Positions 1-64,000 of a stretch of 64,000 nt of DNA are shown here, in pieces. Source of the stretch: an uncultured Eubacteriales bacterium (GTDB lineage Bacteria > Bacillota > Clostridia > Christensenellales > CAG-138). Made by a program: the position numbers and the translations under genes. The first letter of the stretch is position 1; every line of letters begins with the position of its first letter. Below the pieces are notes generated by a model. The model had not been told where the DNA came from and did not search any database. It worked only from the letters and a program-made list of their open reading frames with translations. The stretch covers positions 2,485 through 66,484 of the forward strand of contig CADBRR010000126.1 of assembly GCA_902797145.1 (NCBI GenBank), read 5' to 3'.

Positions 1-597
1 GTCAACGTCCAAAATTCCATCGCCTGTTCTGTAAGCCATACCCTCTTTAACGTCACCGTTTTCCTCTGCAACAGGGAGAACATAGCTAAATGCCATATCC
101 TGTTCACGCTCTGCTTCAAGTCCGAGCGTATTATAAAGCCCTGTCTTCATAATTCCGGTAACGAGGTTACAGCTTACAACCTTATTTATTCTTTCATCTG
201 AAGCAATAGCTTTTTTCTCAAGCTCTATTGCGAGTGCGATTTTTTCCTTTTCGCTGAGAGTTGTGAACTCATATTCCTTACGGGGAACAGATTCGTATAT
301 GCACTTTGCCTGCATGGGGTGAACGTCTTCCGTTTCAACAGCCTTTGCGTTATCAACTGCACGAGCAACTAATTCTTCGGGGTTTTCAAGCATTTCAGTA
401 TATGCGTAACCCTGTTTATTTCCTATCTGAACACGTAGATTTATACCGTACGAACGGCTAACGCTATACTTTTCAAGTTCGCCGTTTCTGCAAGCAACAG
501 AAAGGTCTTCGCCGTTTACAAAATATATTTCCGCATTATCGCAGCCCTTTTCAAGTGCCTTTTCAAACGCTTTAACTCTAAATTCCTTTATATCCAT
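1..597 (-). CDS. pmbA: PmbA/TldE-family protein, truncated by window edge (N-terminal 199 codons present)
   Basis: Not in ORF track (partial). My minus-strand translation from ATG 597..595 stays open to position 1: MDIKEFRVKAFEKALEKGCDNAEIYFVNGEDLSVACRNGELEKYSVSRSYGINLRVQIGNKQGYAYTE... This is a TldD/PmbA-like N-terminus. It starts 4 nt after the tldD stop on the same strand. Confidence 0.6.
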   Translation of the reverse strand, partial: MDIKEFRVKAFEKALEKGCDNAEIYFVNGEDLSVACRNGELEKYSVSRSYGINLRVQIGNKQGYAYTEMLENPEELVARAVDNAKAVETEDVHPMQAKCIYESVPRKEYEFTTLSEKEKIALAIELEKKAIASDERINKVVSCNLVTGIMKTGLYNTLGLEAEREQDMAFSYVLPVAEENGDVKEGMAYRTGDGILDVD

Positions 598-601
598 ATG
601 C

Positions 602-1978
602 TTAACCCCTTCCGCCTACTGTAATTTCACTTACTCTTATGCGAGGCTGACCGACATTTGTCGGAATTGAGCCTGAAACCGAACCGCACATTCCTTGACC
701 TAACCACAGCTTCTTGCCTACTCTATCAATCTTGAGCAAAATCTGTGAGCCTTTACCGATAAGCGTTGCGCCTCTAACCGGCGAAACGATTTTTCCGTCT
801 TTAACAAGATAGCCTTCAGAAACCGCAAAGTTGAACTCACCCGTTATCGGGTTTACAGAACCTCCGCCCATTCTTGAAGCGAAAATACCATCGCCCATAG
901 AGCTTATCATTTCGTCTTCATCATCTTCGCCTGCAAGAATGAACGTGTTTGTCATTCTCGATGTCGGAGCATATTCATAACTTTCTCGCCTCGATGAACC
1001 TGTAACCGGCATATTCATAATCCTTGAACCGAGCAAGTCAATCATATAATTTTTAAGTATTCCGTTTTCAATCAAAAGATTTCTTGTTGACGGAGTTCCC
1101 TCATCGTCGATAGAAATAGTTCCCCATTCGCCCTTGAGCGTTCCGTCGTCAACTGCGCTAACCTTATCCGATGCAATTTTCTGACCGAGCTTTCCGCAGA
1201 ACACGCTGTTGCCCTTTGCAACCGCCGTAGCTTCAAGCGAATGACCGCAAGCTTCATGGAAAATAACTCCGCCGAAACCTCCGTCTATAACTACCGGCAT
1301 AATTCCCGACGGGCATTCAGGCGCATGGAGCATTGTAACCGCTGTCTTTGCAGATTGTATAGCCGCTGCACATACGTCGATTTTATCGTATGCTTCAAAA
1401 CCCATACCAAGACCCGGACCTTCAAAGCCTGTCTGGAACTCCGTTCCGCTTGAAGCGACCGACTGAATTGCCATTCTTGTGCGAGGACGCCTATCAGATG
1501 CGAAAACACCGTTGCTGTTGCAAACGAAAATGTTTTTATCAACATCAAGATATCTAACTGTTACCTGTGAAATTTCAGCAGAATATGACTTTGCAGCCTC
1601 ATAAGCCTGTTTCATAAGCGCAATTCGCTTGTTATTGTCTATTTGTGAAAACGCAACTGACGGAGTAATTGAATATTTCTTCTCCATAAAATCCTTTGCG
1701 CTGTATTTATCGTTTCCCTCAATTATAGCTGAAGCAGCCTTTGCCGCCCACAAAAGCGATTCCCTGCTCATATCAGCAGTATATGCGTACGCACTCCTCG
1801 TTCCTTTTAAGACACGAACGCCTGCGCCGCAATTTCTTTTATATGATGCGTTTTCTACCGTTCCGTTTGCCATTGAAATAGTAGTACCTGTCGTATCCTC
1901 CATAAAAAGCTCGGAAAAATCTCCGCCGCTTTCAAGTGCCGCATCAAGCACTTCCTGCGCAATTCTCTTATCTATCAA
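602..1978 (-). CDS. tldD: TldD-family metalloprotease
   Basis: 458 aa. Has the HEACGH zinc motif (FHEACGHSLEA) and a TldD-like N-terminus (GGDFSELFMED..GAGVRVL). Paired with a PmbA-like gene downstream. Confidence 0.85.
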   Translation of the reverse strand: MIDKRIAQEVLDAALESGGDFSELFMEDTTGTTISMANGTVENASYKRNCGAGVRVLKGTRSAYAYTADMSRESLLWAAKAASAIIEGNDKYSAKDFMEKKYSITPSVAFSQIDNNKRIALMKQAYEAAKSYSAEISQVTVRYLDVDKNIFVCNSNGVFASDRRPRTRMAIQSVASSGTEFQTGFEGPGLGMGFEAYDKIDVCAAAIQSAKTAVTMLHAPECPSGIMPVVIDGGFGGVIFHEACGHSLEATAVAKGNSVFCGKLGQKIASDKVSAVDDGTLKGEWGTISIDDEGTPSTRNLLIENGILKNYMIDLLGSRIMNMPVTGSSRRESYEYAPTSRMTNTFILAGEDDEDEMISSMGDGIFASRMGGGSVNPITGEFNFAVSEGYLVKDGKIVSPVRGATLIGKGSQILLKIDRVGKKLWLGQGMCGSVSGSIPTNVGQPRIRVSEITVGGRG

Positions 1979-3291
1979 CTTTGTGACCTCCTTTTATTTA
2001 TATTACTTTTGATTTTCGATTCACTGCCCATATCGCTCGGTTCATAATATACTCTGCCCTTTAACGATTTAGGCATATATTCCTGTTCAACATAATGGTT
2101 CTTATAATCGTGCGGGTATTTGTAACCTACTCCGTGACCGAGCTTATCTGCGCCTTTATAATGCGTATCACGAAGATGAATGGGAACCGGTTCATCAAAT
2201 GAATTTTCAACATCAGCAAATGCCCTGTCCACCGCCACTGCAACGGAATTTGACTTGGGGCTTTCGCACACGAAAATAATCGCCTGCGCAAGCGATAACC
2301 TTGCCTCCGGCATTCCGTTAAGTTCAAGTGCCTGAGCTGCCGCAACAGCCTGAACCATAGCCTGCGGACTTGCAAGCCCTACATCTTCTGACGCATGAAC
2401 TATAACTCGCCTTGCAATAATTTTAGGATCAACCCCTGCATAAATAAGCCTTGCAAACCACGCAAGCGCAGCATCTGTATCGCTGCCACGGAGGCTTTTA
2501 CAAAACGCAGAAAGCATATCATAATATTGCCGTTCGTCGCATTTCATAACCTTATGCTGAATTGATTCTTCCGCAATTTCCTTTGTAATTCGAATTTTTC
2601 CGTCAACTGGCTTTGTAGTAAGTATTGCAAGCTCCAGCGCATTAAGCGCACACCTTGCATCGCCGTTAGAAATAAGCGCAATATGCTCAAGCGCATCTTC
2701 ATCAATCTGAGCATTATATGAACCCATGCCACGTTCCACATCGTTATTCGCCTCGATAATTGCACGCTTTATATTTTCTTTGCTTAGCGGATAAAATTCA
2801 AACACACGACAACGGCTGACAATTGCGCTCGTCATTGAAATCATAGGATTTTCTGTCGTAGAACCGATAAATTTTACCGTTCCGTTTTCAAGCGCCGGCA
2901 ATATGCTGTCTGATTGAGTTTTGCTCCACCTGTGGCATTCATCGAGGAGCAGATATGTTTCTTTTCCGTATAATTTAAGATTTTTTTCGGCTTGAGCAAT
3001 AACTTCCCTTACCTCTTTAACTCCCGATGTAACAGCGTTAAGCTTTGCAAAAAGCGAGTTTGTGCTCGATGCAATAACCGCTGCAAGCGTTGTTTTACCA
3101 CAGCCGGGCGGACCGAAAAATATCGAGCTTCTGAGCGTATCGCTTTCAATCGCACGCCTTAAAAGCTTGCCCTTTCCAACAATGTGTTCCTGACCTATAA
3201 ATTCATCGAGCGTTCGTGGCCGCATTCTATCGGCAAGCGGTTTATTTGAAAAACGCATATTGTCAAATAACATATTATCATACGAATCCAT
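1975..3291 (-). CDS. rarA: Replication-associated recombination protein A (AAA+ ATPase RarA/MgsA)
   Basis: 438 aa. Walker A GPPGCGKTTLA, Walker B LLLDECHR, MgsA C-terminal helical domain (AALAWFARLIYAG.DP). Overlaps the tldD start by 4 nt. Confidence 0.9.
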   Translation of the reverse strand: MDSYDNMLFDNMRFSNKPLADRMRPRTLDEFIGQEHIVGKGKLLRRAIESDTLRSSIFFGPPGCGKTTLAAVIASSTNSLFAKLNAVTSGVKEVREVIAQAEKNLKLYGKETYLLLDECHRWSKTQSDSILPALENGTVKFIGSTTENPMISMTSAIVSRCRVFEFYPLSKENIKRAIIEANNDVERGMGSYNAQIDEDALEHIALISNGDARCALNALELAILTTKPVDGKIRITKEIAEESIQHKVMKCDERQYYDMLSAFCKSLRGSDTDAALAWFARLIYAGVDPKIIARRVIVHASEDVGLASPQAMVQAVAAAQALELNGMPEARLSLAQAIIFVCESPKSNSVAVAVDRAFADVENSFDEPVPIHLRDTHYKGADKLGHGVGYKYPHDYKNHYVEQEYMPKSLKGRVYYEPSDMGSESKIKSNINKRRSQS

Positions 3292-3455
3292 AGCATAAAC
3301 TCTCCTTTGGTAATATTATACCTATTTACCGCCTGTTTATCAATAAAAATTTTCAATATATGCGCTTAACGCAATACCATTTTTTGTATTGAAAAATTTT
3401 TCGTAATGTGGTAATATTTATAAATAACATAAAAACTTATAGGGGTACTTTTAAA

Positions 3456-4637
3456 ATGGATAACAATAACAAGATTACAATAGGACTTTTTATTGATACA
3501 TTTTTTCCAATGGTAGACGGAGTAACGGCAGTAGTTGATAACTACGCAAAGAGGCTTGTAAAGTATGCTTATGTAATCGTATTTGCGCCTGAATACCCAA
3601 CGCTTGAATACGATGATGAAACACTTCCATATAAGGTTGTAAGGTGTAAGTCAGTTCGTGTTCCGTTTGTCGATTATATGTGGCCCTTGCCCGAAATTGA
3701 CTCGGATTTTAAAAAAGAGCTTGACAAATATCATCTTGATATAGTTCACATCCACTCTCCGTTCGGCGTTGGCAGGGCAGGCATTGCGTATGCGCAGAAG
3801 CATAACATTCCTGCAATAGGCACTATGCACAGCCAGTACAAAAAGGATTTCAAGCGTTCGCTCAAATTAGATGTGCTTGCTGACTCATTTACCGAAAGGG
3901 CAATGAAAGTTTTCAATGCCTGTGATGAATGTTGGGCAGTAAATAAAGAGGTTGGCAGGATTTACTTTGAAGAATATGGTTATAAAAAAATGCCTGCCGT
4001 TATGAATAACGCAACCGATATGATGCCTGTTGAGGATATAAACGAGGCAAAGGATACGATAAATAAGCTTTATAATATAGACGAAAGCGACCACGTTTTC
4101 CTGTTTGTGGGCAGAATAAATAAGCTTAAAAACATATTCTTTATTGTGGAATCGCTGAACATTCTCAAAAAAACGCATCCCGATTTCAAGTTTAAGATGT
4201 TGTTTGTAGGCTCAGGTCAGGACGAAGACGAATTAAAGGAATATATTGCCGATAACAAGCTTGGAAACGATATCATAATGTGCGGTAAGATTACGGATAA
4301 ACCATTGCTTGCAAAGCATTATGCAAGGGCAGAACTTTTCCTGTTCCCATCGCTTTATGATTGTTCGTCAATCGTACAGATAGAAGCCGCATCACAGAAA
4401 ACACCTGCTGTTTTCCTGCGTGGCGCAGCAACAGCGGCAGAAATAACAGACAATGTAAACGGTTTCTTGTGCGAAAATGATTCAGCAAAATACGCTGAAA
4501 AGATTTTTAATGTAATATCGGATACAAGCCTTTATAACAAGGTTTGCGAAAATACATTCAATGACCTGTATATCAACTGGGACGATGCTATTTTGAACAT
4601 ATATAATAAATACCTTGAATTTATTAAGAATAAATAA
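3456..4637 (+). CDS. Glycosyltransferase family 4 (GT-B fold)
   Basis: ORF 3408..4637, trimmed to ATG 3456 behind AGGGG (3441). The N-terminus KITIGLFIDTFFPMVDGV and C-terminal FLFPSLYDCSSIVQIEAAS are typical of GT4 (MGDG/DGDG-synthase-like) enzymes. Confidence 0.7.
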   Translation: MDNNNKITIGLFIDTFFPMVDGVTAVVDNYAKRLVKYAYVIVFAPEYPTLEYDDETLPYKVVRCKSVRVPFVDYMWPLPEIDSDFKKELDKYHLDIVHIHSPFGVGRAGIAYAQKHNIPAIGTMHSQYKKDFKRSLKLDVLADSFTERAMKVFNACDECWAVNKEVGRIYFEEYGYKKMPAVMNNATDMMPVEDINEAKDTINKLYNIDESDHVFLFVGRINKLKNIFFIVESLNILKKTHPDFKFKMLFVGSGQDEDELKEYIADNKLGNDIIMCGKITDKPLLAKHYARAELFLFPSLYDCSSIVQIEAASQKTPAVFLRGAATAAEITDNVNGFLCENDSAKYAEKIFNVISDTSLYNKVCENTFNDLYINWDDAILNIYNKYLEFIKNK

Positions 4638-4643
4638 ATCAGC

Positions 4644-4679
4644 GACCGAGCAGCCAATAACGACTGCTCGGTCTTCTTA
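4644..4679. terminator. Rho-independent terminator hairpin between convergent genes
   Basis: Perfect 10-bp stem GACCGAGCAG/CTGCTCGGTC (4644..4653 / 4664..4673) followed by TTCTT. Confidence 0.6.
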
Positions 4680-4680
4680 A

Positions 4681-4893
4681 TCATATAAGCCCTGCTACGT
4701 GTGATAGAACCATTGCCGCATCAAATGTATTAACTTTATTATCGCCCGAACCATCTGCATTTGGGCGCATAATGTCCGATAAAGCATCAATCTCCGCAAC
4801 GTGCCGCAAAATAATCATCGCATCAGCATCTTCAAGCGCAACTATAAAAATATCTAACGTATCATCTTCATAATCACAAACTTCGCTCAACAA
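4681..4893 (-). pseudogene. Orphan dockerin-like module (probable gene remnant)
   Basis: 70-codon ORF starting at TTG directly after an in-frame TAA. No signal peptide or catalytic part. Two F-hand-like segments: EDADAMIILRHVAEI and NADGSGDNKVNTFDAAMVLSHVAG. Confidence 0.35.
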
Positions 4894-4920
4894 AAAGCCT
4901 TAAATCGGCAAATTCAAAAA

Positions 4921-4960
4921 TAACATAATAAAATAGCTTCCGCAGTTTTAACTGCGGAAG
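4921..4960 (-). terminator. Intrinsic terminator of the SpoIID-domain gene
   Basis: Stem GCTTCCGCAG/CTGCGGAAGC (4935..4944 / 4951..4960). On the minus strand it is followed by TATTTTATTATGTT. Confidence 0.7.
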
Positions 4961-4967
4961 CATTGTG

Positions 4968-7325
4968 TTAATCATTTGCTCTTCTCGTTATAATTGGATT
5001 TAACTTTTTGTCATTATCAGGTATTGTTACTTTGAATGGAGAAATAGTTAAACCACTATCTTCATTTTCTGTTTCATCATCGGCACGATTTATAATTTCA
5101 ACAACATTTTCGCTGAATGAAATGTTCTTGTCTGCATCGCAAACATAACCTCTGATACCAAAATACTCAATTTCGTACCAGTCGCCAAGCTTAGAATAAA
5201 CAGTAAGCTTTGTTCCAACATCTGCCGTTCCTACAAGCATACTCATAAAGTTAGTTCTTGCGTAGACATTTGTCCTTGATTTAAGCGTTACTGTGCCAAT
5301 AGGTTCAGTATTTTCAACGATATTGCTCATTCCACCGTTCGTTACAGAATAAATGACCTTAACATATTTTGCGGAAATATAACCATACTGTCCGTCTTCA
5401 AGCTTTATTCTGAACCAGCCATCGGTTATTCTCAAAATATCGAACGTATCGCCATAACGGAGCGTAGTTATCTTTTCATAGTTTGTCGTTGGACCTGTTC
5501 TAACATTTACACTGCCGTTTGCATAACCTCTTGCAAGGTAAACGCTGCCTATCATGCTCATCTTTTCGCCGACCGTTGCCCTGTTAAGCATAACATCATC
5601 GCACAGAACAAATCCGAACTGTCCGTCAATATCAACATAATAGTGGTCGCCAACCCTGCACCATATGTTAAGATAAGTGTTCTCGTGCAAATTCATCATA
5701 GTAAAGCTCGTTGAATAAATGCCTGTTCTGAACGGTGTATTTGACACAATAGAACCGGAGCAGTAAACTTCAATCGGCTTTAAGTCGTACTCAATGTTGT
5801 ACCAAAGCGATTCAGCATTTATGAAGTATCGCCTTCCACTATAAATTATAAGCGCAATAGAGTCAGTAATGTTTACAACCTGAACCTCAGTTCCCTCTTC
5901 AAGCGCAAATACCTGCTTGAGAACTCCGGCTTTCATCTCATACAAATCGCTTTTCTTTATAACGCTTGCATGGATAAAATCACCGGCAATATTCGTATAA
6001 TCAATATATGGCGAAATTTCACCTGTTGTAATATCAATATGTGAAACGTCAGCATTAGGGAAATAGAACTCTAAAATCTGCCTGAAATCCCAGCCTTCAA
6101 GCGCCATCTGCTGTGCGCCGCTCTGCGAAAGCCCTACTCCATGACCCCATCTTACATAATAAAGCTCAAATCCGCCCAATACATATCTGCCCCAGAATGC
6201 CCTGCGTTTAGGAAGTGGCAATACGGCTGAATTGTTTCGCATATCATAAAGGAAAATATCAATAGTCGCATTATTTATTACGCTTCCATCATTCAATGTG
6301 GCATCGACCGTCAAAAGCATATCCTCATAATCCCTTGAAATGCCTTCATGTCTCGGATTAATCATCTTTACATAAGTGATTTTAATATCTTCGACATTTT
6401 GGGAAATCTGTTCCTTTGCCTTTGAAAGAACGTAATTATTGAACTCTTCATTATCTGACTTGTAGCCATTTGTCGGTATAAACAGAGTATATTTTTTTGC
6501 AATTTCCGATTTAAAATCATACTCATCAGGACCCGTTGCATATGGCCCGTCCATAGTGCTGCCTGCCCATGCGTGCGATGGAAGAATCATCTCACCGCCG
6601 TTTGAATCGGCAAATAGTGCCTGGAACAGCCTGCCTCTATATGTAACAGCAATGCTCAGCGTATAGTCAACAGCTTCTTTGACCTTAACAAATTCAGGAT
6701 TATAACCTTTGTAAACCTGTTCAGATGCCGTATCGCCAATATCGTAATCGCCATGCTTTGCAATACTCATCATAACATAGTTCTTTGCGCAAACAGCCTG
6801 TGCCTTTAATGCTTCAAGCTGATATGACTCGCTCATTTCATAGCCAACAACGCCATAGAGATATTCATTTAGAGGAACATCATTGATTATCCTCAATGTT
6901 CCTGCGCTAACATTAAATTTCATATCGCCAAGATACATTCTCTTGCCAATCATTATATAATGCTTGTAATGTTCGCTTTCGGAATTTTCGCTTCCATACC
7001 TTTCGAGCGTTATAATGCTGTCCGTTGCTTCATAATCGCCCGATGTAATGGTAACTTTTGAATCATTAACAGTCATAGTAGCATCACAATCTTCAAGCAA
7101 TTTGCCTGTTTCTACTACCTTGAAACTTCCGCTGAGCGTGAGCTTCTGCTTCTTATTGCCACTTGAAGAAAGCATAACCCTGATGTATTCATAATTATTT
7201 TGTGCCGCATTGCTTGAAAATCCACTGTCAGTTATCGGAATGCTGACAATAGATACTGCAAGTGCTTGTGCCGCAAAGCTCATTATCATAATAAGAGCCA
7301 TAACAGCACTCAAAAGCTTACGCAT
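4968..7325 (-). CDS. Secreted SpoIID/LytB-domain protein with C-terminal SH3b repeats
   Basis: ORF 4968..7370, trimmed to MRKLLSAVMALIMIMSFAAQALA (signal peptide). SpoIID motifs ALKAQAVCAKNY, SEQVYKGY, GHGVGLSQSGAQQMA. SH3b-like VNVRTGPTTNYEKITTLRYGD..GWFRIKLEDGQYGYISAKYV. Confidence 0.75.
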   Translation of the reverse strand: MRKLLSAVMALIMIMSFAAQALAVSIVSIPITDSGFSSNAAQNNYEYIRVMLSSSGNKKQKLTLSGSFKVVETGKLLEDCDATMTVNDSKVTITSGDYEATDSIITLERYGSENSESEHYKHYIMIGKRMYLGDMKFNVSAGTLRIINDVPLNEYLYGVVGYEMSESYQLEALKAQAVCAKNYVMMSIAKHGDYDIGDTASEQVYKGYNPEFVKVKEAVDYTLSIAVTYRGRLFQALFADSNGGEMILPSHAWAGSTMDGPYATGPDEYDFKSEIAKKYTLFIPTNGYKSDNEEFNNYVLSKAKEQISQNVEDIKITYVKMINPRHEGISRDYEDMLLTVDATLNDGSVINNATIDIFLYDMRNNSAVLPLPKRRAFWGRYVLGGFELYYVRWGHGVGLSQSGAQQMALEGWDFRQILEFYFPNADVSHIDITTGEISPYIDYTNIAGDFIHASVIKKSDLYEMKAGVLKQVFALEEGTEVQVVNITDSIALIIYSGRRYFINAESLWYNIEYDLKPIEVYCSGSIVSNTPFRTGIYSTSFTMMNLHENTYLNIWCRVGDHYYVDIDGQFGFVLCDDVMLNRATVGEKMSMIGSVYLARGYANGSVNVRTGPTTNYEKITTLRYGDTFDILRITDGWFRIKLEDGQYGYISAKYVKVIYSVTNGGMSNIVENTEPIGTVTLKSRTNVYARTNFMSMLVGTADVGTKLTVYSKLGDWYEIEYFGIRGYVCDADKNISFSENVVEIINRADDETENEDSGLTISPFKVTIPDNDKKLNPIITRRAND

Positions 7326-7462
7326 AAATCTTCCCCCTGCAAGAAATAAATATATGATATATTGTACCACACATTTAAACTTTTGTGAATAGCAAATTTA
7401 ATAAATTTAAGTCAATTTTCATAATAAAACAGCATTCCCTGATTAAAAGACTGCGTATTTAA

Positions 7463-8122
7463 TTATTTTTCAAGCATTTTTTCGAGCTGTTCTATTCTTG
7501 ATTTAAGCATAGCTATTTCATTTTCTATCGGGTCAGGAAGATGAACTTGGTCAAGGTCAACGCCTGCTTCGCCGGTAGCTTTTGCTTCTATCTTTTCATT
7601 AGCTAACTTAACAACGTGTCCCGGAACGCCAACAACAGTAGCATAGGGTGGAACTTCTTTTAGCACAACTGCACCTGCGCCAATCTTTGAATGGTCCCCT
7701 ACCTTGAACGGACCGAGTACCCTTGCGCCACACGAAATAGTAACGTTGTTGCCGATTGTCGGATGTCGTTTTCCTATTTCTTTTCCCGTGCCGCCTAAAG
7801 TAACTCCCTGATAAATCGTTACATCATCGCCAATTTCCGTTGTTTCGCCAATAACAACAGCCATACCATGGTCAATAAATAACCTCTTTCCGATTTTTGC
7901 GCCGGGGTGAATTTCAATGCCTGTAAAAAATCTCGACAGGTTTGAAACTATCCTTGCGAGTAATTTCATATGGTGCGTATGCAGAAAATGTGCAACCCTA
8001 TGACTTCTTACTGCCCTAAATCCGGGATAACAGAAGAAAACCTCGAATGCGTTCCTTGCAGCAGGATCTCTTTCAAGCACACAGCGAATATCGCTTTTTA
8101 AGGTTTTAAACATAGCTTGCAC
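7463..8122 (-). CDS. cysE: Serine O-acetyltransferase
   Basis: 219 aa. SATase N-terminus ([27 protein letters not shown]) and left-handed beta-helix hexapeptide repeats ([35 protein letters not shown]). Confidence 0.9.
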
Positions 8123-8275
8123 CTTTCCTTTCTTTAAAAATTATATTATATATTTTATCCAAATAAATATATTAACACAAAAATCTTTTTTTGTATAGAT
8201 TTGTTGTGAACATTGACAATTATTTTTTATTACTATAAAATTAATTTGTATTATTATATTCGGAGATGTTTTGTT

Positions 8276-8995
8276 ATGCCACTATATAAACTTACTGCAA
8301 GGCTTGAAGAGATGAAAAAGCTTATTCAAGATGAAAATAAAATCATAAATTGCGTTGCCGATGTCGGCTGTGACCATGGCTATCTTTCAGTAGATTTGCT
8401 CGAATCGGGAATATGTAAAAGCGTTATAGCTTCCGATATTAGCAAGCCATCGCTTGAAAAAGCGAGTCAGCTCGCCTCCAGTATGGGCGTTGAAGATAAT
8501 ATGAAAACTGTTGTTTCTGACGGTCTATCGCATCTTGATGACGGACAAGCTCAGGTCATAGCAATAGCCGGTATGGGCGGTGAACTCATTTCTGAAATTT
8601 TACAAAAAAATGAGTCCGTCGCAAGGAGCGCAGAAAAAATCGTTATGCAGCCCATGAGCGGTTTTGAGGAGCTGAGGCGGTTTTTATATAACAATTCATA
8701 TCGCATATTAGAGGAACGACTCGTTAAAGAGGGTCGCAGAATTTATCAGGTAATGTCGGTCGTAAGCGGAGATGCTGAACCTCTTCCCGATTGGTGGAAT
8801 GAAAATATGTTTTTTGTGGGTTATGATATGTTTAAAAATCATGATGCGCTTATTGAGGAACTGCTTTTGAATTTAAGGAAAAAATATTGTAGAAGCCTTG
8901 ATAATTCGTCTGTTCAACCCGAAAATCTGATTAAAAATATAGCCGATATAGATGTATTGTTGGAAAAATTAAAGGAGGAAAATAATGAAAATTGA
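8276..8995 (+). CDS. trmK: tRNA (adenine22-N1)-methyltransferase TrmK-like
   Basis: ORF 8213..8995, trimmed to ATG 8276. SAM motif VADVGCDHGYLS..L and IAGMGGELI are typical of the TrmK/YqfN family. Conserved pairing with the Nif3 gene downstream. Confidence 0.75.
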   Translation: MPLYKLTARLEEMKKLIQDENKIINCVADVGCDHGYLSVDLLESGICKSVIASDISKPSLEKASQLASSMGVEDNMKTVVSDGLSHLDDGQAQVIAIAGMGGELISEILQKNESVARSAEKIVMQPMSGFEELRRFLYNNSYRILEERLVKEGRRIYQVMSVVSGDAEPLPDWWNENMFFVGYDMFKNHDALIEELLLNLRKKYCRSLDNSSVQPENLIKNIADIDVLLEKLKEENNEN

Positions 8996-9758
8996 AAATA
9001 TAATAAATATAATAGAAGAACTTGCCCCTGTATCGCTTGCGATGGATTACGATAATTCAGGGCTTAATATAGGTACTACACGAGAAGATATAAAGAAAGT
9101 CCTCGTTGCGCTCGATTGTTCAATGAGCGTTGTGGATGAAGCAATAGCGTGGGGCGCAGATATGATAATCACGCACCACCCTCTGCTTTTTAACGCTGTA
9201 AAGAAAATAACTCCCGATGTAGAGGAAGGCGGTGTCGCATTCAAGCTCATACAAAATAATATCGGTCTTTATTGTGCGCATACAAGCCTCGATGCAGCAA
9301 TAGGCGGTGTAAATGATGTTTTGTGCGAAATGCTCAAAATAAAGGATACAAAAATTGTAGAGCCTGAAAAAATGGGCAGAATCGGCGTTCTTGAAACACC
9401 CGTAACGCTTCGTGAATTTATATATAGAGTGAATGAAAATTTAGGAATAAATGCAGGCTATACAGCAAGCGATGAAATGCTCAAAAAGCAAGTAAATCAA
9501 GTAGCTGTTATGGGCGGAGCAGGCGGAAGTGAAACAATGCTTATGAAAAATTTAGGCGCAGATGTGTTCGTTACAGGCGAAATTAAACATAATCAGGCAG
9601 TAGATGCTTGGAATATGGGTTTTCCCGTTATCGTGTGCGGTCATTATGAAAGTGAAAAAGTTGTCCTCGAACCACTTATTGGATATTTACAAAATCACTC
9701 AAATGGTGTACAATATAGGTTAAGTATAAGCGAAAGTGTTTATATTCGCAGAAATTAA
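8985..9758 (+). CDS. Nif3-like dinuclear metal centre protein (YqfO family)
   Basis: 257 aa. ITHHPLLF motif, C-terminal GHYESE, NIF3 fold pattern. Overlaps trmK by 11 nt. Confidence 0.85.
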   Translation: MKIENIINIIEELAPVSLAMDYDNSGLNIGTTREDIKKVLVALDCSMSVVDEAIAWGADMIITHHPLLFNAVKKITPDVEEGGVAFKLIQNNIGLYCAHTSLDAAIGGVNDVLCEMLKIKDTKIVEPEKMGRIGVLETPVTLREFIYRVNENLGINAGYTASDEMLKKQVNQVAVMGGAGGSETMLMKNLGADVFVTGEIKHNQAVDAWNMGFPVIVCGHYESEKVVLEPLIGYLQNHSNGVQYRLSISESVYIRRN

Positions 9759-9830
9759 ATTTGACGGTGGTAGGATAAGGAGATTAAAATATAAGCAAAT
9801 AAGTATAAAATTGAAAGGAGTTGGTCTTAA

Positions 9831-10658
9831 ATGCCCAGATTGAATTGCCTGATAGAATATCAGGATAAGGAAATCGAACTCGTGAGATATAAAGCAAGCG
9901 CAAAATCAGCAGATGCGGTTAAGAATTTTAACAAGGCAAAGGATGATTATGATAAGCTTGTAGGCGAAAAGCAGAATCTTGAAGAAAAGACAGAAAAGCT
10001 TATAGTTGAGTTCAATAAACTGACCGATGATTCCGATATAGAAAAGGATTTTGAATATACCTTTGTTGGGGAGGATTCGGAATATGAAACGCTTATGAGG
10101 CTCTATGGCGAATACTTCGATGCATTCAAGAGAGGCGAAATAAAGTATTCAGAAGACGGCGAAATAGTAAATGACGAAAAGTATGAAGAATATATTACAG
10201 CCGATGAAATAAAGGAATATGAAGTCGTATTTGCAGATTTTCAGGAAAAATTGAAGCAGAGGAAAAAGCGTATAAACGGTTTTATAGCTGATTTTGAAAA
10301 GGCTGAAAAAAAGCTCGATGAATATGATAAAAAGATTTCGTCTTCAAAGAAAGCGCTCGATGAAGCACAGGTAAAGTATGATGATTTTATGAAAGCGTTT
10401 GATAAGCGTGCAGCGGAAATAAAGAAAGAACTCGACGCTGCTGCAAAGGCTATTCCGACCGATATAAAAAACCAGTTCAATATCGTGCGTAAGCTTAAGA
10501 AAGAAGCAAAGGAAAAGGATATGCGTGTAATGTCAAAGATAGTCGATGGCAAATGCAGCATATGTAAAGCCCCTGTTTCAAAGGAAAAATCAAAGGCGAT
10601 TGGCAATAACGAGAACGTAGTGTTCTGCGATAATTGCGAAAGAATACTTTATAGATAA
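9831..10658 (+). CDS. Coiled-coil protein with C-terminal C4 zinc ribbon (COG1579-like)
   Basis: 275 aa, K/E-rich coiled coil, C-terminal CSICKAPV...FCDNC. Typical neighbour of nif3. Confidence 0.6.
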   Translation: MPRLNCLIEYQDKEIELVRYKASAKSADAVKNFNKAKDDYDKLVGEKQNLEEKTEKLIVEFNKLTDDSDIEKDFEYTFVGEDSEYETLMRLYGEYFDAFKRGEIKYSEDGEIVNDEKYEEYITADEIKEYEVVFADFQEKLKQRKKRINGFIADFEKAEKKLDEYDKKISSSKKALDEAQVKYDDFMKAFDKRAAEIKKELDAAAKAIPTDIKNQFNIVRKLKKEAKEKDMRVMSKIVDGKCSICKAPVSKEKSKAIGNNENVVFCDNCERILYR

Positions 10659-10697
10659 TCGCTAAATTAAAATTTAATAAAATAAATAAAAGAATTT

Positions 10698-11043
10698 TTG
10701 AGTAACCCATGTGACCGCATACACTCGTGTATGAGGAAAGTCCGAGCTCCATAGGGCAGGGTGCCGGGTAACACCCGGTGGAGGCGACTCCAAGGAAAGT
10801 GCAACAGAGATATACCGCCTGTTATTATAATAGGTAAGGATGGAAAGGCGAGGTAAGAGCTCACCGGCGACATGGCGACTTGTCGGCCCTGTAAACCCCA
10901 CTCGGTGCAAGATTGGAATGAGAGCATTTAATGGCTGCCCGTCACGCTCTCGGGAATCGCTTGAACCTATTGGTAACAATAGGTCTAGATAGATGGTCAC
11001 AAAAACCTTTGGTTTTACAGAACTCGGCTTACGGATTGCTCAA
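10698..11043 (+). ncRNA. rnpB: RNase P RNA (bacterial, probably type A)
   Basis: Universal cores GAGGAAAGTCCGAGCTCC (10733..) and ACAGAACTCGGCTTA (11017..). P1 pairing TTGAGTAACCC / GGATTGCTCAA. T-rich tail. The ORFs 10667..11000 on the minus strand are shadows of this RNA gene. Confidence 0.85.
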
Positions 11044-11076
11044 ACAATTCTTTTTTGTTTTTTAAATCTTCTCAAT

Positions 11077-11115
11077 ATAAAAAATCGAACCGCAAATTCA
11101 GTTCGAGGTTCGATT
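11077..11115 (-). terminator. Intrinsic terminator of the XRE regulator gene
   Basis: Stem AATCGAACC/GGTTCGATT. On the minus strand it is followed by TTTTTTATATTG. Confidence 0.6.
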
Positions 11116-11147
11116 ATTGCAATTTAAGCAATAAGTTTTTAGTAATG

Positions 11148-11354
11148 TTATTTTTTATCGGGGACAAATTCCATAATATCTTCAACAGAACAATTAAGCG
11201 CATTACAAAGCTTGTTTATAGTCTTCGTTTCAACATTTTCATTAAGTTTTAACCTGCGTATAGTCTTGCGGTCTATGCCGCATTCCTCACGAAGACGATA
11301 ACTCGTTATCCCCCTTGCTTCCATAAGCGCCCATAATTTATTGAATATTATCAT
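11148..11354 (-). CDS. Small XRE-family helix-turn-helix transcriptional regulator
   Basis: ORF 11148..11480, trimmed to MIIFNKLWALMEARGITSYRLREECGIDRKTIRRLK (68 aa). Classic Cro/C1-type HTH. The start could also be 11363. Confidence 0.7.
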   Translation of the reverse strand: MIIFNKLWALMEARGITSYRLREECGIDRKTIRRLKLNENVETKTINKLCNALNCSVEDIMEFVPDKK

Positions 11355-11557
11355 TTTGAACATCCTTATTATTTTTTTATTGATATTTATCATTATGGGG
11401 ATTATAATCACTCTATATAAGGGGATATAATCTTTTTTAATATCTAAGTGGAACATCCGATATGCTTGAAGCATTTGCAATGTAAAAGAATATTTTTAAC
11501 TACCCTATCATATCCTTTTAATGTACAAGTTAAATCTATATGAAAGGATATTGAACT

Positions 11558-12463
11558 ATGGAGTACAGGCGAAGAAGACGAACAAGGCGAAAATCCGTAT
11601 CAAGGGGCAGGACAAGGGCATCGAATGAACCAAACGGCGGCAAGTTCATTTTAATAATCCTTGTAGTATCTGCAATAATCTATCTTATATCCATATCCGA
11701 AGCGGGAACGTGGCTATCAGAAAACATTGTAGCGCCAATAACGAAATCGTTTGGAAAATCGGACAAAAAAGACGATGATAAAGAAGATAACACAGATGCA
11801 GAAAATAGCGAAGACGTATCTGCTCCGACCGAAACAAAGGAGCTGACACTTGAAAAAGTCAACGCATATTTTTTGCAGATGGGCGTTTATAATTCTCTTG
11901 ACAACGCAGACGAGGAAGCAAAGCTTATAAAAGCTCAGGGCGCAGGTGGATATATATTGAAAGACGGCGATAGGTTCCGTGTTATCGCAACGGGATATTC
12001 AAGCGAAGATGATGCGAAGGACGTATGCGCAAGGCTTAAAGAAAGCGGAATGGATTGTACAATTTATAAGCTGAATACAGATGAAGTAACATTCAGGGTA
12101 ACAGCCTCAAAAGAGCAGCTTGCACGAATAGAAAAAACATTCGCCGCACTTAATAAAGCACAAAAAACGCTGTCTGAAGAGGTAATAAGCTTTGATAAAG
12201 AAAAGAAAGATGTTTCAGACGAGATAAAAGTTGTAAAATCTTTGGTTGATGAACTCAAAGAAGCAAAAAGCGATATTTCTCCATATAAGGAAAATAAAGC
12301 AGTTTCATATATGGTAGATGCACTTGATGCAAGCATTGAGGTGCTCGAAAGCACAATAAGCGATGAAAGCAAGAGCTTTGTAGAGTTCTCATCACTTTTA
12401 AAATATGCACACACTTGCGTTACGCATGAATATTTCCTGCTCGCATCGAATTTAAAGGGCTGA
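11558..12463 (+). CDS. Membrane-anchored SPOR-domain protein
   Basis: Basic N-terminus, one TM (FILIILVVSAIIYLISI), SPOR-like YFLQMGVYNSLDNADEEAKLIKAQGAGGYILKDGDRFRVIATGYSSEDDAKDVCARLKESG. Confidence 0.7.
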   Translation: MEYRRRRRTRRKSVSRGRTRASNEPNGGKFILIILVVSAIIYLISISEAGTWLSENIVAPITKSFGKSDKKDDDKEDNTDAENSEDVSAPTETKELTLEKVNAYFLQMGVYNSLDNADEEAKLIKAQGAGGYILKDGDRFRVIATGYSSEDDAKDVCARLKESGMDCTIYKLNTDEVTFRVTASKEQLARIEKTFAALNKAQKTLSEEVISFDKEKKDVSDEIKVVKSLVDELKEAKSDISPYKENKAVSYMVDALDASIEVLESTISDESKSFVEFSSLLKYAHTCVTHEYFLLASNLKG

Positions 12464-12492
12464 AAACATATTTAATATATTTATGGTAAAGC

Positions 12493-12521
12493 TTGCAATT
12501 TTTAATTATTTATAGTAGAAT
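12493..12521 (+). promoter_or_regulatory. Putative sigmaA promoter of glnA
   Basis: TTGCAA (12493) - 17 nt - TAGAAT (12516). Confidence 0.45.
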
Positions 12522-12622
12522 GATACCGTAAGCAAATATATTTAGTGCTTGAAAAACGAAAAATACCAAATATTAAAGAAAAAGAAAGGAAGTCTTTGCT
12601 TTTTGCAAAGCAGGTTGTTAAA

Positions 12623-14068
12623 ATGTTTAAGACATTAGCTGAAGCACAGGCATTCTGCCAGGAAAAGGGCATCAGAATGATCGACTTCAAGATGACAGAT
12701 CTTGACGGTCGCTGGAAGCACCTTACTATTCCCGTTGAGCGTTTCAACGAGGACACAATGAAATATGGTATCGGTTTTGACGGTTCAAACTACGGCTATG
12801 CACCCGTTGAAAACAGCGACATGGTATTCATTCCGGATCTTTCAACAGCAGCAGTTGATCCTTTCGTTGAAACTCCAACTCTCACTATGATAGGTGACGT
12901 TTATGTAATCGATCCTCATGCAAACGAAGCAAACCGTCCGTTTGATCAGTATCCGAGAAACGTATCAAAGCGTGCAGTTGCATATATGCAGGAACTCGGT
13001 ATCGCTGATAAGATGATAATCGGACCGGAATTTGAATTCCATGTATTCGATAACATAAGCTTTGAAGCAAAATCAAATAACGTAACAGTTAAAATCGACA
13101 CACAGGAAGCAAACTGGAACACAGGTAATGAATATATCGACAATAAGGGTTATCAGACACGTCACGAAGGCGGTTACCATGCTCCGTTGCCCAACGATAT
13201 AACATTTGAACTTAGAAATAAGATGTGTATGATGCTCGATGATTGGGGCGTAAAGGTTAAGTATCATCATCACGAAGTAGGCGGTCCTGGTCAGCTTGAA
13301 ATCGAAGTAGAATTAGATGAAATGACAAAGATGGCTGATAACACAATGATAGCAAAGTATGTTATCAAGAACGGCGCACTCCAGGCAGGCAAGACAGCAA
13401 CACTTATGCCGAAGCCTCTGTATAATGAAGCAGGTAACGGTATGCACGTTCATATGCACTTGTTCGGCAAGGATGGCGAACCTCTCTTCTACGATGCAAA
13501 CGGTTATGCACAGCTTTCAGAATTGGCTCATCACTTCATGGGCGGTATTCTCATGCACGCTAAATCACTTTGCGGACTTCTCAATCCTTCAACAAACTCA
13601 TATAAGAGACTCGTTCCGGGATTTGAAGCACCTGTAACAATCGGTTATGCAACAGCTAACAGAAGTGCTGTTATTAGAATTCCTGCATACGCAAAGTCAC
13701 CGAAGAATAAGCGTTTTGAATTGAGAAACGGCGATGCAACTTGTAACCCCTACTACGCATATGCTGCAATCCTCATGGCAGGTATCGATGGCGTTCAGAA
13801 GAAGATTGATCCGTCAAAGATGGGATGGGGTCCGTTCGATTATAACCTCTTCAATCTTCCGGAAGAAGAAAAGGCAAAGATTCAGGGACTTCCTGCAAGC
13901 CTTGGCGAAGCTCTTGACGAACTTGAAAAGGATCACGACTACCTCACAGCAGGCGGCGTATTCCCGGAAAGACTTATCAAAATCTGGATCGAAAAGAAGC
14001 GTAAGGAAGCTAAGAGAATTGAAAGCATTCCGCATCCCGCTGAATTTGAACAGTATTACGATATCTAA
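12623..14068 (+). CDS. glnA: Glutamine synthetase type I
   Basis: ORF 12545..14068 (GTG), trimmed to ATG 12623 (MFKTLAEAQAFCQEKGIRMIDFKMTDLDGRWKH). GS motifs GPEFEFHVF, NGMHVHMHLF, SYKRLVPGFEAP, NRSAVIRIP. Confidence 0.9.
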   Translation: MFKTLAEAQAFCQEKGIRMIDFKMTDLDGRWKHLTIPVERFNEDTMKYGIGFDGSNYGYAPVENSDMVFIPDLSTAAVDPFVETPTLTMIGDVYVIDPHANEANRPFDQYPRNVSKRAVAYMQELGIADKMIIGPEFEFHVFDNISFEAKSNNVTVKIDTQEANWNTGNEYIDNKGYQTRHEGGYHAPLPNDITFELRNKMCMMLDDWGVKVKYHHHEVGGPGQLEIEVELDEMTKMADNTMIAKYVIKNGALQAGKTATLMPKPLYNEAGNGMHVHMHLFGKDGEPLFYDANGYAQLSELAHHFMGGILMHAKSLCGLLNPSTNSYKRLVPGFEAPVTIGYATANRSAVIRIPAYAKSPKNKRFELRNGDATCNPYYAYAAILMAGIDGVQKKIDPSKMGWGPFDYNLFNLPEEEKAKIQGLPASLGEALDELEKDHDYLTAGGVFPERLIKIWIEKKRKEAKRIESIPHPAEFEQYYDI

Positions 14069-14088
14069 TAAATATCAAATAAACTTCA

Positions 14089-14116
14089 ATCCTGCTCGAA
14101 AGGGCAGGATTTTTTA
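14089..14116 (+). terminator. glnA intrinsic terminator
   Basis: ATCCTGC-TCGAAAGG-GCAGGAT followed by TTTTT. Confidence 0.75.
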
Positions 14117-14128
14117 TTCAAAAAACTG

Positions 14129-14157
14129 TTGACAAACAAAAAAATTTCATATATAAT
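14129..14157 (+). promoter_or_regulatory. Consensus sigmaA promoter with no ORF behind it
   Basis: TTGACA (14129) - 17 nt - TATAAT (14152). Confidence 0.55.
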
Positions 14158-14163
14158 AATGAT

Positions 14164-14320
14164 TGTCAGAGTACCATCTGATATAACACGATGCGTTCAA
14201 ATAAGGCTATGCGGTATTACTACCGTTGCCATAATCGTTGGCGTAGTACCAACATCACAATGGTGATAAAAATAAATATCGTGTAAAAATGAGCTTGCAT
14301 TTTATGTAGGTTCTTTTTTT
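14164..14320 (+). ncRNA. Candidate small structured RNA (unclassified)
   Basis: Bounded by the consensus promoter and a plus-strand-specific terminator (GAGCTTGCAT-TTT-ATGTAGGTTC + T7, 14291..14320; 3 G-U pairs). Internal helices ACACGAT/ATCGTGT, GGTATTAC/GTAGTACC, ATCAC/GTGAT. No SD-led ORF. Confidence 0.4.
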
Positions 14321-14334
14321 ATGTTCAAAAAGGG

Positions 14335-14363
14335 TTGAATAGTTTAAATTAAAGTGATAAAAT
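14335..14363 (+). promoter_or_regulatory. Putative sigmaA promoter of mgtE
   Basis: TTGAAT (14335) - 17 nt - TAAAAT (14358). Confidence 0.45.
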
Positions 14364-14545
14364 GAATAGTATGGAGTAAAATCCTAATAAATTTTAAGGT
14401 GGTGAACTTGCTTGGACAGTAGTAATTGCTTAGATAGCAACGGCAGTAAATATCGATCTATACTGCCTACTACGAAAACTGAATAAGAGTGTCCGAGCGG
14501 TTTGTTATGCTTTCTCCGTCGGGCACCGTAAACGGGAGGTAACGA
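14364..14545 (+). promoter_or_regulatory. Structured mgtE 5' leader (possible Mg2+/M-box-like riboswitch, unverified)
   Basis: Nested helices TTGGACA/TGTCCGA, GTAGTA/TACTAC, TTGCT/AGCAA, GGCAGTA/TACTGCC form a three-way junction. CTCCGT (14514) can pair with ACGGGAG (14532), covering the SD GGGAGG. mgtE genes in Firmicutes commonly carry M-box leaders. Confidence 0.35.
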
Positions 14546-16243
14546 ATGGAAAAGCAGAATTTTAATGAAAGACAATTTGATGCATTCTCCGTAAAAATCA
14601 TAAAACGCCTTATAAAGAGGGATTTTGCGGGAATAAAGGATATTTTTGAAGATGCCGACAGCGAACTTATTGCAAGATTTATTGATAGCATATCTGAAGA
14701 TGACGACTATTTAAAGGATGATGAAACCGATAAGGAAATGCAGGCAGGCGATAATGAATACGATGATATAATCGAACTTTTCAGATGTGTGCCTGAGGAA
14801 AAGTCGGTCGAAGTATTTGCAAGGCTTGAAAGCGAGAAGCGTGAAAAAATTATACTTCATTCTATAACTAATCAAGAACTTGACCACTTGATTGAGGGGC
14901 TTATAAAGAAAGGTTATTATACTTCACTTAAATCACAGTTAAGCGAAGTAAACGAAGTAGATATAGCTGACTTTATGAAGAATTATGAGGGTGAAACGCT
15001 AATTAAGCTTTTCAGAATAATGCCAAAGGATATGTCAGCCGATGTGTTTGCATATCTTGATAGCGATACGCAGGAATATATTGTAAAATCAATAACGGAT
15101 AAAGAACTTGCAAGCCTTATTGACGATATGTTTATCGACGATACGGTCGACTTTTTGGAGGAAGTTCCTGCAAATGTAGTAAAGCGTGTGCTTGCAAACA
15201 CTAATCCTGAAACGAGGTCAATAATAAATAAATTCCTAAAATATCCTGAAAATTCAGCAGGCTCAATAATGACAATCGAAATGATGGAACTCCATGATAG
15301 ATTGACGGTTAAAGAGGCTATTGAGCATATAAGAAAAACAGGATATGATAAGGAAACGATTTACACTTGTTATTGTATAGATGATGAAAGGAAGCTTTCA
15401 GGCACAATAGGTTTGAGGGAATTGATATTCAACGACCCTGACGCATATATAAAAGATATAATGGACGATTCAGATCACCTTATATCCGTAAATACGCAGG
15501 ACGACCAGGAAGAGGTTGCAGACCTTGCAAGGAAGTATGACTTGTTGTCAGTGCCGGTTACTGATAATGAGGGTAGGCTCGTAGGTATCGTAACAATCGA
15601 CGATATCGTTGACATCATCGAAGATGAGAACACGGAAGATATTGAGAAGATGAACCTTATCGCTCCGAGTGAAGATGAATACTTGAAAACAGGCGTTTTC
15701 ACGCTTGCAAAGAACAGAATTATATGGCTTATGGTACTTATGCTATCTGCAACATTTACAGGCAAAATTATCGAAAGCTTTGAAGGTGCGCTCGCAGCAC
15801 TTGCAGGATTAACAGCTTGTATTCCTATGCTTATGGATACAGGCGGTAACGCAGGCAACCAAGCATCAACACTTATAATTCGTGGTCTTGCGCTTGGTGA
15901 AATCAAGATAAGCGATTATCTCAAAGTATTGTGGAAAGAAGTTAGGGTTGCGCTCATTTGCGGTATAGCGCTTGCAGCCGTAAACTTTGGCAGAATGTAC
16001 ATTATGCACGCACTTGGCTCAGATTATGGTTCAAGTCCGTTTACAACAATAACTGTTGTATGCCTTGCAATGGTATGCGCTGTAATAATTGCTAAAATAT
16101 TGGGCTGTACAGTTCCTATCGCAGCAAAGGCAATAAAGCTTGACCCTGCGCTTATGGCAGGACCTATGCTTACAACATTCGTTGATGCTATAACATTGCT
16201 TATCTATTTCGCACTTGCAAAGTTATTCTTTGGAATAGGTTGA
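14546..16243 (+). CDS. mgtE: Magnesium transporter MgtE (extended N-terminal domain)
   Basis: 565 aa. Tandem CBS domains, C-terminal TM domain with MLMDTGGNAGNQASTLIIRGLALGE and PMLTTFVDA motifs. Confidence 0.9.
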   Translation: MEKQNFNERQFDAFSVKIIKRLIKRDFAGIKDIFEDADSELIARFIDSISEDDDYLKDDETDKEMQAGDNEYDDIIELFRCVPEEKSVEVFARLESEKREKIILHSITNQELDHLIEGLIKKGYYTSLKSQLSEVNEVDIADFMKNYEGETLIKLFRIMPKDMSADVFAYLDSDTQEYIVKSITDKELASLIDDMFIDDTVDFLEEVPANVVKRVLANTNPETRSIINKFLKYPENSAGSIMTIEMMELHDRLTVKEAIEHIRKTGYDKETIYTCYCIDDERKLSGTIGLRELIFNDPDAYIKDIMDDSDHLISVNTQDDQEEVADLARKYDLLSVPVTDNEGRLVGIVTIDDIVDIIEDENTEDIEKMNLIAPSEDEYLKTGVFTLAKNRIIWLMVLMLSATFTGKIIESFEGALAALAGLTACIPMLMDTGGNAGNQASTLIIRGLALGEIKISDYLKVLWKEVRVALICGIALAAVNFGRMYIMHALGSDYGSSPFTTITVVCLAMVCAVIIAKILGCTVPIAAKAIKLDPALMAGPMLTTFVDAITLLIYFALAKLFFGIG

Positions 16244-16260
16244 CAATATAAGAGGTAAAT

Positions 16261-16998
16261 ATGAACAGAACTATTTTAATAACAGGTTCTTCAAGAGGTA
16301 TTGGCGGAGCTATTGCTTCCGCCTTTGCTGATATGGGGGATAGAATAATAATTAACTATAAAAATAACGATTTAAAAGCGAACGAGCTTGCAAATAAATT
16401 AAGGGAAAATAACCCGTCAGTTATTGCGATTAAAGCAGATATATCCGATTCTGCTCAGGTCGATAATATGATACGCACAATAAAGGAACAGTTCGGTCCT
16501 GTCGATGTGCTTATAAATAACGCAGGTATTGCGCTTGAACAAAAACTATTTACTGACGCAACACAAGAAGATATTAAAAATATTATCAATACAAATATAA
16601 TAGGCTTGATAAATGTTACAAAGAGTGTTATACCCGATATGGTATCGAAAAAATCAGGCAATATTATAAACATAACTTCAATGTGGGGCGAAACAGGCGG
16701 TTCGTGCGAAGTCCTATATTCTATGAGCAAAGCCGCAGTTATTGGCTTTACAAAATCGCTCGCAAAAGAACTTGCACCATCATCAATTAGGGTAAATGCA
16801 ATTTCCCCCGGTATGATTGATACCGATATGAATAAGCATCTGACCGCTGACGATGTAGAAGCTATTCGCCTTGAAACGCCGCTTGAACGAATAGGTACTG
16901 CAAAAGATGTTGCTAACGCTGCTGTGTTTTTAGCATCTGATAACGCAAGCTTCATTACAGGCGAAATCCTCCGTGTCAATGGCGGAATACTTATTTAA
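16261..16998 (+). CDS. SDR-family oxidoreductase (3-oxoacyl-ACP reductase-like)
   Basis: 245 aa. TGSSRGIGGAIA cofactor motif, NNAG, catalytic YSMSKAA. Confidence 0.8.
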   Translation: MNRTILITGSSRGIGGAIASAFADMGDRIIINYKNNDLKANELANKLRENNPSVIAIKADISDSAQVDNMIRTIKEQFGPVDVLINNAGIALEQKLFTDATQEDIKNIINTNIIGLINVTKSVIPDMVSKKSGNIINITSMWGETGGSCEVLYSMSKAAVIGFTKSLAKELAPSSIRVNAISPGMIDTDMNKHLTADDVEAIRLETPLERIGTAKDVANAAVFLASDNASFITGEILRVNGGILI

Positions 16999-17021
16999 TA
17001 TGGAGTTCGGAGTTAATTAAT

Positions 17022-17903
17022 ATGGATATTAAATATACAGAAAAATTTAGGGAAACGATAGACCCCTATTCCCTATCGTTTCCGCATTTTAAATTAAAAA
17101 GCATTCTCGGCTATCCGCCTGCCGGGAACGATGTTTTCTATGTAAATGGCGATTTTATGGGCAAAAATATAAACGCTTTCCTTAAAGTCGAACGCCAGAA
17201 TGGAGCGGATATCGAAAACGAGCTTTCAACGCTTGCAGCATTGAAGTTTGATAAAAAACCGCAAGTTCTTGAATTTTCATTTGATGAACCTAAATATATT
17301 CTGACCCTTGAAGCGGAGGGCGAAAGATTATCGCAAATCGTTGGCAACAACGAGAATATGCAGTCGCTTGAATATATGGAAGAATATGGGGAAACGCTTG
17401 CATATATCCATTCACTAAAAATAGATGCGCAAGAAGTCAAGCACAGAAAATTCTTCGATATTCCCGAAAACACAGGGCTTGATGATATGGAAAGTTTCTT
17501 GCAAGAGAACGCTGCTATAATTAAAAGCGCTTATCAAAACAAATGTTTTTGCCACGGAGATGCGCATTATGCAAACATATTGTGGAAAAATCACCATATA
17601 TCCTGCGTACTCGATTATGAATTGTCGGGAATAGGCATACGGGAATTTGATATGGCATGGGCAGTATTTTTAAGACCGTCACAGAAGTTTTTGAAAACCG
17701 AACAGGAAATAGATGCGTTCCTTTTAGGGTATAATAAGTTGCATTATTATTCAGAATTGGCATTTATGTATTATTATGTTCTAATCGGAACAAGATTTTA
17801 TAATATGGGAGATGAAGAATATAAGCAAGATGTAAGGCTATTGCTCGATATGGCAGTAAAAAGATATAAAAAAGGTTTAAAAATTAAAACATTTAAAATT
17901 TAA
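17022..17903 (+). CDS. Aminoglycoside/choline-kinase-like phosphotransferase
   Basis: 293 aa. Brenner motif CHGDAHYANILW and DYELSGIG (DFG-equivalent). Substrate unknown. Confidence 0.6.
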   Translation: MDIKYTEKFRETIDPYSLSFPHFKLKSILGYPPAGNDVFYVNGDFMGKNINAFLKVERQNGADIENELSTLAALKFDKKPQVLEFSFDEPKYILTLEAEGERLSQIVGNNENMQSLEYMEEYGETLAYIHSLKIDAQEVKHRKFFDIPENTGLDDMESFLQENAAIIKSAYQNKCFCHGDAHYANILWKNHHISCVLDYELSGIGIREFDMAWAVFLRPSQKFLKTEQEIDAFLLGYNKLHYYSELAFMYYYVLIGTRFYNMGDEEYKQDVRLLLDMAVKRYKKGLKIKTFKI

Positions 17904-17909
17904 CTATTT

Positions 17910-17930
17910 TTTCAAGCTATTTTCAAGCTT
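17910..17930 (+). repeat. Copy 1 of 21-nt element TTTCAAGCTATTTTCAAGCTT (internal 11-nt-period direct repeat)
   Basis: Identical string at 18082..18102. Followed by TATAAT at 17938..17943. Confidence 0.85.
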
Positions 17931-17949
17931 TGTTTCATATAATCCGAGT

Positions 17950-18060
17950 GTAAACTTAAAAGCAACATTGAAATTGATTTTTTTCATTTTCATGTTCTCC
18001 CATTTTTCTATCATATAGAGAGAGTTAAGGTTGTCCGATCCTTGCTCTCTCTCCTTTTTA
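17950..18060 (+). ncRNA. Candidate small RNA 1 (repeat/TATAAT to terminator)
   Basis: Starts ~7 nt after TATAAT. Contains TTTCATGTTCTCCCAT. Ends in hairpin GAGAGAG-TT-AAGG...CCTT-G-CTCTCTC + TCCTTTTTA (18017..18060). Confidence 0.3.
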
Positions 18061-18081
18061 TCGGGTTTATTTTTGCCTGAC

Positions 18082-18102
18082 TTTCAAGCTATTTTCAAGC
18101 TT
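18082..18102 (+). repeat. Copy 2 of 21-nt element TTTCAAGCTATTTTCAAGCTT
   Basis: Identical to 17910..17930. Followed by TATAAT at 18109..18114 (and again at 18114..18119). Confidence 0.85.
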
Positions 18103-18120
18103 CATAAATATAATATAATT

Positions 18121-18197
18121 AAACAATGAATTAACAGATTTTGTTGGTTTCATACTCTCCATGATTTAGCAGGGCAGTTTTAACTGCCTTGCGTTTT
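18121..18197 (+). ncRNA. Candidate small RNA 2 (paralog of candidate 1)
   Basis: Contains TTTCATACTCTCCAT. Hairpin AGGGCAGT-TTTA-ACTGCCTT (18071..18090) + GCGTTTT. The bidirectional typA terminator lies just beyond. Confidence 0.3.
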
Positions 18198-18212
18198 AAT
18201 TATACAACAAAA

Positions 18213-18240
18213 CAGCAGGCATAGAACCTGCTGCTTTTTT
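18213..18240. terminator. Bidirectional intrinsic terminator (typA)
   Basis: CAGCAGG-CATAGAA-CCTGCTG flanked by an A-run (plus 18208..18212) and T6 (18235..18240). Confidence 0.75.
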
Positions 18241-18241
18241 A

Positions 18242-20071
18242 TTATTCTTCTTTCATGCTTCTTGCTGCCTGCTTCATTCTCGCTTCTTTAGTAAGCAAAC
18301 GCTTTCTCATTCTAATTGATTTAGGCGTAACTTCAACGAGTTCATCATCGGCAATAAATTCAAGGCACTGTTCAAGGCTAAGAATTGTAGGCGGAGTGAG
18401 CCTCAAAGCTTCATCAGAACCAGCCGCACGCATATTTGTAACGTGCTTTTTCTTGCATACATTAACAACGATATCTTCGTTTCTGCTGCATTCGCCGCAA
18501 ATCTGACCTTCGTAAACAGGAACGCCCGGTCCTATGAACATTCTGCCTCTGTCCTGAGTATTGAAAATACCATAGCCTGAAGTTTCGCCCGTTTCATGAA
18601 CAACGAGTGAACCCCTTGTTCTTTCTTCAATGTCGCCCTTGTATTCCTCATAGCCATGGAATATGTGGTTCATAACGCCATTGCCCCTTGTTGCTGTGAG
18701 CAATTCGCTTCTGTAACCCATAAGACCTCTTGCCGGGATAAGGAAAATAAGCCTTGTGCTTGTTTCATTTTCCGTTATCATATCAACAAGCTCTGCTTTC
18801 CTTGTGCCAAGTCCTTCCATAACGCTGCCAACATATTCTGTCGGAACGTCAATTGTGAGTTCTTCGATAGGTTCAAGGAGTTTTCCGTCTTTATCAGTCT
18901 TCATAATAACCTTAGGTCTTGAAACTGCAAATTCATAGTCCTGCCTGCGCATTGTTTCAATAAGGATTGAAAGGTGAAGTTCGCCACGGCCGCTAACCTT
19001 GAACATATCTGTTGACTGAGTATCCTCAACACGCATAGAAACGTTTGTTTCAACTTCCTTGTAAAGTCTTTCACGAAGATTTCTTGATGTTACATACTTG
19101 CCTTCCCTGCCAGCGAACGGACTATCGTTTACCATAAACATCATGCTTACAGTAGGTTCGTCAATCTTTATGAAAGGAAGTGGTTCAACGCATTCTGTAT
19201 CACAAGCTGTTTCACCAACTGAAATATCAGTTATGCCTGCAACTGCGATAATATCGCCTGCTTCGCATTCTTCTGTTTCAACACGCTTTAAGCCTTCGTA
19301 ATGATAAAGCCTTGAAAGCTTTGCAGTTCTCTGCGCATTGTCGCCGCCACACATTACAACCTGCTGATTCCTCTTTGCTGTACCTCTAATAATTCTGCCG
19401 ATACCAATTCTGCCAACATAATCATCATAATCAATAGTCGAGAAAAGAATCTGAAGCGGTTCGTTTGAATCGCCTGACGGAGCAGGAACAGTCTTAATAA
19501 TAGTATCAAATACAGGCTGCATATCGTTTCCCATATCCTTGTAATCATAGCCTGAATAACCATCTCTTGCCGACGCATATACTATCGGGAAATCAATCTG
19601 GTCATCAGTTGCGCCAAGTTCAAGGAACAATTCGAGCGTTTCATCAACAACTTCATCGGGTCTTGCACCGGGTCTGTCAATCTTGTTTATGACAACGATA
19701 GGTATTTTTTTGAGTTCGAGCGCCTTCCTCAAAACGAATCTTGTCTGAGGCATACAGCCTTCAAACGCATCAACGAGCAAAAGAACGCCATCAACCATCT
19801 GCAAAATACGTTCAACTTCACCGCCGAAATCAGCATGGCCGGGAGTATCTACGATATTAATTCTGTAACCCTTGTAGTTTACAGCTGTGTTCTTTGAAAG
19901 GATAGTTATTCCTCTTTCCCTTTCAATATCGTTTGAGTCCATAACTCTTTCCTGAACCTGTTCATTTTCCCTGAATACACCGCTCTGACGAAGAAGCTGG
20001 TCAACGAGTGTTGTCTTGCCATGGTCTACGTGTGCGATTATCGCTATATTCCTTATCTTATCGTTTGCCAT
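18242..20071 (-). CDS. typA: Translational GTPase TypA/BipA
   Basis: ORF 18242..20089, trimmed to [25 protein letters not shown]-motifs [12 protein letters not shown] and NKID. Full BipA-length C-terminal domain. Confidence 0.92.
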
Positions 20072-20207
20072 ATATATAAATCCTTTCACCTAATATTTCA
20101 TTACAACAACAAAATATTATAACTCTTTTTCGCCCTAATTGCAATACTTTTTCTTACATTATTTGCAGAAAATAAAACTAACATTTTATTAACTTGACCT
20201 CAAACCC

Positions 20208-20236
20208 TTGACTATGAGGTATAAATATGCTAAAAT
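20208..20236 (+). promoter_or_regulatory. Putative sigmaA promoter of thiolase gene
   Basis: TTGACT (20208) - 17 nt - TAAAAT (20231). Confidence 0.45.
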
Positions 20237-20269
20237 TTAAGAGTATATATAGATGAATGGAGCAAAATT

Positions 20270-21457
20270 ATGAATAGAGAAGTTGTTATTTCAAGTGCAG
20301 TAAGGACGCCGGTCGGCAAGTTCTGCGGTTCACTTATGGGATATGATTTAGGCGAGCTTGGTTCATTAGTTATTAAAGAAGCTATAAATCGTGCAAAAAT
20401 CAATCCAGCAGATGTAGATGAAGTAATAATGGGCTGTGTTCTTCAAGCAGGGCTTAAACAGAACATAGCAAGGACAGCATCAAGGCTTTCGGGAATACCG
20501 ATTGAAAGACCTGCAACAACGATAAATATGATTTGTGGTTCAGGATTAAAGTCGGTTGCAATGGGCGCAAGCCTTATAAAAGCAGGCGATGCAGATGTTG
20601 TCGTATGCGGTGGTATGGAAATTATGAGCAACGCTCCGTTCCTGCTCAAACAGGCAAGAACGGGATATAGAATGGGCAATGGCGAGCTTGTGGACTCTAT
20701 GATTTCTGACGGACTTACAGATTCCCTGCTCGATATTCATATGGGTGTTACAGCAGAGAACATTGCTGAAAAATACGGAATTAGTCGTGAAGAGCAAGAC
20801 GCGTTCGCCGCATGGAGCCAGCAGAAATGCGAAAAGGCACAGGCAGAAAACAGGTTTGCTGACGAAATAGTCCCGGTAGAGATTAAAACGAAAAAATCGA
20901 CATTTATATTCGATAAAGACGAACAGCCTCGCCAAGGCGTAACAAGCGAGAGCATATCGCATTTAAAGTGTGCATTTAAAAAGCATGGTACTGTTACAGC
21001 AGGAAATGCTTCAGGCATAAATGACGGCGCAGCGTGCATAATTCTTATGAGCCGTGAAAAGGCGTTGGAGCTTAACGCAAACATAATGGCAAGCATAGTT
21101 TCATATGCAACAGTAGGCGTAGACCCTGCATATATGGGATTAGGTCCAATAGCAAGCACGAGGAAAGCGCTTGAAAAAGCATCGCTGACTATCGACGATA
21201 TCGACCTTATTGAGGCAAACGAAGCGTTCGCTTCGCAGTCTATTCAGGTCGCACGTGAACTCGGTTTTGAAAACAGCGATAAGCTCAATGTAAACGGTGG
21301 CGCTATTGCGCTTGGGCATCCGATAGGCGCATCAGGCGCAAGAATCCTTACAACGCTTTTGTATGAAATGAAGAAGCGTGAAAGCAGACTTGGTCTTGCA
21401 ACACTCTGCGTTGGCGGCGGTATGGGCGTTAGCGTAATTGTTAAAAATGAGAAATAA
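20270..21457 (+). CDS. thlA: Acetyl-CoA C-acetyltransferase (thiolase II)
   Basis: 395 aa. Active-site Cys region INMICGSGLKSV, C-terminal NVNGGAIALGHPIGASGARIL and CVGGGMG. Confidence 0.9.
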   Translation: MNREVVISSAVRTPVGKFCGSLMGYDLGELGSLVIKEAINRAKINPADVDEVIMGCVLQAGLKQNIARTASRLSGIPIERPATTINMICGSGLKSVAMGASLIKAGDADVVVCGGMEIMSNAPFLLKQARTGYRMGNGELVDSMISDGLTDSLLDIHMGVTAENIAEKYGISREEQDAFAAWSQQKCEKAQAENRFADEIVPVEIKTKKSTFIFDKDEQPRQGVTSESISHLKCAFKKHGTVTAGNASGINDGAACIILMSREKALELNANIMASIVSYATVGVDPAYMGLGPIASTRKALEKASLTIDDIDLIEANEAFASQSIQVARELGFENSDKLNVNGGAIALGHPIGASGARILTTLLYEMKKRESRLGLATLCVGGGMGVSVIVKNEK

Positions 21458-21489
21458 TTAAAAATAACTAAAAATTACCAGAATAAATA

Positions 21490-21530
21490 ACCTCCTGTTT
21501 TTCAATAATAATAACAAAAAAACAGGAGGT
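21490..21530 (+). promoter_or_regulatory. 13-bp perfect hairpin sequestering the SD of the DUF1540 gene (may double as thiolase terminator)
   Basis: ACCTCCTGTTTTT (21490..21502) pairs with AAAAACAGGAGGT (21518..21530). AGGAGG 21524..21529 is the SD for ATG 21539. Confidence 0.5.
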
Positions 21531-21538
21531 ATTTGATT

Positions 21539-21721
21539 ATGAAAGACACAAAAATCGGTTATCAGACAATAGGTTGTTCCGTAACAAGCTGCCGTTATAA
21601 CAAAGAAGGCACAAACTGCGATTTGAACAGAATCGAAGTAAAGCCCATGAACAATTATGACGGTTCGCATAGCGGAGACCCTGCTGAAGAAAGTCTTTGC
21701 GGAAGCTACTGCAAGATATAA
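21539..21721 (+). CDS. DUF1540-like small cysteine-rich protein
   Basis: 60 aa. CSVTSCRYNKEGTNCDLNRIEV plus CGSYC, the pattern of DUF1540 proteins of Firmicutes. Confidence 0.65.
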   Translation: MKDTKIGYQTIGCSVTSCRYNKEGTNCDLNRIEVKPMNNYDGSHSGDPAEESLCGSYCKI

Positions 21722-21728
21722 CGAAAAT

Positions 21729-21756
21729 AAGGCGAACGACCTTGGCCGTTCGCCTT
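21729..21756. terminator. Bidirectional terminator / palindromic element copy A
   Basis: AAGGCGAACG-ACCTTGGC-CGTTCGCCTT followed by ATTTAT. A near-identical inverted copy lies at 22745..22768. Confidence 0.7.
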
Positions 21757-21763
21757 ATTTATA

Positions 21764-22645
21764 TTATTTAATATAGCTTAAATCTGCCCATTGCGATTTA
21801 TTAAGCCATCTCAACTCATATGTTGACGTATCATCTTTGGCAAATTCAACTATCTGCTGTTTTGTAAACATACCCTCAATGGAGCAGCTTTTGCCATACA
21901 TATGCACATCATAACCCATCTTTCTCAATCGTTCAACCTGCTCCATACATAAGCTTTTAAACTTTGCGTTCCTGTCCTCAATATATTCGTTATAAGTGTT
22001 TGAATATTCTGTCGCAACGCTCAAAAACTCATCTTTTAAATCGCTATTTTCGTCAAGCCATTTTTCAATGAAATAGAATCCGCCAATATTTTCCGCATAA
22101 AATGACTTAATATCTCCGTTAAATTCAGCAAATTCGTTCTTGGGAGAATAGTTTTCAACGAGCTTTTTCATATTCTCGTCCATATTCATATATTGTCCAC
22201 TATACCAATTATTGTAATCATTCTCTGCCCTGATTATAATATCGCTGTTTCGCAATTCGTTCAAATTCTTATACGAAGAATAATCGCCTGCGCCATCACG
22301 ATATTCAGCCATTTTATCAAAGCTTAATTCTATTGCAAAGCGGTCGTTTTCATTTCCTGAATTTATAAACGCTTCATCGTTTGTAAGTGTCATATCAACA
22401 AAAACTTTTCCCTGAAACTCCTCGCTCATTGCATTTAGTGACGCATTTTCGGGCGCAAACATCAGGTTTATATTATTAGCCTTATCAGGTTCATTTTCTT
22501 GCTGATTTTCGTTTTCTATAACTTCAACGCTTTTCTGCTCCATCTTGCTTGCTTTATTGCTGCCCTTAACAATAAAATATTCGGCTACGCAAATTAGGAT
22601 AATGCCAAGAATCGCCAAACTCCATTTAATCGCCTTCGTTTTCAT
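21764..22645 (-). CDS. Hypothetical membrane-anchored protein
   Basis: 293 aa. N-terminal TM (WSLAILGIILICVAEYFIV), acidic/Asn-rich ectodomain. No family recognised. Confidence 0.55.
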   Translation of the reverse strand: MKTKAIKWSLAILGIILICVAEYFIVKGSNKASKMEQKSVEVIENENQQENEPDKANNINLMFAPENASLNAMSEEFQGKVFVDMTLTNDEAFINSGNENDRFAIELSFDKMAEYRDGAGDYSSYKNLNELRNSDIIIRAENDYNNWYSGQYMNMDENMKKLVENYSPKNEFAEFNGDIKSFYAENIGGFYFIEKWLDENSDLKDEFLSVATEYSNTYNEYIEDRNAKFKSLCMEQVERLRKMGYDVHMYGKSCSIEGMFTKQQIVEFAKDDTSTYELRWLNKSQWADLSYIK

Positions 22646-22679
22646 ACTTATTCTCCTTTACCCTATGCCCTCTTGCGTT

Positions 22680-22708
22680 ATTATAATATACAATTCACTA
22701 TATGTCAA
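22680..22708 (-). promoter_or_regulatory. Consensus sigmaA promoter of the 293-aa gene
   Basis: Minus strand TTGACA (22708..22703) - 17 nt - TATAAT (22685..22680). Confidence 0.5.
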
Positions 22709-22744
22709 TATATTTACATAAAACAAACATATAATTATGACAAC

Positions 22745-22768
22745 AGCGAACGGTCAAGGTCGTTCGCC
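22745..22768. repeat. Palindromic element copy B (overlaps HAD gene stop)
   Basis: AGCGAACGGTCAAGGTCGTTCGCC equals the reverse complement of 21731..21754 with 2 mismatches in 24 nt. Confidence 0.8.
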
Positions 22769-23515
22769 ATTTACATATTCAGAAACAACTTCAAGCACAA
22801 ATTCGGAAAAATCAGCTTTATTGCAAACAAGGATATTTTTGTTTTTAACCATATTTGCCAGATTTTCGTCGGGAACAAGTGCCACATCGCAAACGGAGAG
22901 CATAGACGCATCAACTTTACTATCGCCTGCGCAGATTACTTTATCATATTTTGTATTGCAAAAATCGAGGACTCGCAAAACGCTCCTGCCCTTTGAAAAT
23001 TCTTCAGGCACAACGTAAATTTTCCTGCCGCTTGTCATAACAGGAAGTTTCGTTTTTCGCTTGACCGCCTCGAATATAAACTGAACATCGTCCTTCTCCC
23101 TACAATGCAGGAACAAGTACATATCATCGACCAGCCTTGCACTTTTTATATGCTCATTATCAGCAAATTCATTTAAAAGCTTTATAAGCACAGATTTATA
23201 TCCTGAAACAATTTTTTCGGATTCAGCTTTCCAGCAATCGTTTATAACATCGTTTTCAATCAAAAGCGAACCATTGCTGACAAGCGCATATTTAGCATTG
23301 CAAGGAAGCTTTAACCGCCTATAAAGCTCCGTTGAGCGTGACGAAACAAGCAAAACATCAACCTTTAAATCACGAAGCATTATAAATGCTTTTTCGCTCA
23401 TAAATGCCTGTTCAAAGTCGCCTTTCCATTCAATGCAGACATCACCGTCACGCTTATGCTTGAACGAATGTATAAGCGTATTGTCAATATCGCTTACAAA
23501 TAAAATTTTACTCAT
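22754..23515 (-). CDS. HAD-superfamily phosphatase (Ter-cluster associated)
   Basis: 253 aa. Motif I FVSDIDNTLIHS (DxDxT), motif IV-like CAGDSKVDASM. Starts 14 nt after the StiP-like gene. Confidence 0.8.
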   Translation of the reverse strand: MSKILFVSDIDNTLIHSFKHKRDGDVCIEWKGDFEQAFMSEKAFIMLRDLKVDVLLVSSRSTELYRRLKLPCNAKYALVSNGSLLIENDVINDCWKAESEKIVSGYKSVLIKLLNEFADNEHIKSARLVDDMYLFLHCREKDDVQFIFEAVKRKTKLPVMTSGRKIYVVPEEFSKGRSVLRVLDFCNTKYDKVICAGDSKVDASMLSVCDVALVPDENLANMVKNKNILVCNKADFSEFVLEVVSEYVNGERP

Positions 23516-23529
23516 ACACCTATATTACT

Positions 23530-24588
23530 TTATACATCAGCAATATTTCTGATAATACCGCAGGCTCTGTAATTTTCAAGCGGATATTCAATAACATCGA
23601 CATTTTTTTCGAGCGCAAGGCGGTAAATATGCGCAAGATGCTCGTTATCATCGAGGCTTCTAACAAGAATTTTCCACGGAACTCGCCTTAACAAAACCCT
23701 TGTCGTTTCGCCAATGCTCGGTTTAACAAGATTTATATCTGAAATTCCAAACTCCTTGCAAATCTTCTTGACCTCATCAATGCCGCCTCGATTAAATACT
23801 TTTTTGTCTTCAAAAACCGCCTTTTCAGGGAACTTTGCCTCAATTGCGTTAATAAATTCATAAGTCTTATCTTTATCTTTAAGATTCTTATAAAACGCAA
23901 CACCGTGGAAATCATCATCACCAATCAAGTCGTCACGAAGAAACGTTCTGCTCAAAAGCCCCGAAACGGTAGAATTTAAGCACGAACTCGGAATAAGGAA
24001 ATCATCATGCGTTCCACAAATCCCGGCGACGAACGCTGGGTCAGACAAAACAGCAACCCTGTCATCAACTCCGCAATAATCCTTCATCGCCTCTTTTAGC
24101 TGATTTTGAATAGCACCCTTGCCCGTCCAGCCGTCAACGAACTGTATATCCTCAGCCCTATGCCTGTTAAGAATATAGCGCATAGCGTTTTTATCAATAC
24201 CCTTGCCCCTGATTATTGATATAGTGTAGTGTTCAGGCGAAATTGAATAACGCTTTATCATATAACGCTTAATCAAAACGCCAATCGGAGTGCCTGCCCT
24301 TGCAAGCGATACGAGCACGACGCACCTACCCTTTTTATCAAATATCTTTTCGCTAACCGCTGCAACAGCGTTGGCAGTTAGCTTAGAATAGCTTTCAAGG
24401 GCATTTTCGTACGCTTCAAGATATTCCTTGCTCGGCTCGTATTCAAGCGGAAGCATTTGCGAATAATGAACTCCGCTTTGTATGAGTTTTTCCCTTTCCT
24501 TTGTGGGAATAGGTTCAACAAACCCCGTAATATCTTTGAGCAATATTGTTACATCTTCACTTTTAAATGTTCCAACCGCCTGCGTCAT
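23530..24588 (-). CDS. PRTase_1 + PELOTA-like protein ('cysteine protease StiP' family annotation)
   Basis: 352 aa. EREKLIQSGVHYSQMLPLEYEPS, VLVSLARAGTPIGVL, SIIRGKGID, FVDGWTGKGAI. These strings are characteristic of Ter-associated PRTase_1 proteins. Confidence 0.7.
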   Translation of the reverse strand: MTQAVGTFKSEDVTILLKDITGFVEPIPTKEREKLIQSGVHYSQMLPLEYEPSKEYLEAYENALESYSKLTANAVAAVSEKIFDKKGRCVVLVSLARAGTPIGVLIKRYMIKRYSISPEHYTISIIRGKGIDKNAMRYILNRHRAEDIQFVDGWTGKGAIQNQLKEAMKDYCGVDDRVAVLSDPAFVAGICGTHDDFLIPSSCLNSTVSGLLSRTFLRDDLIGDDDFHGVAFYKNLKDKDKTYEFINAIEAKFPEKAVFEDKKVFNRGGIDEVKKICKEFGISDINLVKPSIGETTRVLLRRVPWKILVRSLDDNEHLAHIYRLALEKNVDVIEYPLENYRACGIIRNIADV

Positions 24589-25711
24589 AATATTCTTTCT
24601 TCCTTTTTATGCAAATAAAGTTATTGCATCCATTTTCCTTTACTGCGCAAGCAATATCGTAAACGGGCAAAACATTTTCTGCGTCTGAATCTGTCATAAC
24701 GATTACTGCATCGTAAGAAGCTATATTATATATATATGTTTTTCTGTCCACATCATAAAAGCTATGGAGCGAATATCCTGAATTTATCGGATAATTTTCC
24801 CTGCTCGAAATTCCAATCGGGCTTCTTGTCGTTGCATGGAAATATACATCATAATTTCCGCTACTCTCAATTTTCTCCGCAAGATAAAGCGGTTCTATCA
24901 TATATTCCTCTGTTCCAAGCACGAGTATTTTCCCCGAATTTGGCAAAAAACTCACAATGTCATTATATAAACGCTTTATTTCGGAATCCCAGAAATTATT
25001 ATATTTTCCTACTTCAATACCTTTTCGGGCATCAAGTTCTGTTTTTGAGATGTAAATAAATCTCATGTTGGGAACATTTTTTAAATCAGGCTTTTTAGGC
25101 TCTGTAATTCTCAAACCTTTGCATTCTTCTTCAAAATCACGATTTTCTATCCTTACAAGGTATATAAACTCAATGTTTTCTTGCTTAAACTCCTCTATCT
25201 TTTCATCCGTTAATCTGTTAATTATTGATGCTACAACAAACCTTTTACTTCTTGCATATGCAAATTTGCTTCTTATTTTTGTAATAATGTTCTTTATAGT
25301 GTTGCCTGTTGAAATTTCATCTTCTGCAATAACTATATCATTTGTATCGTTAATGTAACGGTTAAGATTTTTCGTATACAATTTTTGACCCGGAGCATGA
25401 CTGTGCTCTTCCTTGAACTCAATATAATCCGTTATATCTTCCCTTGTTGTCGTTAAATAAATGCAATTATTACCGAACTTTTTTGCGCATACTGCCCCTA
25501 TTGCAGTTGCTGTTTCTGCAAAACCAATAACGAGCTTTGTTTTTACATTGCTTTGTGCAACCTTGTCCGCAAGCGCATTCATCATTTCAAGCGCTTGGCT
25601 CGGCTTTACACTCATGTGCTTGCCCTGAAGTGGATTTACAAGCAAGTATTTCCTTTTGTTATTATTATATCTTTTTGCTACACGCAATACATCATTTTCA
25701 CTATATATCAT
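24563..25711 (-). CDS. PRTase_2 + TRSP-domain phosphoribosyltransferase-like protein
   Basis: 382 aa. NNKRKYLLVNPLQGKHMSVKP, GFAETATAIG, IVIAEDEISTGNT (PRPP-loop-like). Overlaps the next gene by 26 nt. Confidence 0.7.
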   Translation of the reverse strand: MIYSENDVLRVAKRYNNNKRKYLLVNPLQGKHMSVKPSQALEMMNALADKVAQSNVKTKLVIGFAETATAIGAVCAKKFGNNCIYLTTTREDITDYIEFKEEHSHAPGQKLYTKNLNRYINDTNDIVIAEDEISTGNTIKNIITKIRSKFAYARSKRFVVASIINRLTDEKIEEFKQENIEFIYLVRIENRDFEEECKGLRITEPKKPDLKNVPNMRFIYISKTELDARKGIEVGKYNNFWDSEIKRLYNDIVSFLPNSGKILVLGTEEYMIEPLYLAEKIESSGNYDVYFHATTRSPIGISSRENYPINSGYSLHSFYDVDRKTYIYNIASYDAVIVMTDSDAENVLPVYDIACAVKENGCNNFICIKRKKEYYDAGGWNI

Positions 25712-25730
25712 CTTTCACCTATTATCCCTG

Positions 25731-26297
25731 TCAAACAACATTTACGCCATAGCCCTCACACAGGCTTTTAAGTGTATCCCTATATCCTGAACCCACAAGG
25801 TTCATTTTCCATTCGCCCTTGAATCTGTATATTTCAAGCGCAACGATAGTTTTTACTCCGTTAAGGTCTGTCAGGTCAAATCTATACTTTTCCCTGCCCT
25901 CTGACAAAACTTTTATCTTCGGTTCTTTTGTAAGCGAGAAATTATTTGTGAGCGCATCGCCATATACAGAATAGCACACCGCAAGCCGTTCTATCTGCTG
26001 CGGTACATTTTTAAGCTCGATATAAACTATATCCTTATCCATACGTATATCATTGCCCGACTGATTTTCATTGCCGAAAAATATTATATCATCGTCATTT
26101 CTGACCTTTCCGTTATTCATCAGTCTAAATACGTATCCGTCAATATCCGCATCGAGTCGCCTGAAAGCATCAGAATATTCAATCGCTATCGTTTTGCCCG
26201 AAATTGCATTAAGCGAAATCCTTTGCCCACGCAAAAGCTTTATAACATCCTTGTTTTCATAACTTATTTCACTTACAGGAAGTTCGTTTACAGACAT
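25731..26297 (-). CDS. Divergent TerD-domain protein (degenerate Ca2+-site motifs)
   Basis: 188 aa. Shares the TerD C-terminal signature IYRFKGEWKMNLVGSGY. Has GNENQSGNDIRMD where paralogs have [13 protein letters not shown]. Confidence 0.7.
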   Translation of the reverse strand: MSVNELPVSEISYENKDVIKLLRGQRISLNAISGKTIAIEYSDAFRRLDADIDGYVFRLMNNGKVRNDDDIIFFGNENQSGNDIRMDKDIVYIELKNVPQQIERLAVCYSVYGDALTNNFSLTKEPKIKVLSEGREKYRFDLTDLNGVKTIVALEIYRFKGEWKMNLVGSGYRDTLKSLCEGYGVNVV

Positions 26298-26327
26298 ACA
26301 AAATCACCTCTCGCACAAATCATAAAC

Positions 26328-26357
26328 AGGCGGAGGCAAATTTTAACCCCTCCGCCT
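26328..26357 (-). terminator. Intra-operon hairpin (possible attenuator) between terD-2 and terD-3
   Basis: Perfect 9-bp stem AGGCGGAGG/CCTCCGCCT. On the minus strand it is followed by GTTTATGATTTG. Confidence 0.45.
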
Positions 26358-26366
26358 AAAAGAGCA

Positions 26367-26957
26367 TTAATAGAATCTCTTAGCAAGCTCACTTATGCTG
26401 TTATCATGTGTTGGCTGGCCTATTGCCGAGAACTTCCACGTTCCGTTATAACGGTAAATCTCTCCGAATACCATTGCTGTCATACCATCATAGTTTTCTG
26501 AAAGATTATACTTGCAAAGCTCCTTGTAATTGTCGCCATCGCAAATTCTTATAAACGCATTCTGAATAAGTCCGAAATGCTGTTTACGCTGTGCAGCCTG
26601 ATATATATTTACAACGAATATTATCTTGTCATATTCAGCGGGCAAGTTATCAAGGTCAACACAAATCTGTTCATCATCGCCATCACCTGCGCCTGTAAGG
26701 TTATCGCCCATATGTATAACAGTTCCTGTCTTATGCCTGAGGTTGCCGAAATAAACTATATCCTCTGTTGCAACTATTTTGCCGCCCTTGCAAAGAAATG
26801 CTGATGCATCACAATCTATATCCTGTGGCTTAGGACCGAAAAGACTTCTCTTTCTTTCTACTTCGTCCCAACCAAGACCTACCATTGCCTTATGAAGTGA
26901 ACCGCCGTTTTCCTTACGCAGTTCAACTTTTTGTCCTTTTTGCAAATTAACTGCCAT
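26367..26957 (-). CDS. TerD-family stress protein (copy 2)
   Basis: 196 aa. [49 protein letters not shown]. Confidence 0.85.
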   Translation of the reverse strand: MAVNLQKGQKVELRKENGGSLHKAMVGLGWDEVERKRSLFGPKPQDIDCDASAFLCKGGKIVATEDIVYFGNLRHKTGTVIHMGDNLTGAGDGDDEQICVDLDNLPAEYDKIIFVVNIYQAAQRKQHFGLIQNAFIRICDGDNYKELCKYNLSENYDGMTAMVFGEIYRYNGTWKFSAIGQPTHDNSISELAKRFY

Positions 26958-26978
26958 ATTTATCCTCCTTGATAAACA

Positions 26979-27659
26979 TTAGCTGTTCGGAACAAAGCCT
27001 CTCATCCATCTTCCGAACGCATCGGGTTTTCTTGTCTGAATAAGTACGGTGCCCGGACCTCTAAATCTGCATACGAGCGCTTCGCCCGACATCAAAGATG
27101 ACATCCAGCCATTTGAAGCTCTTTCAATAGAGTACTGCATATAATCAGGCCATGCAACGAGATGACCGTTGTCGATTATAATTTCTTCACCCTCTTTAAG
27201 TGTTATAGGATGAATTGCGCCAAAGCTTGAGAGGAATACCGTACCTTTGCCATGAATGTTGAGTACAAAAAGACCTTCCCTTGAGAATAATCCCTGCATG
27301 AGGTTCTGCATAGCAGTATCAACTTCAATGCCCTGAGTTGCTGCAAGGAAACCGTCCTTCTGAACTCTGAGATTATACGAACCATCAAGTTCAACATCAA
27401 TTATTCCGCCAAGTGCGCTATGTCCCAACAAAACTTCACCTGAACCTCTTGACGCAGTTATTGTCTGGAAAAAGAATTTTTCGCCAGCAAGCAATTTTCT
27501 TGCCAAACCGCCAAGAATGTTTCTGTCAGCATTGCCCCTTATGTCGAGATTGCCTGACATAGTAATCATTGCATCTGATTCTGCCTTTACGCTTTCGCCC
27601 TGCTCAAGGTTGCACTTGATAACCGGAAACGCATTACCGTATAAAATCTCGTATTTCAT
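26979..27659 (-). CDS. AIM24-family (DUF124/TIGR00266-like) protein
   Basis: 226 aa. MKYEILYGNAFPVIKCNLEQGESVKAESDAMITMS and ...GEALVCRFRGPGTVLIQTR are typical AIM24 strings. Confidence 0.8.
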   Translation of the reverse strand: MKYEILYGNAFPVIKCNLEQGESVKAESDAMITMSGNLDIRGNADRNILGGLARKLLAGEKFFFQTITASRGSGEVLLGHSALGGIIDVELDGSYNLRVQKDGFLAATQGIEVDTAMQNLMQGLFSREGLFVLNIHGKGTVFLSSFGAIHPITLKEGEEIIIDNGHLVAWPDYMQYSIERASNGWMSSLMSGEALVCRFRGPGTVLIQTRKPDAFGRWMRGFVPNS

Positions 27660-27680
27660 AGTTATTCTCCTTTTATTTAA

Positions 27681-28259
27681 TTAAACATTTACTCCATAGT
27701 TGAGGCACAATGCTCTCAATCCGCCTGAGAAACCGCTTCCGATAGCATTGAACTTCCACTCGCCGTTGTAACGATAAAGCTCGCCAACAACAACTGCTGT
27801 TTCAATTGAAAACTCTTCGCCGAGGTCGAAACGGAGAACTTCGTTGCCTGTTGCTGCATCAAGAATATGGATGTAAGCATTTGAAACCTGACCGAAGTTC
27901 TGTCTGCGAACATCTGCATCATAGATAGTAACTGTGAAGTCAATCTTATCTACATTCTGCGGAACCTTGCTCAAATCTACTTTTATAACTTCATCATCGC
28001 CATCGCCTGCACCTGTGAGGTTGTCGCCTGTGTGTTCAACAGAACCCGACTTGTGCTTGAGATTGCCATAGAATACGAAGTCTTCATCACTCTGAACTTT
28101 ACCGTTTGCACCGAGCAAAAATGCTGCTGCATCAAGGTCAAAATCAGCGCCGCCGTCATATTTGTTAGTATCCCAGCCAAGACCTATAATAACCTTTTCA
28201 AGACCGGGATTTCCTTTTGTAAGGTCAACTTTCTGACCCTTTGTCAAACTAATTGCCAT
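27681..28259 (-). CDS. TerD-family stress protein (copy 1)
   Basis: 192 aa. [55 protein letters not shown]. Confidence 0.9.
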
Positions 28260-28346
28260 TTTTGTTTCCTCCTATAATTTTATTCTTTATCACAAGCGTT
28301 CCCCTTAAATTCAGGGAAACGCTTTTTATCATCTTGTACCTTAATA

Positions 28347-30953
28347 TTACTTTTTAACTGCCTTTGTAATAGCTTTCCTTATCATATCTATCGGTATTAT
28401 GAGGAACGCAATGATTACGCATACGAGCCAATCATGTGCTGTAAGCGGTTCAACGCCGAGAACCTCGCCACCGAATGTTACGAATATAAACTGCAAAATG
28501 AGTATTGCGCCCATTACGAGCAAGAAGTTAGTATTTCTTCCAATATGCTCAAACGGATTTACGTGTTCTGTCCTTGCATTGAAGCCATTGAATGTTATTG
28601 CCATCATAAATGTTGCAAACAATGCACTTTTCAAATAAACCATATCTCCGGGCTTTGCAAACATTTCCATTAAAGGTTTAAGGAACAATATTGCAAGACA
28701 AGCTGCTGTGATATAAAGACCGCTTATAACAACCTCTGTGAACATCTTCTTTGTAACGATGCTCTCTGAACGAGGAACAGGCTTATCCTTCATAAATTCT
28801 TTAAGCGCAGGTTCGCTGCCGAATGCAATAGCTGCAAGCGTATCCATTGCAAGGTTGATGAGCAAAAGCTGAACTACTGTCAAAACCTCATTCTGTCCAA
28901 GCAACGGTCCAATAAAGCAAGTGAGAACTGCTGCAACGTTTACTGTAAGCTGGAATATCAAGAACTTTCTTATGCTCTTGAACATCGTTCTACCATAAAG
29001 TATAGCCTTTTCAATCGAGAGGAAGTTATCGTCAAGTATTGTTATGTCGCCAGCTTCCTTCGCAACTTCTGTACCGCTGCCCATAGCGAAACCAACGTCT
29101 GCTTTTTTAAGTGCCGGTGAGTCGTTTACGCCGTCGCCCGTCATACCAACAACGAGTTCAAGTTCCTGAGCGAGCCTTACAAGTCTGCTCTTATCTGTCG
29201 GCAATGCTCTTGAAACGACACGAAGGTGCGGTATAATTTCCTTAACTTCATCATCTGAAAGCTCTGCAAGCTCTGCGCTTGTAAGCGCAACATCGTCTTT
29301 GCTTGTGAGCAAGCCAGCTTCTTTTGCAATAGCAACTGCTGTTTCTTTTCTGTCACCTGTTACCATTACAACCTGAATGCCAGCGTTCTGAACTTCCTTA
29401 ATAGCATCAACTGCTTCTTTACGAACGTTGTCACGAATGCTAAGTACGCATACGAGTGTAAGTTCGCCTACATCTGAATCGCCGTCTGCCTTTGCAACAG
29501 CGAGCAATCTCATCGACCTGCCTGCCTGTGCATCCATATAGCTTGTTAGATAATTCTTTTCAATAAGCTTCTTTACTTCGCCCTTTTCATCAACATATGT
29601 TGTACATCTTTCGATGATTTTTTCAGGTGCGCCCTTTATATATGTAACCGACTTACCGTTCTTTGTAAGTGTTACTGATGAATATTTCTTGCTTGAATCA
29701 AATGCGTTGAAATTCCTTACATCTTCTTTTGTAATATTGTTTACTGCATCTGATGCAACGAGGAATGACATAAGCGCTCTATCCGTGCTGTTACCGCCGA
29801 TGATAGTTCCGTTTGAAGCAACTGCGCTGTTGTTAATGCCGATACCTGTGATTATATCCATTGTAAGTGATGCATCAACCTCGTTAAGCTTTGAGAAAGT
29901 CTTTACATTGCCTGTTGCAAGTTCAACAACTGAAAGCTTACCCTCTGTAATAGTACCTGTCTTATCGCTGAACAAAATGCTGAGTGAACCTGCTGTTTCA
30001 AGACCGTTAATCTTTCTAACAAGTACGTTGTCCTTTGCCATTCTAAGGCTCTGGAACGAAAGCAATATTGAAGTGAGCATCGGAAGTCCTTCAGGAACTG
30101 CGCAAACGATAATCGTAACTGCTACCGTTATAGCATCAAGAAGGAATGTTATCCATCTATAAATATCAGTTGGAATATCAGTACCTGTTATAAACGTCTT
30201 TGCAAGTATGCCAACTACAATTGCTATAGCACCGATATAACCGAATGTTGAAATCTGCTTTGCGAGCTTTGCAAGCTTAACCTGCAAAGGAGTTTCTCTT
30301 GTATCTTCCTGAACTTCGAGTGCGAGTTTGCCAAAGAGAGTGTTGTCGCCTACAACCTTAACTTTCATATAAGCATCGCCGCCGCATACAACTGTGCCAC
30401 GATAAGCATAGAATTTATTGAGCAAATCGTTTGTATCGTATTCATCGCCCTGTGAAATAGCAGTCTTTGTAGCTTCTTCCGTTTCGCCATTAAGAGTTGC
30501 CTGGTCAACCTTAACTTCGCCTTCAACAATTTCACCGTCTGCCGAAATCTTATCGCCAGCTTGGAGATAAACTATGTCGCCTACAACAACTTCGCTAACA
30601 TGAATTTCGCAAAGTTTTCCGTCACGAATAACCTTTGCAGTTTCTTTAGCTTCTTCCTCTGCTTTGAGTGCGCTCGCCTTGCCCTCCTGCTTGTTTTCGC
30701 TAACAGATGAAACACCGTTTGCAATCATAATAGCGATAAGTATACCGACCGGCTCGTACCAATCAGCTTTTCCAAGGAAGAACAATACTACCTGTACAAC
30801 AAGTGCTACAAGCAAAATCATAATCATAGGATCTTTAAATCCCTCTAAAATCTTTTTCCACAATGGGTCAGGTGGAAGCTGAGTAAGGTTATTAGAACCA
30901 TACTGTTTGCGACTTTCTTCTACCTCTTTTGAGGTGAGACCGTTGAATTTCAT
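28347..30953 (-). CDS. Calcium-translocating P-type ATPase (P2 subfamily)
   Basis: 868 aa. Phosphorylation site SDKTGTITEG, TGE-region, PEGLP, MVTGD, MTGDGVNDSPALKKADVGFAMG. ~10 TM segments. Confidence 0.88.
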   Translation of the reverse strand: MKFNGLTSKEVEESRKQYGSNNLTQLPPDPLWKKILEGFKDPMIMILLVALVVQVVLFFLGKADWYEPVGILIAIMIANGVSSVSENKQEGKASALKAEEEAKETAKVIRDGKLCEIHVSEVVVGDIVYLQAGDKISADGEIVEGEVKVDQATLNGETEEATKTAISQGDEYDTNDLLNKFYAYRGTVVCGGDAYMKVKVVGDNTLFGKLALEVQEDTRETPLQVKLAKLAKQISTFGYIGAIAIVVGILAKTFITGTDIPTDIYRWITFLLDAITVAVTIIVCAVPEGLPMLTSILLSFQSLRMAKDNVLVRKINGLETAGSLSILFSDKTGTITEGKLSVVELATGNVKTFSKLNEVDASLTMDIITGIGINNSAVASNGTIIGGNSTDRALMSFLVASDAVNNITKEDVRNFNAFDSSKKYSSVTLTKNGKSVTYIKGAPEKIIERCTTYVDEKGEVKKLIEKNYLTSYMDAQAGRSMRLLAVAKADGDSDVGELTLVCVLSIRDNVRKEAVDAIKEVQNAGIQVVMVTGDRKETAVAIAKEAGLLTSKDDVALTSAELAELSDDEVKEIIPHLRVVSRALPTDKSRLVRLAQELELVVGMTGDGVNDSPALKKADVGFAMGSGTEVAKEAGDITILDDNFLSIEKAILYGRTMFKSIRKFLIFQLTVNVAAVLTCFIGPLLGQNEVLTVVQLLLINLAMDTLAAIAFGSEPALKEFMKDKPVPRSESIVTKKMFTEVVISGLYITAACLAILFLKPLMEMFAKPGDMVYLKSALFATFMMAITFNGFNARTEHVNPFEHIGRNTNFLLVMGAILILQFIFVTFGGEVLGVEPLTAHDWLVCVIIAFLIIPIDMIRKAITKAVKK

Positions 30954-31048
30954 AGTTTTTCCCTCATTTACCTTTCATAAATATTAAAACTTTCGATATG
31001 ACATTTTATCCTCGGTGCGTTTTAAAAAGCATATCTGTATTTTTATTT

Positions 31049-31077
31049 ATTATAATACTTATTGCCATAAGTATCAA
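31049..31077 (-). promoter_or_regulatory. Putative sigmaA promoter of the ATPase-Ter operon with embedded palindrome
   Basis: Minus strand TTGATA (31077..31072) - 17 nt - TATAAT (31054..31049). The spacer holds ACTTAT-GGCA-ATAAGT (31057..31072). Confidence 0.5.
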
Positions 31078-31105
31078 TACTTTTGACAAATTTTTGTATT
31101 ACTCA

Positions 31106-32335
31106 TCACTGGTTTAGCGTTCTCATTACGTGTTCATAACATTCTTTAAGCAATGACTTATCATCATTTTCGGTACAAGGAATAACCTCATGTATTCCTG
31201 AAGCCTTGGAACAAAGAACAGGAGTAAATTCAAACTCACCTATCGTTATCGTCCCGTCAAGTTGCTCAGTTATGCTTATGCTTGCAAACAAACCATAATT
31301 TCTCGGACTTGGCGACATATTCGATATAAAGTTGCCCATAGAATATATAACAGGAACCGTTATTTCCTTTCCATCTCTATTTGCAGATATATATTCGCAA
31401 TCCTGAACTACGTGGGGGTGTGAACCTATTATTATATCCGCTCCGTATGAAATGTATTTTAACGCTTGTTCTTTCTGCGTTGAATTGTGCTTTTGTTCGT
31501 ATTCAACTCCCCAATGCGGAAACAATACTATGACCTGTGCGCCAGCTTGCCTGCAATCTGAAATAAGCTTCTTTACAGTATCATCGTCCATTCTTTTTAC
31601 TGCATATTTTTTCTGCTCTCCATCAAGCTCGTATTCTCTCCTGTTCACGCTCGTTGTAACAGCAACAATGCCGACCTTTATTCCGTTTACATCGCATATG
31701 AGCGGAGTGTTTTTCTCATCAACGCTCCTTGAAGTCCCTGTATGATAAATATTCGCCTCGTCAAGCACATCAAGTGTTCTAAAAACTCCGTCAGCGCCTC
31801 TATCAAGACAATGGTTATTCGCAGTCATCAGAACATCGAAACCAAGAAATGCAAGATTCTTTGCAAGCTCATCGGGCGCAGAGAACGTCTGAAACGGTCT
31901 TTTTCCTGTGTTCGGGTCAACTTCTTCAGGTCGTGGCTGCGTGTATGGCTTGTCAGGTCCTGCAAACGTGAGTTCAAGATTTCCGCACATCAAATCAACA
32001 CCCTTGAAATGCGATTCCATTGGAATAAAACTATCCTTAAAATCATAACCGTCTTTCGTTTTCGCATTGCTTATCTGGCTCGTCATCATCATAATATCGC
32101 CTACTGCGCCAATCGTTATTGTGTTTGGTGTCGGTTCAGGTGTCGGCGTAGGAGTAGGTTCGGGAGTAGGTGTTGGTGTGGGTGTTGGAGTAGGTGTCGG
32201 AGTAGGTTCAATAATATCAATCGTCTGTATAGGTTCAGCAGAGGGAGTAGTCGTTACAACAACCTCATTATGCTCGTATTTGCAACCGGTTATCAAAAAT
32301 AGAATAACAATCGGAATAATCAATATTTTTCTCAT
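31106..32335 (-). CDS. CapA-family (PGA_cap metallophosphatase-like) lipoprotein
   Basis: 409 aa. Lipobox LITGC, Pro-Thr linker, MTANNHCLDRG, GSHPHVVQ. Confidence 0.8.
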   Translation of the reverse strand: MRKILIIPIVILFLITGCKYEHNEVVVTTTPSAEPIQTIDIIEPTPTPTPTPTPTPTPEPTPTPTPEPTPNTITIGAVGDIMMMTSQISNAKTKDGYDFKDSFIPMESHFKGVDLMCGNLELTFAGPDKPYTQPRPEEVDPNTGKRPFQTFSAPDELAKNLAFLGFDVLMTANNHCLDRGADGVFRTLDVLDEANIYHTGTSRSVDEKNTPLICDVNGIKVGIVAVTTSVNRREYELDGEQKKYAVKRMDDDTVKKLISDCRQAGAQVIVLFPHWGVEYEQKHNSTQKEQALKYISYGADIIIGSHPHVVQDCEYISANRDGKEITVPVIYSMGNFISNMSPSPRNYGLFASISITEQLDGTITIGEFEFTPVLCSKASGIHEVIPCTENDDKSLLKECYEHVMRTLNQ

Positions 32336-32345
32336 ATAAACCTCA

Positions 32346-33098
32346 TCAATTCATAATAAATGAAAGCTTTTCTATATCCTCAACATCAATAAACATCACA
32401 TCTTTTTTATCGTTTGAAAGCTCCTCGTTTAAACGCTTTGACGCTCCATTTATTATATAATCGCAATTTTTAGGTACCGCAAGCGTAATATAAAAATCAG
32501 CGTTTTGGTATCCGTCTGTCAAAAATATTGCCCTGTCAACACGATGAACGTTATCGGGTGTTGCTTCGGGTGTTGCTTCGGGCGCAGAACTTTCCGTTTC
32601 ACTTATATCTTCGCTCTCTTGCGGAATTTGCGCAAACGAGCGTGAATACTCTATAAGCAAACTAACGCTCTCTCCGCTGTTTATTTCCTTGACGAGCGGA
32701 ACTGTAAGCTTTTCGCTAAGCTCATAATATGTCCTGATTCCGTTTACAGAAACTCCGTTAATCGTCATAAACTCCGGAACATCAAATTCGAGCGAATATA
32801 TCGTTTCATCGCTTGAATTTACATATGTTACACGCTCCATGCAATTTATAAAATCATATGAGTAATCAAGATATACGGAATATTCGTTTTTATTGACGAT
32901 ATTGTTTTTTTCATCGGTTGTTTGAGAAATTGTTTCAGTCGGAATTATTTCCGTCTCAATAGGCTGTTCAACTTCTTCTAAATCCTGATTATTTCCTAAA
33001 ATATTTGTGAATTTGATTAAGATAATAGCACCTATGATAAGCAGCAATGCTATCGCAATAATTAAATATAATAACTTGTTCTTCTTTTTCCTTTTCAT
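32346..33098 (-). CDS. Hypothetical membrane-anchored protein
   Basis: ORF 32346..33140, trimmed to MKRKKKNKLLYLIIAIALLLIIGAIILI behind AAGGAG. No family recognised. Confidence 0.5.
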   Translation of the reverse strand: MKRKKKNKLLYLIIAIALLLIIGAIILIKFTNILGNNQDLEEVEQPIETEIIPTETISQTTDEKNNIVNKNEYSVYLDYSYDFINCMERVTYVNSSDETIYSLEFDVPEFMTINGVSVNGIRTYYELSEKLTVPLVKEINSGESVSLLIEYSRSFAQIPQESEDISETESSAPEATPEATPDNVHRVDRAIFLTDGYQNADFYITLAVPKNCDYIINGASKRLNEELSNDKKDVMFIDVEDIEKLSFIMN

Positions 33099-33201
33099 AT
33101 GAACTCCTTGCCTGTCATTAAAAAATATTATAGCATACATTCAAAATATATGGTATACTAAGTTAGCAGATTTTTTTGTAAAACTTAATCGGGAGGGAAT
33201 T

Positions 33202-34377
33202 ATGATATTTGTAAGGGATAACGATGTAGCAGGTTCAACGCCTGTCGATAATATTTTTATAATTAAACATATGTTCTCTGCGCCCGAAGAGTATGTTAAG
33301 ATATATCTTTTTGCACTCATGCAGAGTTATAATACAGCGATTGATATGGATATGATGAGCAGCTTTTCACTCGATGAACAAACAGTCCTCGATGCATTCG
33401 CATATTGGCAGAAAATGGGGCTTGTGGAGATTATTTCAACAGAACCTATAAAGGTAGTGTTCAAATCACAAACGATGTTGCGTGAAAATAGCGTCATACC
33501 CGAAATTCTTATGGGCAAAAATGGAAAGATAGTAGAATATCTTGAAAAAAAGTTTCCTCTCGTTCAATTTTCTCGTTCTCAAATAGAAAAAGTCACCGAT
33601 TGGAAAGATGTTTTCGGGCTTGATGAGGACTGCATATTTTTGCTTATAGATTACTGCATAAAGTTAAAGGGCAAAAAAGTAACGATAAATTATATGGACG
33701 TTGTTGCAAAATCGTGGGCAGATAACGGAGTTTTAACACGTGAAAGCGCAGAAGATTATCTTAAAAATTATGAAGAGAGGATAAGCGGCGCAACACAGAT
33801 ATTGAAGCGTTTCAGGGTTTCAAGGCAGCCTACCGAAGATGAGCTTGCACTCTATGATAAGTGGACAAAACAATGGGGCTTTGATAACGAGGCTATTTTA
33901 ATGGCTTGCTCTGAAACAACAGGCGCATATAAACCATCGTTTGCATACTTGAACTCTATTCTTGAAACGTGCCGTTCAAACGGCGCATCAAGCTCTGAGG
34001 CGGTTCACGAATACCTCAAAAATCAGGATAGATTGTACGAGCTTGCAAGATTGATATTCGAGCGTGCTAATATAAAGCGTACACCTACAAAAACCGAGCG
34101 TGAGCAAATAAATATGTGGGTCAATTCATGGCATATGGACAGCGAAGTTTTATTGTACGCAGGCGAATGCGCAAATGGGCTTTCATCACCGTTTGCTCAG
34201 ATAAAAAAATTTGTTGAATATTGGCATAATATGGGTATTAGAACTTATTCGCTTGCAAAGAACGCAAAGCCCGAATTTAATATGACAAGCACGAAAAATA
34301 ACGGTTCGCAAACCGGCAGAACTTCAAAGAAAAAGTATACCGATGATGAACTGAGGGCATTCGGTATCGACGTTTAA
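33202..34377 (+). CDS. DnaD/DnaB_2-domain replication initiation/restart protein
   Basis: 391 aa. Two DnaB_2-like repeats (QIEKVTDWKDVFGLDEDCIFLLIDYC; ELALYDKWTKQWGFDNEAILMACSE). Followed by a helicase-loader-like gene. Confidence 0.65.
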   Translation: MIFVRDNDVAGSTPVDNIFIIKHMFSAPEEYVKIYLFALMQSYNTAIDMDMMSSFSLDEQTVLDAFAYWQKMGLVEIISTEPIKVVFKSQTMLRENSVIPEILMGKNGKIVEYLEKKFPLVQFSRSQIEKVTDWKDVFGLDEDCIFLLIDYCIKLKGKKVTINYMDVVAKSWADNGVLTRESAEDYLKNYEERISGATQILKRFRVSRQPTEDELALYDKWTKQWGFDNEAILMACSETTGAYKPSFAYLNSILETCRSNGASSSEAVHEYLKNQDRLYELARLIFERANIKRTPTKTEREQINMWVNSWHMDSEVLLYAGECANGLSSPFAQIKKFVEYWHNMGIRTYSLAKNAKPEFNMTSTKNNGSQTGRTSKKKYTDDELRAFGIDV

Positions 34378-34389
34378 TAAGGGGTAGTT

Positions 34390-35343
34390 ATGAGCATTGA
34401 AACAGAATTGAAAATTCTAAAAGAATATTCAAAAATAAGGCGAAAAAACGAGTTTGAGCTTGAAAAGCGTAAGGATGAGGTTTATAAAGCTGTTCCCGAA
34501 ATTCAGGCACTTGAAAATCAGAAAAAACAGGAGGCGTTTTCGCTCGGTATTAAGCTTTCAAAATGTAAAGACGATTTGCAGCGTGAACAGGAGCGTTCTT
34601 TGACAAGGCAGAAAATTTCAGCTATTACAAAGCAAATCTATTCTTTGCTCGAAAAAGCGGGATTTCCTCGTGATTATATGGATATGAAATATAATTGCAG
34701 CTCGTGCAAGGATACAGGCTTCCTCGATATTGCGCATAGCAAAAAATGTTCGTGCTTTGTAAATAAACTTTTAGAATACGAATACGATTCATCAAAAATT
34801 ATTCCCGAAGAATGTTTCGAAAATTTCAGGTTTGATGTTTATCGAAATGCAGAACAAAGAAAAGCTATGATTGATGTAAAATCATACTGCGAAGAGTACG
34901 CAAACAATTTCCCGAATACAAAAATAAACGATATTTTGTTGAGGGGCGATCCCGGACTTGGCAAAACGTTCCTTGAAAACTGTATCGCAAAGCGTGCTAT
35001 CGAACGTGGATTTTCTGTGCAAAAATATACTGCTTATAATATAATTGAAATTATTATGAAAAATATAAGGTCAGGTTTCGCTGTTCCGTCATTTACAGAA
35101 AGCGATTTGCTCATAATTGACGATTTAGGCTCCGAACCGCTTATAAATAATATTACAGTTGAATATATGTTCTCAATACTCAACGAACGTAGAACGGCAA
35201 AAAAACATACCGTTATCGCTACAAACTTGTCGTTTGATAATATTCAGGAAAGATACGATTTGCGTTTCTTCTCAAGATTGACATCATTAAACGAATGTAA
35301 GGTTATTACTTTAAAAGGCGATGATTTAAGGCTTTCAAGATAA
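34390..35343 (+). CDS. DnaI/DnaC-like helicase loader AAA+ ATPase
   Basis: 317 aa. N-terminal Cys cluster (CSSCKDTGF..KKCSC), Walker A GDPGLGKTFL, Walker B LLIIDDLG. Confidence 0.75.
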   Translation: MSIETELKILKEYSKIRRKNEFELEKRKDEVYKAVPEIQALENQKKQEAFSLGIKLSKCKDDLQREQERSLTRQKISAITKQIYSLLEKAGFPRDYMDMKYNCSSCKDTGFLDIAHSKKCSCFVNKLLEYEYDSSKIIPEECFENFRFDVYRNAEQRKAMIDVKSYCEEYANNFPNTKINDILLRGDPGLGKTFLENCIAKRAIERGFSVQKYTAYNIIEIIMKNIRSGFAVPSFTESDLLIIDDLGSEPLINNITVEYMFSILNERRTAKKHTVIATNLSFDNIQERYDLRFFSRLTSLNECKVITLKGDDLRLSR

Positions 35344-35381
35344 ATTTTTAGTCCCCGAAATCAAATTCAGGGACTTTTTTA

Positions 35382-35888
35382 TTAACCTATAACTATTGAC
35401 TTTACATATTCGTCAATCTTGCTTTCAAGCTTCTGAATATTCTTAGTTTCAATCGCAAACTGAACAAGATAGAAATCGCTTTCACCCTTGAACGCATATG
35501 CGTAATATTTGAAGTGGTTGCCGTCTATCTCCTTTTCATATTCAAAGTGCGATGAACCATTTGCCCCGCTGTGAACCGTTGCATCAACCTGATAAAGGCC
35601 TATTATAAGCTCCGCATAATCTGCTGTTGTGCTGTCCTCTTTAAGTAAATCGTATGAAACAAGGTCTTTAACGCTTTCCTTGTTTATTAGCACTATCATA
35701 TCCGATGCTTCGTAATATCCAAGATATGAAATATGTTCCTTTTCATAGAAATTTTCGTTGAGCGTAATTCTTATTCCGTCACGACCAAAATCCTTCGCCC
35801 TTGCACCCGAAACCATGTTGCAGCCTGTAAATAATGTTGCAATTACAAGAACAAGCGCAATTACTGTTAAACTCTGATTTTTTCTCAT
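35382..35888 (-). CDS. Hypothetical lipoprotein
   Basis: ORF 35382..35927, trimmed to MRKNQSLTVIALVLVIATLFTGC (lipobox). Confidence 0.55.
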   Translation of the reverse strand: MRKNQSLTVIALVLVIATLFTGCNMVSGARAKDFGRDGIRITLNENFYEKEHISYLGYYEASDMIVLINKESVKDLVSYDLLKEDSTTADYAELIIGLYQVDATVHSGANGSSHFEYEKEIDGNHFKYYAYAFKGESDFYLVQFAIETKNIQKLESKIDEYVKSIVIG

Positions 35889-35991
35889 ATTTTGCCCACA
35901 TTTCATTTTATAGATTTTATTATACATATAAAAATACTCTTGTCAATACTAATAACAAAATTCAATAAAGTGAGATTCAAGGAGGTTAAAT

Positions 35992-36108
35992 ATGATATTC
36001 TTTTTTAGCTTTGACTTTTTAATAATACTGATTATAGCATTTATTGTACTTTGCATTGGCGGCACATTGGGTTGCGTCTTAATGACATGGCTCGTTTCGA
36101 TATTGTAA
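35992..36108 (+). CDS. Candidate 38-aa hydrophobic micro-protein
   Basis: Below the ORF-track cutoff. AAGGAGG (35979..35985) 6 nt before ATG 35992. MIFFFSFDFLIILIIAFIVLCIGGTLGCVLMTWLVSIL. A hairpin + T-run follows (~36141..36175). Confidence 0.4.
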   Translation: MIFFFSFDFLIILIIAFIVLCIGGTLGCVLMTWLVSIL

Positions 36109-36217
36109 GTAATAAAATAAATAATTTCAATTATATCTCACGGGTTCGCTTTCGGGCGAGCCAAATTTTTATTCAAAAAATTTTTTAAACAACTTGATAT
36201 AAAATATCGTTCAAATC

Positions 36218-36246
36218 TTGACTTAATTATGAATTTTAGATACAAT
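36218..36246 (+). promoter_or_regulatory. Putative sigmaA promoter of dockerin protein gene
   Basis: TTGACT (36218) - 17 nt - TACAAT (36241). Confidence 0.4.
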
Positions 36247-36388
36247 ATATTTGAATATATATTTGGGTAGCATATTATTTTGACATTATTTTGCAAAAAT
36301 ATTATATGCTTCACAAATGCCTGTATAGATTATGATAAAAAAATCGGACTATATGGGGCAAAAAAATAAATTAAGGAGGTAGTTTTAA

Positions 36389-38434
36389 ATGACTACAAAG
36401 AAATTTGCAGCACTCGTTCTCGCTGTAATTATGGTTCTTGCAGTTGTACCTTTCGCAGCATTGGCACAGGCAGAAATCACAACAAAGCTTGACCCGACAA
36501 CATTCGGCGTTAAGAAAGAACAGTTGGCAGAAACAATGGGCACAAAGAGAAATACAAAAGTATTGCCCCTTGTAAACAACAATGCTGAAATTTATTCAGA
36601 AAACTTTGACGGTGATGATTTCACAGGCGCTGGCTGGAGTAAATTCTACACAGTTCAGGAAGCGACATGGGATTTCTATTTCCTCAGTCAGGATCCTACT
36701 GATATAGCTCTTGGTATCTTGAGTTCAACATCACAGCAGTATGAAACAATATTTATGCCTGTAGTTGACCTTACAGAAGCTAAGGATATGTATATCAGCT
36801 TTGCTTATGACCTTGTTGAAGTTGCAAACCCGAATCAGACAGTTTATCTCATCATGTGCGAAGGCGACCCGGCAGTAGCAGAACCTACAGTTATCGCTGA
36901 AATCCAGCCAAATACAAGGTATGATGACAGATTTGCACAGGTTGACGTTGCAATCCCTGAAGAATGGTGCAAGGCAGATGTAAACATCGGCTTCGTATAT
37001 ATGGGTCAGGGCGGTTCACGCGCATTCATCGACAACATCAAGATTGGTACATTGATGGAAGAACAGGAAATCGAAATCACATATCCTGTACACGCAATGG
37101 ACATCATCGACATGGAATGGACAGTATTCGATGCTGAAAAAACAGAAGAAGTAAAGACACTTGCAGAAGCAGGCAGTCTCCTCACAGCAGCAGATTATGC
37201 TTACGGCACAATCTATGGTGTTGAATATCAGTCAAACGAAATTATAAAGATTGATCCCGAAACATATGAAGAAACACGTGTAGGCGTTGCATTCCCGAAC
37301 ACAGTTACAGATATGGCATTCAGCTACAAGACAAACAAGATGTACTTCTTGGTATCACGTACTGAAGGCGAATATATGTACACAGATCTTTACGAAATGG
37401 ATATCGCAGATACAGACTGCACAGTTAATTATGTAGCTCCTATAATTCTCAACTATAATGGTGAAGAAATTGGTGCATACGGATACGGTATCGCTTGTGA
37501 ACCTAACGGTCACATCGTAGTTCTTATGCCTAGCGGATACTTCCTCGTAGGCAGCCCTGAAACAGGCGTTTGCGAACTTATGTTTGGTGTAGTTGATGGC
37601 GATGGCAACCCCGTTCATCAGGCAGGCATACAGTCAATCACATACGACTGGAACAACGATCTTTACTACTGGGCATACTATGATATCGAAAGCGAAGTTG
37701 CTGAATTCTATCATCTCGTAATCGAAGTTCCCGAAGAAATCGAAGATGCTTCAAAGCTTGGAAAGGGCTTGAGATATATCGGCGTAACACATAATGCATG
37801 TGAATACACAGCAATCTTCACAGTAAATGAAAACGAACCCGAACCTCCTACACCCATCGAAAAGTTCACAGTTGAATTCTTTGATTGGAACGGCAGACTT
37901 CTTTCAAAGCAGAGAGTAGTAAAGGGTGAAGATGCAGTAGCACCTGAAGATCCTACAAGAACAGGTTATGTATTTGTAGGTTGGGATAAGGACTTCACAA
38001 ATGTACAGGAAGACATCGAAGTAACAGCTGTTTATGAAAAGGAAGCTCCCAAGATGTTCAATGTAACATTCGTTGATGGTTTGACAGGCGACATCCTTGC
38101 AATGCAGCAGGTTGAAGAAGGCGAAAGCGCAACAGCTCCTGAAACTCCCATACACGAAGGCTATAAGTTCATCGGTTGGGATAAGGACTTCAGAAAGATA
38201 ACTGAAGACATCGTAGTTACAGCTCTTTATGAAAAAGTAAAGGAACTCAAGGGCGACGTTGACCAGAACGGCGTAATTGAAGCAGCAGACGCTACAGAAA
38301 TTCTCCGTGTTGTTGCACAGCTTGAAACACTCAAGGTTTCTGAAACAGTTGCAGATGCAAACAATGACGGTATCGTAGACAGCGGTGACGCTACAAAGAT
38401 TCTCCGTGTTGTTGCACAGCTTGAAGAAATGTAA
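36389..38434 (+). CDS. Secreted multidomain dockerin-bearing protein
   Basis: 681 aa. Signal peptide, N-terminal choice-of-anchor-J-like domain (ENFDG..GW...IDNIKIG), two Listeria-Bacteroides-type repeats (GYVFVGWDKDF.., GYKFIGWDKDF..), C-terminal dockerin (GDVDQNGVIEAADATEILRVVAQL / DANNDGIVDSGDATKILRVVAQL). Confidence 0.75.
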   Translation: MTTKKFAALVLAVIMVLAVVPFAALAQAEITTKLDPTTFGVKKEQLAETMGTKRNTKVLPLVNNNAEIYSENFDGDDFTGAGWSKFYTVQEATWDFYFLSQDPTDIALGILSSTSQQYETIFMPVVDLTEAKDMYISFAYDLVEVANPNQTVYLIMCEGDPAVAEPTVIAEIQPNTRYDDRFAQVDVAIPEEWCKADVNIGFVYMGQGGSRAFIDNIKIGTLMEEQEIEITYPVHAMDIIDMEWTVFDAEKTEEVKTLAEAGSLLTAADYAYGTIYGVEYQSNEIIKIDPETYEETRVGVAFPNTVTDMAFSYKTNKMYFLVSRTEGEYMYTDLYEMDIADTDCTVNYVAPIILNYNGEEIGAYGYGIACEPNGHIVVLMPSGYFLVGSPETGVCELMFGVVDGDGNPVHQAGIQSITYDWNNDLYYWAYYDIESEVAEFYHLVIEVPEEIEDASKLGKGLRYIGVTHNACEYTAIFTVNENEPEPPTPIEKFTVEFFDWNGRLLSKQRVVKGEDAVAPEDPTRTGYVFVGWDKDFTNVQEDIEVTAVYEKEAPKMFNVTFVDGLTGDILAMQQVEEGESATAPETPIHEGYKFIGWDKDFRKITEDIVVTALYEKVKELKGDVDQNGVIEAADATEILRVVAQLETLKVSETVADANNDGIVDSGDATKILRVVAQLEEM

Positions 38435-38459
38435 TATAATTTCATAGCAAAACACAATA

Positions 38460-38494
38460 GGGCTTGCTCGAAAGGGCAAGCCCTTAAATTTTTT
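38460..38494 (+). terminator. Intrinsic terminator
   Basis: GGGCTTGC-TCGAAAGG-GCAAGCCC followed by TTAAATTTTTT. Confidence 0.75.
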
Positions 38495-38685
38495 AAGCCC
38501 TTAAATTATTGAATTTTTTGTTGCATTTATGTTAAAAATGTGATAAAATTATTATGTATTTATTTACGAAAGGTGGTTTTGCATTTATTGCATAAAATCC
38601 CGATGGGTCGGAGATATTTTTGCATACAATTAAAAGAATTTTTTGAGTTACGTTATTAAAGGTAGAATTTTAAGGAGTATTTATC

Positions 38686-40092
38686 ATGGAAAAGTTTTTT
38701 AAATTAAAGGAACACAACACAACTGTTCGTACAGAAATCATGGCAGGTTTAACAACGTTCTTTGCAATGGTTTACATTCTTATGGTAAACGCAGGAATGT
38801 TCGCTAATCCTTTCGGCGACGGCACAAACGTACTCGGCGTTTCATATGGCGCAATCTATATTGCAACAGCTATTTCAGCAGTTATCGGTACGCTTCTCAT
38901 CGGTTTGCTTTCAAATCTTCCTCTTGCACAGGCAAGCGGCATGGGGCTTAACGCATTCTTCGTATATACAGTTTGCGTAGGCTTTGGTCTTTCATATGCA
39001 AATGCACTCGTTCTCGTTCTTATTGACGGTATCGTATTTATTCTTTTAACAGTAACAGGTCTTCGAAAGCAGATTTTTGAAGCAATCCCCGATGCAGTAA
39101 GAAAGACAATCCCGGCAGGTATCGGTCTTTTCATCGCATTCTTGGGACTCCAGAATGCAGGTATCGTAGCTAAGGATGCATCAACAGGCGTTACACTCGG
39201 ATCATTCAACCTTCTTGCAGGTAGCTGGGCTGACATTATGCCACTTGTTGTAACAATCGTAGCATTCCTCGCAATCTGCATTATGGCAAAGAAGAAAGTA
39301 AAGGGCGCTGTTCTTTTCGGAATTCTCGGCGGTGCAGCACTTTATTACTTGCTCGGCCTCACAACAGGTATGTATGATACATTCACAATTACAATGGAAA
39401 GCCCCGTTGAAGCATTCAAGGCATTTGGCAGCGAAGCATTTGGTAAGGTATTCACAGAAGGCTTTGATTTCTCAGCATACACAGCAGCTCATGGCACAGC
39501 AAATCTTGTTCTCACAATCTGCACAACAGCTCTTGCATTCTGCATGGTAGATATGTTCGATACACTCGGAACACTCTATGGCGCTTGCTCAAGAGGCGGT
39601 ATGCTCACACAGGACGGCAAAGTTCCGAATATGGACAAGGCTATGCTCGCAGATGCAGTTGCAACAACAACAGGCGCTATCTGCGGTACATCAACAGTTA
39701 CAACATTCGTTGAATCAGCATCAGGCGTTGCAGAAGGCGGCAGAACAGGTCTTACATCAATCGTAACAGGTATCCTCTTCTTCATCGCAATGTTCTTGAG
39801 CCCGATAGCTCAGCTCGTTCCGGGTTGTGCAACAGCAGCAGCGCTCGTATACGTAGGCGTTCTTATGGTTGGTTGTGTTAAGGATATAGATTGGAACGCA
39901 ATCGAAATTTCAGTTCCTGCATTCCTCACAATGGCAATGATGCCTTTCACATATAATATCTCATACGGTATTGCATTTGGTCTTTTGTCATACGTCGTAA
40001 TCAACCTCTTCACAGGCAAAGCAAAGAGCATCAAGGTTGGAACATGGGTTATCACAATCCTGTTTGCTGCAATGCTTCTCTTGACTCACTAA
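38686..40092 (+). CDS. NCS2-family purine (adenine/guanine/hypoxanthine) permease, AzgA/PbuG-like
   Basis: 468 aa. MEKFFKLKEHNTTVRTEIMAGLTTFFAMVYI, multi-TM, ESASGVAEGGRTGLT motif. Confidence 0.88.
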   Translation: MEKFFKLKEHNTTVRTEIMAGLTTFFAMVYILMVNAGMFANPFGDGTNVLGVSYGAIYIATAISAVIGTLLIGLLSNLPLAQASGMGLNAFFVYTVCVGFGLSYANALVLVLIDGIVFILLTVTGLRKQIFEAIPDAVRKTIPAGIGLFIAFLGLQNAGIVAKDASTGVTLGSFNLLAGSWADIMPLVVTIVAFLAICIMAKKKVKGAVLFGILGGAALYYLLGLTTGMYDTFTITMESPVEAFKAFGSEAFGKVFTEGFDFSAYTAAHGTANLVLTICTTALAFCMVDMFDTLGTLYGACSRGGMLTQDGKVPNMDKAMLADAVATTTGAICGTSTVTTFVESASGVAEGGRTGLTSIVTGILFFIAMFLSPIAQLVPGCATAAALVYVGVLMVGCVKDIDWNAIEISVPAFLTMAMMPFTYNISYGIAFGLLSYVVINLFTGKAKSIKVGTWVITILFAAMLLLTH

Positions 40093-40150
40093 TTTCTGAA
40101 TTTATTAAATGATTTTAATTGAATAATCTTCGACCCACGGATAAATCAAG

Positions 40151-40181
40151 GCACACTGTTATGAAAATAGTGTGCTTTTTT
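40151..40181 (+). terminator. Intrinsic terminator
   Basis: GCACACT-11 nt loop-AGTGTGC + T6. Confidence 0.75.
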
Positions 40182-40190
40182 GTATTATTA

Positions 40191-40219
40191 TTGACTATTA
40201 CGGTATAAAATGTTATAAT
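40191..40219 (+). promoter_or_regulatory. Consensus-like sigmaA promoter
   Basis: TTGACT (40191) - 17 nt - TATAAT (40214). Confidence 0.5.
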
Positions 40220-40250
40220 AAGCTAAAAATGAAGAAAGGAGGAATAGTAT

Positions 40251-40673
40251 ATGAGTATGCAACAGGCTCTCGCAAGCCTTGCAGCAGCTGGCGCAGTTGT
40301 AATTATTATCGGTATTGCACTTGTAGTATTTTTAATAGTTACAATGTGGAAGATTTTTGAAAAAGCTGGTGTAGCAGGATGGAAATCAATCATACCTATC
40401 TATAATTCAGTTTGTATGTTTAAGATTGTTGGTATGACACCTTGGTTTACACTTATAGTAATTATTCTTGGCGCACTCACACCTGATTTAGTTGGCTCAG
40501 TAGTTTCATCAATCGCACAAATAGCAACTCTTGTTATTTCAATCATCGAAATGGTAAAGCTTGCAAAGGTATTTGGCAAAGGCGGCGGATTCGCAGTAGG
40601 ACTTATCTTTTTACCCGTAATATTCTTGCCTATACTCGCATTTGGCGACGCAGAATATGTTGGTGTTGAATAA
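40251..40673 (+). CDS. DUF5684-like small membrane protein
   Basis: 140 aa. MWKIFEKAGVAGWKSIIPIYNSVCMFKIVG signature, 3-4 TM. Confidence 0.6.
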   Translation: MSMQQALASLAAAGAVVIIIGIALVVFLIVTMWKIFEKAGVAGWKSIIPIYNSVCMFKIVGMTPWFTLIVIILGALTPDLVGSVVSSIAQIATLVISIIEMVKLAKVFGKGGGFAVGLIFLPVIFLPILAFGDAEYVGVE

Positions 40674-40689
40674 TTTATTATTCGCACAT

Positions 40690-40730
40690 AACTCCTTGAA
40701 TACAATCGTATTCAGGAGTTTTATTTTTTT
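40690..40730 (+). terminator. Intrinsic terminator
   Basis: AACTCCTTGAATAC-AATC-GTATTCAGGAGTT (one bulge) + TTATTTTTTT. Confidence 0.8.
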
Positions 40731-40791
40731 GAAAATATATTTTACATGGGCATTTTGTTGTGATATATTATTCTTTGTGGAGGAAGAATAT

Positions 40792-41517
40792 ATGTACGAT
40801 ATAGAATTTGTAAAAAGAATACTCGATTCAAAGAAAGCCCTGACAATAGATATGTCAGAGGCGATAAGTCGTGGAAATCTCGACAGAATAATTTATGCAA
40901 CAGAACACGCAGTAATGTTGCGCCATAAGGCAACGGAATTTATGTTGTGGGCAGATGATTACGATGAAGCAGTAAAAGCAATAGAATGCGCAAAGGCATC
41001 ATCTGAAAAGTTCAAAATGTGCGTATGCCATGGCGAAGAATCAATAAAAGCCATAGAAAACAATACCGAGTTTGAACTCGGCAAGCGTTGCAGACAATAT
41101 TGTAACTACTCAAAAGAACATACACCGTTAAAAGGCATATGCGATATAGTTCCGCTTGAAGAAAGCGATATTCCAATAGTTTTAAAAAACTACCATGACG
41201 GTTCCGATGAATATATAAGGCGCAATATGAAAGACGGAACGATATTCAAAGCTGTAATTGACGGAAAAACAGCAGGATTTATAGGTCTTCATAGTGACGG
41301 AAGCACAGGGATGTTGACCGTACTTCCCGAATATAGGCGAAGAGGAATTGCACTTGAGCTTGAAAGCTTCATGCAAAATTTCGAAATAGACAAAGGCTGG
41401 ATACCGTATGGTCAGGTTTATTTTGATAACGAAGCTTCAATCCAGCTTCAAGCAAAAATCGGTATGACAATATCCGATGGCTATATTTCGTGGAACTTTG
41501 AAGAAGATGATATTTAA
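40792..41517 (+). CDS. GNAT-family N-acetyltransferase (C-terminal domain)
   Basis: ORF 40642..41517, trimmed to ATG 40792 behind GGAGG. GFIGLHSDGSTGMLTVLPEYRRRGIALELE acetyl-CoA motif. Confidence 0.6.
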   Translation: MYDIEFVKRILDSKKALTIDMSEAISRGNLDRIIYATEHAVMLRHKATEFMLWADDYDEAVKAIECAKASSEKFKMCVCHGEESIKAIENNTEFELGKRCRQYCNYSKEHTPLKGICDIVPLEESDIPIVLKNYHDGSDEYIRRNMKDGTIFKAVIDGKTAGFIGLHSDGSTGMLTVLPEYRRRGIALELESFMQNFEIDKGWIPYGQVYFDNEASIQLQAKIGMTISDGYISWNFEEDDI

Positions 41518-42314
41518 TATTCTTTAAATACTTTCTTCATAGCGTCGTATATTATAGAATCGTTGGAAGTAAGCGCAATTTTAAGCTTGCTTCCCGTTCT
41601 CGATTTATAGCGAATGAACGAGTCTATTGCAATCTTAATCGACCTTTCGGGCGGAAATAGCTTATAACCTGTTGAAAGGCAAGGAAAAACAATGTTTTCT
41701 GCGGAGTTTTCATCAGCGCAAATGAGGCAGTTTTCATATAGCTTTGCGAGCTTTTTTTCAGCGGTTTGACGATAGGGCGAAAGCGGAGAGTACACAACCG
41801 GACCTACAACATGGATTATCTTGTTGCAAAAAAGATTATATGAATATGTGACTGCAATATCGCCAATACGCATTTTGCCACCTCGTTCATCTAATATGTG
41901 CTGGCATTCATATTTAAGCTGAAAACCTGCAAATGTATGTATCCAATTATCCGTGCAATCATGATACGGAACCGGACAGCCGATAAACGTTCTGCAAGCC
42001 TCGTTTACAAGGAAATCGCATTTGAACGCAGCAATGTTTTCAAACCCAATATAAATATCTTCAAACATCTCGCCTGCGCTCTCCAAATCTTCAAAAAATT
42101 TGAGCCCGTAGTCGATAAGCGTATTCTGGAGATAATCATTTTGCACGTCAAGGAACTCATCAGATGGCAAAATATACGGATTCCTTGCATTAAGAAGCGC
42201 AGTAAGCAGGAATTCCCTGCCACCGCCCACCTGAACAACAGATGGGTCTATTTCAGATAAACCTTCCTTGATGAGATAATCAATCATGTAAAATTCTTGT
42301 TCTTGCCTATTCAT
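41514..42314 (-). CDS. Macro-domain protein of the protein-ADP-ribose hydrolase type (variant active-site strings)
   Basis: 266 aa. LLTALLNARNPY..EFLDVQNDYL, IGCPVPYHDCTDNWIHTFAG, IIHVVGPV, FPCLSTGYKLFP. Colinear with ~266-aa Firmicute macrodomain hydrolases. Confidence 0.6.
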   Translation of the reverse strand: MNRQEQEFYMIDYLIKEGLSEIDPSVVQVGGGREFLLTALLNARNPYILPSDEFLDVQNDYLQNTLIDYGLKFFEDLESAGEMFEDIYIGFENIAAFKCDFLVNEACRTFIGCPVPYHDCTDNWIHTFAGFQLKYECQHILDERGGKMRIGDIAVTYSYNLFCNKIIHVVGPVVYSPLSPYRQTAEKKLAKLYENCLICADENSAENIVFPCLSTGYKLFPPERSIKIAIDSFIRYKSRTGSKLKIALTSNDSIIYDAMKKVFKEY

Positions 42315-42392
42315 ATTGTTCTCCGTCTTTATTTATGTGACTATTATAACATAATAAAGCAAATTAGTGAACAATAAATCGGAGATAAAATT

Positions 42393-43787
42393 ATGATAAC
42401 GTTTATTTTTGATAACAAATCAGCAATTCCTATGTATGAACAGCTATATCGGTTCATAAAAGGTGAAATTTCATCTGGTAGTATTAAAAGCGGTGAAAAA
42501 CTTCCGTCAAAGCGGAAACTCGCAGAACATTTAAATATTAGCATCGTAACAGTAGAAGGCGCATATAACCAACTGTTGGCAGAAGGCTATATCCGCTCCG
42601 AACCAAGAAGTGGTTATTTCGTGTCGCCTGTTGAAATAAGGCATAATGATAACAAGAATATCGTTTCCACAAAATCAGCAGAAAATAGGGTGATTTCAAA
42701 TTTTTATAAGTATAATTTTACAACTTCGAGCGCAAGCGCAGAAAGCTTTCCATTTTCGTTGTGGGCAAAGCTTATGAGGGAAACGCTCTCAGAAAAGGAG
42801 CGTATGCTGTTGCTTTCAAGCCCTGCTCAGGGAGTGTATGAGCTTCGTAAAGAAATTTCTGAGTATCTTATGAATTATAGAGGTGTATCGGTTTCGCCCG
42901 ATTCAATAGTTGTCGGCGCAGGCTCAGAATATCTTATGAGCATAATGATTCCGCTCATTGGAAGGGATAAAGTTTTCGGCTATGAAGATCCCGGTTATCC
43001 TCGAATACATAAAGTCCTTGAAAGAAACGATGTAAAATGCAAAAGCGTTGGGCTTGATGAACATGGCTTGATTTGCGAAGAGCTTGATGATATAGATGTA
43101 ATTCATGTAACTCCGTCACACCATTTTCCGCTCGGCGTTGTAATGCCTGTTCAAAGGCGAATGAAGTTGCTTGCGTGGGCTAATAAGTCGGACTCACGCT
43201 ATGTTATTGAAGATGATTACGATAGCGAATTTCGTTTTACCGGCAAACCTATTCCTGCACTTAAAAGCCTCGATGAACACGATAAAGTTATATATCTTAA
43301 TACGTTCACGAGAAGCCTTGCACCGTCATTGAGAATAAGCTATATGGTTCTTCCCGATTCGCTGATAAATAAATACAGGAACGAAACGAATTATTTTTCC
43401 TGCCCCGTTCCGACATTTGAACAGTTCACACTCGCAAGCTTTATGCGCAAAGGCGGTTTTGAACGACATATAGGCAGAATGAAGAACATCTGTAAATCAA
43501 AGCGTGATGCGTTTGTAAACGAAATAACAAAAAGTTCAATAAATGCAACATTTAGCGGCGTAAATGACGGACTTCATATGCTTATGCAGGTAAATAATTC
43601 AATGACCGAAAAGGAGCTTGTAAAAGCTGCTGCAAGCGTTAATATACTAATGCGTGGATTATCCGAATACTATATAGAACCCCATGCCCATAAATGCCCC
43701 GAAAGCACAGTTGTTATAGGCTATGCAGGGCTTGAAGAACAGGAAATTCACGATGCAGTAAAGCTGCTCGAAAAAGCGTGGAAATAG
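42393..43787 (+). CDS. MocR/PdxR-type GntR-family regulator (wHTH + aminotransferase-like domain)
   Basis: 464 aa. N-terminal GEKLPSKRKLAEHLNISIVTVEGAYNQLLAEGYI, C-terminal fold-type I PLP domain (TFTRSLAPSLRISY). Confidence 0.85.
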   Translation: MITFIFDNKSAIPMYEQLYRFIKGEISSGSIKSGEKLPSKRKLAEHLNISIVTVEGAYNQLLAEGYIRSEPRSGYFVSPVEIRHNDNKNIVSTKSAENRVISNFYKYNFTTSSASAESFPFSLWAKLMRETLSEKERMLLLSSPAQGVYELRKEISEYLMNYRGVSVSPDSIVVGAGSEYLMSIMIPLIGRDKVFGYEDPGYPRIHKVLERNDVKCKSVGLDEHGLICEELDDIDVIHVTPSHHFPLGVVMPVQRRMKLLAWANKSDSRYVIEDDYDSEFRFTGKPIPALKSLDEHDKVIYLNTFTRSLAPSLRISYMVLPDSLINKYRNETNYFSCPVPTFEQFTLASFMRKGGFERHIGRMKNICKSKRDAFVNEITKSSINATFSGVNDGLHMLMQVNNSMTEKELVKAAASVNILMRGLSEYYIEPHAHKCPESTVVIGYAGLEEQEIHDAVKLLEKAWK

Positions 43788-43837
43788 AATTAGCATACAA
43801 TGCAAAAACCCCGAACATAGCCGTTCGGGATTTTAAT

Positions 43838-45193
43838 TTATTTCATATCTTTAATTTTTTCAACAACTTGTTCAAGGTGCATACCATGCGAAGCCTTTAC
43901 AAGAACAGTATCGCCGTTTTGGAGAATATCGCTTATACTTGCGATAAGCTTTTCCTTTGTTTCAAAGTAAATAACGCTTGTTTTACCGCCCTTTGCACCA
44001 TCTGCCATATGCGAAGAGAGCTTACCTACGCAAACAAGAACATCAATTCCCTTGTCCTTTGCATATTCGCCAACGGAGCGGTGGAACTCGTTTTCATTGT
44101 CGCCAAGCTCCAGCATATCGCCAAGGATAGCAACAGTTCTCGTGTTCGTGCTCGCAAGAACATCAATTGATGCTTTCGTTGAAACAGGGTTTGCGTTGTA
44201 GCAATCGCTTATTACAGTAACAAAATCAGTCCTTATAACATTCGTTCTGTCACCCTCGGTCCTGAAAGATTCAATGCCCTTTACAATATCGTCATCAGAA
44301 ACGGAAAGAATTTTGCCAACAGCGTATGCGCATAACGCATTAAGCACCATATGCCTGCCCGGAACGAGCGTTCTTGCATGAACCTTGCCCGATTTTGAAA
44401 CAATATCAAACTCACAGCCGGCAATTCCTAAATCACATACATTTTCTGCACGAACATCATTATAGCTGTTAAAGCCAAACCTTACCCTGTTAAGCCCGTC
44501 ATATTCGTAATTTTCAAGCTTGTCGTCATCTCCGTTTATAACCATGTATCCGCCCTTTTTAACAAATGGCATACATTCAGTCTTTGCTTTGAGGACACCG
44601 TTGCGGTCTTTGAGGTTTTCAAGATGCGCAATACCTATGTTTGTAAGGACAACAATGTTGGGCTTAACCATTTTCGCAAGCCTCGTCATCTCGCCGAAAT
44701 CGCTTATTCCCATTTCAATAACTGCCGCCTCGTGCTTGTCGTTAAGCCTCAAAAGCGTAAACGGAACGCCTATCTCGTTGTTGTGGTTGCCCTCGGTTAT
44801 AAGAGTGTTAAAATGCTGATTAAGGACAGAACCTATCATTCCCTTTGTAGAAGTCTTTCCAACACTTCCAGAAACAGATACTACAGGAATAGTAAATTTT
44901 TCCCTGTAATATTCTGCTATTTTCTTTATAGCTTCAAGCGTGGACTCAACAACGATGTATGGTTTATCTGTATCAATATCGTGTTCAACAAGGCAGCATA
45001 CTGCACCCTTTTCATAACAGGATTGTACAAAATTATGTCCGTCTGCCCTTTCGCCCTTTATTGCAACGAATAGCGTTCCATGACCAACTTTTCTACTGTC
45101 CTGCTCAAAGCTCATCACAACATCATCAAGCCTTAATTCATCGCCTGAATACCTGCCATCACACGCATTTAATACTTCACGCAAAGTAATCAT
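43838..45193 (-). CDS. murF: UDP-MurNAc-tripeptide--D-Ala-D-Ala ligase
   Basis: 451 aa. Mur ligase P-loop SGSVGKTSTK, NAHLE-type region IAHLENL, DCYNANP. Confidence 0.9.
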   Translation of the reverse strand: MITLREVLNACDGRYSGDELRLDDVVMSFEQDSRKVGHGTLFVAIKGERADGHNFVQSCYEKGAVCCLVEHDIDTDKPYIVVESTLEAIKKIAEYYREKFTIPVVSVSGSVGKTSTKGMIGSVLNQHFNTLITEGNHNNEIGVPFTLLRLNDKHEAAVIEMGISDFGEMTRLAKMVKPNIVVLTNIGIAHLENLKDRNGVLKAKTECMPFVKKGGYMVINGDDDKLENYEYDGLNRVRFGFNSYNDVRAENVCDLGIAGCEFDIVSKSGKVHARTLVPGRHMVLNALCAYAVGKILSVSDDDIVKGIESFRTEGDRTNVIRTDFVTVISDCYNANPVSTKASIDVLASTNTRTVAILGDMLELGDNENEFHRSVGEYAKDKGIDVLVCVGKLSSHMADGAKGGKTSVIYFETKEKLIASISDILQNGDTVLVKASHGMHLEQVVEKIKDMK

Positions 45194-46227
45194 CTTTTTA
45201 TCTCCAATGACTTTTTAACGATAAATTCACAAACATCTTCGTGACTCATACCAATAACTGCCGCTTCCTGCGGAACAAGGCTCATGCCTGTCATTCCGGG
45301 CAAAGTGTTGGCTTCAAGGCAGTAAAGCTCATCTGATTCGGTTACAATAAAATCAACTCTGCCATAAACTTCAAGCCCCAATGTCCTATATGCAAGCATT
45401 GCAAGGTTCTGCGCCTTTTTCGTTGCATAGCTTGAAATCCTTGCCGGACAAATCTCGTCTGTATTACCCTGCTGATACTTGTTCTTGTAATCGTAAAAAC
45501 CGGTCTTAGGAACAATTTCAATAACAGGAAGTGCCTTTCCATCAAGCAAACCTACTGATATTTCCTTGCCCTTTATGTATTTTTCAACAAGAACCGTATC
45601 TTCATATTCAAATGCAACGTTCAAAGCATTTTCAAAATCCTTTTCTTCATTAACAATAGAAACACCAACGCTCGAACCACCCGAACATGGCTTTACAACG
45701 CAGGGATAACCTACTGTATTCGTGCGTGATTCGCCTTTTTTAATCCTGATACCTTTCGGCATGGGAACGCCTGCTTGCACAAGAAGCCTCTTTGCAATAT
45801 CCTTGTTCATAGCGAGCGCACTTGCAAGATAACCGCTGCCTGTGTACTTGATTCCAAGCACGTCAAATGCTGCCTGAACCTTGCCGTTTTCGCCATCAGC
45901 GCCATGAAGTCCTAAAAATACTATGTCGGCAAGCGAACAAAGCTCAATTACGTTTTCACCAAACAGCCTTCCGCCAGCCTGTTCACGAAGCTTCGTGAGC
46001 GCCTTGTAATCGGGAGCTATCTCCTTTATTCCAACAAGCATATCATCAATGTTTTCATTCTCGTATGCTTCATCAAAGCTTGTATATTTTTTCTTAACAC
46101 CAAAGAAAATATCGGCTATCATAGCCTTGTGTCCACGCTTTTTAAGCGATTCACAAACAAGCTTTGCTGTTACTATTGAAACATCTCGTTCAGTGCTTAA
46201 ACCACCTGCAAGAACTACTATATTCAT
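45190..46227 (-). CDS. ddl: D-alanine--D-alanine ligase
   Basis: 345 aa. MNIVVLAGGLSTERDVS, ATP-grasp strings YPCVVKPCSGGSSVG, EANTLPGMT. Overlaps murF by 4 nt. Confidence 0.92.
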   Translation of the reverse strand: MNIVVLAGGLSTERDVSIVTAKLVCESLKKRGHKAMIADIFFGVKKKYTSFDEAYENENIDDMLVGIKEIAPDYKALTKLREQAGGRLFGENVIELCSLADIVFLGLHGADGENGKVQAAFDVLGIKYTGSGYLASALAMNKDIAKRLLVQAGVPMPKGIRIKKGESRTNTVGYPCVVKPCSGGSSVGVSIVNEEKDFENALNVAFEYEDTVLVEKYIKGKEISVGLLDGKALPVIEIVPKTGFYDYKNKYQQGNTDEICPARISSYATKKAQNLAMLAYRTLGLEVYGRVDFIVTESDELYCLEANTLPGMTGMSLVPQEAAVIGMSHEDVCEFIVKKSLEIKR

Positions 46228-46242
46228 AATAAATTACCTCCG

Positions 46243-46467
46243 TTATTGTACCATTGCGTTAAGCGCAATCCTCAATGCGTCTTCTTCCTCCTGAGTAAAG
46301 GTTAAACCCTTGCCCATCTTCTCATGATCTTCCGACCATTCACGAATGTCAAGCTTCGGCTGTCTGCCGTTCCAGCTTACCATATTGACCTCTTTTGTCC
46401 AACCACTTGCCGATGTCGATAATACGCATATGTGCTTTGTTATTTCAAATTTAAAATCATTTGCCAT
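46243..46467 (-). CDS. PC4/YdbC-family ssDNA-binding-like protein
   Basis: 74 aa. FEITKHICVLSTSASGWTKEVNMVSWNGRQPKLDIREWSEDH.. matches the YdbC pattern. Confidence 0.65.
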   Translation of the reverse strand: MANDFKFEITKHICVLSTSASGWTKEVNMVSWNGRQPKLDIREWSEDHEKMGKGLTFTQEEEDALRIALNAMVQ

Positions 46468-46469
46468 TT

Positions 46470-47108
46470 TTACTTTTCTCCTTCATATTTCATTATTACG
46501 CAGCCCGATTCTATATCGTCTGTTTCTATATCGCTTTCTGCCTTAATTATTTCATATCCCTCTAATGCGCTTGTAAATTCCGATACATCGCCAAGCGAAA
46601 ATGTCAGCGCACTCGTTTTATAATGCATAGGAATTACAACGCAGGGCTTTACCCTATCTATTATATCACAAGCTTCCTTTGCGTCAATCGTGTAAACTCC
46701 GCCTACCGGGATAAGCATTATATCAACTTTGCCAAGTTCTTTTATAAATTCTTCGCTTAACGACTCGCCATAATCGCCCATGTGCACAAGTCGCTTTCCG
46801 TCAATATCGATTATAAAAACTATGTTCTCGCCTCGCTTAGAACCACTTTCTTTGTCGTGATACGTCTTTATGCCCTTTATCTTTATGTCGCCTAAATCGT
46901 ATTCTCCAATTTTGTCGATTAACTTGTAATTTCCCGTCGCTGAACTTACATTGTTGTGGTCGTGATGCGAATGCGAAATTAAAAGAACGTCACAATCAAT
47001 ATCGTGTATGTCATATCCTGTGCCTCTGTCGCAAGGGTCTAAAAAAATACGCTTTCCGTCTTTTGAACTTATTAAAAAGCACGAATGCCCTAACCATTTT
47101 ATATTCAT
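46470..47108 (-). CDS. MBL-fold metallo-hydrolase
   Basis: 212 aa. ISHSHHDH motif, WLGHSCF N-terminus. Confidence 0.8.
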   Translation of the reverse strand: MNIKWLGHSCFLISSKDGKRIFLDPCDRGTGYDIHDIDCDVLLISHSHHDHNNVSSATGNYKLIDKIGEYDLGDIKIKGIKTYHDKESGSKRGENIVFIIDIDGKRLVHMGDYGESLSEEFIKELGKVDIMLIPVGGVYTIDAKEACDIIDRVKPCVVIPMHYKTSALTFSLGDVSEFTSALEGYEIIKAESDIETDDIESGCVIMKYEGEK

Positions 47109-47123
47109 ATCTACCTCTTAAAT

Positions 47124-47594
47124 TTATAATAGCCTTGATGTTACCGAGTAAAAAAGTCCAGATTGATTATTTTTAGCTGATATGCCGACTATATCTGAAT
47201 ATGCCTCTTTTCGCATTTTCTCGTTGCCCTCACCCATGTTAAGCGCAAGTAGTTCAAGTATTATCCTGCCCATTTCGCTCGATATGCGTCCCAAAGGCTT
47301 CCTTGAATACATAATGCTCCTTGCAAGGGAATAATCACGCTCATCTGCTATAATGTCGGGCATTTTTTTACATTCATATTCCGATACAATTTTCTTTGCA
47401 AGCGCAGAATAAAATTCTTCAGAAAAATAAATGTTTATAAACCCGTTTGCGTTCTCCGCACGAGAAATAAGCTTCACTCCATAAAGCCGTTTCTGATAAA
47501 GAGATGAAATTATATCATCAATCTCAGGTTCAGAACATCTGTGCTTTATCGGGAAATTGCTCGACGCATCAGCAAATCGTGTCGCAAAAATCAC
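47124..47594 (-). CDS. Hypothetical protein with ArgRS-N-terminal-domain-like segment; true start unresolved
   Basis: ORF called from GTG 47594 without an SD. The frame stays open upstream to 47699, and an AAGGAAAGG SD (47660..47652) has only ATT (47642) at proper spacing. ..NANGFINIYFSEEF resembles the ArgRS add-1 domain. Confidence 0.35.
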   Translation of the reverse strand: MIFATRFADASSNFPIKHRCSEPEIDDIISSLYQKRLYGVKLISRAENANGFINIYFSEEFYSALAKKIVSEYECKKMPDIIADERDYSLARSIMYSRKPLGRISSEMGRIILELLALNMGEGNEKMRKEAYSDIVGISAKNNQSGLFYSVTSRLL

Positions 47595-47724
47595 ACCGCT
47601 AAGACCAAGAGCATCTCTTATATCGTTGAGTTCGTTAAAAATATAAATCAGCCTTTCCTTAATTACTATTAAAATATTATAACAAATATGAACAACAATT
47701 TAAACAGTTTATGGAAAATATTAT

Positions 47725-47759
47725 AAAAAAGCCGTTCACGAAATGCGAACGGCTTTTTT
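47725..47759. terminator. Bidirectional intrinsic terminator
   Basis: A6-GCCGTTC...GAACGGC-T6. Confidence 0.7.
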
Positions 47760-47838
47760 ATATCCAACCTAATGGATTTTTTGAATGAATACCAAATAAT
47801 TATTTATAGGGAGAAACTCTAATTATAATTTATTTTTC

Positions 47839-48765
47839 TCAGTTATTGAACATAGGTGTTGACAAATATCTGTCACCGCTATCGGGAAGAAGTACAACGA
47901 TGTTCTTGCCCTTGTTTTCGGGTCTCTTTGCAAGCTGTACTGCTGCAAATGCTGCTGCGCCTGATGATATGCCTACGAGTATGCCCTCTGTCTTTGCAAT
48001 TGTTCTGCCTGCTTCAAATGCGTCTTCGTTCTCAACTGTGATTATTTCATCATAAACCTTTGTATTGAGCGTTTCAGGAACAAATCCTGCGCCGATACCC
48101 TGTATCTTATGCGGACCTGCTGTGCCCTTTGAAAGTACGGGTGAGCCTGCCGGTTCTACTGCTACAACCTTAATATCGGGGTTCTTGCTCTTTAAATATT
48201 CGCCTACGCCTGTTATTGTACCGCCTGTGCCGATACCTGCAACGAATATATCAACCTTACCGTCCATATCTTCATAGATTTCAGGACCTGTTGTCTTTCT
48301 GTGCATTTCGGGGTTTGCCATATTTGTGAACTGGCTCGGAATAAATCCGCCCTCTGTTTCCTTTGCAAGCTCTTCTGCCTTTGCAATAGCGCCCTTCATG
48401 CCCTGTGCGCCGTCTGTCAAAACGATTTCTGCACCGTATGCTTTGAGCATATTTCTGCGTTCAACGCTCATCGTTTCGGGCATTGTAAGTATCATTCTAT
48501 AACCCTTTGCTGCCGCTACTGATGCAAGACCAATACCTGTATTACCGCTTGTCGGTTCAATTATAACTGAACCCTTTTTCAAAAGTCCCTTTGCCTCTGC
48601 ATCTTCAATCATTGCCTTTGCGATTCTGTCCTTAACGCTGCCTGCCGGGTTGAAATACTCAAGCTTTGCATATATCCCGTCAACGCCGTTTGCGCCTGCA
48701 TAATTGTTGAGCTTCATTATAGGTGTTGAACCTATCATTTCTGTTACTGTGTTAAAAATCTTCAT
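47839..48765 (-). CDS. cysK: Cysteine synthase A (O-acetylserine sulfhydrylase)
   Basis: 308 aa. PLP-lysine region [24 protein letters not shown]. Confidence 0.92.
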
Positions 48766-48819
48766 TGTTTTATCTCCTTAATATTTAAATATTATATTAC
48801 CTATCGGTTTAGTAGGTTT

Positions 48820-48848
48820 ATTATAACATCACAGTTATTCTTTGTCAA
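48820..48848 (-). promoter_or_regulatory. Consensus sigmaA promoter of cysK
   Basis: Minus strand TTGACA (48848..48843) - 17 nt - TATAAT (48825..48820). Confidence 0.55.
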
Positions 48849-48855
48849 TAGTATT

Positions 48856-48893
48856 TTTAAAAAAAAATTGAGGAACGGAAAAAATCGTTCCTC
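48856..48893 (-). terminator. Intrinsic terminator of upstream lipoprotein gene
   Basis: GAGGAACG-8 nt-CGTTCCTC. On the minus strand it is followed by AATTTTTTTTT. Confidence 0.75.
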
Positions 48894-48905
48894 TGCAAAA
48901 AATAT

Positions 48906-49877
48906 TTAGTTTACCCTGACAGCAATTTCTACATAATCAGTAATTTCCTCTTGCCTGCTTTTATCCTGCAAATAGAGCGTAACAGTGCCTACAAGATATA
49001 ATTCATCGCTGTTTTTGCCGATTACAAGTGTCTTTACATCGGGGAGCTCATATCTGTTCAAATGGTATTTGTCAGAATCGGCAAACAATTCATTTACCTT
49101 TTTATCTATTGCTTCATTTACTTTTTCGTTATCAATTTTGAGGTTATTATATTTATCATATCTGCCGGTCATATTTTTGCCCCATGATGTAATATAACCT
49201 TCGCCATTGAAATTTACAATTACATCATCAGTTGTCGCAATACCGCTATTTATCGGTTTAAAAAATTTTAATGCATATGTTAAAACTTCACCACCATCGT
49301 TCATTGCCTGCTCGTTGCTTGCAAAATAATCAAATATTTTATACCTAATGTTGGTACGACCATTACTATCATAGCTCACATAAGTTACAAGGGTCGAAAT
49401 TTCATATATGGTATGACCACCTGTTTTTACAAAGTTTGAAGAAATATCAAGTGCAGCCTTTTTTAACGATTCTTCATTAAGCTCATACTGTTCATCTACA
49501 ATTTTATCTAATTTAGTTGACCATATTTCGACAACCTCTTCTGAATTGATTATCGTTTTGAATTCTACATTGTTTTCGTAATCACGATATTCATCAACTG
49601 CATAATCGGCACCCATGTTATAAGTAGATGTAATATACTCACCCTCATATGTTTTGCCCATAAACTCGATTTTCATCGTATCAACTGCATCTTCATTTTT
49701 GAATGATGAATATGAATATATAGGGCTTTCATCAAAATTACCTGCTTCTCCATCTGTATATTCAAATATCATATCCGTTCCGCCTGTTACATAAGCCTTA
49801 TATTCAACCTGCCCACACCCGGTAAATAGTGAAACGATAAGCAGACACGCAATAATCATACAACAAATTTTTTTCAT
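48906..49877 (-). CDS. Hypothetical lipoprotein (paralog set, member 1)
   Basis: ORF 48906..49919, trimmed to MKKICCMIIACLLIVSLFTGC behind GAGGAGG. Confidence 0.55.
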   Translation of the reverse strand: MKKICCMIIACLLIVSLFTGCGQVEYKAYVTGGTDMIFEYTDGEAGNFDESPIYSYSSFKNEDAVDTMKIEFMGKTYEGEYITSTYNMGADYAVDEYRDYENNVEFKTIINSEEVVEIWSTKLDKIVDEQYELNEESLKKAALDISSNFVKTGGHTIYEISTLVTYVSYDSNGRTNIRYKIFDYFASNEQAMNDGGEVLTYALKFFKPINSGIATTDDVIVNFNGEGYITSWGKNMTGRYDKYNNLKIDNEKVNEAIDKKVNELFADSDKYHLNRYELPDVKTLVIGKNSDELYLVGTVTLYLQDKSRQEEITDYVEIAVRVN

Positions 49878-49977
49878 ATAAAGTTCCTCCTCAATGTAAT
49901 TTGTAGTTTTCATATCCACTCAATATCACCGAATCCGCCATATTATCGGGAGTAGTTGTAACTTGCGCTAATAGAAT

Positions 49978-50880
49978 TTAATCAACTTTTATTATGTAGT
50001 CCGTGCTTGTATGAATATCATAATCTTCTTTATCGATATTTTCAATAACAACATCAACAAAAATCCAAACAGCTATATCGTCATTGCTGCCACGCAAAAC
50101 GATTTTTCTATTGATGTCGTAACTTTTCAGTCTGGACTCATTATCTGCATTATAATCTGCTTCTATCATTTGCTTAACAATTTCGTTTATAGCGTTGTTA
50201 TCGAGTTTTAAATCATAATACCCTTCAAGTGCACCGAATGCACGCAAATCAATACTTTTCAGCCTTCCTTCATCGTCGAAAATCACAGACGCCATATCTC
50301 CTGCCATACAGCCGGATATTTCCCTTGTATAATCAATTCTATACCGAGTCACCGTATAGTATTCATCTGTCGTTTCATTTTTGAAATAATAATCAAACGA
50401 TTCCGTGTTAGAAGAATTTTCGTAGTTATATTCAACTTCGGATTTTATGTTGTATTTATATCCTGTAATATCTACCATATCGCCAAGTATCTTTTTTGCA
50501 TTATTCTTTAATGCACTTTCATTTATATCATACACTTCATCCGTCAACGTTTCATCTCCTATTGCGTATGCAAAAACAACGTCTTCAGTATCCGCCTTAA
50601 TGCCGAATTCATATCTACCATCCTGTGTATCATACATATCTATAGCATATGGGGTAGTAAATAATTTTACCGTTTCATCATATATAATATCATAATCTTT
50701 GCCGAAAAAAGTAATTTTACGGTTTTCAACTGCATTCTCTGATTTTTCATTCCAATTATCAAATGCATCGGTCATATCATGATTATATATTTTATATGTA
50801 TGCTTTTGTGAGCTCATACCGCAACCTGACGTTAATATAATTATTATCGTAAGCAGCATTATCAATAATTTCTTGACCAT
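49978..50880 (-). CDS. Hypothetical lipoprotein (paralog set, member 2)
   Basis: 300 aa. MVKKLLIMLLTIIIILTSGC lipobox. Shares KI.F.GK.Y and Y.(L/I)NES.LK..A strings with 48906..49877. Confidence 0.55.
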   Translation of the reverse strand: MVKKLLIMLLTIIIILTSGCGMSSQKHTYKIYNHDMTDAFDNWNEKSENAVENRKITFFGKDYDIIYDETVKLFTTPYAIDMYDTQDGRYEFGIKADTEDVVFAYAIGDETLTDEVYDINESALKNNAKKILGDMVDITGYKYNIKSEVEYNYENSSNTESFDYYFKNETTDEYYTVTRYRIDYTREISGCMAGDMASVIFDDEGRLKSIDLRAFGALEGYYDLKLDNNAINEIVKQMIEADYNADNESRLKSYDINRKIVLRGSNDDIAVWIFVDVVIENIDKEDYDIHTSTDYIIKVD

Positions 50881-51006
50881 TTCAATTCTCCTATTTGTTA
50901 GTTATTATAACATATTTTCTAATATTAGTCAAGTTGCGTTTTTGCTATTTAGTAATAAAAAATTCCCCGAACAACTCGTATTCGGGGGAGAGATAATAAT
51001 ATTTAA

Positions 51007-51738
51007 TTATAAATCAGGGTCTACATATTCATCTGGTTCAGTTGGAGGTTCGTCATCGGGTTCGTTCGTCACATCGGGTTCATCGTTGCCCGTAACAGAT
51101 GCGATATTTTGTGGAACATAACCGAATATTTCCCACAATTTATCATCTAAATTTTTGTAGTCATTCCTTACGAAGATTTCAGCCTCATCAATGCTTGCAA
51201 AATTGAGGTCAGTACCGCCAACGACTATATAAGCTACAATATCACCGCAGATGAAAATCCTTGTTTCCTTGATTTTTACAGCATAGAAATTATATTCCGT
51301 AATGCTGTTTATGATATTTTCGTGATACTTATTGAACGCATCTGCGACCGTATCCTGATAGCCGTTTTCTACCCTCAAAATAACGACCATATCATAATTT
51401 GCGGATTTATCGGAGCTTTCCTTTGCAACAAACTCCTTTACCTTTGACATATCGAGCGAGAACCTCTTTGCCAACTCAGCATTATCAATATTTTTATTGC
51501 ACGCATACCTTGCGCCTATCGCTGCATTGATTGACGCTTCAATATCTATAACGGACATATCGGTACCATCTTCCTCCTTATATTTTGTATCGGGGTTTGA
51601 AGTATTATTATTATCGCTCTTTTGCGTATCCGTCTGCTGATTTTGGGGATTATTCGTTTGCGCAGGTTCTTTTGAGCCGCAAGCAACGCACATACCGACG
51701 AGCATAAGTGAAATTGCCGTTACAAAAAACTTTTTCAT
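51007..51738 (-). CDS. Lipoprotein, possibly DUF4358-like
   Basis: ORF 51007..51756 (TTG), trimmed to ATG 51738: MKKFFVTAISLMLVGMCVACGS lipobox. Confidence 0.5.
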   Translation of the reverse strand: MKKFFVTAISLMLVGMCVACGSKEPAQTNNPQNQQTDTQKSDNNNTSNPDTKYKEEDGTDMSVIDIEASINAAIGARYACNKNIDNAELAKRFSLDMSKVKEFVAKESSDKSANYDMVVILRVENGYQDTVADAFNKYHENIINSITEYNFYAVKIKETRIFICGDIVAYIVVGGTDLNFASIDEAEIFVRNDYKNLDDKLWEIFGYVPQNIASVTGNDEPDVTNEPDDEPPTEPDEYVDPDL

Positions 51739-51856
51739 ACGCCTTATTCCTTTCAATTATTTCTATCTATAAATCAAGGATATACTAAAAACAAGTTTTT
51801 TTCAAGTACAAATTAAGAAAATCGATATTTATGCCTCAACAAATTCATATATTTCA

Positions 51857-51890
51857 ACTCCAAACTCCACTCTCGACACTCCAAACTCCA
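51857..51890. repeat. 13-nt perfect direct repeat ACTCCAAACTCCA x2, 21-nt period
   Basis: 51857..51869 and 51878..51890. Lies between the gdhA terminator and the lipoprotein gene start. Confidence 0.85.
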
Positions 51891-51924
51891 AAAGAAAAAG
51901 GGCATCGGGAAAAACCCGACACCC
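51888..51924 (-). terminator. gdhA intrinsic terminator (minus-strand specific)
   Basis: Minus-strand RNA GGGUGUCGGG-UUUUU-CCCGAUGCCC (2 G-U pairs) + UUUUUCUUUU. Confidence 0.75.
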
Positions 51925-51956
51925 ATAGTGGAAGTTTATAATTTAATATTTAGATA

Positions 51957-53303
51957 TTAAACAATACCCTGTGCCATCATAGCTGTAGCAACCTTCTTGA
52001 AGCCAGCGATGTTAGCGCCTGCAACGAGGTTATAGCCGAGGCCACATTCTTCTGCTGCTGCTACTGATGCATCGTAGATGTTCTTCATGATTGTATGGAG
52101 CTGCTTATCAACTTCTTCTGCTGACCATGCGAGACGTTCGCTGTTCTGGCTCATTTCAAGACCTGAAACTGCAACACCACCAGCGTTTACAGCCTTTGAA
52201 GGAGCAACTACAAGACCCTTATCCATGAGGAACTTGAGAGCTTCGTTTGTTGTAGGCATATTAGCAACTTCGATGTAGTACTTTGTACCGTTGTTGAGAA
52301 TCTTCTGAGCTTCTTCCATGTTGATTTCGTTCTGGAATGCGCAAGGCATGCAGATATCAGCCTTCTGTTCCCAAGGCTTCTTGCCAGCAACGAACTTAAC
52401 ACCGAACTTATCAGCGTAATCCTTTACACGGTTACGGCCTGAAGCACGCATTTCGAGCATATAAGCAATCTTTTCTGCTGTTACAACGCCATCGGGATCG
52501 TAGATGTAACCATCAGGACCACCAAGTGTAACAACCTTACCACCGAGCTGTGCAACCTTTGTTGCAACGCCCCATGATACGTTACCGAAACCTGAGATAG
52601 CAACTGTCTTGCCCTTTACTTCTTCACCGAAGTGTTTCAATACTTCCTGGAGATAGTAAACAGCGCCGAAACCTGTAGCTTCAGGACGGATTCTGCTGCC
52701 GCCGAATGACGGATCCTTACCTGTGAGAACGCCGTTTTCATATGCGTTGCGGATTCTCTTATACTGTCCGAACAAGAAACCGATTTCACGTCCGCCAACA
52801 CCGATGTCACCAGCGGGAACGTCAACGTTAGGACCAATATGACGATAGAGTTCTGTCATGAAGCTCTGGCAGAAACGCATGATTTCTGCATCGCTCTTGC
52901 CGTTGGGGTCAAAGTCTGAACCACCCTTACCACCGCCCATAGGCAATGTTGTAAGGCTGTTCTTGAATGTCTGTTCGAAGCCCAAGAACTTCATAACTGA
53001 CAATGTTACGTGTGAAGCAAAACGGAGGCCTCCCTTGTAGGGTCCGATTGCGCTGTTGAACTGTACACGGAAACCACGGTTTACGTTTACCTTACCTGCA
53101 TCGTCAACCCACGGTACACGGAATTCGATAACTCTTTCCGGTTCAACGAGTCTTTCGAGAAGGCTTGCCTTTTCATATTCAGGGTGCTTTTCGATAACGG
53201 GTTCGAGTGATGTCAAAACTTCTTCTACTGTCTGAATAAATTCAGCTTCGTGTGCATCACGCTTTTTAACGTTTTCAATTACGCGTTCAATGTAAGCGTT
53301 CAT
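51957..53303 (-). CDS. gdhA: NADP-specific glutamate dehydrogenase
   Basis: 448 aa. GGGKGGSDFDP motif, FGNVSWG dinucleotide fold. Confidence 0.92.
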   Translation of the reverse strand: MNAYIERVIENVKKRDAHEAEFIQTVEEVLTSLEPVIEKHPEYEKASLLERLVEPERVIEFRVPWVDDAGKVNVNRGFRVQFNSAIGPYKGGLRFASHVTLSVMKFLGFEQTFKNSLTTLPMGGGKGGSDFDPNGKSDAEIMRFCQSFMTELYRHIGPNVDVPAGDIGVGGREIGFLFGQYKRIRNAYENGVLTGKDPSFGGSRIRPEATGFGAVYYLQEVLKHFGEEVKGKTVAISGFGNVSWGVATKVAQLGGKVVTLGGPDGYIYDPDGVVTAEKIAYMLEMRASGRNRVKDYADKFGVKFVAGKKPWEQKADICMPCAFQNEINMEEAQKILNNGTKYYIEVANMPTTNEALKFLMDKGLVVAPSKAVNAGGVAVSGLEMSQNSERLAWSAEEVDKQLHTIMKNIYDASVAAAEECGLGYNLVAGANIAGFKKVATAMMAQGIV

Positions 53304-53402
53304 AAAATTTTTCCTCCATTAATTGTTGAAAATTTTTTAGTGGTGTAGCCTGTTCTTTAACGGCATTACCAACAAGCCGTCTTTTTAAACGGCTACAGCT
53401 AT

Positions 53403-53431
53403 ATAATAATCTTGATTTTGCAATATGTCAA
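53403..53431 (-). promoter_or_regulatory. Putative sigmaA promoter of gdhA
   Basis: Minus strand TTGACA (53431..53426) - 17 nt - TATTAT (53408..53403). Confidence 0.5.
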
Positions 53432-53484
53432 CATCAAAAAATAATATATAATTTTTTGGTAAATTGTTCTTGTGAAATTCTGCC

Positions 53485-53513
53485 TTGACTATTGTATCAT
53501 TATGTTTTATAAT
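53485..53513 (+). promoter_or_regulatory. Consensus-like sigmaA promoter of Na/Pi transporter gene
   Basis: TTGACT (53485) - 17 nt - TATAAT (53508). Confidence 0.5.
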
Positions 53514-53564
53514 GTAAATGAGGAAATATTGGAATTTATATAATAAGTAAGAAAGGTGAAAAAA

Positions 53565-55190
53565 ATGGACTACATGACAAACATTCTTGAAGCGGTTGGC
53601 GGACTTGCGTTGTTCCTGTTCGGAATGAATTATATGGGCGAAGGGCTTGAACACGCAGCTGGTTCTAAGCTCAAGACGATACTTGAAAAATTGACAAAAA
53701 ACAGAATCCTTGCAACGATAGTCGGCATAGTCATAACGGCGATAATTCAGAGTTCATCTGCAACTATAGTAATGGCTATGGGTTTTGTAAACGCAGGGCT
53801 TATGAATCTTGCGCAGACCGTCGGAATAGTAATGGGTGCAAATATTGGTACAACAGTAACAGGACAGTTGCTTGCGCTCAATGTTGGAAAATTAGCGCCA
53901 GTGTTTGCAATTATAGGCGTAGTGCTTATAATGTTTTTTGGCAAAAAGAAGAAGGTTAAATATTGGGGACAAGTTATAGTAGGGTTCGGAATACTGTTTA
54001 TCGGTATGAGCGAGATGAGCAGCGGTATGAAATTCTTAGGCGAACTCGATTGGTTCAAGTCTGCAATAACGAGCTTTAAAAACCCGATAATCGGAATATT
54101 GTTTGGTTTTGCATTTTCTGCAATAACTCAGTCAAGCTCTGTAACTATTGGTATTTTGCAGGCATTAGCGCTTGGCGGTTTAATATCGCTTGACAGCTCG
54201 ATTTACATAATATTCGGTCAGAACATCGGCGCTTGCGTTATAACGCTTATAGCATCAGCAAGCGGAAACAAGAACGCAAAGAGGACAGCAATGGTTCACT
54301 TGTTGTTCAATATTTTCGGAACGATAATATTTATGATATTCTTGTCGGTATTCAATCTGCCGTTTGTAGAATGGGTAGATTCTTTGACGCCCGACTCACC
54401 TGTAAATCAGATAGCGAATGCGCACACGATTTTCAAGGTTATAACTACTATAATATTGCTGCCGTTTGGCAATTTGCTTGCAAAACTTGCAACGATTATT
54501 ATACCGGGCGAGGATGCGTCAGATGGGCCAAGGCTTATGCACATCAATAAGCTTGAATTTGGTTCAAAATCGCTTGGCGCATCATCTGTTGCGCTTGCGC
54601 AGGTCGAAGCTGAAATTGACAGAATGCATATGCTTGCAAATGAAAATCTACACAAGGCTATCGAAGCGTTTTTCTCGAAAAAGTCAGATGATTTAGATAA
54701 TGTATATAAGAACGAGGAAACGATAGACTTTTTAAATCACGAGATAACGAAATATTTGATTCAGTTGAACTCAATGGAGCTTTCGCCGCAGGACGCAAAG
54801 TATGTCAGCTCCTTATTCCACATTATTTCGGATATAGAGCGAATAGGCGACCATGCAGAGAACATAGCGGATTATGCAAGGCAGAGAAACGAAGGCAGGG
54901 CGCATTTTACAGAAGATGCGAAAGCTGAATTAAGGGAAATATCCGATATGGTATATAAAATCATGGACCTTGCATATGACTATTTCAAGTCGCCTGAGGG
55001 AAAGTCGTTTGAACCTATAAATTCACTTGAACAGGCTATTGACGATAAGCGTGACGAGCTTGAAGCAAACCATATAAAGAGGCTCAACAGGAACGAATGC
55101 GAGCCTAATTCAGGTATGATATTTGTAGAAATAGTAACAGACCTTGAAAGAATTTCAGACCATGCGCTCAACATTGCGCAAAGAGCATAA
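53565..55190 (+). CDS. Na/Pi-cotransporter family protein with C-terminal PhoU-like repeats
   Basis: ORF 53556..55190 (GTG), trimmed to ATG 53565. GGLALFLFGMNYMGEGL, QSSSATIVM / QSSSVTIGI repeats, PhoU-like DIERIGDHAENIA and DLERISDHALNIA. Confidence 0.85.
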   Translation: MDYMTNILEAVGGLALFLFGMNYMGEGLEHAAGSKLKTILEKLTKNRILATIVGIVITAIIQSSSATIVMAMGFVNAGLMNLAQTVGIVMGANIGTTVTGQLLALNVGKLAPVFAIIGVVLIMFFGKKKKVKYWGQVIVGFGILFIGMSEMSSGMKFLGELDWFKSAITSFKNPIIGILFGFAFSAITQSSSVTIGILQALALGGLISLDSSIYIIFGQNIGACVITLIASASGNKNAKRTAMVHLLFNIFGTIIFMIFLSVFNLPFVEWVDSLTPDSPVNQIANAHTIFKVITTIILLPFGNLLAKLATIIIPGEDASDGPRLMHINKLEFGSKSLGASSVALAQVEAEIDRMHMLANENLHKAIEAFFSKKSDDLDNVYKNEETIDFLNHEITKYLIQLNSMELSPQDAKYVSSLFHIISDIERIGDHAENIADYARQRNEGRAHFTEDAKAELREISDMVYKIMDLAYDYFKSPEGKSFEPINSLEQAIDDKRDELEANHIKRLNRNECEPNSGMIFVEIVTDLERISDHALNIAQRA

Positions 55191-55208
55191 ACTAAGATAA
55201 TAAAGCAT

Positions 55209-55240
55209 CGGCAGGGTTATAACCCTGCCGAATTGATTTT
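55209..55240. terminator. Terminator hairpin between convergent genes
   Basis: CGGCAGGGTT-AT-AACCCTGCCG followed by AATTGATTTT. Confidence 0.6.
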
Positions 55241-55250
55241 ATATAAGATA

Positions 55251-55745
55251 TTATTTAAGGAAGTTAAGGCTTCTGATAATAGCCGGTTCTTTTGCTTTAC
55301 CTGAACAAATCTGGAAGAAGCAGATAATCTTGATTACGAAAAGAACGATTTCCATAACTCCTGCTGCAAAAGGAACAATGAATGTCCATATGAGAAATAT
55401 AGAACATATAGCAAGCAATGTATCAACAACCAAGAACTTGATAGCCTGACGAACGTGGAAAGCTGTATACGGTGAATCATGGCTTGCAAGGAGCGCAATG
55501 ATAATTCCGATAAAGCCAAGAAGATAAACGCTCATAGCATAAACCTTGTTATCCGAAATATCTTTCTGATTAAATTCTGCTGTGTGATCGTATGGATCTA
55601 TCGGCGCATATGGTGCATAACCGTTGTTGAATCCGCCATTATTAAAGTTAGGATTGTTAGGCTGTTGATTGAGGGGTGTACCGCAAACCGAGCAATGTGT
55701 TGCCTGGTCGGGCATATTTGCATTACAATTAGGACATGATTTCAT
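55251..55745 (-). CDS. Zinc-ribbon + DUF4870-like membrane protein
   Basis: ORF 55251..55760, trimmed to MKSCPNCNANMPDQATHCSVCGTPL behind GGAGG. Asn/Pro-rich linker, 3 TM with HVRQAIKF. Confidence 0.6.
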   Translation of the reverse strand: MKSCPNCNANMPDQATHCSVCGTPLNQQPNNPNFNNGGFNNGYAPYAPIDPYDHTAEFNQKDISDNKVYAMSVYLLGFIGIIIALLASHDSPYTAFHVRQAIKFLVVDTLLAICSIFLIWTFIVPFAAGVMEIVLFVIKIICFFQICSGKAKEPAIIRSLNFLK

Positions 55746-55900
55746 AAAAAATTCCTCCATAGAATTATTAAATTTTTATTTATTATAACATCACTATGTC
55801 AAAAATTCAACAAAATAAAACAAATATTTATTAAAAGTTTTATGAATAAAAAAACCAATTATGCCAACAATAATAAAAAATGTATGGAGAAAACATAGTT

Positions 55901-57364
55901 ATGTCAGAAAACAAATTAAAAATATTATTAGCGGTCAGCGAATCAGTACCGTTTATAAAAACAGGCGGGCTTGCGGATATGGTTCCTGCGCTTGCGAGGG
56001 AGCTTATAAAGCAGGGCATAGATGCGAGGATAATTATGCCCAAATACGACCTTATAGATGTGTATTACAGGCACAATATGAACCACGTCTGCGATTTTTA
56101 TATATATCTTGGGCAAAAATGCGTTTATATGGGGATAGATTCTTTAACGCTTGATAATCTAACATATTATTTTGTAGATAATCAGGATTATTTTTATAGA
56201 GGTTATATTTACGGAGGCGATGAATTTGATGGGGAACGATTCTCATTCTTTTGCCGTTCGGTGCTTGCGTGCCTTGATTATCTTGGTTTTTATCCCGATA
56301 TAATTCATACAAACGATTGGCATACAGGTTTAATACCTGTGCTATTGAAAACGCAGTACAATACAAAAATCAAAACTCTGTATACGATACATAATTTGAA
56401 ATATCAGGGCGTTTTTGATTTCGGCAAAATAAATTCGCTTTTGAACGTCAACAATTATGAAACGCTTGAATATTATGGCAAAATGAATTTTATGAAAGCT
56501 GGTATAGTTTATTCAGATAAAATAAACACAGTAAGCCCCAACTATGCGCACGAAATTCTAAACGATTATTTTGGCGAAACGCTTGACGGTCTTTTAAGAA
56601 TGCGTCAAAATGACCTCACGGGAATTTTAAACGGAATTGACTATTCAGTATATAACCCTGAAACGGACAAGCATATACATAAGAACTATTCATTTGATAA
56701 CCACGATTTGCGTTTTGAATGCAAGGTTGCGCTTCAACAGGAGTTGGGGCTTCAAAAGCGAACCGACTGCCCTATGTTTGCAATAGTGTCGAGGTTTACG
56801 CCGCAAAAAGGTCTTGATTTGGTCGAATGCGTGCTTGACGATATAATGCGAAAAGATGTACAGCTTGTGGTTTTAGGTCAGGGCGAAAGGCATTTTGAAG
56901 AGTTATTTTTGAATAAGCAGCAGCAACATAACGGTCGCCTTGCGTTCAGGTTTGGAATGAATGAACCGCTTGCGCATAGAATTTATTCGGGCGCAGATTT
57001 TCTTATTATGCCCTCAGAATATGAGCCTTGTGGGCTTGCGCAGATGATAGCAATGCGTTATGGCTGTATACCGATAGTTCGTGAAACGGGCGGACTTGTA
57101 GATACAGTAAAGGCTTATAATAAATTTACAGGCGAGGGAAATGGTTTTTCGTTCCCCGATTATAATGCGCATGAGCTGTTGTATACGATAGAGCGTGCGG
57201 GCGGACTTTATAGAAATAAAGAGGTTATGAACGGGCTAATATTCCATGCCATGAGATATGATTCAAGCTTTGAAAGGTCGGCAAAAAGCTATATAGGGCT
57301 TTATAAATCACTTTTTTTAAAATTATGTTGCAAAAAATGGTTTTATAGTGTAGAATATCTATAA
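55901..57364 (+). CDS. glgA: Glycogen (starch) synthase
   Basis: ORF 55880..57364, trimmed to MSENKLKILLAVSESVPFIKTGGLADMV (KTGGL motif). HTNDWHTGL, PSEYEPCGLAQM. Confidence 0.9.
   Translation: MSENKLKILLAVSESVPFIKTGGLADMVPALARELIKQGIDARIIMPKYDLIDVYYRHNMNHVCDFYIYLGQKCVYMGIDSLTLDNLTYYFVDNQDYFYRGYIYGGDEFDGERFSFFCRSVLACLDYLGFYPDIIHTNDWHTGLIPVLLKTQYNTKIKTLYTIHNLKYQGVFDFGKINSLLNVNNYETLEYYGKMNFMKAGIVYSDKINTVSPNYAHEILNDYFGETLDGLLRMRQNDLTGILNGIDYSVYNPETDKHIHKNYSFDNHDLRFECKVALQQELGLQKRTDCPMFAIVSRFTPQKGLDLVECVLDDIMRKDVQLVVLGQGERHFEELFLNKQQQHNGRLAFRFGMNEPLAHRIYSGADFLIMPSEYEPCGLAQMIAMRYGCIPIVRETGGLVDTVKAYNKFTGEGNGFSFPDYNAHELLYTIERAGGLYRNKEVMNGLIFHAMRYDSSFERSAKSYIGLYKSLFLKLCCKKWFYSVEYL
57328..57356 (+). 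promoter_or_regulatory. Putative promoter inside the glgA 3' end for the DUF1292 gene
   Basis: TTGCAA (57328) - 17 nt - TAGAAT (57351). Same hexamers as the glnA promoter. Confidence 0.4.
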
Positions 57365-57389
57365 ATTAAATTTGAAAGGAATAATTACA

Positions 57390-57794
57390 ATGGACGAAAT
57401 GAATAACATTTTTGAAGAAGAAAGAGATCTTGTTAGAATGCTTGATGAAGACGGTAACGAGGTTGTTCTTGAAGTTATAGAATACTTTGATCTTGACGAT
57501 GAAGAATATGCAATTCTAATTGACGCAGAAGATGACGAATGCGATTGTGGCTGTGAACACGACCACGAACATGATGAAGATGAAGAACATCATCATGACC
57601 ATACAGCATATATTATGAAAGTCGTTTCGAACGGTGAAACAGACGATGACGGCAACGAGCTTGTAGAGTTTGTACAGCCTGACGAAAGCAAGATGGAATC
57701 GCTCATCAATGCAGCACAGGAAGTTCTCTTCGGCGATGAAGAAGACGACGAATGCGACGATGAAGATTGTGATTGCCACCATCATCACGAATAA
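57390..57794 (+). CDS. DUF1292-like protein with His/Cys/Asp/Glu-rich inserts
   Basis: ORF 57372..57794 (TTG), trimmed to ATG 57390. DUF1292 pattern LDEDGNEVVLEVIEYFDLDDEEYAILID ... ELVEFVQPDE. Inserts CDCGCEHDHEHDEDEEHHHDH and C-terminal CDDEDCDCHHHHE. Confidence 0.6.
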   Translation: MDEMNNIFEEERDLVRMLDEDGNEVVLEVIEYFDLDDEEYAILIDAEDDECDCGCEHDHEHDEDEEHHHDHTAYIMKVVSNGETDDDGNELVEFVQPDESKMESLINAAQEVLFGDEEDDECDDEDCDCHHHHE

Positions 57795-57808
57795 TTAAAT
57801 AATAATAG

Positions 57809-57852
57809 GGCTGTTGCCAATCTGAAACTTCGGATTCACAACAGCCTTTTTT
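57809..57852 (+). terminator. Intrinsic terminator
   Basis: GGCTGTTG...CAACAGCC (with inner AATC/GATT) + T6. Confidence 0.8.
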
Positions 57853-57953
57853 GATTTTGCATATTAAATTTTGATAAATGGTATCATTTTTTTGCATTTA
57901 ATATTAAAAATTCTATTTCCCCAAAAGGAACAGTAACTAATATTTTATAGCTA

Positions 57954-59396
57954 TTATTTTCTTTTCCAGAATGTTGGAGTCATAATCATAAGCAATGGGA
58001 AAACTTCAAGCCTACCAAATAGCATATCAACGCTGAGAACCAGCTTAATAATCGGTGAGAAAATCGAGAAATTACCAGTAGGACCTACGAGCGCAAGGCC
58101 GGGACCTATATTGCTCATACAAGATATAACGCCGGTAACGTTCGTTGTAAAATCGAAACCATCGAGCGAAACGATAAGTATTGAAACGAGCAGAATGCAC
58201 ATATATAGCGCAAAATGCACAAGCGTACCATAAAGAGTTCCTTTTTCAACGACTTTTCCGTCAAGTTTAACAACGCTTGCGTATCGAGGATGGAGCATAT
58301 GGAGAATCTCCTGCCTAAACGACTTAAATATCATAACTATTCTGCCGACTTTAAGGCCGCCTGCCGTTGAACCGGCGCAACCGCCTATGAACATAATCGC
58401 AACGAGCAGCGTCTTTGAAAACTCAGGCCACGTGTTGAAATCGACCGTAGCAAAACCTGTCGTTGAAATAATTGACGTTACTTGGAAATAAGCATCACGA
58501 ATAGCAATAAGTGCATTTTCATAACGAGGCAAAATATTTATCGTAATCGCAGCGACGCTCGCAAACACTATAAGAATAAAAGCGTGCATCTCTTCGTTTT
58601 TGAATACGCTTTTAAAATGCCTGAGCATAAGATAATAATAAAGGTTAAAATTGAGTGCGAAAAGAAGCATAAACGTTGCAACAACGATATGGATATAACT
58701 GCTCTCATAATAACCAATGCTTGCATTTTTAGTAGCGAAACCGCCCGTACCGGCAGTACCGAACGAAACAATAAGCGCATCGAATAAGTCCATACCGCCT
58801 ATCAATAGCATAACAGCTTCAATAAGCGTAAGCAGGATATAAAGAATGTACAAAATCTTTGCAGAATCCTTTATTTTAGGCACGAGCTTGCCCATAGTGG
58901 GACCGGGAACCTCCGCACGCATAACGTGCATTGAGCTTTCATCCGCAAGCGGAATTATCGCAAGCACGAACACGAGTACACCCATACCACCGATAAAATG
59001 CGTAAAGCTTCGCCAGAAAAGCAAGCTGTAACTCAACGCTTCAACATCTTTTAAAATCGTAGAACCGGTCGTAGTAAAACCCGAAACAGTTTCAAAAAAC
59101 GCATCTATAAATGACGGAATCTGCCCTTCTATAACGAACGGAAGCGCACCAAATACAGACATTAGTACCCATACAACAGCAACCGTTACAAACCCCTCTC
59201 TTGCACGAATATCACTTCGTTTTTGCCTGATAATCAGCAAAGCCGGCACGCATAATGCCGCAATCATCACAATGGTCATAGCAAACCCCAGTATGCTCTC
59301 TCCATAAATCAGCGCAACTATGATTGGAAGAATCATAAGCGTTGCCTCTACAAGCAAGGTTTTTGAAACCATCGTTATTATAGCTTTATAATTCAT
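57954..59396 (-). CDS. trkH: TrkH/KtrB-family K+ transporter membrane subunit
   Basis: 480 aa. Repeated MPM-type segments with [34 protein letters not shown] selectivity-filter strings. Confidence 0.88.
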
Positions 59397-59410
59397 AATA
59401 TTTCCTTAAA

Positions 59411-60775
59411 TCATTTTAAAATATCATCAAGCGCATTTATCTTGCTCTTTGATGTAATAACAATAACCCTATCCCGTGCGCAAATCATATCACTGCCGCC
59501 CGGAGTTATAACTTTGTCCTTTCTAATTATTCCAGCGATAACAAGATTGTCAATAAGCTGTAAATCCTTGAGCTTAATACCTATGCACTTTGAACTGATG
59601 TCAGCCATAAAACCGAGTGCCTCTGCCCTGCCGCCGGCAACCTTATAGAGTGTATCAACATTGCTGCCCCTCGTGTTTTCGAGCGCACGGGCATACTGCA
59701 AAACGCTGTCAGCAGTCGTTTTCTTTGTTGAAACAATCGCATCAATGCCCGAATTTTCAAACATCTCAGCAAAGCTTGTATTGTTGACCTTTGCAATTAC
59801 TTTCTTGACACCGCACTTTTTAGCATACATAGAGAAGATTATGTTTTCCTCGTCCATGCCTGTAAGGGCAATAAAGCTGTCGGTTCTTTCAAGGTCTAAC
59901 TCTTCCATAACGCTGCTCTCCGATGCATCACCATGGATTATAATAACGTTTCCGGGCAGTTTTTCTTTGAGTTCATCAACAATAGCCCTGTCCTTTTCGA
60001 CAATCTTAATTGAAGATACGTTTTCACTTTCTGCAAGTTCCCTTGCAAGATAAAGACCTATCCTGCTTCCGCCGACAATAACAATTCGTTTAGGCTTAAC
60101 TTTACTTATTCCGAACAAATTCCCGAACCTGAACAAATCGTTGTGCTGTGCAGAAACGCTTACAACATCGCCTGCTTTCAATACGAAGTCGCCCGACGGA
60201 ATATAAATATTATTATCCCTTAAAACAGCGCAAATAAGAACTTTAACCTTGTGTTTAGCATAAAGTTCATGAAGAGCAACGCCATCAAGCGGAGAATCAT
60301 TACCGAGCCTAAATTCGACAATTTCGAGCTTTCCGCTTGCAAAATGCTCAACGTTTATAGCGTTTGAGAATTTGAGCATTCTAAGAATTTCTCTTGCGGT
60401 TGAATGGTCAGGATTCAGCGTGAACAAAAGGCCGAACTTCTCATTAAAGAACCCTAAATGCCTTGAATACTCGGAGTCCCTTATCCTTGCCATAACGTTC
60501 TTTGCGCCGATAGACTTTGACATAATGCACGAAAGGACGTTGACTTCATCAGAGCTTGTCGCAGAAATATAAAGGTCTGCGAGATGAACATTTGCTTCTT
60601 TTAATACATCAAGATTAGTACAGCTTCCCTCAATGACCATCGCATCAAGATAATTTGTAACGGAATCGGTAAATCCCTTTTTGCTGTCAATAACAGTAAC
60701 ATCATGTTTTTCGTTAGCAAGCTGTTGTGCAAGATAGTAACCAACTTTGCCTGCGCCTGCAATTACAATATTCAT
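59411..60775 (-). CDS. trkA: Trk system NAD-binding subunit TrkA (double RCK)
   Basis: ORF 59411..60832, trimmed to MNIVIAGAGKVGYYLAQQL. Second Rossmann IVIVGGSRIGLYLAREL. Confidence 0.88.
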   Translation of the reverse strand: MNIVIAGAGKVGYYLAQQLANEKHDVTVIDSKKGFTDSVTNYLDAMVIEGSCTNLDVLKEANVHLADLYISATSSDEVNVLSCIMSKSIGAKNVMARIRDSEYSRHLGFFNEKFGLLFTLNPDHSTAREILRMLKFSNAINVEHFASGKLEIVEFRLGNDSPLDGVALHELYAKHKVKVLICAVLRDNNIYIPSGDFVLKAGDVVSVSAQHNDLFRFGNLFGISKVKPKRIVIVGGSRIGLYLARELAESENVSSIKIVEKDRAIVDELKEKLPGNVIIIHGDASESSVMEELDLERTDSFIALTGMDEENIIFSMYAKKCGVKKVIAKVNNTSFAEMFENSGIDAIVSTKKTTADSVLQYARALENTRGSNVDTLYKVAGGRAEALGFMADISSKCIGIKLKDLQLIDNLVIAGIIRKDKVITPGGSDMICARDRVIVITSKSKINALDDILK

Positions 60776-60928
60776 AAAACACTTCCCCAGTTTATTTTTT
60801 AAATATATCCATAGCTTATTATAATACCACAATTTAAAAAATTTGCAACTAATTTTGGAAAAGCTATCATAAATTTATTTTATGTGATATAATCAAAATA
60901 TAAAATTCATTTAAAGAAAGGAATCAGT

Positions 60929-62050
60929 ATGCGTAAATTTTTTATAACTCTGATATGTATTGTATCATGTGCATCAATAATTTTTGCATCAGGCTGTCAC
61001 AAAGATGAACCCGAATCTCCGTATATAGATATGGATAGGACGAGCGTGCCGCAATCAACGCCTGCTATGACACCACGGATAGATGATCCTAATGCCCCGA
61101 TAGAAACGCATTATGAAGAGGGAAACGTTGTTGATATTCCGTTTGATGAAAATGTAATTAAAAGTATGATAGAATTGTATTTGACAACGAGCAAGTATGT
61201 GTTTACAACGGGCGAAAGCTTTATTGGCATTGCCCCTAAACAGCTACAGGACGATATAATCTATACTGCCCTTGATAAAAAGCTGTTCGATGAACACGAC
61301 GGGATAATCGACCAGAACACGAATTATGTCGGCGCAGAAACACTGCCTACGATATATAATTCCTGCTTCATAACAGGCGAATATGAAGGCTATAAGGTAG
61401 TAAATACACCCGAATATGCAACTCCGCTTCAAACGACTCAGGGTGGCTATAAATTCGTGCGTTCACAGCCGGACACGATTAACATTTCGCTTACAAATTC
61501 AAGCGAAAGCAGTATCATGAGCGGTGTTTATGAAGTTCAGCTCAAAGTATACAATAAAGAGCTTGAACAGCCATATGTAGGCGATGTAACGATTTATCTT
61601 AAAAAGAATGTATATTCAAAGTTCGGTTATTCTATATTCGGCGCTATGATTTCAAATATAGAACCACAGCCGACACCTACACCGACCCCCGAACCTACAC
61701 CGACAACGGAGCTTGGTTTTGAAGAGGTTTATACTTATATAACCGAGATAGATGCTCTAAGCCGCAAAGTAACGCTCGATTATGTTGCGCTCGAACCCGA
61801 TCCGACAAGCGATGTACCGATTATAAAGAACGATAGCGATAAGCTTCGTGAAATGACGATTGATGAAACATATACTCTGTATATTCCGTATGAATCGAAC
61901 CTTGCAATACTCCATTCTGCAAGCCTTGAGGAATTTATCGAATTTTACAAGTACTTTGAAGAAGAACTCGGCGATAAAATGCTCGTAAGGGCAAAAATTG
62001 ACCTCGTAAGCAATACAGTTGTGGAGATGCGCTATGAATATATGCCGTAA
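60929..62050 (+). CDS. Hypothetical lipoprotein with Pro-Thr linker
   Basis: 373 aa. Lipobox FASGC, linker EPQPTPTPTPEPTPT. No family recognised. Confidence 0.55.
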   Translation: MRKFFITLICIVSCASIIFASGCHKDEPESPYIDMDRTSVPQSTPAMTPRIDDPNAPIETHYEEGNVVDIPFDENVIKSMIELYLTTSKYVFTTGESFIGIAPKQLQDDIIYTALDKKLFDEHDGIIDQNTNYVGAETLPTIYNSCFITGEYEGYKVVNTPEYATPLQTTQGGYKFVRSQPDTINISLTNSSESSIMSGVYEVQLKVYNKELEQPYVGDVTIYLKKNVYSKFGYSIFGAMISNIEPQPTPTPTPEPTPTTELGFEEVYTYITEIDALSRKVTLDYVALEPDPTSDVPIIKNDSDKLREMTIDETYTLYIPYESNLAILHSASLEEFIEFYKYFEEELGDKMLVRAKIDLVSNTVVEMRYEYMP

Positions 62051-62903
62051 AAAAGCAATAGTTTTCATAGTATCAATTTTGTTGGCGGTTGCATCTGTCC
62101 TTAGCTTGACATCGTGTTCACAAACAAAAGATGCTATAAAGCGTGAAACGGTTATAACAGCTCCACCGCCATCAATTTCATTTGAGGTAGTTCAAACACA
62201 GGAACCAATGCCATTTATTACGTATTTGCAACCGCTTCCAACCGAAACGATAAAAGATACGCACACACCGCTTCCGCTTGAAGGAATCGTAATAGGGCTT
62301 GACCCAGGTCATCAGGCGCATCAGAACACAGAAAAAGAGCCTGTCGAACCCGGTTCATCTGTTATGAAGAAGAAAGTTTCAGCAGGCACGTGGGGAAGCA
62401 CGACACATATTTACGAATACGAAGTAGTATTAAACGTTGCGCTTGAACTTCGTGATTTGCTCAAACAGGCAGGTGCTACCGTCTATATGACAAGGGAAGT
62501 AAACGATGTAGATATTTCAAATATAGAGCGTGCAAAGTTCTTTAACGAACATAACGTAGATTTGGGAATACGCATACATTGTAATTCCTCAGACGATACA
62601 TCAAAAGCAGGCGCATTTATCTTAATACCGGATAAAAAGCATACGAAGCACTTTGATTTTATAAAAGAGTGCGCAAATAACATTTTGTCAGCTTATGGCG
62701 ATGCAACCGGCATTTCAACAAAATATGGAATAGTTGAGCGTGACGACCAAACAGGTTTTAATTGGTGCAGCGTTCCCGTTATAAATATTGAAATGGGACA
62801 TATGTCAAATAAAACGGAGGAATTAAAGCTCGTTGACAGCAATTTCCAGAAAAAAATGGCTCGTGGGATTTTTAACGGAGTCGCTGAATGCTTCAAAAAG
62901 TAA
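62034..62903 (+). CDS. N-acetylmuramoyl-L-alanine amidase (Amidase_3)
   Basis: ORF 62019..62903, trimmed to MNICRKKAIVFIVSILLAVASVLSLTSC. GLDPGHQ, IRIHCNS, VINIEMGHMSN zinc/catalytic strings. Overlaps the upstream gene by 17 nt. Confidence 0.8.
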   Translation: MNICRKKAIVFIVSILLAVASVLSLTSCSQTKDAIKRETVITAPPPSISFEVVQTQEPMPFITYLQPLPTETIKDTHTPLPLEGIVIGLDPGHQAHQNTEKEPVEPGSSVMKKKVSAGTWGSTTHIYEYEVVLNVALELRDLLKQAGATVYMTREVNDVDISNIERAKFFNEHNVDLGIRIHCNSSDDTSKAGAFILIPDKKHTKHFDFIKECANNILSAYGDATGISTKYGIVERDDQTGFNWCSVPVINIEMGHMSNKTEELKLVDSNFQKKMARGIFNGVAECFKK

Positions 62904-62911
62904 ATAATAAA

Positions 62912-62946
62912 GCCGAGTGAATTTTTCTCCACTCGGCATTTTGTTT
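62912..62946. terminator. Bidirectional intrinsic terminator
   Basis: GCCGAGTG-10 nt-CACTCGGC + ATTTTGTTT. An A-rich run lies upstream. Confidence 0.8.
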
Positions 62947-62951
62947 ATAGA

Positions 62952-64000
62952 TTAGTTTTTGTTAAATGAAACATAAGCGTTTCCGCTTCCAAGCGCTGCT
63001 TTTAAACCCTGAACATTGCTAATTTTGCCAATTTTCGTATATGAATAGCTCGTATTAAAGCTTTCATAGAAAATAACTATGCAGTTATTTCCATAAAGCA
63101 TTATATCGCCCGCTTCTATCCTGCCAACTCTCTGAGCCTTTGATGGAAGTGAATTATCAAGATAAACATATTTTTCGTTTCCGTTTAGCTCGTTCATCTG
63201 AACCGACATAGGGAGCATATCATAAAAAGCTTTTGCTGTTTCGTTGTTTTCAAGCTCCGCTTCAAATGAAGTGCCATTGATATTCAAGCTTATCTTGCTC
63301 ATATCGTCTTTCTCGCTTTCATGATTTATTTTTTCGCCATAGGCAAGAACGTGGAGCAACTCAACGCAGTCAACAGGTTCAATTTTTCCGTTTTTGTCGA
63401 GATCTGCACGCTGGAATGATATTTCATCGGGTTTGTCAAGCTCCGCTATAAATTCAAGAATCTTGACCGCATCACGAGTATTTACTACTCCGTCTTTGTT
63501 TACATCAATGCTATCGTCAATATACGCTTCAGTAACATTATAAGCATAATCATAGAACTTTACTACTAATCCGTCTTTATCAATAAAGTCCGTAACATCA
63601 ATGCTTGCGCTAACGGTTTCTCCCTTTTCGGTATCTTTAAAGGATTTAGCATATACGGGAACGTCTGAACCCGAATATACTTCGTATCCTGCCATATAGT
63701 GATTATCGGATACGGATACTTCAAGTATACTCCTGCCGTCCTCATCGGGAACGATGTTTATGGCTTCAATATTAGGTCTTTCAAGGTCTATAAGCACCGG
63801 GAACGACCACGAGTTTGCCTTGCCGCTCAATTCATGCTTGTCATAATCAATATCGCCCCTAACTGTAACAGTAACAGTTGAACCATTTTCAAGCATTTTT
63901 CCGTCCATATTTCTTCCGAACCAATCAATCTTTACATCTGAATATTCAAAGCCTTTTAAATAATTTTCCATATATGGCTTCGTGTAGTATTCATCAGTAT
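62952..64000 (-). CDS. C-terminal part of a large secreted protein: internal dockerin + C-terminal cyclophilin-like domain
   Basis: The frame is open upstream of Met 63971 to the window edge (..TDEYYTKPYMENY). Dockerin DVNKDGVVNTRDAVKILEFIAEL / DLDKNGKIEPVDCVELLHVLA (63339..63509). C-terminal ~115 aa resembles cyclophilin-like (Cyclophil_like2-type) domains. Confidence 0.6.
   Translation of the reverse strand, partial: TDEYYTKPYMENYLKGFEYSDVKIDWFGRNMDGKMLENGSTVTVTVRGDIDYDKHELSGKANSWSFPVLIDLERPNIEAINIVPDEDGRSILEVSVSDNHYMAGYEVYSGSDVPVYAKSFKDTEKGETVSASIDVTDFIDKDGLVVKFYDYAYNVTEAYIDDSIDVNKDGVVNTRDAVKILEFIAELDKPDEISFQRADLDKNGKIEPVDCVELLHVLAYGEKINHESEKDDMSKISLNINGTSFEAELENNETAKAFYDMLPMSVQMNELNGNEKYVYLDNSLPSKAQRVGRIEAGDIMLYGNNCIVIFYESFNTSYSYTKIGKISNVQGLKAALGSGNAYVSFNKN

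Follow-up and report, generated by a model that had tools for sequence, protein, structure and literature searches.

Two predicted small-RNA units behind identical response-regulator boxes in an uncultured Clostridia genome

Two adjacent short units lie between a kinase-like (APH-like) gene and typA in an uncultured Clostridia genome, and we consider it probable that they are two independently transcribed plus-strand sRNA genes, driven from class-II activator-dependent promoters by an OmpR-family response regulator (RR) and acting in trans. In this proposal, which is read from sequence, the phosphorylated regulator would bind two perfect boxes and recruit RNA polymerase, each box being a TTCAAG-N5-TTCAAG direct repeat that lies 9-10 nt before TATAAT, where it would stand in for a -35 element. 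The transcripts, of ~110 nt and ~75 nt, would end at their own intrinsic terminators, and their most likely action would be the pairing of a linker motif, UCUCC(C)AU, in trans with the ribosome-binding sites of mRNAs, which would block translation. The RNAs would in this way be an output arm of a two-component system, as the csRNAs, to which they show no sequence relationship, are for CiaRH in streptococci.

The intergenic region begins after the stop codon of the upstream APH-like gene, which ends at 17903, and is followed by typA on the minus strand (18242-20089). The 21-nt string TTTCAAGCTATTTTCAAGCTT is present in it as two exact copies, at 17910-17930 and 18082-18102; a repeat finder placed these at 100% identity and a spacing of 172, in agreement with the original prediction, and each copy consists of TTTCAAGCT twice with an 11-nt period. 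Both copies, which we treat as predicted response-regulator boxes on the plus strand, read TTCAAG-N5-TTCAAG, with half-sites at 17911-17916 and 17922-17927 in box 1, where the repeat covers the -35 region, and at 18083-18088 and 18094-18099 in the identical box 2. Searching the window (the whole 64,000-nt stretch of DNA analysed) for the box with up to three mismatches gave 3 matches where 0.09 were expected, a count that no shuffle out of 100 reached. An origin of the box as an interspersed or mobile repeat, a reading that the original prediction had named as damaging to its own, was rejected, since the organism's own 1.96-Mb genome contains only two exact copies of TTTCAAGCTATTTTCAAGCTT, both in this intergenic region. 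Two independent ENA metagenome contigs also carry the region at 100% identity, and it is therefore no assembly artefact. The units had been described as a duplicated pair; this stands for the box, which is identical at 21/21 positions, and duplication remains uncertain for the units as wholes, the remainder of which cannot be significantly aligned (84 of 1000 shuffles score as well).

Each repeat leads into a TATAAT hexamer at the positions first reported, 17938 and 18109, with 7 nt (unit 1) and 6 nt (unit 2) lying between the 21-mer and the hexamer. In unit 1 the -10 hexamer (17938-17943, plus strand) lies 10 nt after the second half-site of box 1, and unit 2 has two overlapping hexamers (18109-18119, plus strand; 18109-18114 and 18114-18119), the first of them 9 nt after the second half-site. 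A direct repeat of period 11 thus overlaps the -35 position, as in class-II OmpR/PhoB promoters. The claim that the repeat takes the place of a TTGACA-like -35 hexamer is correct for unit 1, where the -35 position reads AGCTAT, but needs qualification for unit 2, where the second TATAAT additionally allows TTTTCA-16-TATAAT, a near-consensus sigma-70 promoter matching at 10/12 positions. The orientation of the box and its distance to the -10 in both modules are those found at RR promoters; across the promoters of the RR, VTC and MBL genes described below this spacing is 8-10 nt, and a spacing of 10 nt is that used for CiaR-type promoters (PMC3091779).

The regulator was assigned from the genes that carry the same box. 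The exact 20-mer together with TATAAT lies directly 5' of an OmpR-type RR gene in four or five other Clostridia sequences (those named are L013, L018, L035 and L083), and in L018 the operon has the order RR-HK-VTC-DUF4956-CotH. The uncultured genome itself encodes an orthologue of this RR (56% identity) on contig C2 at 24391-25074, with its kinase at 23125-24387. At this locus an RR-HK operon is divergent from a VTC-DUF4956 operon and each has its own box, TTCAAGCTTAATTCAAT-9-TATAAT at the RR promoter and TTCAATCTTGATTCAAT-10-CATAAT at the divergent VTC gene. The VTC-DUF4956 operon is polyphosphate-polymerase-like. Four genomes of the same family (L115-L118; RR identity 50-58%) carry TTCAA[G/T]-N5-TTCAAG-9-TATAAT before the RR gene and an inverted box that faces VTC-DUF4956. 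The same box and -10 therefore precede winged-helix RR genes in L013, L018, L035, L083, L115-L118 and our own C2 locus, which supports the original suggestion of an OmpR/PhoB-type activator promoter.

The RR protein has confirmed Response_reg and Trans_reg_C domains and scores as OmpR-family in NCBIfam, where it has no CiaR-specific match; its recognition helix, NIEVYISFIRKKV, agrees with that of CiaR, VVEVYVSKVRKKL, at 7/13 positions, the best of 7 OmpR paralogues. The pattern TTCAAK-N5-TTCAAK-N8-10-TANNNT found the RR/VTC locus alone in 7/8 cases in L115-L118, with 0 control matches, and its matches in the own genome lay at the RR gene, at an MBL-fold lipoprotein gene and at both modules. 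With the VTC operon, these genes would make up the regulon that a genome search for the box had been expected to define, and the only perfect boxes in the genome are those of the two modules. A stricter box pattern was found in 2/400 other genomes of the order. The gene htrA, a member of CiaR regulons, has one readable copy (on C66), which lacks a box upstream, and another at a contig end. The recurrence of the box before RR genes supports its reading as a promoter element tied to one particular regulator of the OmpR family, and the RR at C2:24391-25074 is the most likely activator of both units. The predicted assignment of a regulator to the box is what is new here.

The two predicted RNAs share one architecture. 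Predicted sRNA 1 (~110 nt; 17950-18059, plus strand, ends inferred) would consist of a 5' hairpin (17961-17998), an exposed linker carrying UCUCCCAU at 17996-18003, and a terminator hairpin (18017-18052) with a T5 run at 18055-18059. In predicted sRNA 2 (~72-77 nt; 18121-18197, plus strand), the 5' hairpin would span 18126-18153 and the terminator hairpin 18169-18192, with UCUCCAU exposed between them at 18156-18162 and a GUUUU tail after them at 18193-18197. Each RNA is predicted to fold into two stem-loops, the 5' and terminator hairpins, that leave UCUCC(C)AU exposed between them, a motif complementary to a Shine-Dalgarno GGAG with a flanking AUG. The fold z-scores are -4.8 (sRNA 1) and -4.5 (sRNA 2), and the unpaired probability is 0.71 for UCUCCCAU and 0.97 for the linker in sRNA 1, and 0.92-0.94 for UCUCCAU in sRNA 2. 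The related motifs that had been noted, one per unit, were correct in position and sequence (TTTCATGTTCTCCCAT at 17988-18003 and TTTCATACTCTCCAT at 18148-18162), and TTTCAT-NN-TCTCC has only 4 occurrences in the genome.

A plus-strand terminator had been assigned to each unit, and both hairpins with their T-runs are real, although the coordinates given for the second (18071-18097) were off by 100, its GCGTTTT lying at 18191-18197. This second hairpin (18169-18192), which is followed by GTTTTAATTA, was detected by a terminator scan and serves no neighbouring gene; its U-tract is short (UUUU). The T-runs end at 18059 and 18197, which is 116 and 83 nt past the last base of the respective -10. Downstream, the bidirectional typA terminator (18213-18240; CAGCAGG...CCTGCTG, flanked by an A-run and a T-run) provides a back-stop for the plus-strand units. 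For the unit 1 hairpin, termination of the APH-like gene that precedes it may be explanation enough. The ORF listing contains no plus-strand ORF with a Shine-Dalgarno sequence downstream of either promoter, and we rejected peptide coding on this strand, as unit 1 has only a 16-codon TTG frame without such a sequence and unit 2 has none. Plus-strand terminators, the lack of a plus-strand gene and the alike folds with exposed UCUCC(C)AU favour the sRNA reading over opposite-strand ORFs, as had been argued at the outset.

We found no homologues of either RNA in 40 relatives searched at the DNA level or in the family, order, GTDB or JGI collections. Contigs with an identical APH-like protein carry the region at 100% identity and are its only other copies, without covariation, so the proposed search of related genomes returned nothing beyond identical sequence. 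In the closest TypA relatives (84% identity) only ~100 nt follow typA, and the modules are missing there. The Rfam check proposed alongside was likewise negative: a cmscan run over 17000-19000, with E values up to 10 allowed, listed 10 weak matches, none of them relevant and none to a csRNA family. Among 240 family genomes, a box search with up to 2 mismatches yielded no site with both a -10 and a terminator downstream, and at most sites the downstream sequence had neither element and seemed, short of a comparison with ORF calls, to be coding. A scan of GTDB gave 44 box matches, mostly chance or tandem repeats, the informative ones being RR promoters and L011, and a JGI metagenome scan added one further RR promoter. 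In L011, four phased units lie 5' of a lipoprotein gene. Because relatives carry the same regulator and box without the RNAs, the latter look like a recent addition.

Target prediction for the CUCC regions, also part of the original proposal, was unsuccessful: with RNAduplex, across 2559 crude translation-start regions, the seeds performed no better than shuffled ones. The regulon genes rank unremarkably as targets; the highest of them, 86th in the ranking for sRNA 1, is the start region of the kinase (GGGAGAA).

We weighed these results against four other readings of the locus, beginning with one that turns on the opposite strand. The ORF listing contains two minus-strand micro-ORFs, one mirroring sRNA 1 (17904-18014; 36 aa, or 29 aa from the ATG at 17993 and 27 aa from that at 17987) and one mirroring sRNA 2 (18067-18162; 31 aa, or 28 aa from the ATG at 18153), which contain the 29- and 28-codon ORFs recognised earlier. 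If these micro-ORFs (27-36 aa) were translated and silenced in cis by the RR-driven, fully overlapping plus-strand RNAs, the locus would resemble a type I toxin-antitoxin system of the Ibs/Sib kind, an arrangement that we judge unlikely though worth keeping in view. Both ORFs start at a GGAG and ATG that mirror the RNA motif, but an anti-SD/anti-AUG seed automatically creates a Shine-Dalgarno sequence and ATG on the opposite strand. Both cross the box in its single open frame, their lengths differ by exactly 4 codons, and their interiors are more open than chance predicts (P ~0.23 and ~0.32, both together ~0.07, and lower when the frame is counted); the KLENSLK tail that they share, however, is the same at each of its 21 nt, third positions included, and the rest cannot be aligned, so the conservation of this tail is at the DNA level. 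Type I loci typically come in tandem copies, yet the peptides, MKMKKINFNVAFKFTLGLYETKLENSLKK and MKPTKSVNSLFNYIIFMKLENSLKVRQK, lack the transmembrane-length hydrophobic run (18-20 residues) of type I toxins. The objection that the GGAG is too close to the start codon applies fully to ORF2, whose sole start lies 3 nt from it with no better-placed alternative, but only in part to ORF1, where another ATG in the same frame lies 9 nt from GGAG. A perfect minus-strand TATAAT (18200-18205) lies upstream of ORF2; minus-strand promoters nonetheless score at most 9/12, no minus-strand terminator follows ORF1, and the T-runs of the hairpins are on the plus strand only, as first observed. Finally, an exhaustive search of 1.84 billion proteins returned 0 homologues of ORF1, and gene callers called nothing, the ENA contigs included, where no gene is annotated over the micro-ORF 1 region.

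That the boxes are real regulator sites while the transcripts are functionless, the sites acting as titration or decoy sites or being relics of the promoters of lost genes and the hairpins being terminators of the convergent neighbours, is in our estimate improbable. The RNAs are not conserved outside this species, no convincing target emerged, and two of the hairpins can be put down to neighbours, the first possibly to the APH-like gene and the last to typA. Against this, no sites in the genome are better than these two boxes, which are perfect and have TATAAT at the correct spacing, the terminator of unit 2 is needed by no neighbour, and the fold and exposed motif are common to both RNAs despite their unrelated sequence. 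RR-dependent convergent transcription toward the 3' end of typA, producing antisense RNA or transcriptional interference, appears very unlikely: both promoters point at typA and the short U-tract of unit 2 makes some read-through plausible, but three serial plus-strand terminators precede typA, the last with a T6 run, and the start of typA comes low in the ranking of pairing partners. We give still less credence to the micro-ORFs alone being genes, for small secreted or signalling peptides, with the plus-strand promoter and terminator features coincidental, for although the ORFs exist and start with MK, similar to some short signalling peptides, the box and -10 stand in the same orientation before the gene of the regulator itself in some nine further genomes, the T-runs are confined to the plus strand and the protein search with ORF1 returned no homologue.

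If the two sRNA genes are real, they would be a clean natural example of a response regulator that has gained a post-transcriptional arm, and a further sign that circuits of the csRNA type occur beyond streptococci. A bolder scenario, which we offer as a long shot, is that a two-component system beside VTC-DUF4956, normally controlling only itself and that operon, gained two anti-SD sRNAs as its strongest outputs in one lineage, and the CiaRH-csRNA design would then have arisen independently, and recently, in Clostridia; taken to its extreme, the scenario would make the RNAs also RR-switched antisense silencers of two translated micro-proteins on the opposite strand. The element TTCAAG-N5-TTCAAG-N9/10-TATAAT gives a first regulatory handle on the widespread, uncharacterised RR-HK/VTC-DUF4956(-CotH) cluster of Clostridia, and a rule combining box and terminator could be used for mining sRNAs in uncultured Firmicutes.

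Several known systems resemble the modules in part. Ibs/Sib type I loci are tandem units in which a tiny ORF is fully overlapped by an antisense RNA of ~100 nt that has a promoter and a terminator to itself. The modules are likewise tandem units with a very small ORF overlapped by a predicted ~100-nt antisense RNA with promoter and terminator, but their peptides are not hydrophobic membrane peptides, their antisense promoter is predicted to be activator-dependent, and the ORF strand has no good promoter or terminator. In the class-II promoters of PhoB and OmpR (pho boxes), 11-bp direct repeats lie over the -35 at ~10 nt from the -10, as they do in the modules, and OmrA and OmrB of E. coli are adjacent paralogous sRNAs that are OmpR-dependent, pair via their 5' ends and are Hfq-dependent. 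Box sequence, phylum and seed set the modules apart from both. VirR and RgaR are not known to be of the OmpR/PhoB type and use longer repeats with different spacing; the RNAs under their control are unrelated in sequence to the module RNAs and are not described as anti-SD twins. In the VirR-dependent RNAs of Clostridium perfringens (PMC4877802, PMC2838878), an RR binds direct repeats upstream of an sRNA gene, the same layout as in the modules, where binding is predicted; in Clostridioides difficile, also of the class Clostridia, RR direct repeats drive an RgaR-dependent sRNA (PMC10602386), again like the modules, and in both species the RNA becomes an output of the sensor system.

The closest parallel in layout is with the csRNAs, the products of the ccn genes of Streptococcus under CiaRH control. 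In their design a hexamer-N5-hexamer box stands 10 nt from the -10 and a terminator follows within 250 nt; the RNAs form two stem-loops and leave an anti-SD and a CAU unpaired, and sRNA genes lie behind the regulon's strongest promoters (PMC3091779, PMC8186281). The modules have an OmpR-type box with hexamers at N5 in place of the -35, are intergenic with an intrinsic terminator within 250 nt, would yield RNAs within the csRNA size range of 51-202 nt, and have two stem-loops with an unpaired anti-SD and CAU. As with the csRNAs, there are several copies in a cluster that resemble each other little in overall sequence, the sRNAs would be driven from the regulon's strongest boxes, and genomic location varies with lineage. 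The differences lie in the elements that define the csRNA family and in its setting. The CiaR box is NTTAAG-N5-TTTAAG, 10 nt upstream of the -10, with an invariant third T (PMC3091779), whereas the module half-site is TTCAAG. The csRNA nonamer [A/C]UCCUAAA[A/C] is absent from the modules, in which the first hairpin is followed by CUCCCAUUUUUCU and ACUCUCCAUGAUUUA, both without UCCUAAA, and the modules have no Rfam csRNA match. Their host is an uncultured Clostridia MAG, in contrast to Streptococcus, and their regulator is linked to VTC/DUF4956, the readable htrA having no box. On the basis of box, nonamer and Rfam, the predicted RNAs thus fall outside the csRNA family, and what the modules match is the csRNA design.

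The intergenic stretch at 17904-18241 is bounded by a kinase-like gene of the APH family (17022-17903, plus strand; Pfam APH, 1.3e-14) and by typA/bipA (18242-20089, minus strand). It carries two copies of the 21-mer TTTCAAGCTATTTTCAAGCTT (17910-17930 and 18082-18102), which, as the original prediction held, lie 172 nt apart and are 100% identical. The window contains three matches to the 21-mer at up to three mismatches, against 0.09 expected, and the only exact copies in the organism's own genome (a 1.96-Mb MAG of 162 contigs) are these two. Both have the half-site structure TTCAAG-N5-TTCAAG (the box), and each is followed by the anticipated TATAAT, 10 nt (unit 1) and 9 nt (unit 2) from the second half-site. 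Two independent metagenome contigs from ENA carry an identical copy of the locus, which is therefore not an assembly artefact. Outside the box the two units show no significant alignment, with 84 of 1000 shuffles scoring equally well; the identity of the box at 21 of 21 positions therefore points to constraint on the DNA site.

We searched for the box with TTTCAAGCTNTTTTCAAGCT in one genome per prokaryote species, which returned 44 matches, mostly due to chance. In three Clostridia (L013, L018, and L035), the exact box and TATAAT lie immediately 5' of a gene for an OmpR-type response regulator (RR; MRILIVEDEIAL...), and the same arrangement precedes an RR gene on a metagenome contig (L083). 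The L018 operon has the order RR-HK-VTC-DUF4956-CotH, HK being the kinase of RR. The own genome encodes an RR orthologue (contig C2:24391-25074; 56% identity) and HK (C2:23125-24387), divergent from the VTC (C2:25225-25905) and DUF4956 (C2:25931-26602) genes; the 150-nt region between RR and VTC contains TTCAAGCTTAATTCAAT-9-TATAAT toward RR and TTCAATCTTGATTCAAT-10-CATAAT toward VTC. Four same-family genomes (L115-L118) encode RR proteins that are 50-58% identical, with the recognition helix EVY[IVM]SF[IL]RKK. In each, TTCAA[G/T]-N5-TTCAAG-9-TATAAT precedes the gene for this protein, and an inverted box faces VTC-DUF4956. We consider it very likely that the box is the site of the RR encoded on C2. 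Relative to the original prediction, the new element is the identification of this RR and its DNA code.

The divergent RR-HK and VTC-domain/DUF4956 operons, with mirrored TTCAAG-type boxes in their common promoter region, form a conserved cluster (C2:23125-26602) that recurs in L115-L118 and in Peptostreptococcaceae (L018, with CotH). A second RR-HK pair directly follows DUF4956 in the own genome (C2:26684-28785). A more distant clade of RR paralogues, with the helix NNVE[VA]YISFLRKKL, has TTTAAG rather than TTCAAG hexamers upstream; in the family relatives L122, L126, L138, L139, L121, and L132 these sit just 5' of the paralogues' own -10. TTTAAG is a half-site of the type used by CiaR of the Streptococcus CiaRH two-component system, which suggests a TTTAAG-code sister clade beside the TTCAAG-code RR clade.

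The pattern TTCAAK-N5-TTCAAK-N8-10-TANNNT has eight matches in L115-L118, seven of them being divergent promoters of the RR/VTC locus; the reversed pattern, run as a control, has none in these genomes. Its four matches in the own genome are the RR promoter, the promoter of an MBL-fold lipoprotein gene, and units 1 and 2, the last two being the only perfect boxes there; of 400 other genomes in the order, just 2 contain the stricter TTCAAG-N5-TTCAAG-N8-10-TATAAT. Given this specificity across relatives and the own genome, units 1 and 2 very probably carry genuine promoter elements of RR. The MBL-fold lipoprotein (295 aa; C104:4531-5503, L149) is probably a third protein-coding regulon member; its gene is preceded by TTCAATCTATTTTCAAT-10-TATAAT and is divergent from one encoding a 205-aa multi-pass membrane protein. 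Similar boxes in other Clostridia lie 5' of lipoprotein or membrane-protein genes: TTCAAGCTTTCTTCAAG-type boxes precede genes whose products are small proteins of these kinds, with a lipobox Cys at the N-terminus, in L093 (G259), L095, L099, L100, and L110, and the L093 box comprises four phased units. On own-genome contig C26, a 38-codon ORF (MRNEELFVMELESASLELIPTRCEGGGCFAGTFKSVGA; L004:1236-1352, plus strand) with its own SD and terminator resembles a RiPP precursor and lies just 3' of a 421-aa ORF that contains a CxxxCxxC motif and may encode a radical-SAM protein; about 150 nt downstream of the small ORF, a TTCAAGCTTTTTTCAAT box is oriented antisense, toward that small ORF.

Both plus-strand terminators exist as hairpins with T-runs (unit 1, 18017-18052 with T5 at 18055-18059; unit 2, 18169-18192 followed by GTTTT), the second having originally been placed 100 nt out of position, the one error in an otherwise confirmed observation. 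The unit 1 hairpin may also terminate the APH-like gene, and the bidirectional typA terminator (18213-18240) lies downstream of that of unit 2. Assuming transcription starts 7 nt after the -10, the predicted plus-strand RNAs are sRNA 1 (17950-18059, ~110 nt) and sRNA 2 (18121 or 18126 to 18197, ~72-77 nt). Neither promoter is followed by a plus-strand ORF that has a ribosome-binding site, and the opposite strand is occupied by typA. Both RNAs fold far better than shuffles (z = -4.8 and -4.5, respectively) into a common architecture of a 5' stem-loop (3' arm UUUCAU), a single-stranded linker starting UCUCC(C)AU, and a terminator stem-loop. As expected, both contain a related CUCC-type motif, which is predicted to be exposed, with an unpaired probability of 0.71 in sRNA 1 and 0.92 in sRNA 2. 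The own genome has just four occurrences of TTTCAT-NN-TCTCC, and the two outside the units resemble mirrored ordinary gene starts.

On balance, we favour units 1 and 2 as RR-dependent plus-strand sRNA genes. Minus-strand micro-ORFs do exist as described (micro-ORF 1, 36/29/27 codons; micro-ORF 2, 31/28 codons), so that the units could instead be cis-antisense to them, which we judge unlikely. Their interiors are open (P ~0.23 and ~0.32), both use the single open frame of the box, and micro-ORF 1 has an ATG 9 nt from GGAG; however, the sole start of micro-ORF 2 is 3 nt from GGAG, an anti-SD/anti-AUG seed automatically creates an SD and ATG on this strand, and the common KLENSLK tail is the box itself, with all third positions identical. 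Moreover, neither peptide has a hydrophobic run of transmembrane length, promoters on the minus strand are weak and no terminator is present there, gene callers skip both ORFs, and micro-ORF 1 has zero homologues among 1.84 billion proteins. A perfect minus-strand TATAAT, preceded by TTG (together 18200-18208) and without a recognisable -35, lies directly after the typA terminator, upstream of micro-ORF 2.

As sRNAs, the transcripts would occlude ribosome-binding sites in trans via UCUCC(C)AU, whose complement is GGAG with AUG flanking it; we put this mode of action forward tentatively, and target prediction for both was uninformative. No homologues of the RNAs were found in relatives, family or order genomes, or the metagenome scan. 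As relatives with RR and the box lack the RNAs, the pair appears to have been added, in this lineage only, to a regulon that is small and conserved.

Regulator-driven sRNAs are known in clostridia for VirR and RgaR (PMC4877802, PMC10602386). An sRNA pair under an OmpR/PhoB-type activator, as originally proposed, is supported here by boxes preceding OmpR-type RR genes and by predicted RNAs that fold alike and have their own terminators. The VirR and RgaR systems use other regulator types. Units 1 and 2 follow the overall design of the CiaR-dependent csRNAs of Streptococcus, in which the CiaR binding site TTTAAG-N5-TTTAAG lies 10 nt from the -10, the five strongest promoters under CiaR drive sRNAs of 51-202 nt that form two stem-loops and leave an anti-SD and CAU unpaired, and the genes are clustered, with little mutual similarity and variable location (PMC3091779, PMC8186281). 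Among seven own-genome OmpR paralogues, the RR helix NIEVYISFIRKKV (SVEVYISFVRKKL in L018) is nearest to the CiaR helix VVEVYVSKVRKKL. However, the CiaR hexamer requires an invariant T where the units have C, the csRNA nonamer [A/C]UCCUAAA[A/C] is absent from the predicted RNAs, an Rfam search of the locus gave no match, and the regulon is VTC/DUF4956, whereas that of CiaR has htrA (no box lies upstream of the one readable htrA in the own genome). Membership of the csRNA family therefore fails, and by analogy the two sRNAs would work like a csRNA pair yet not be one.
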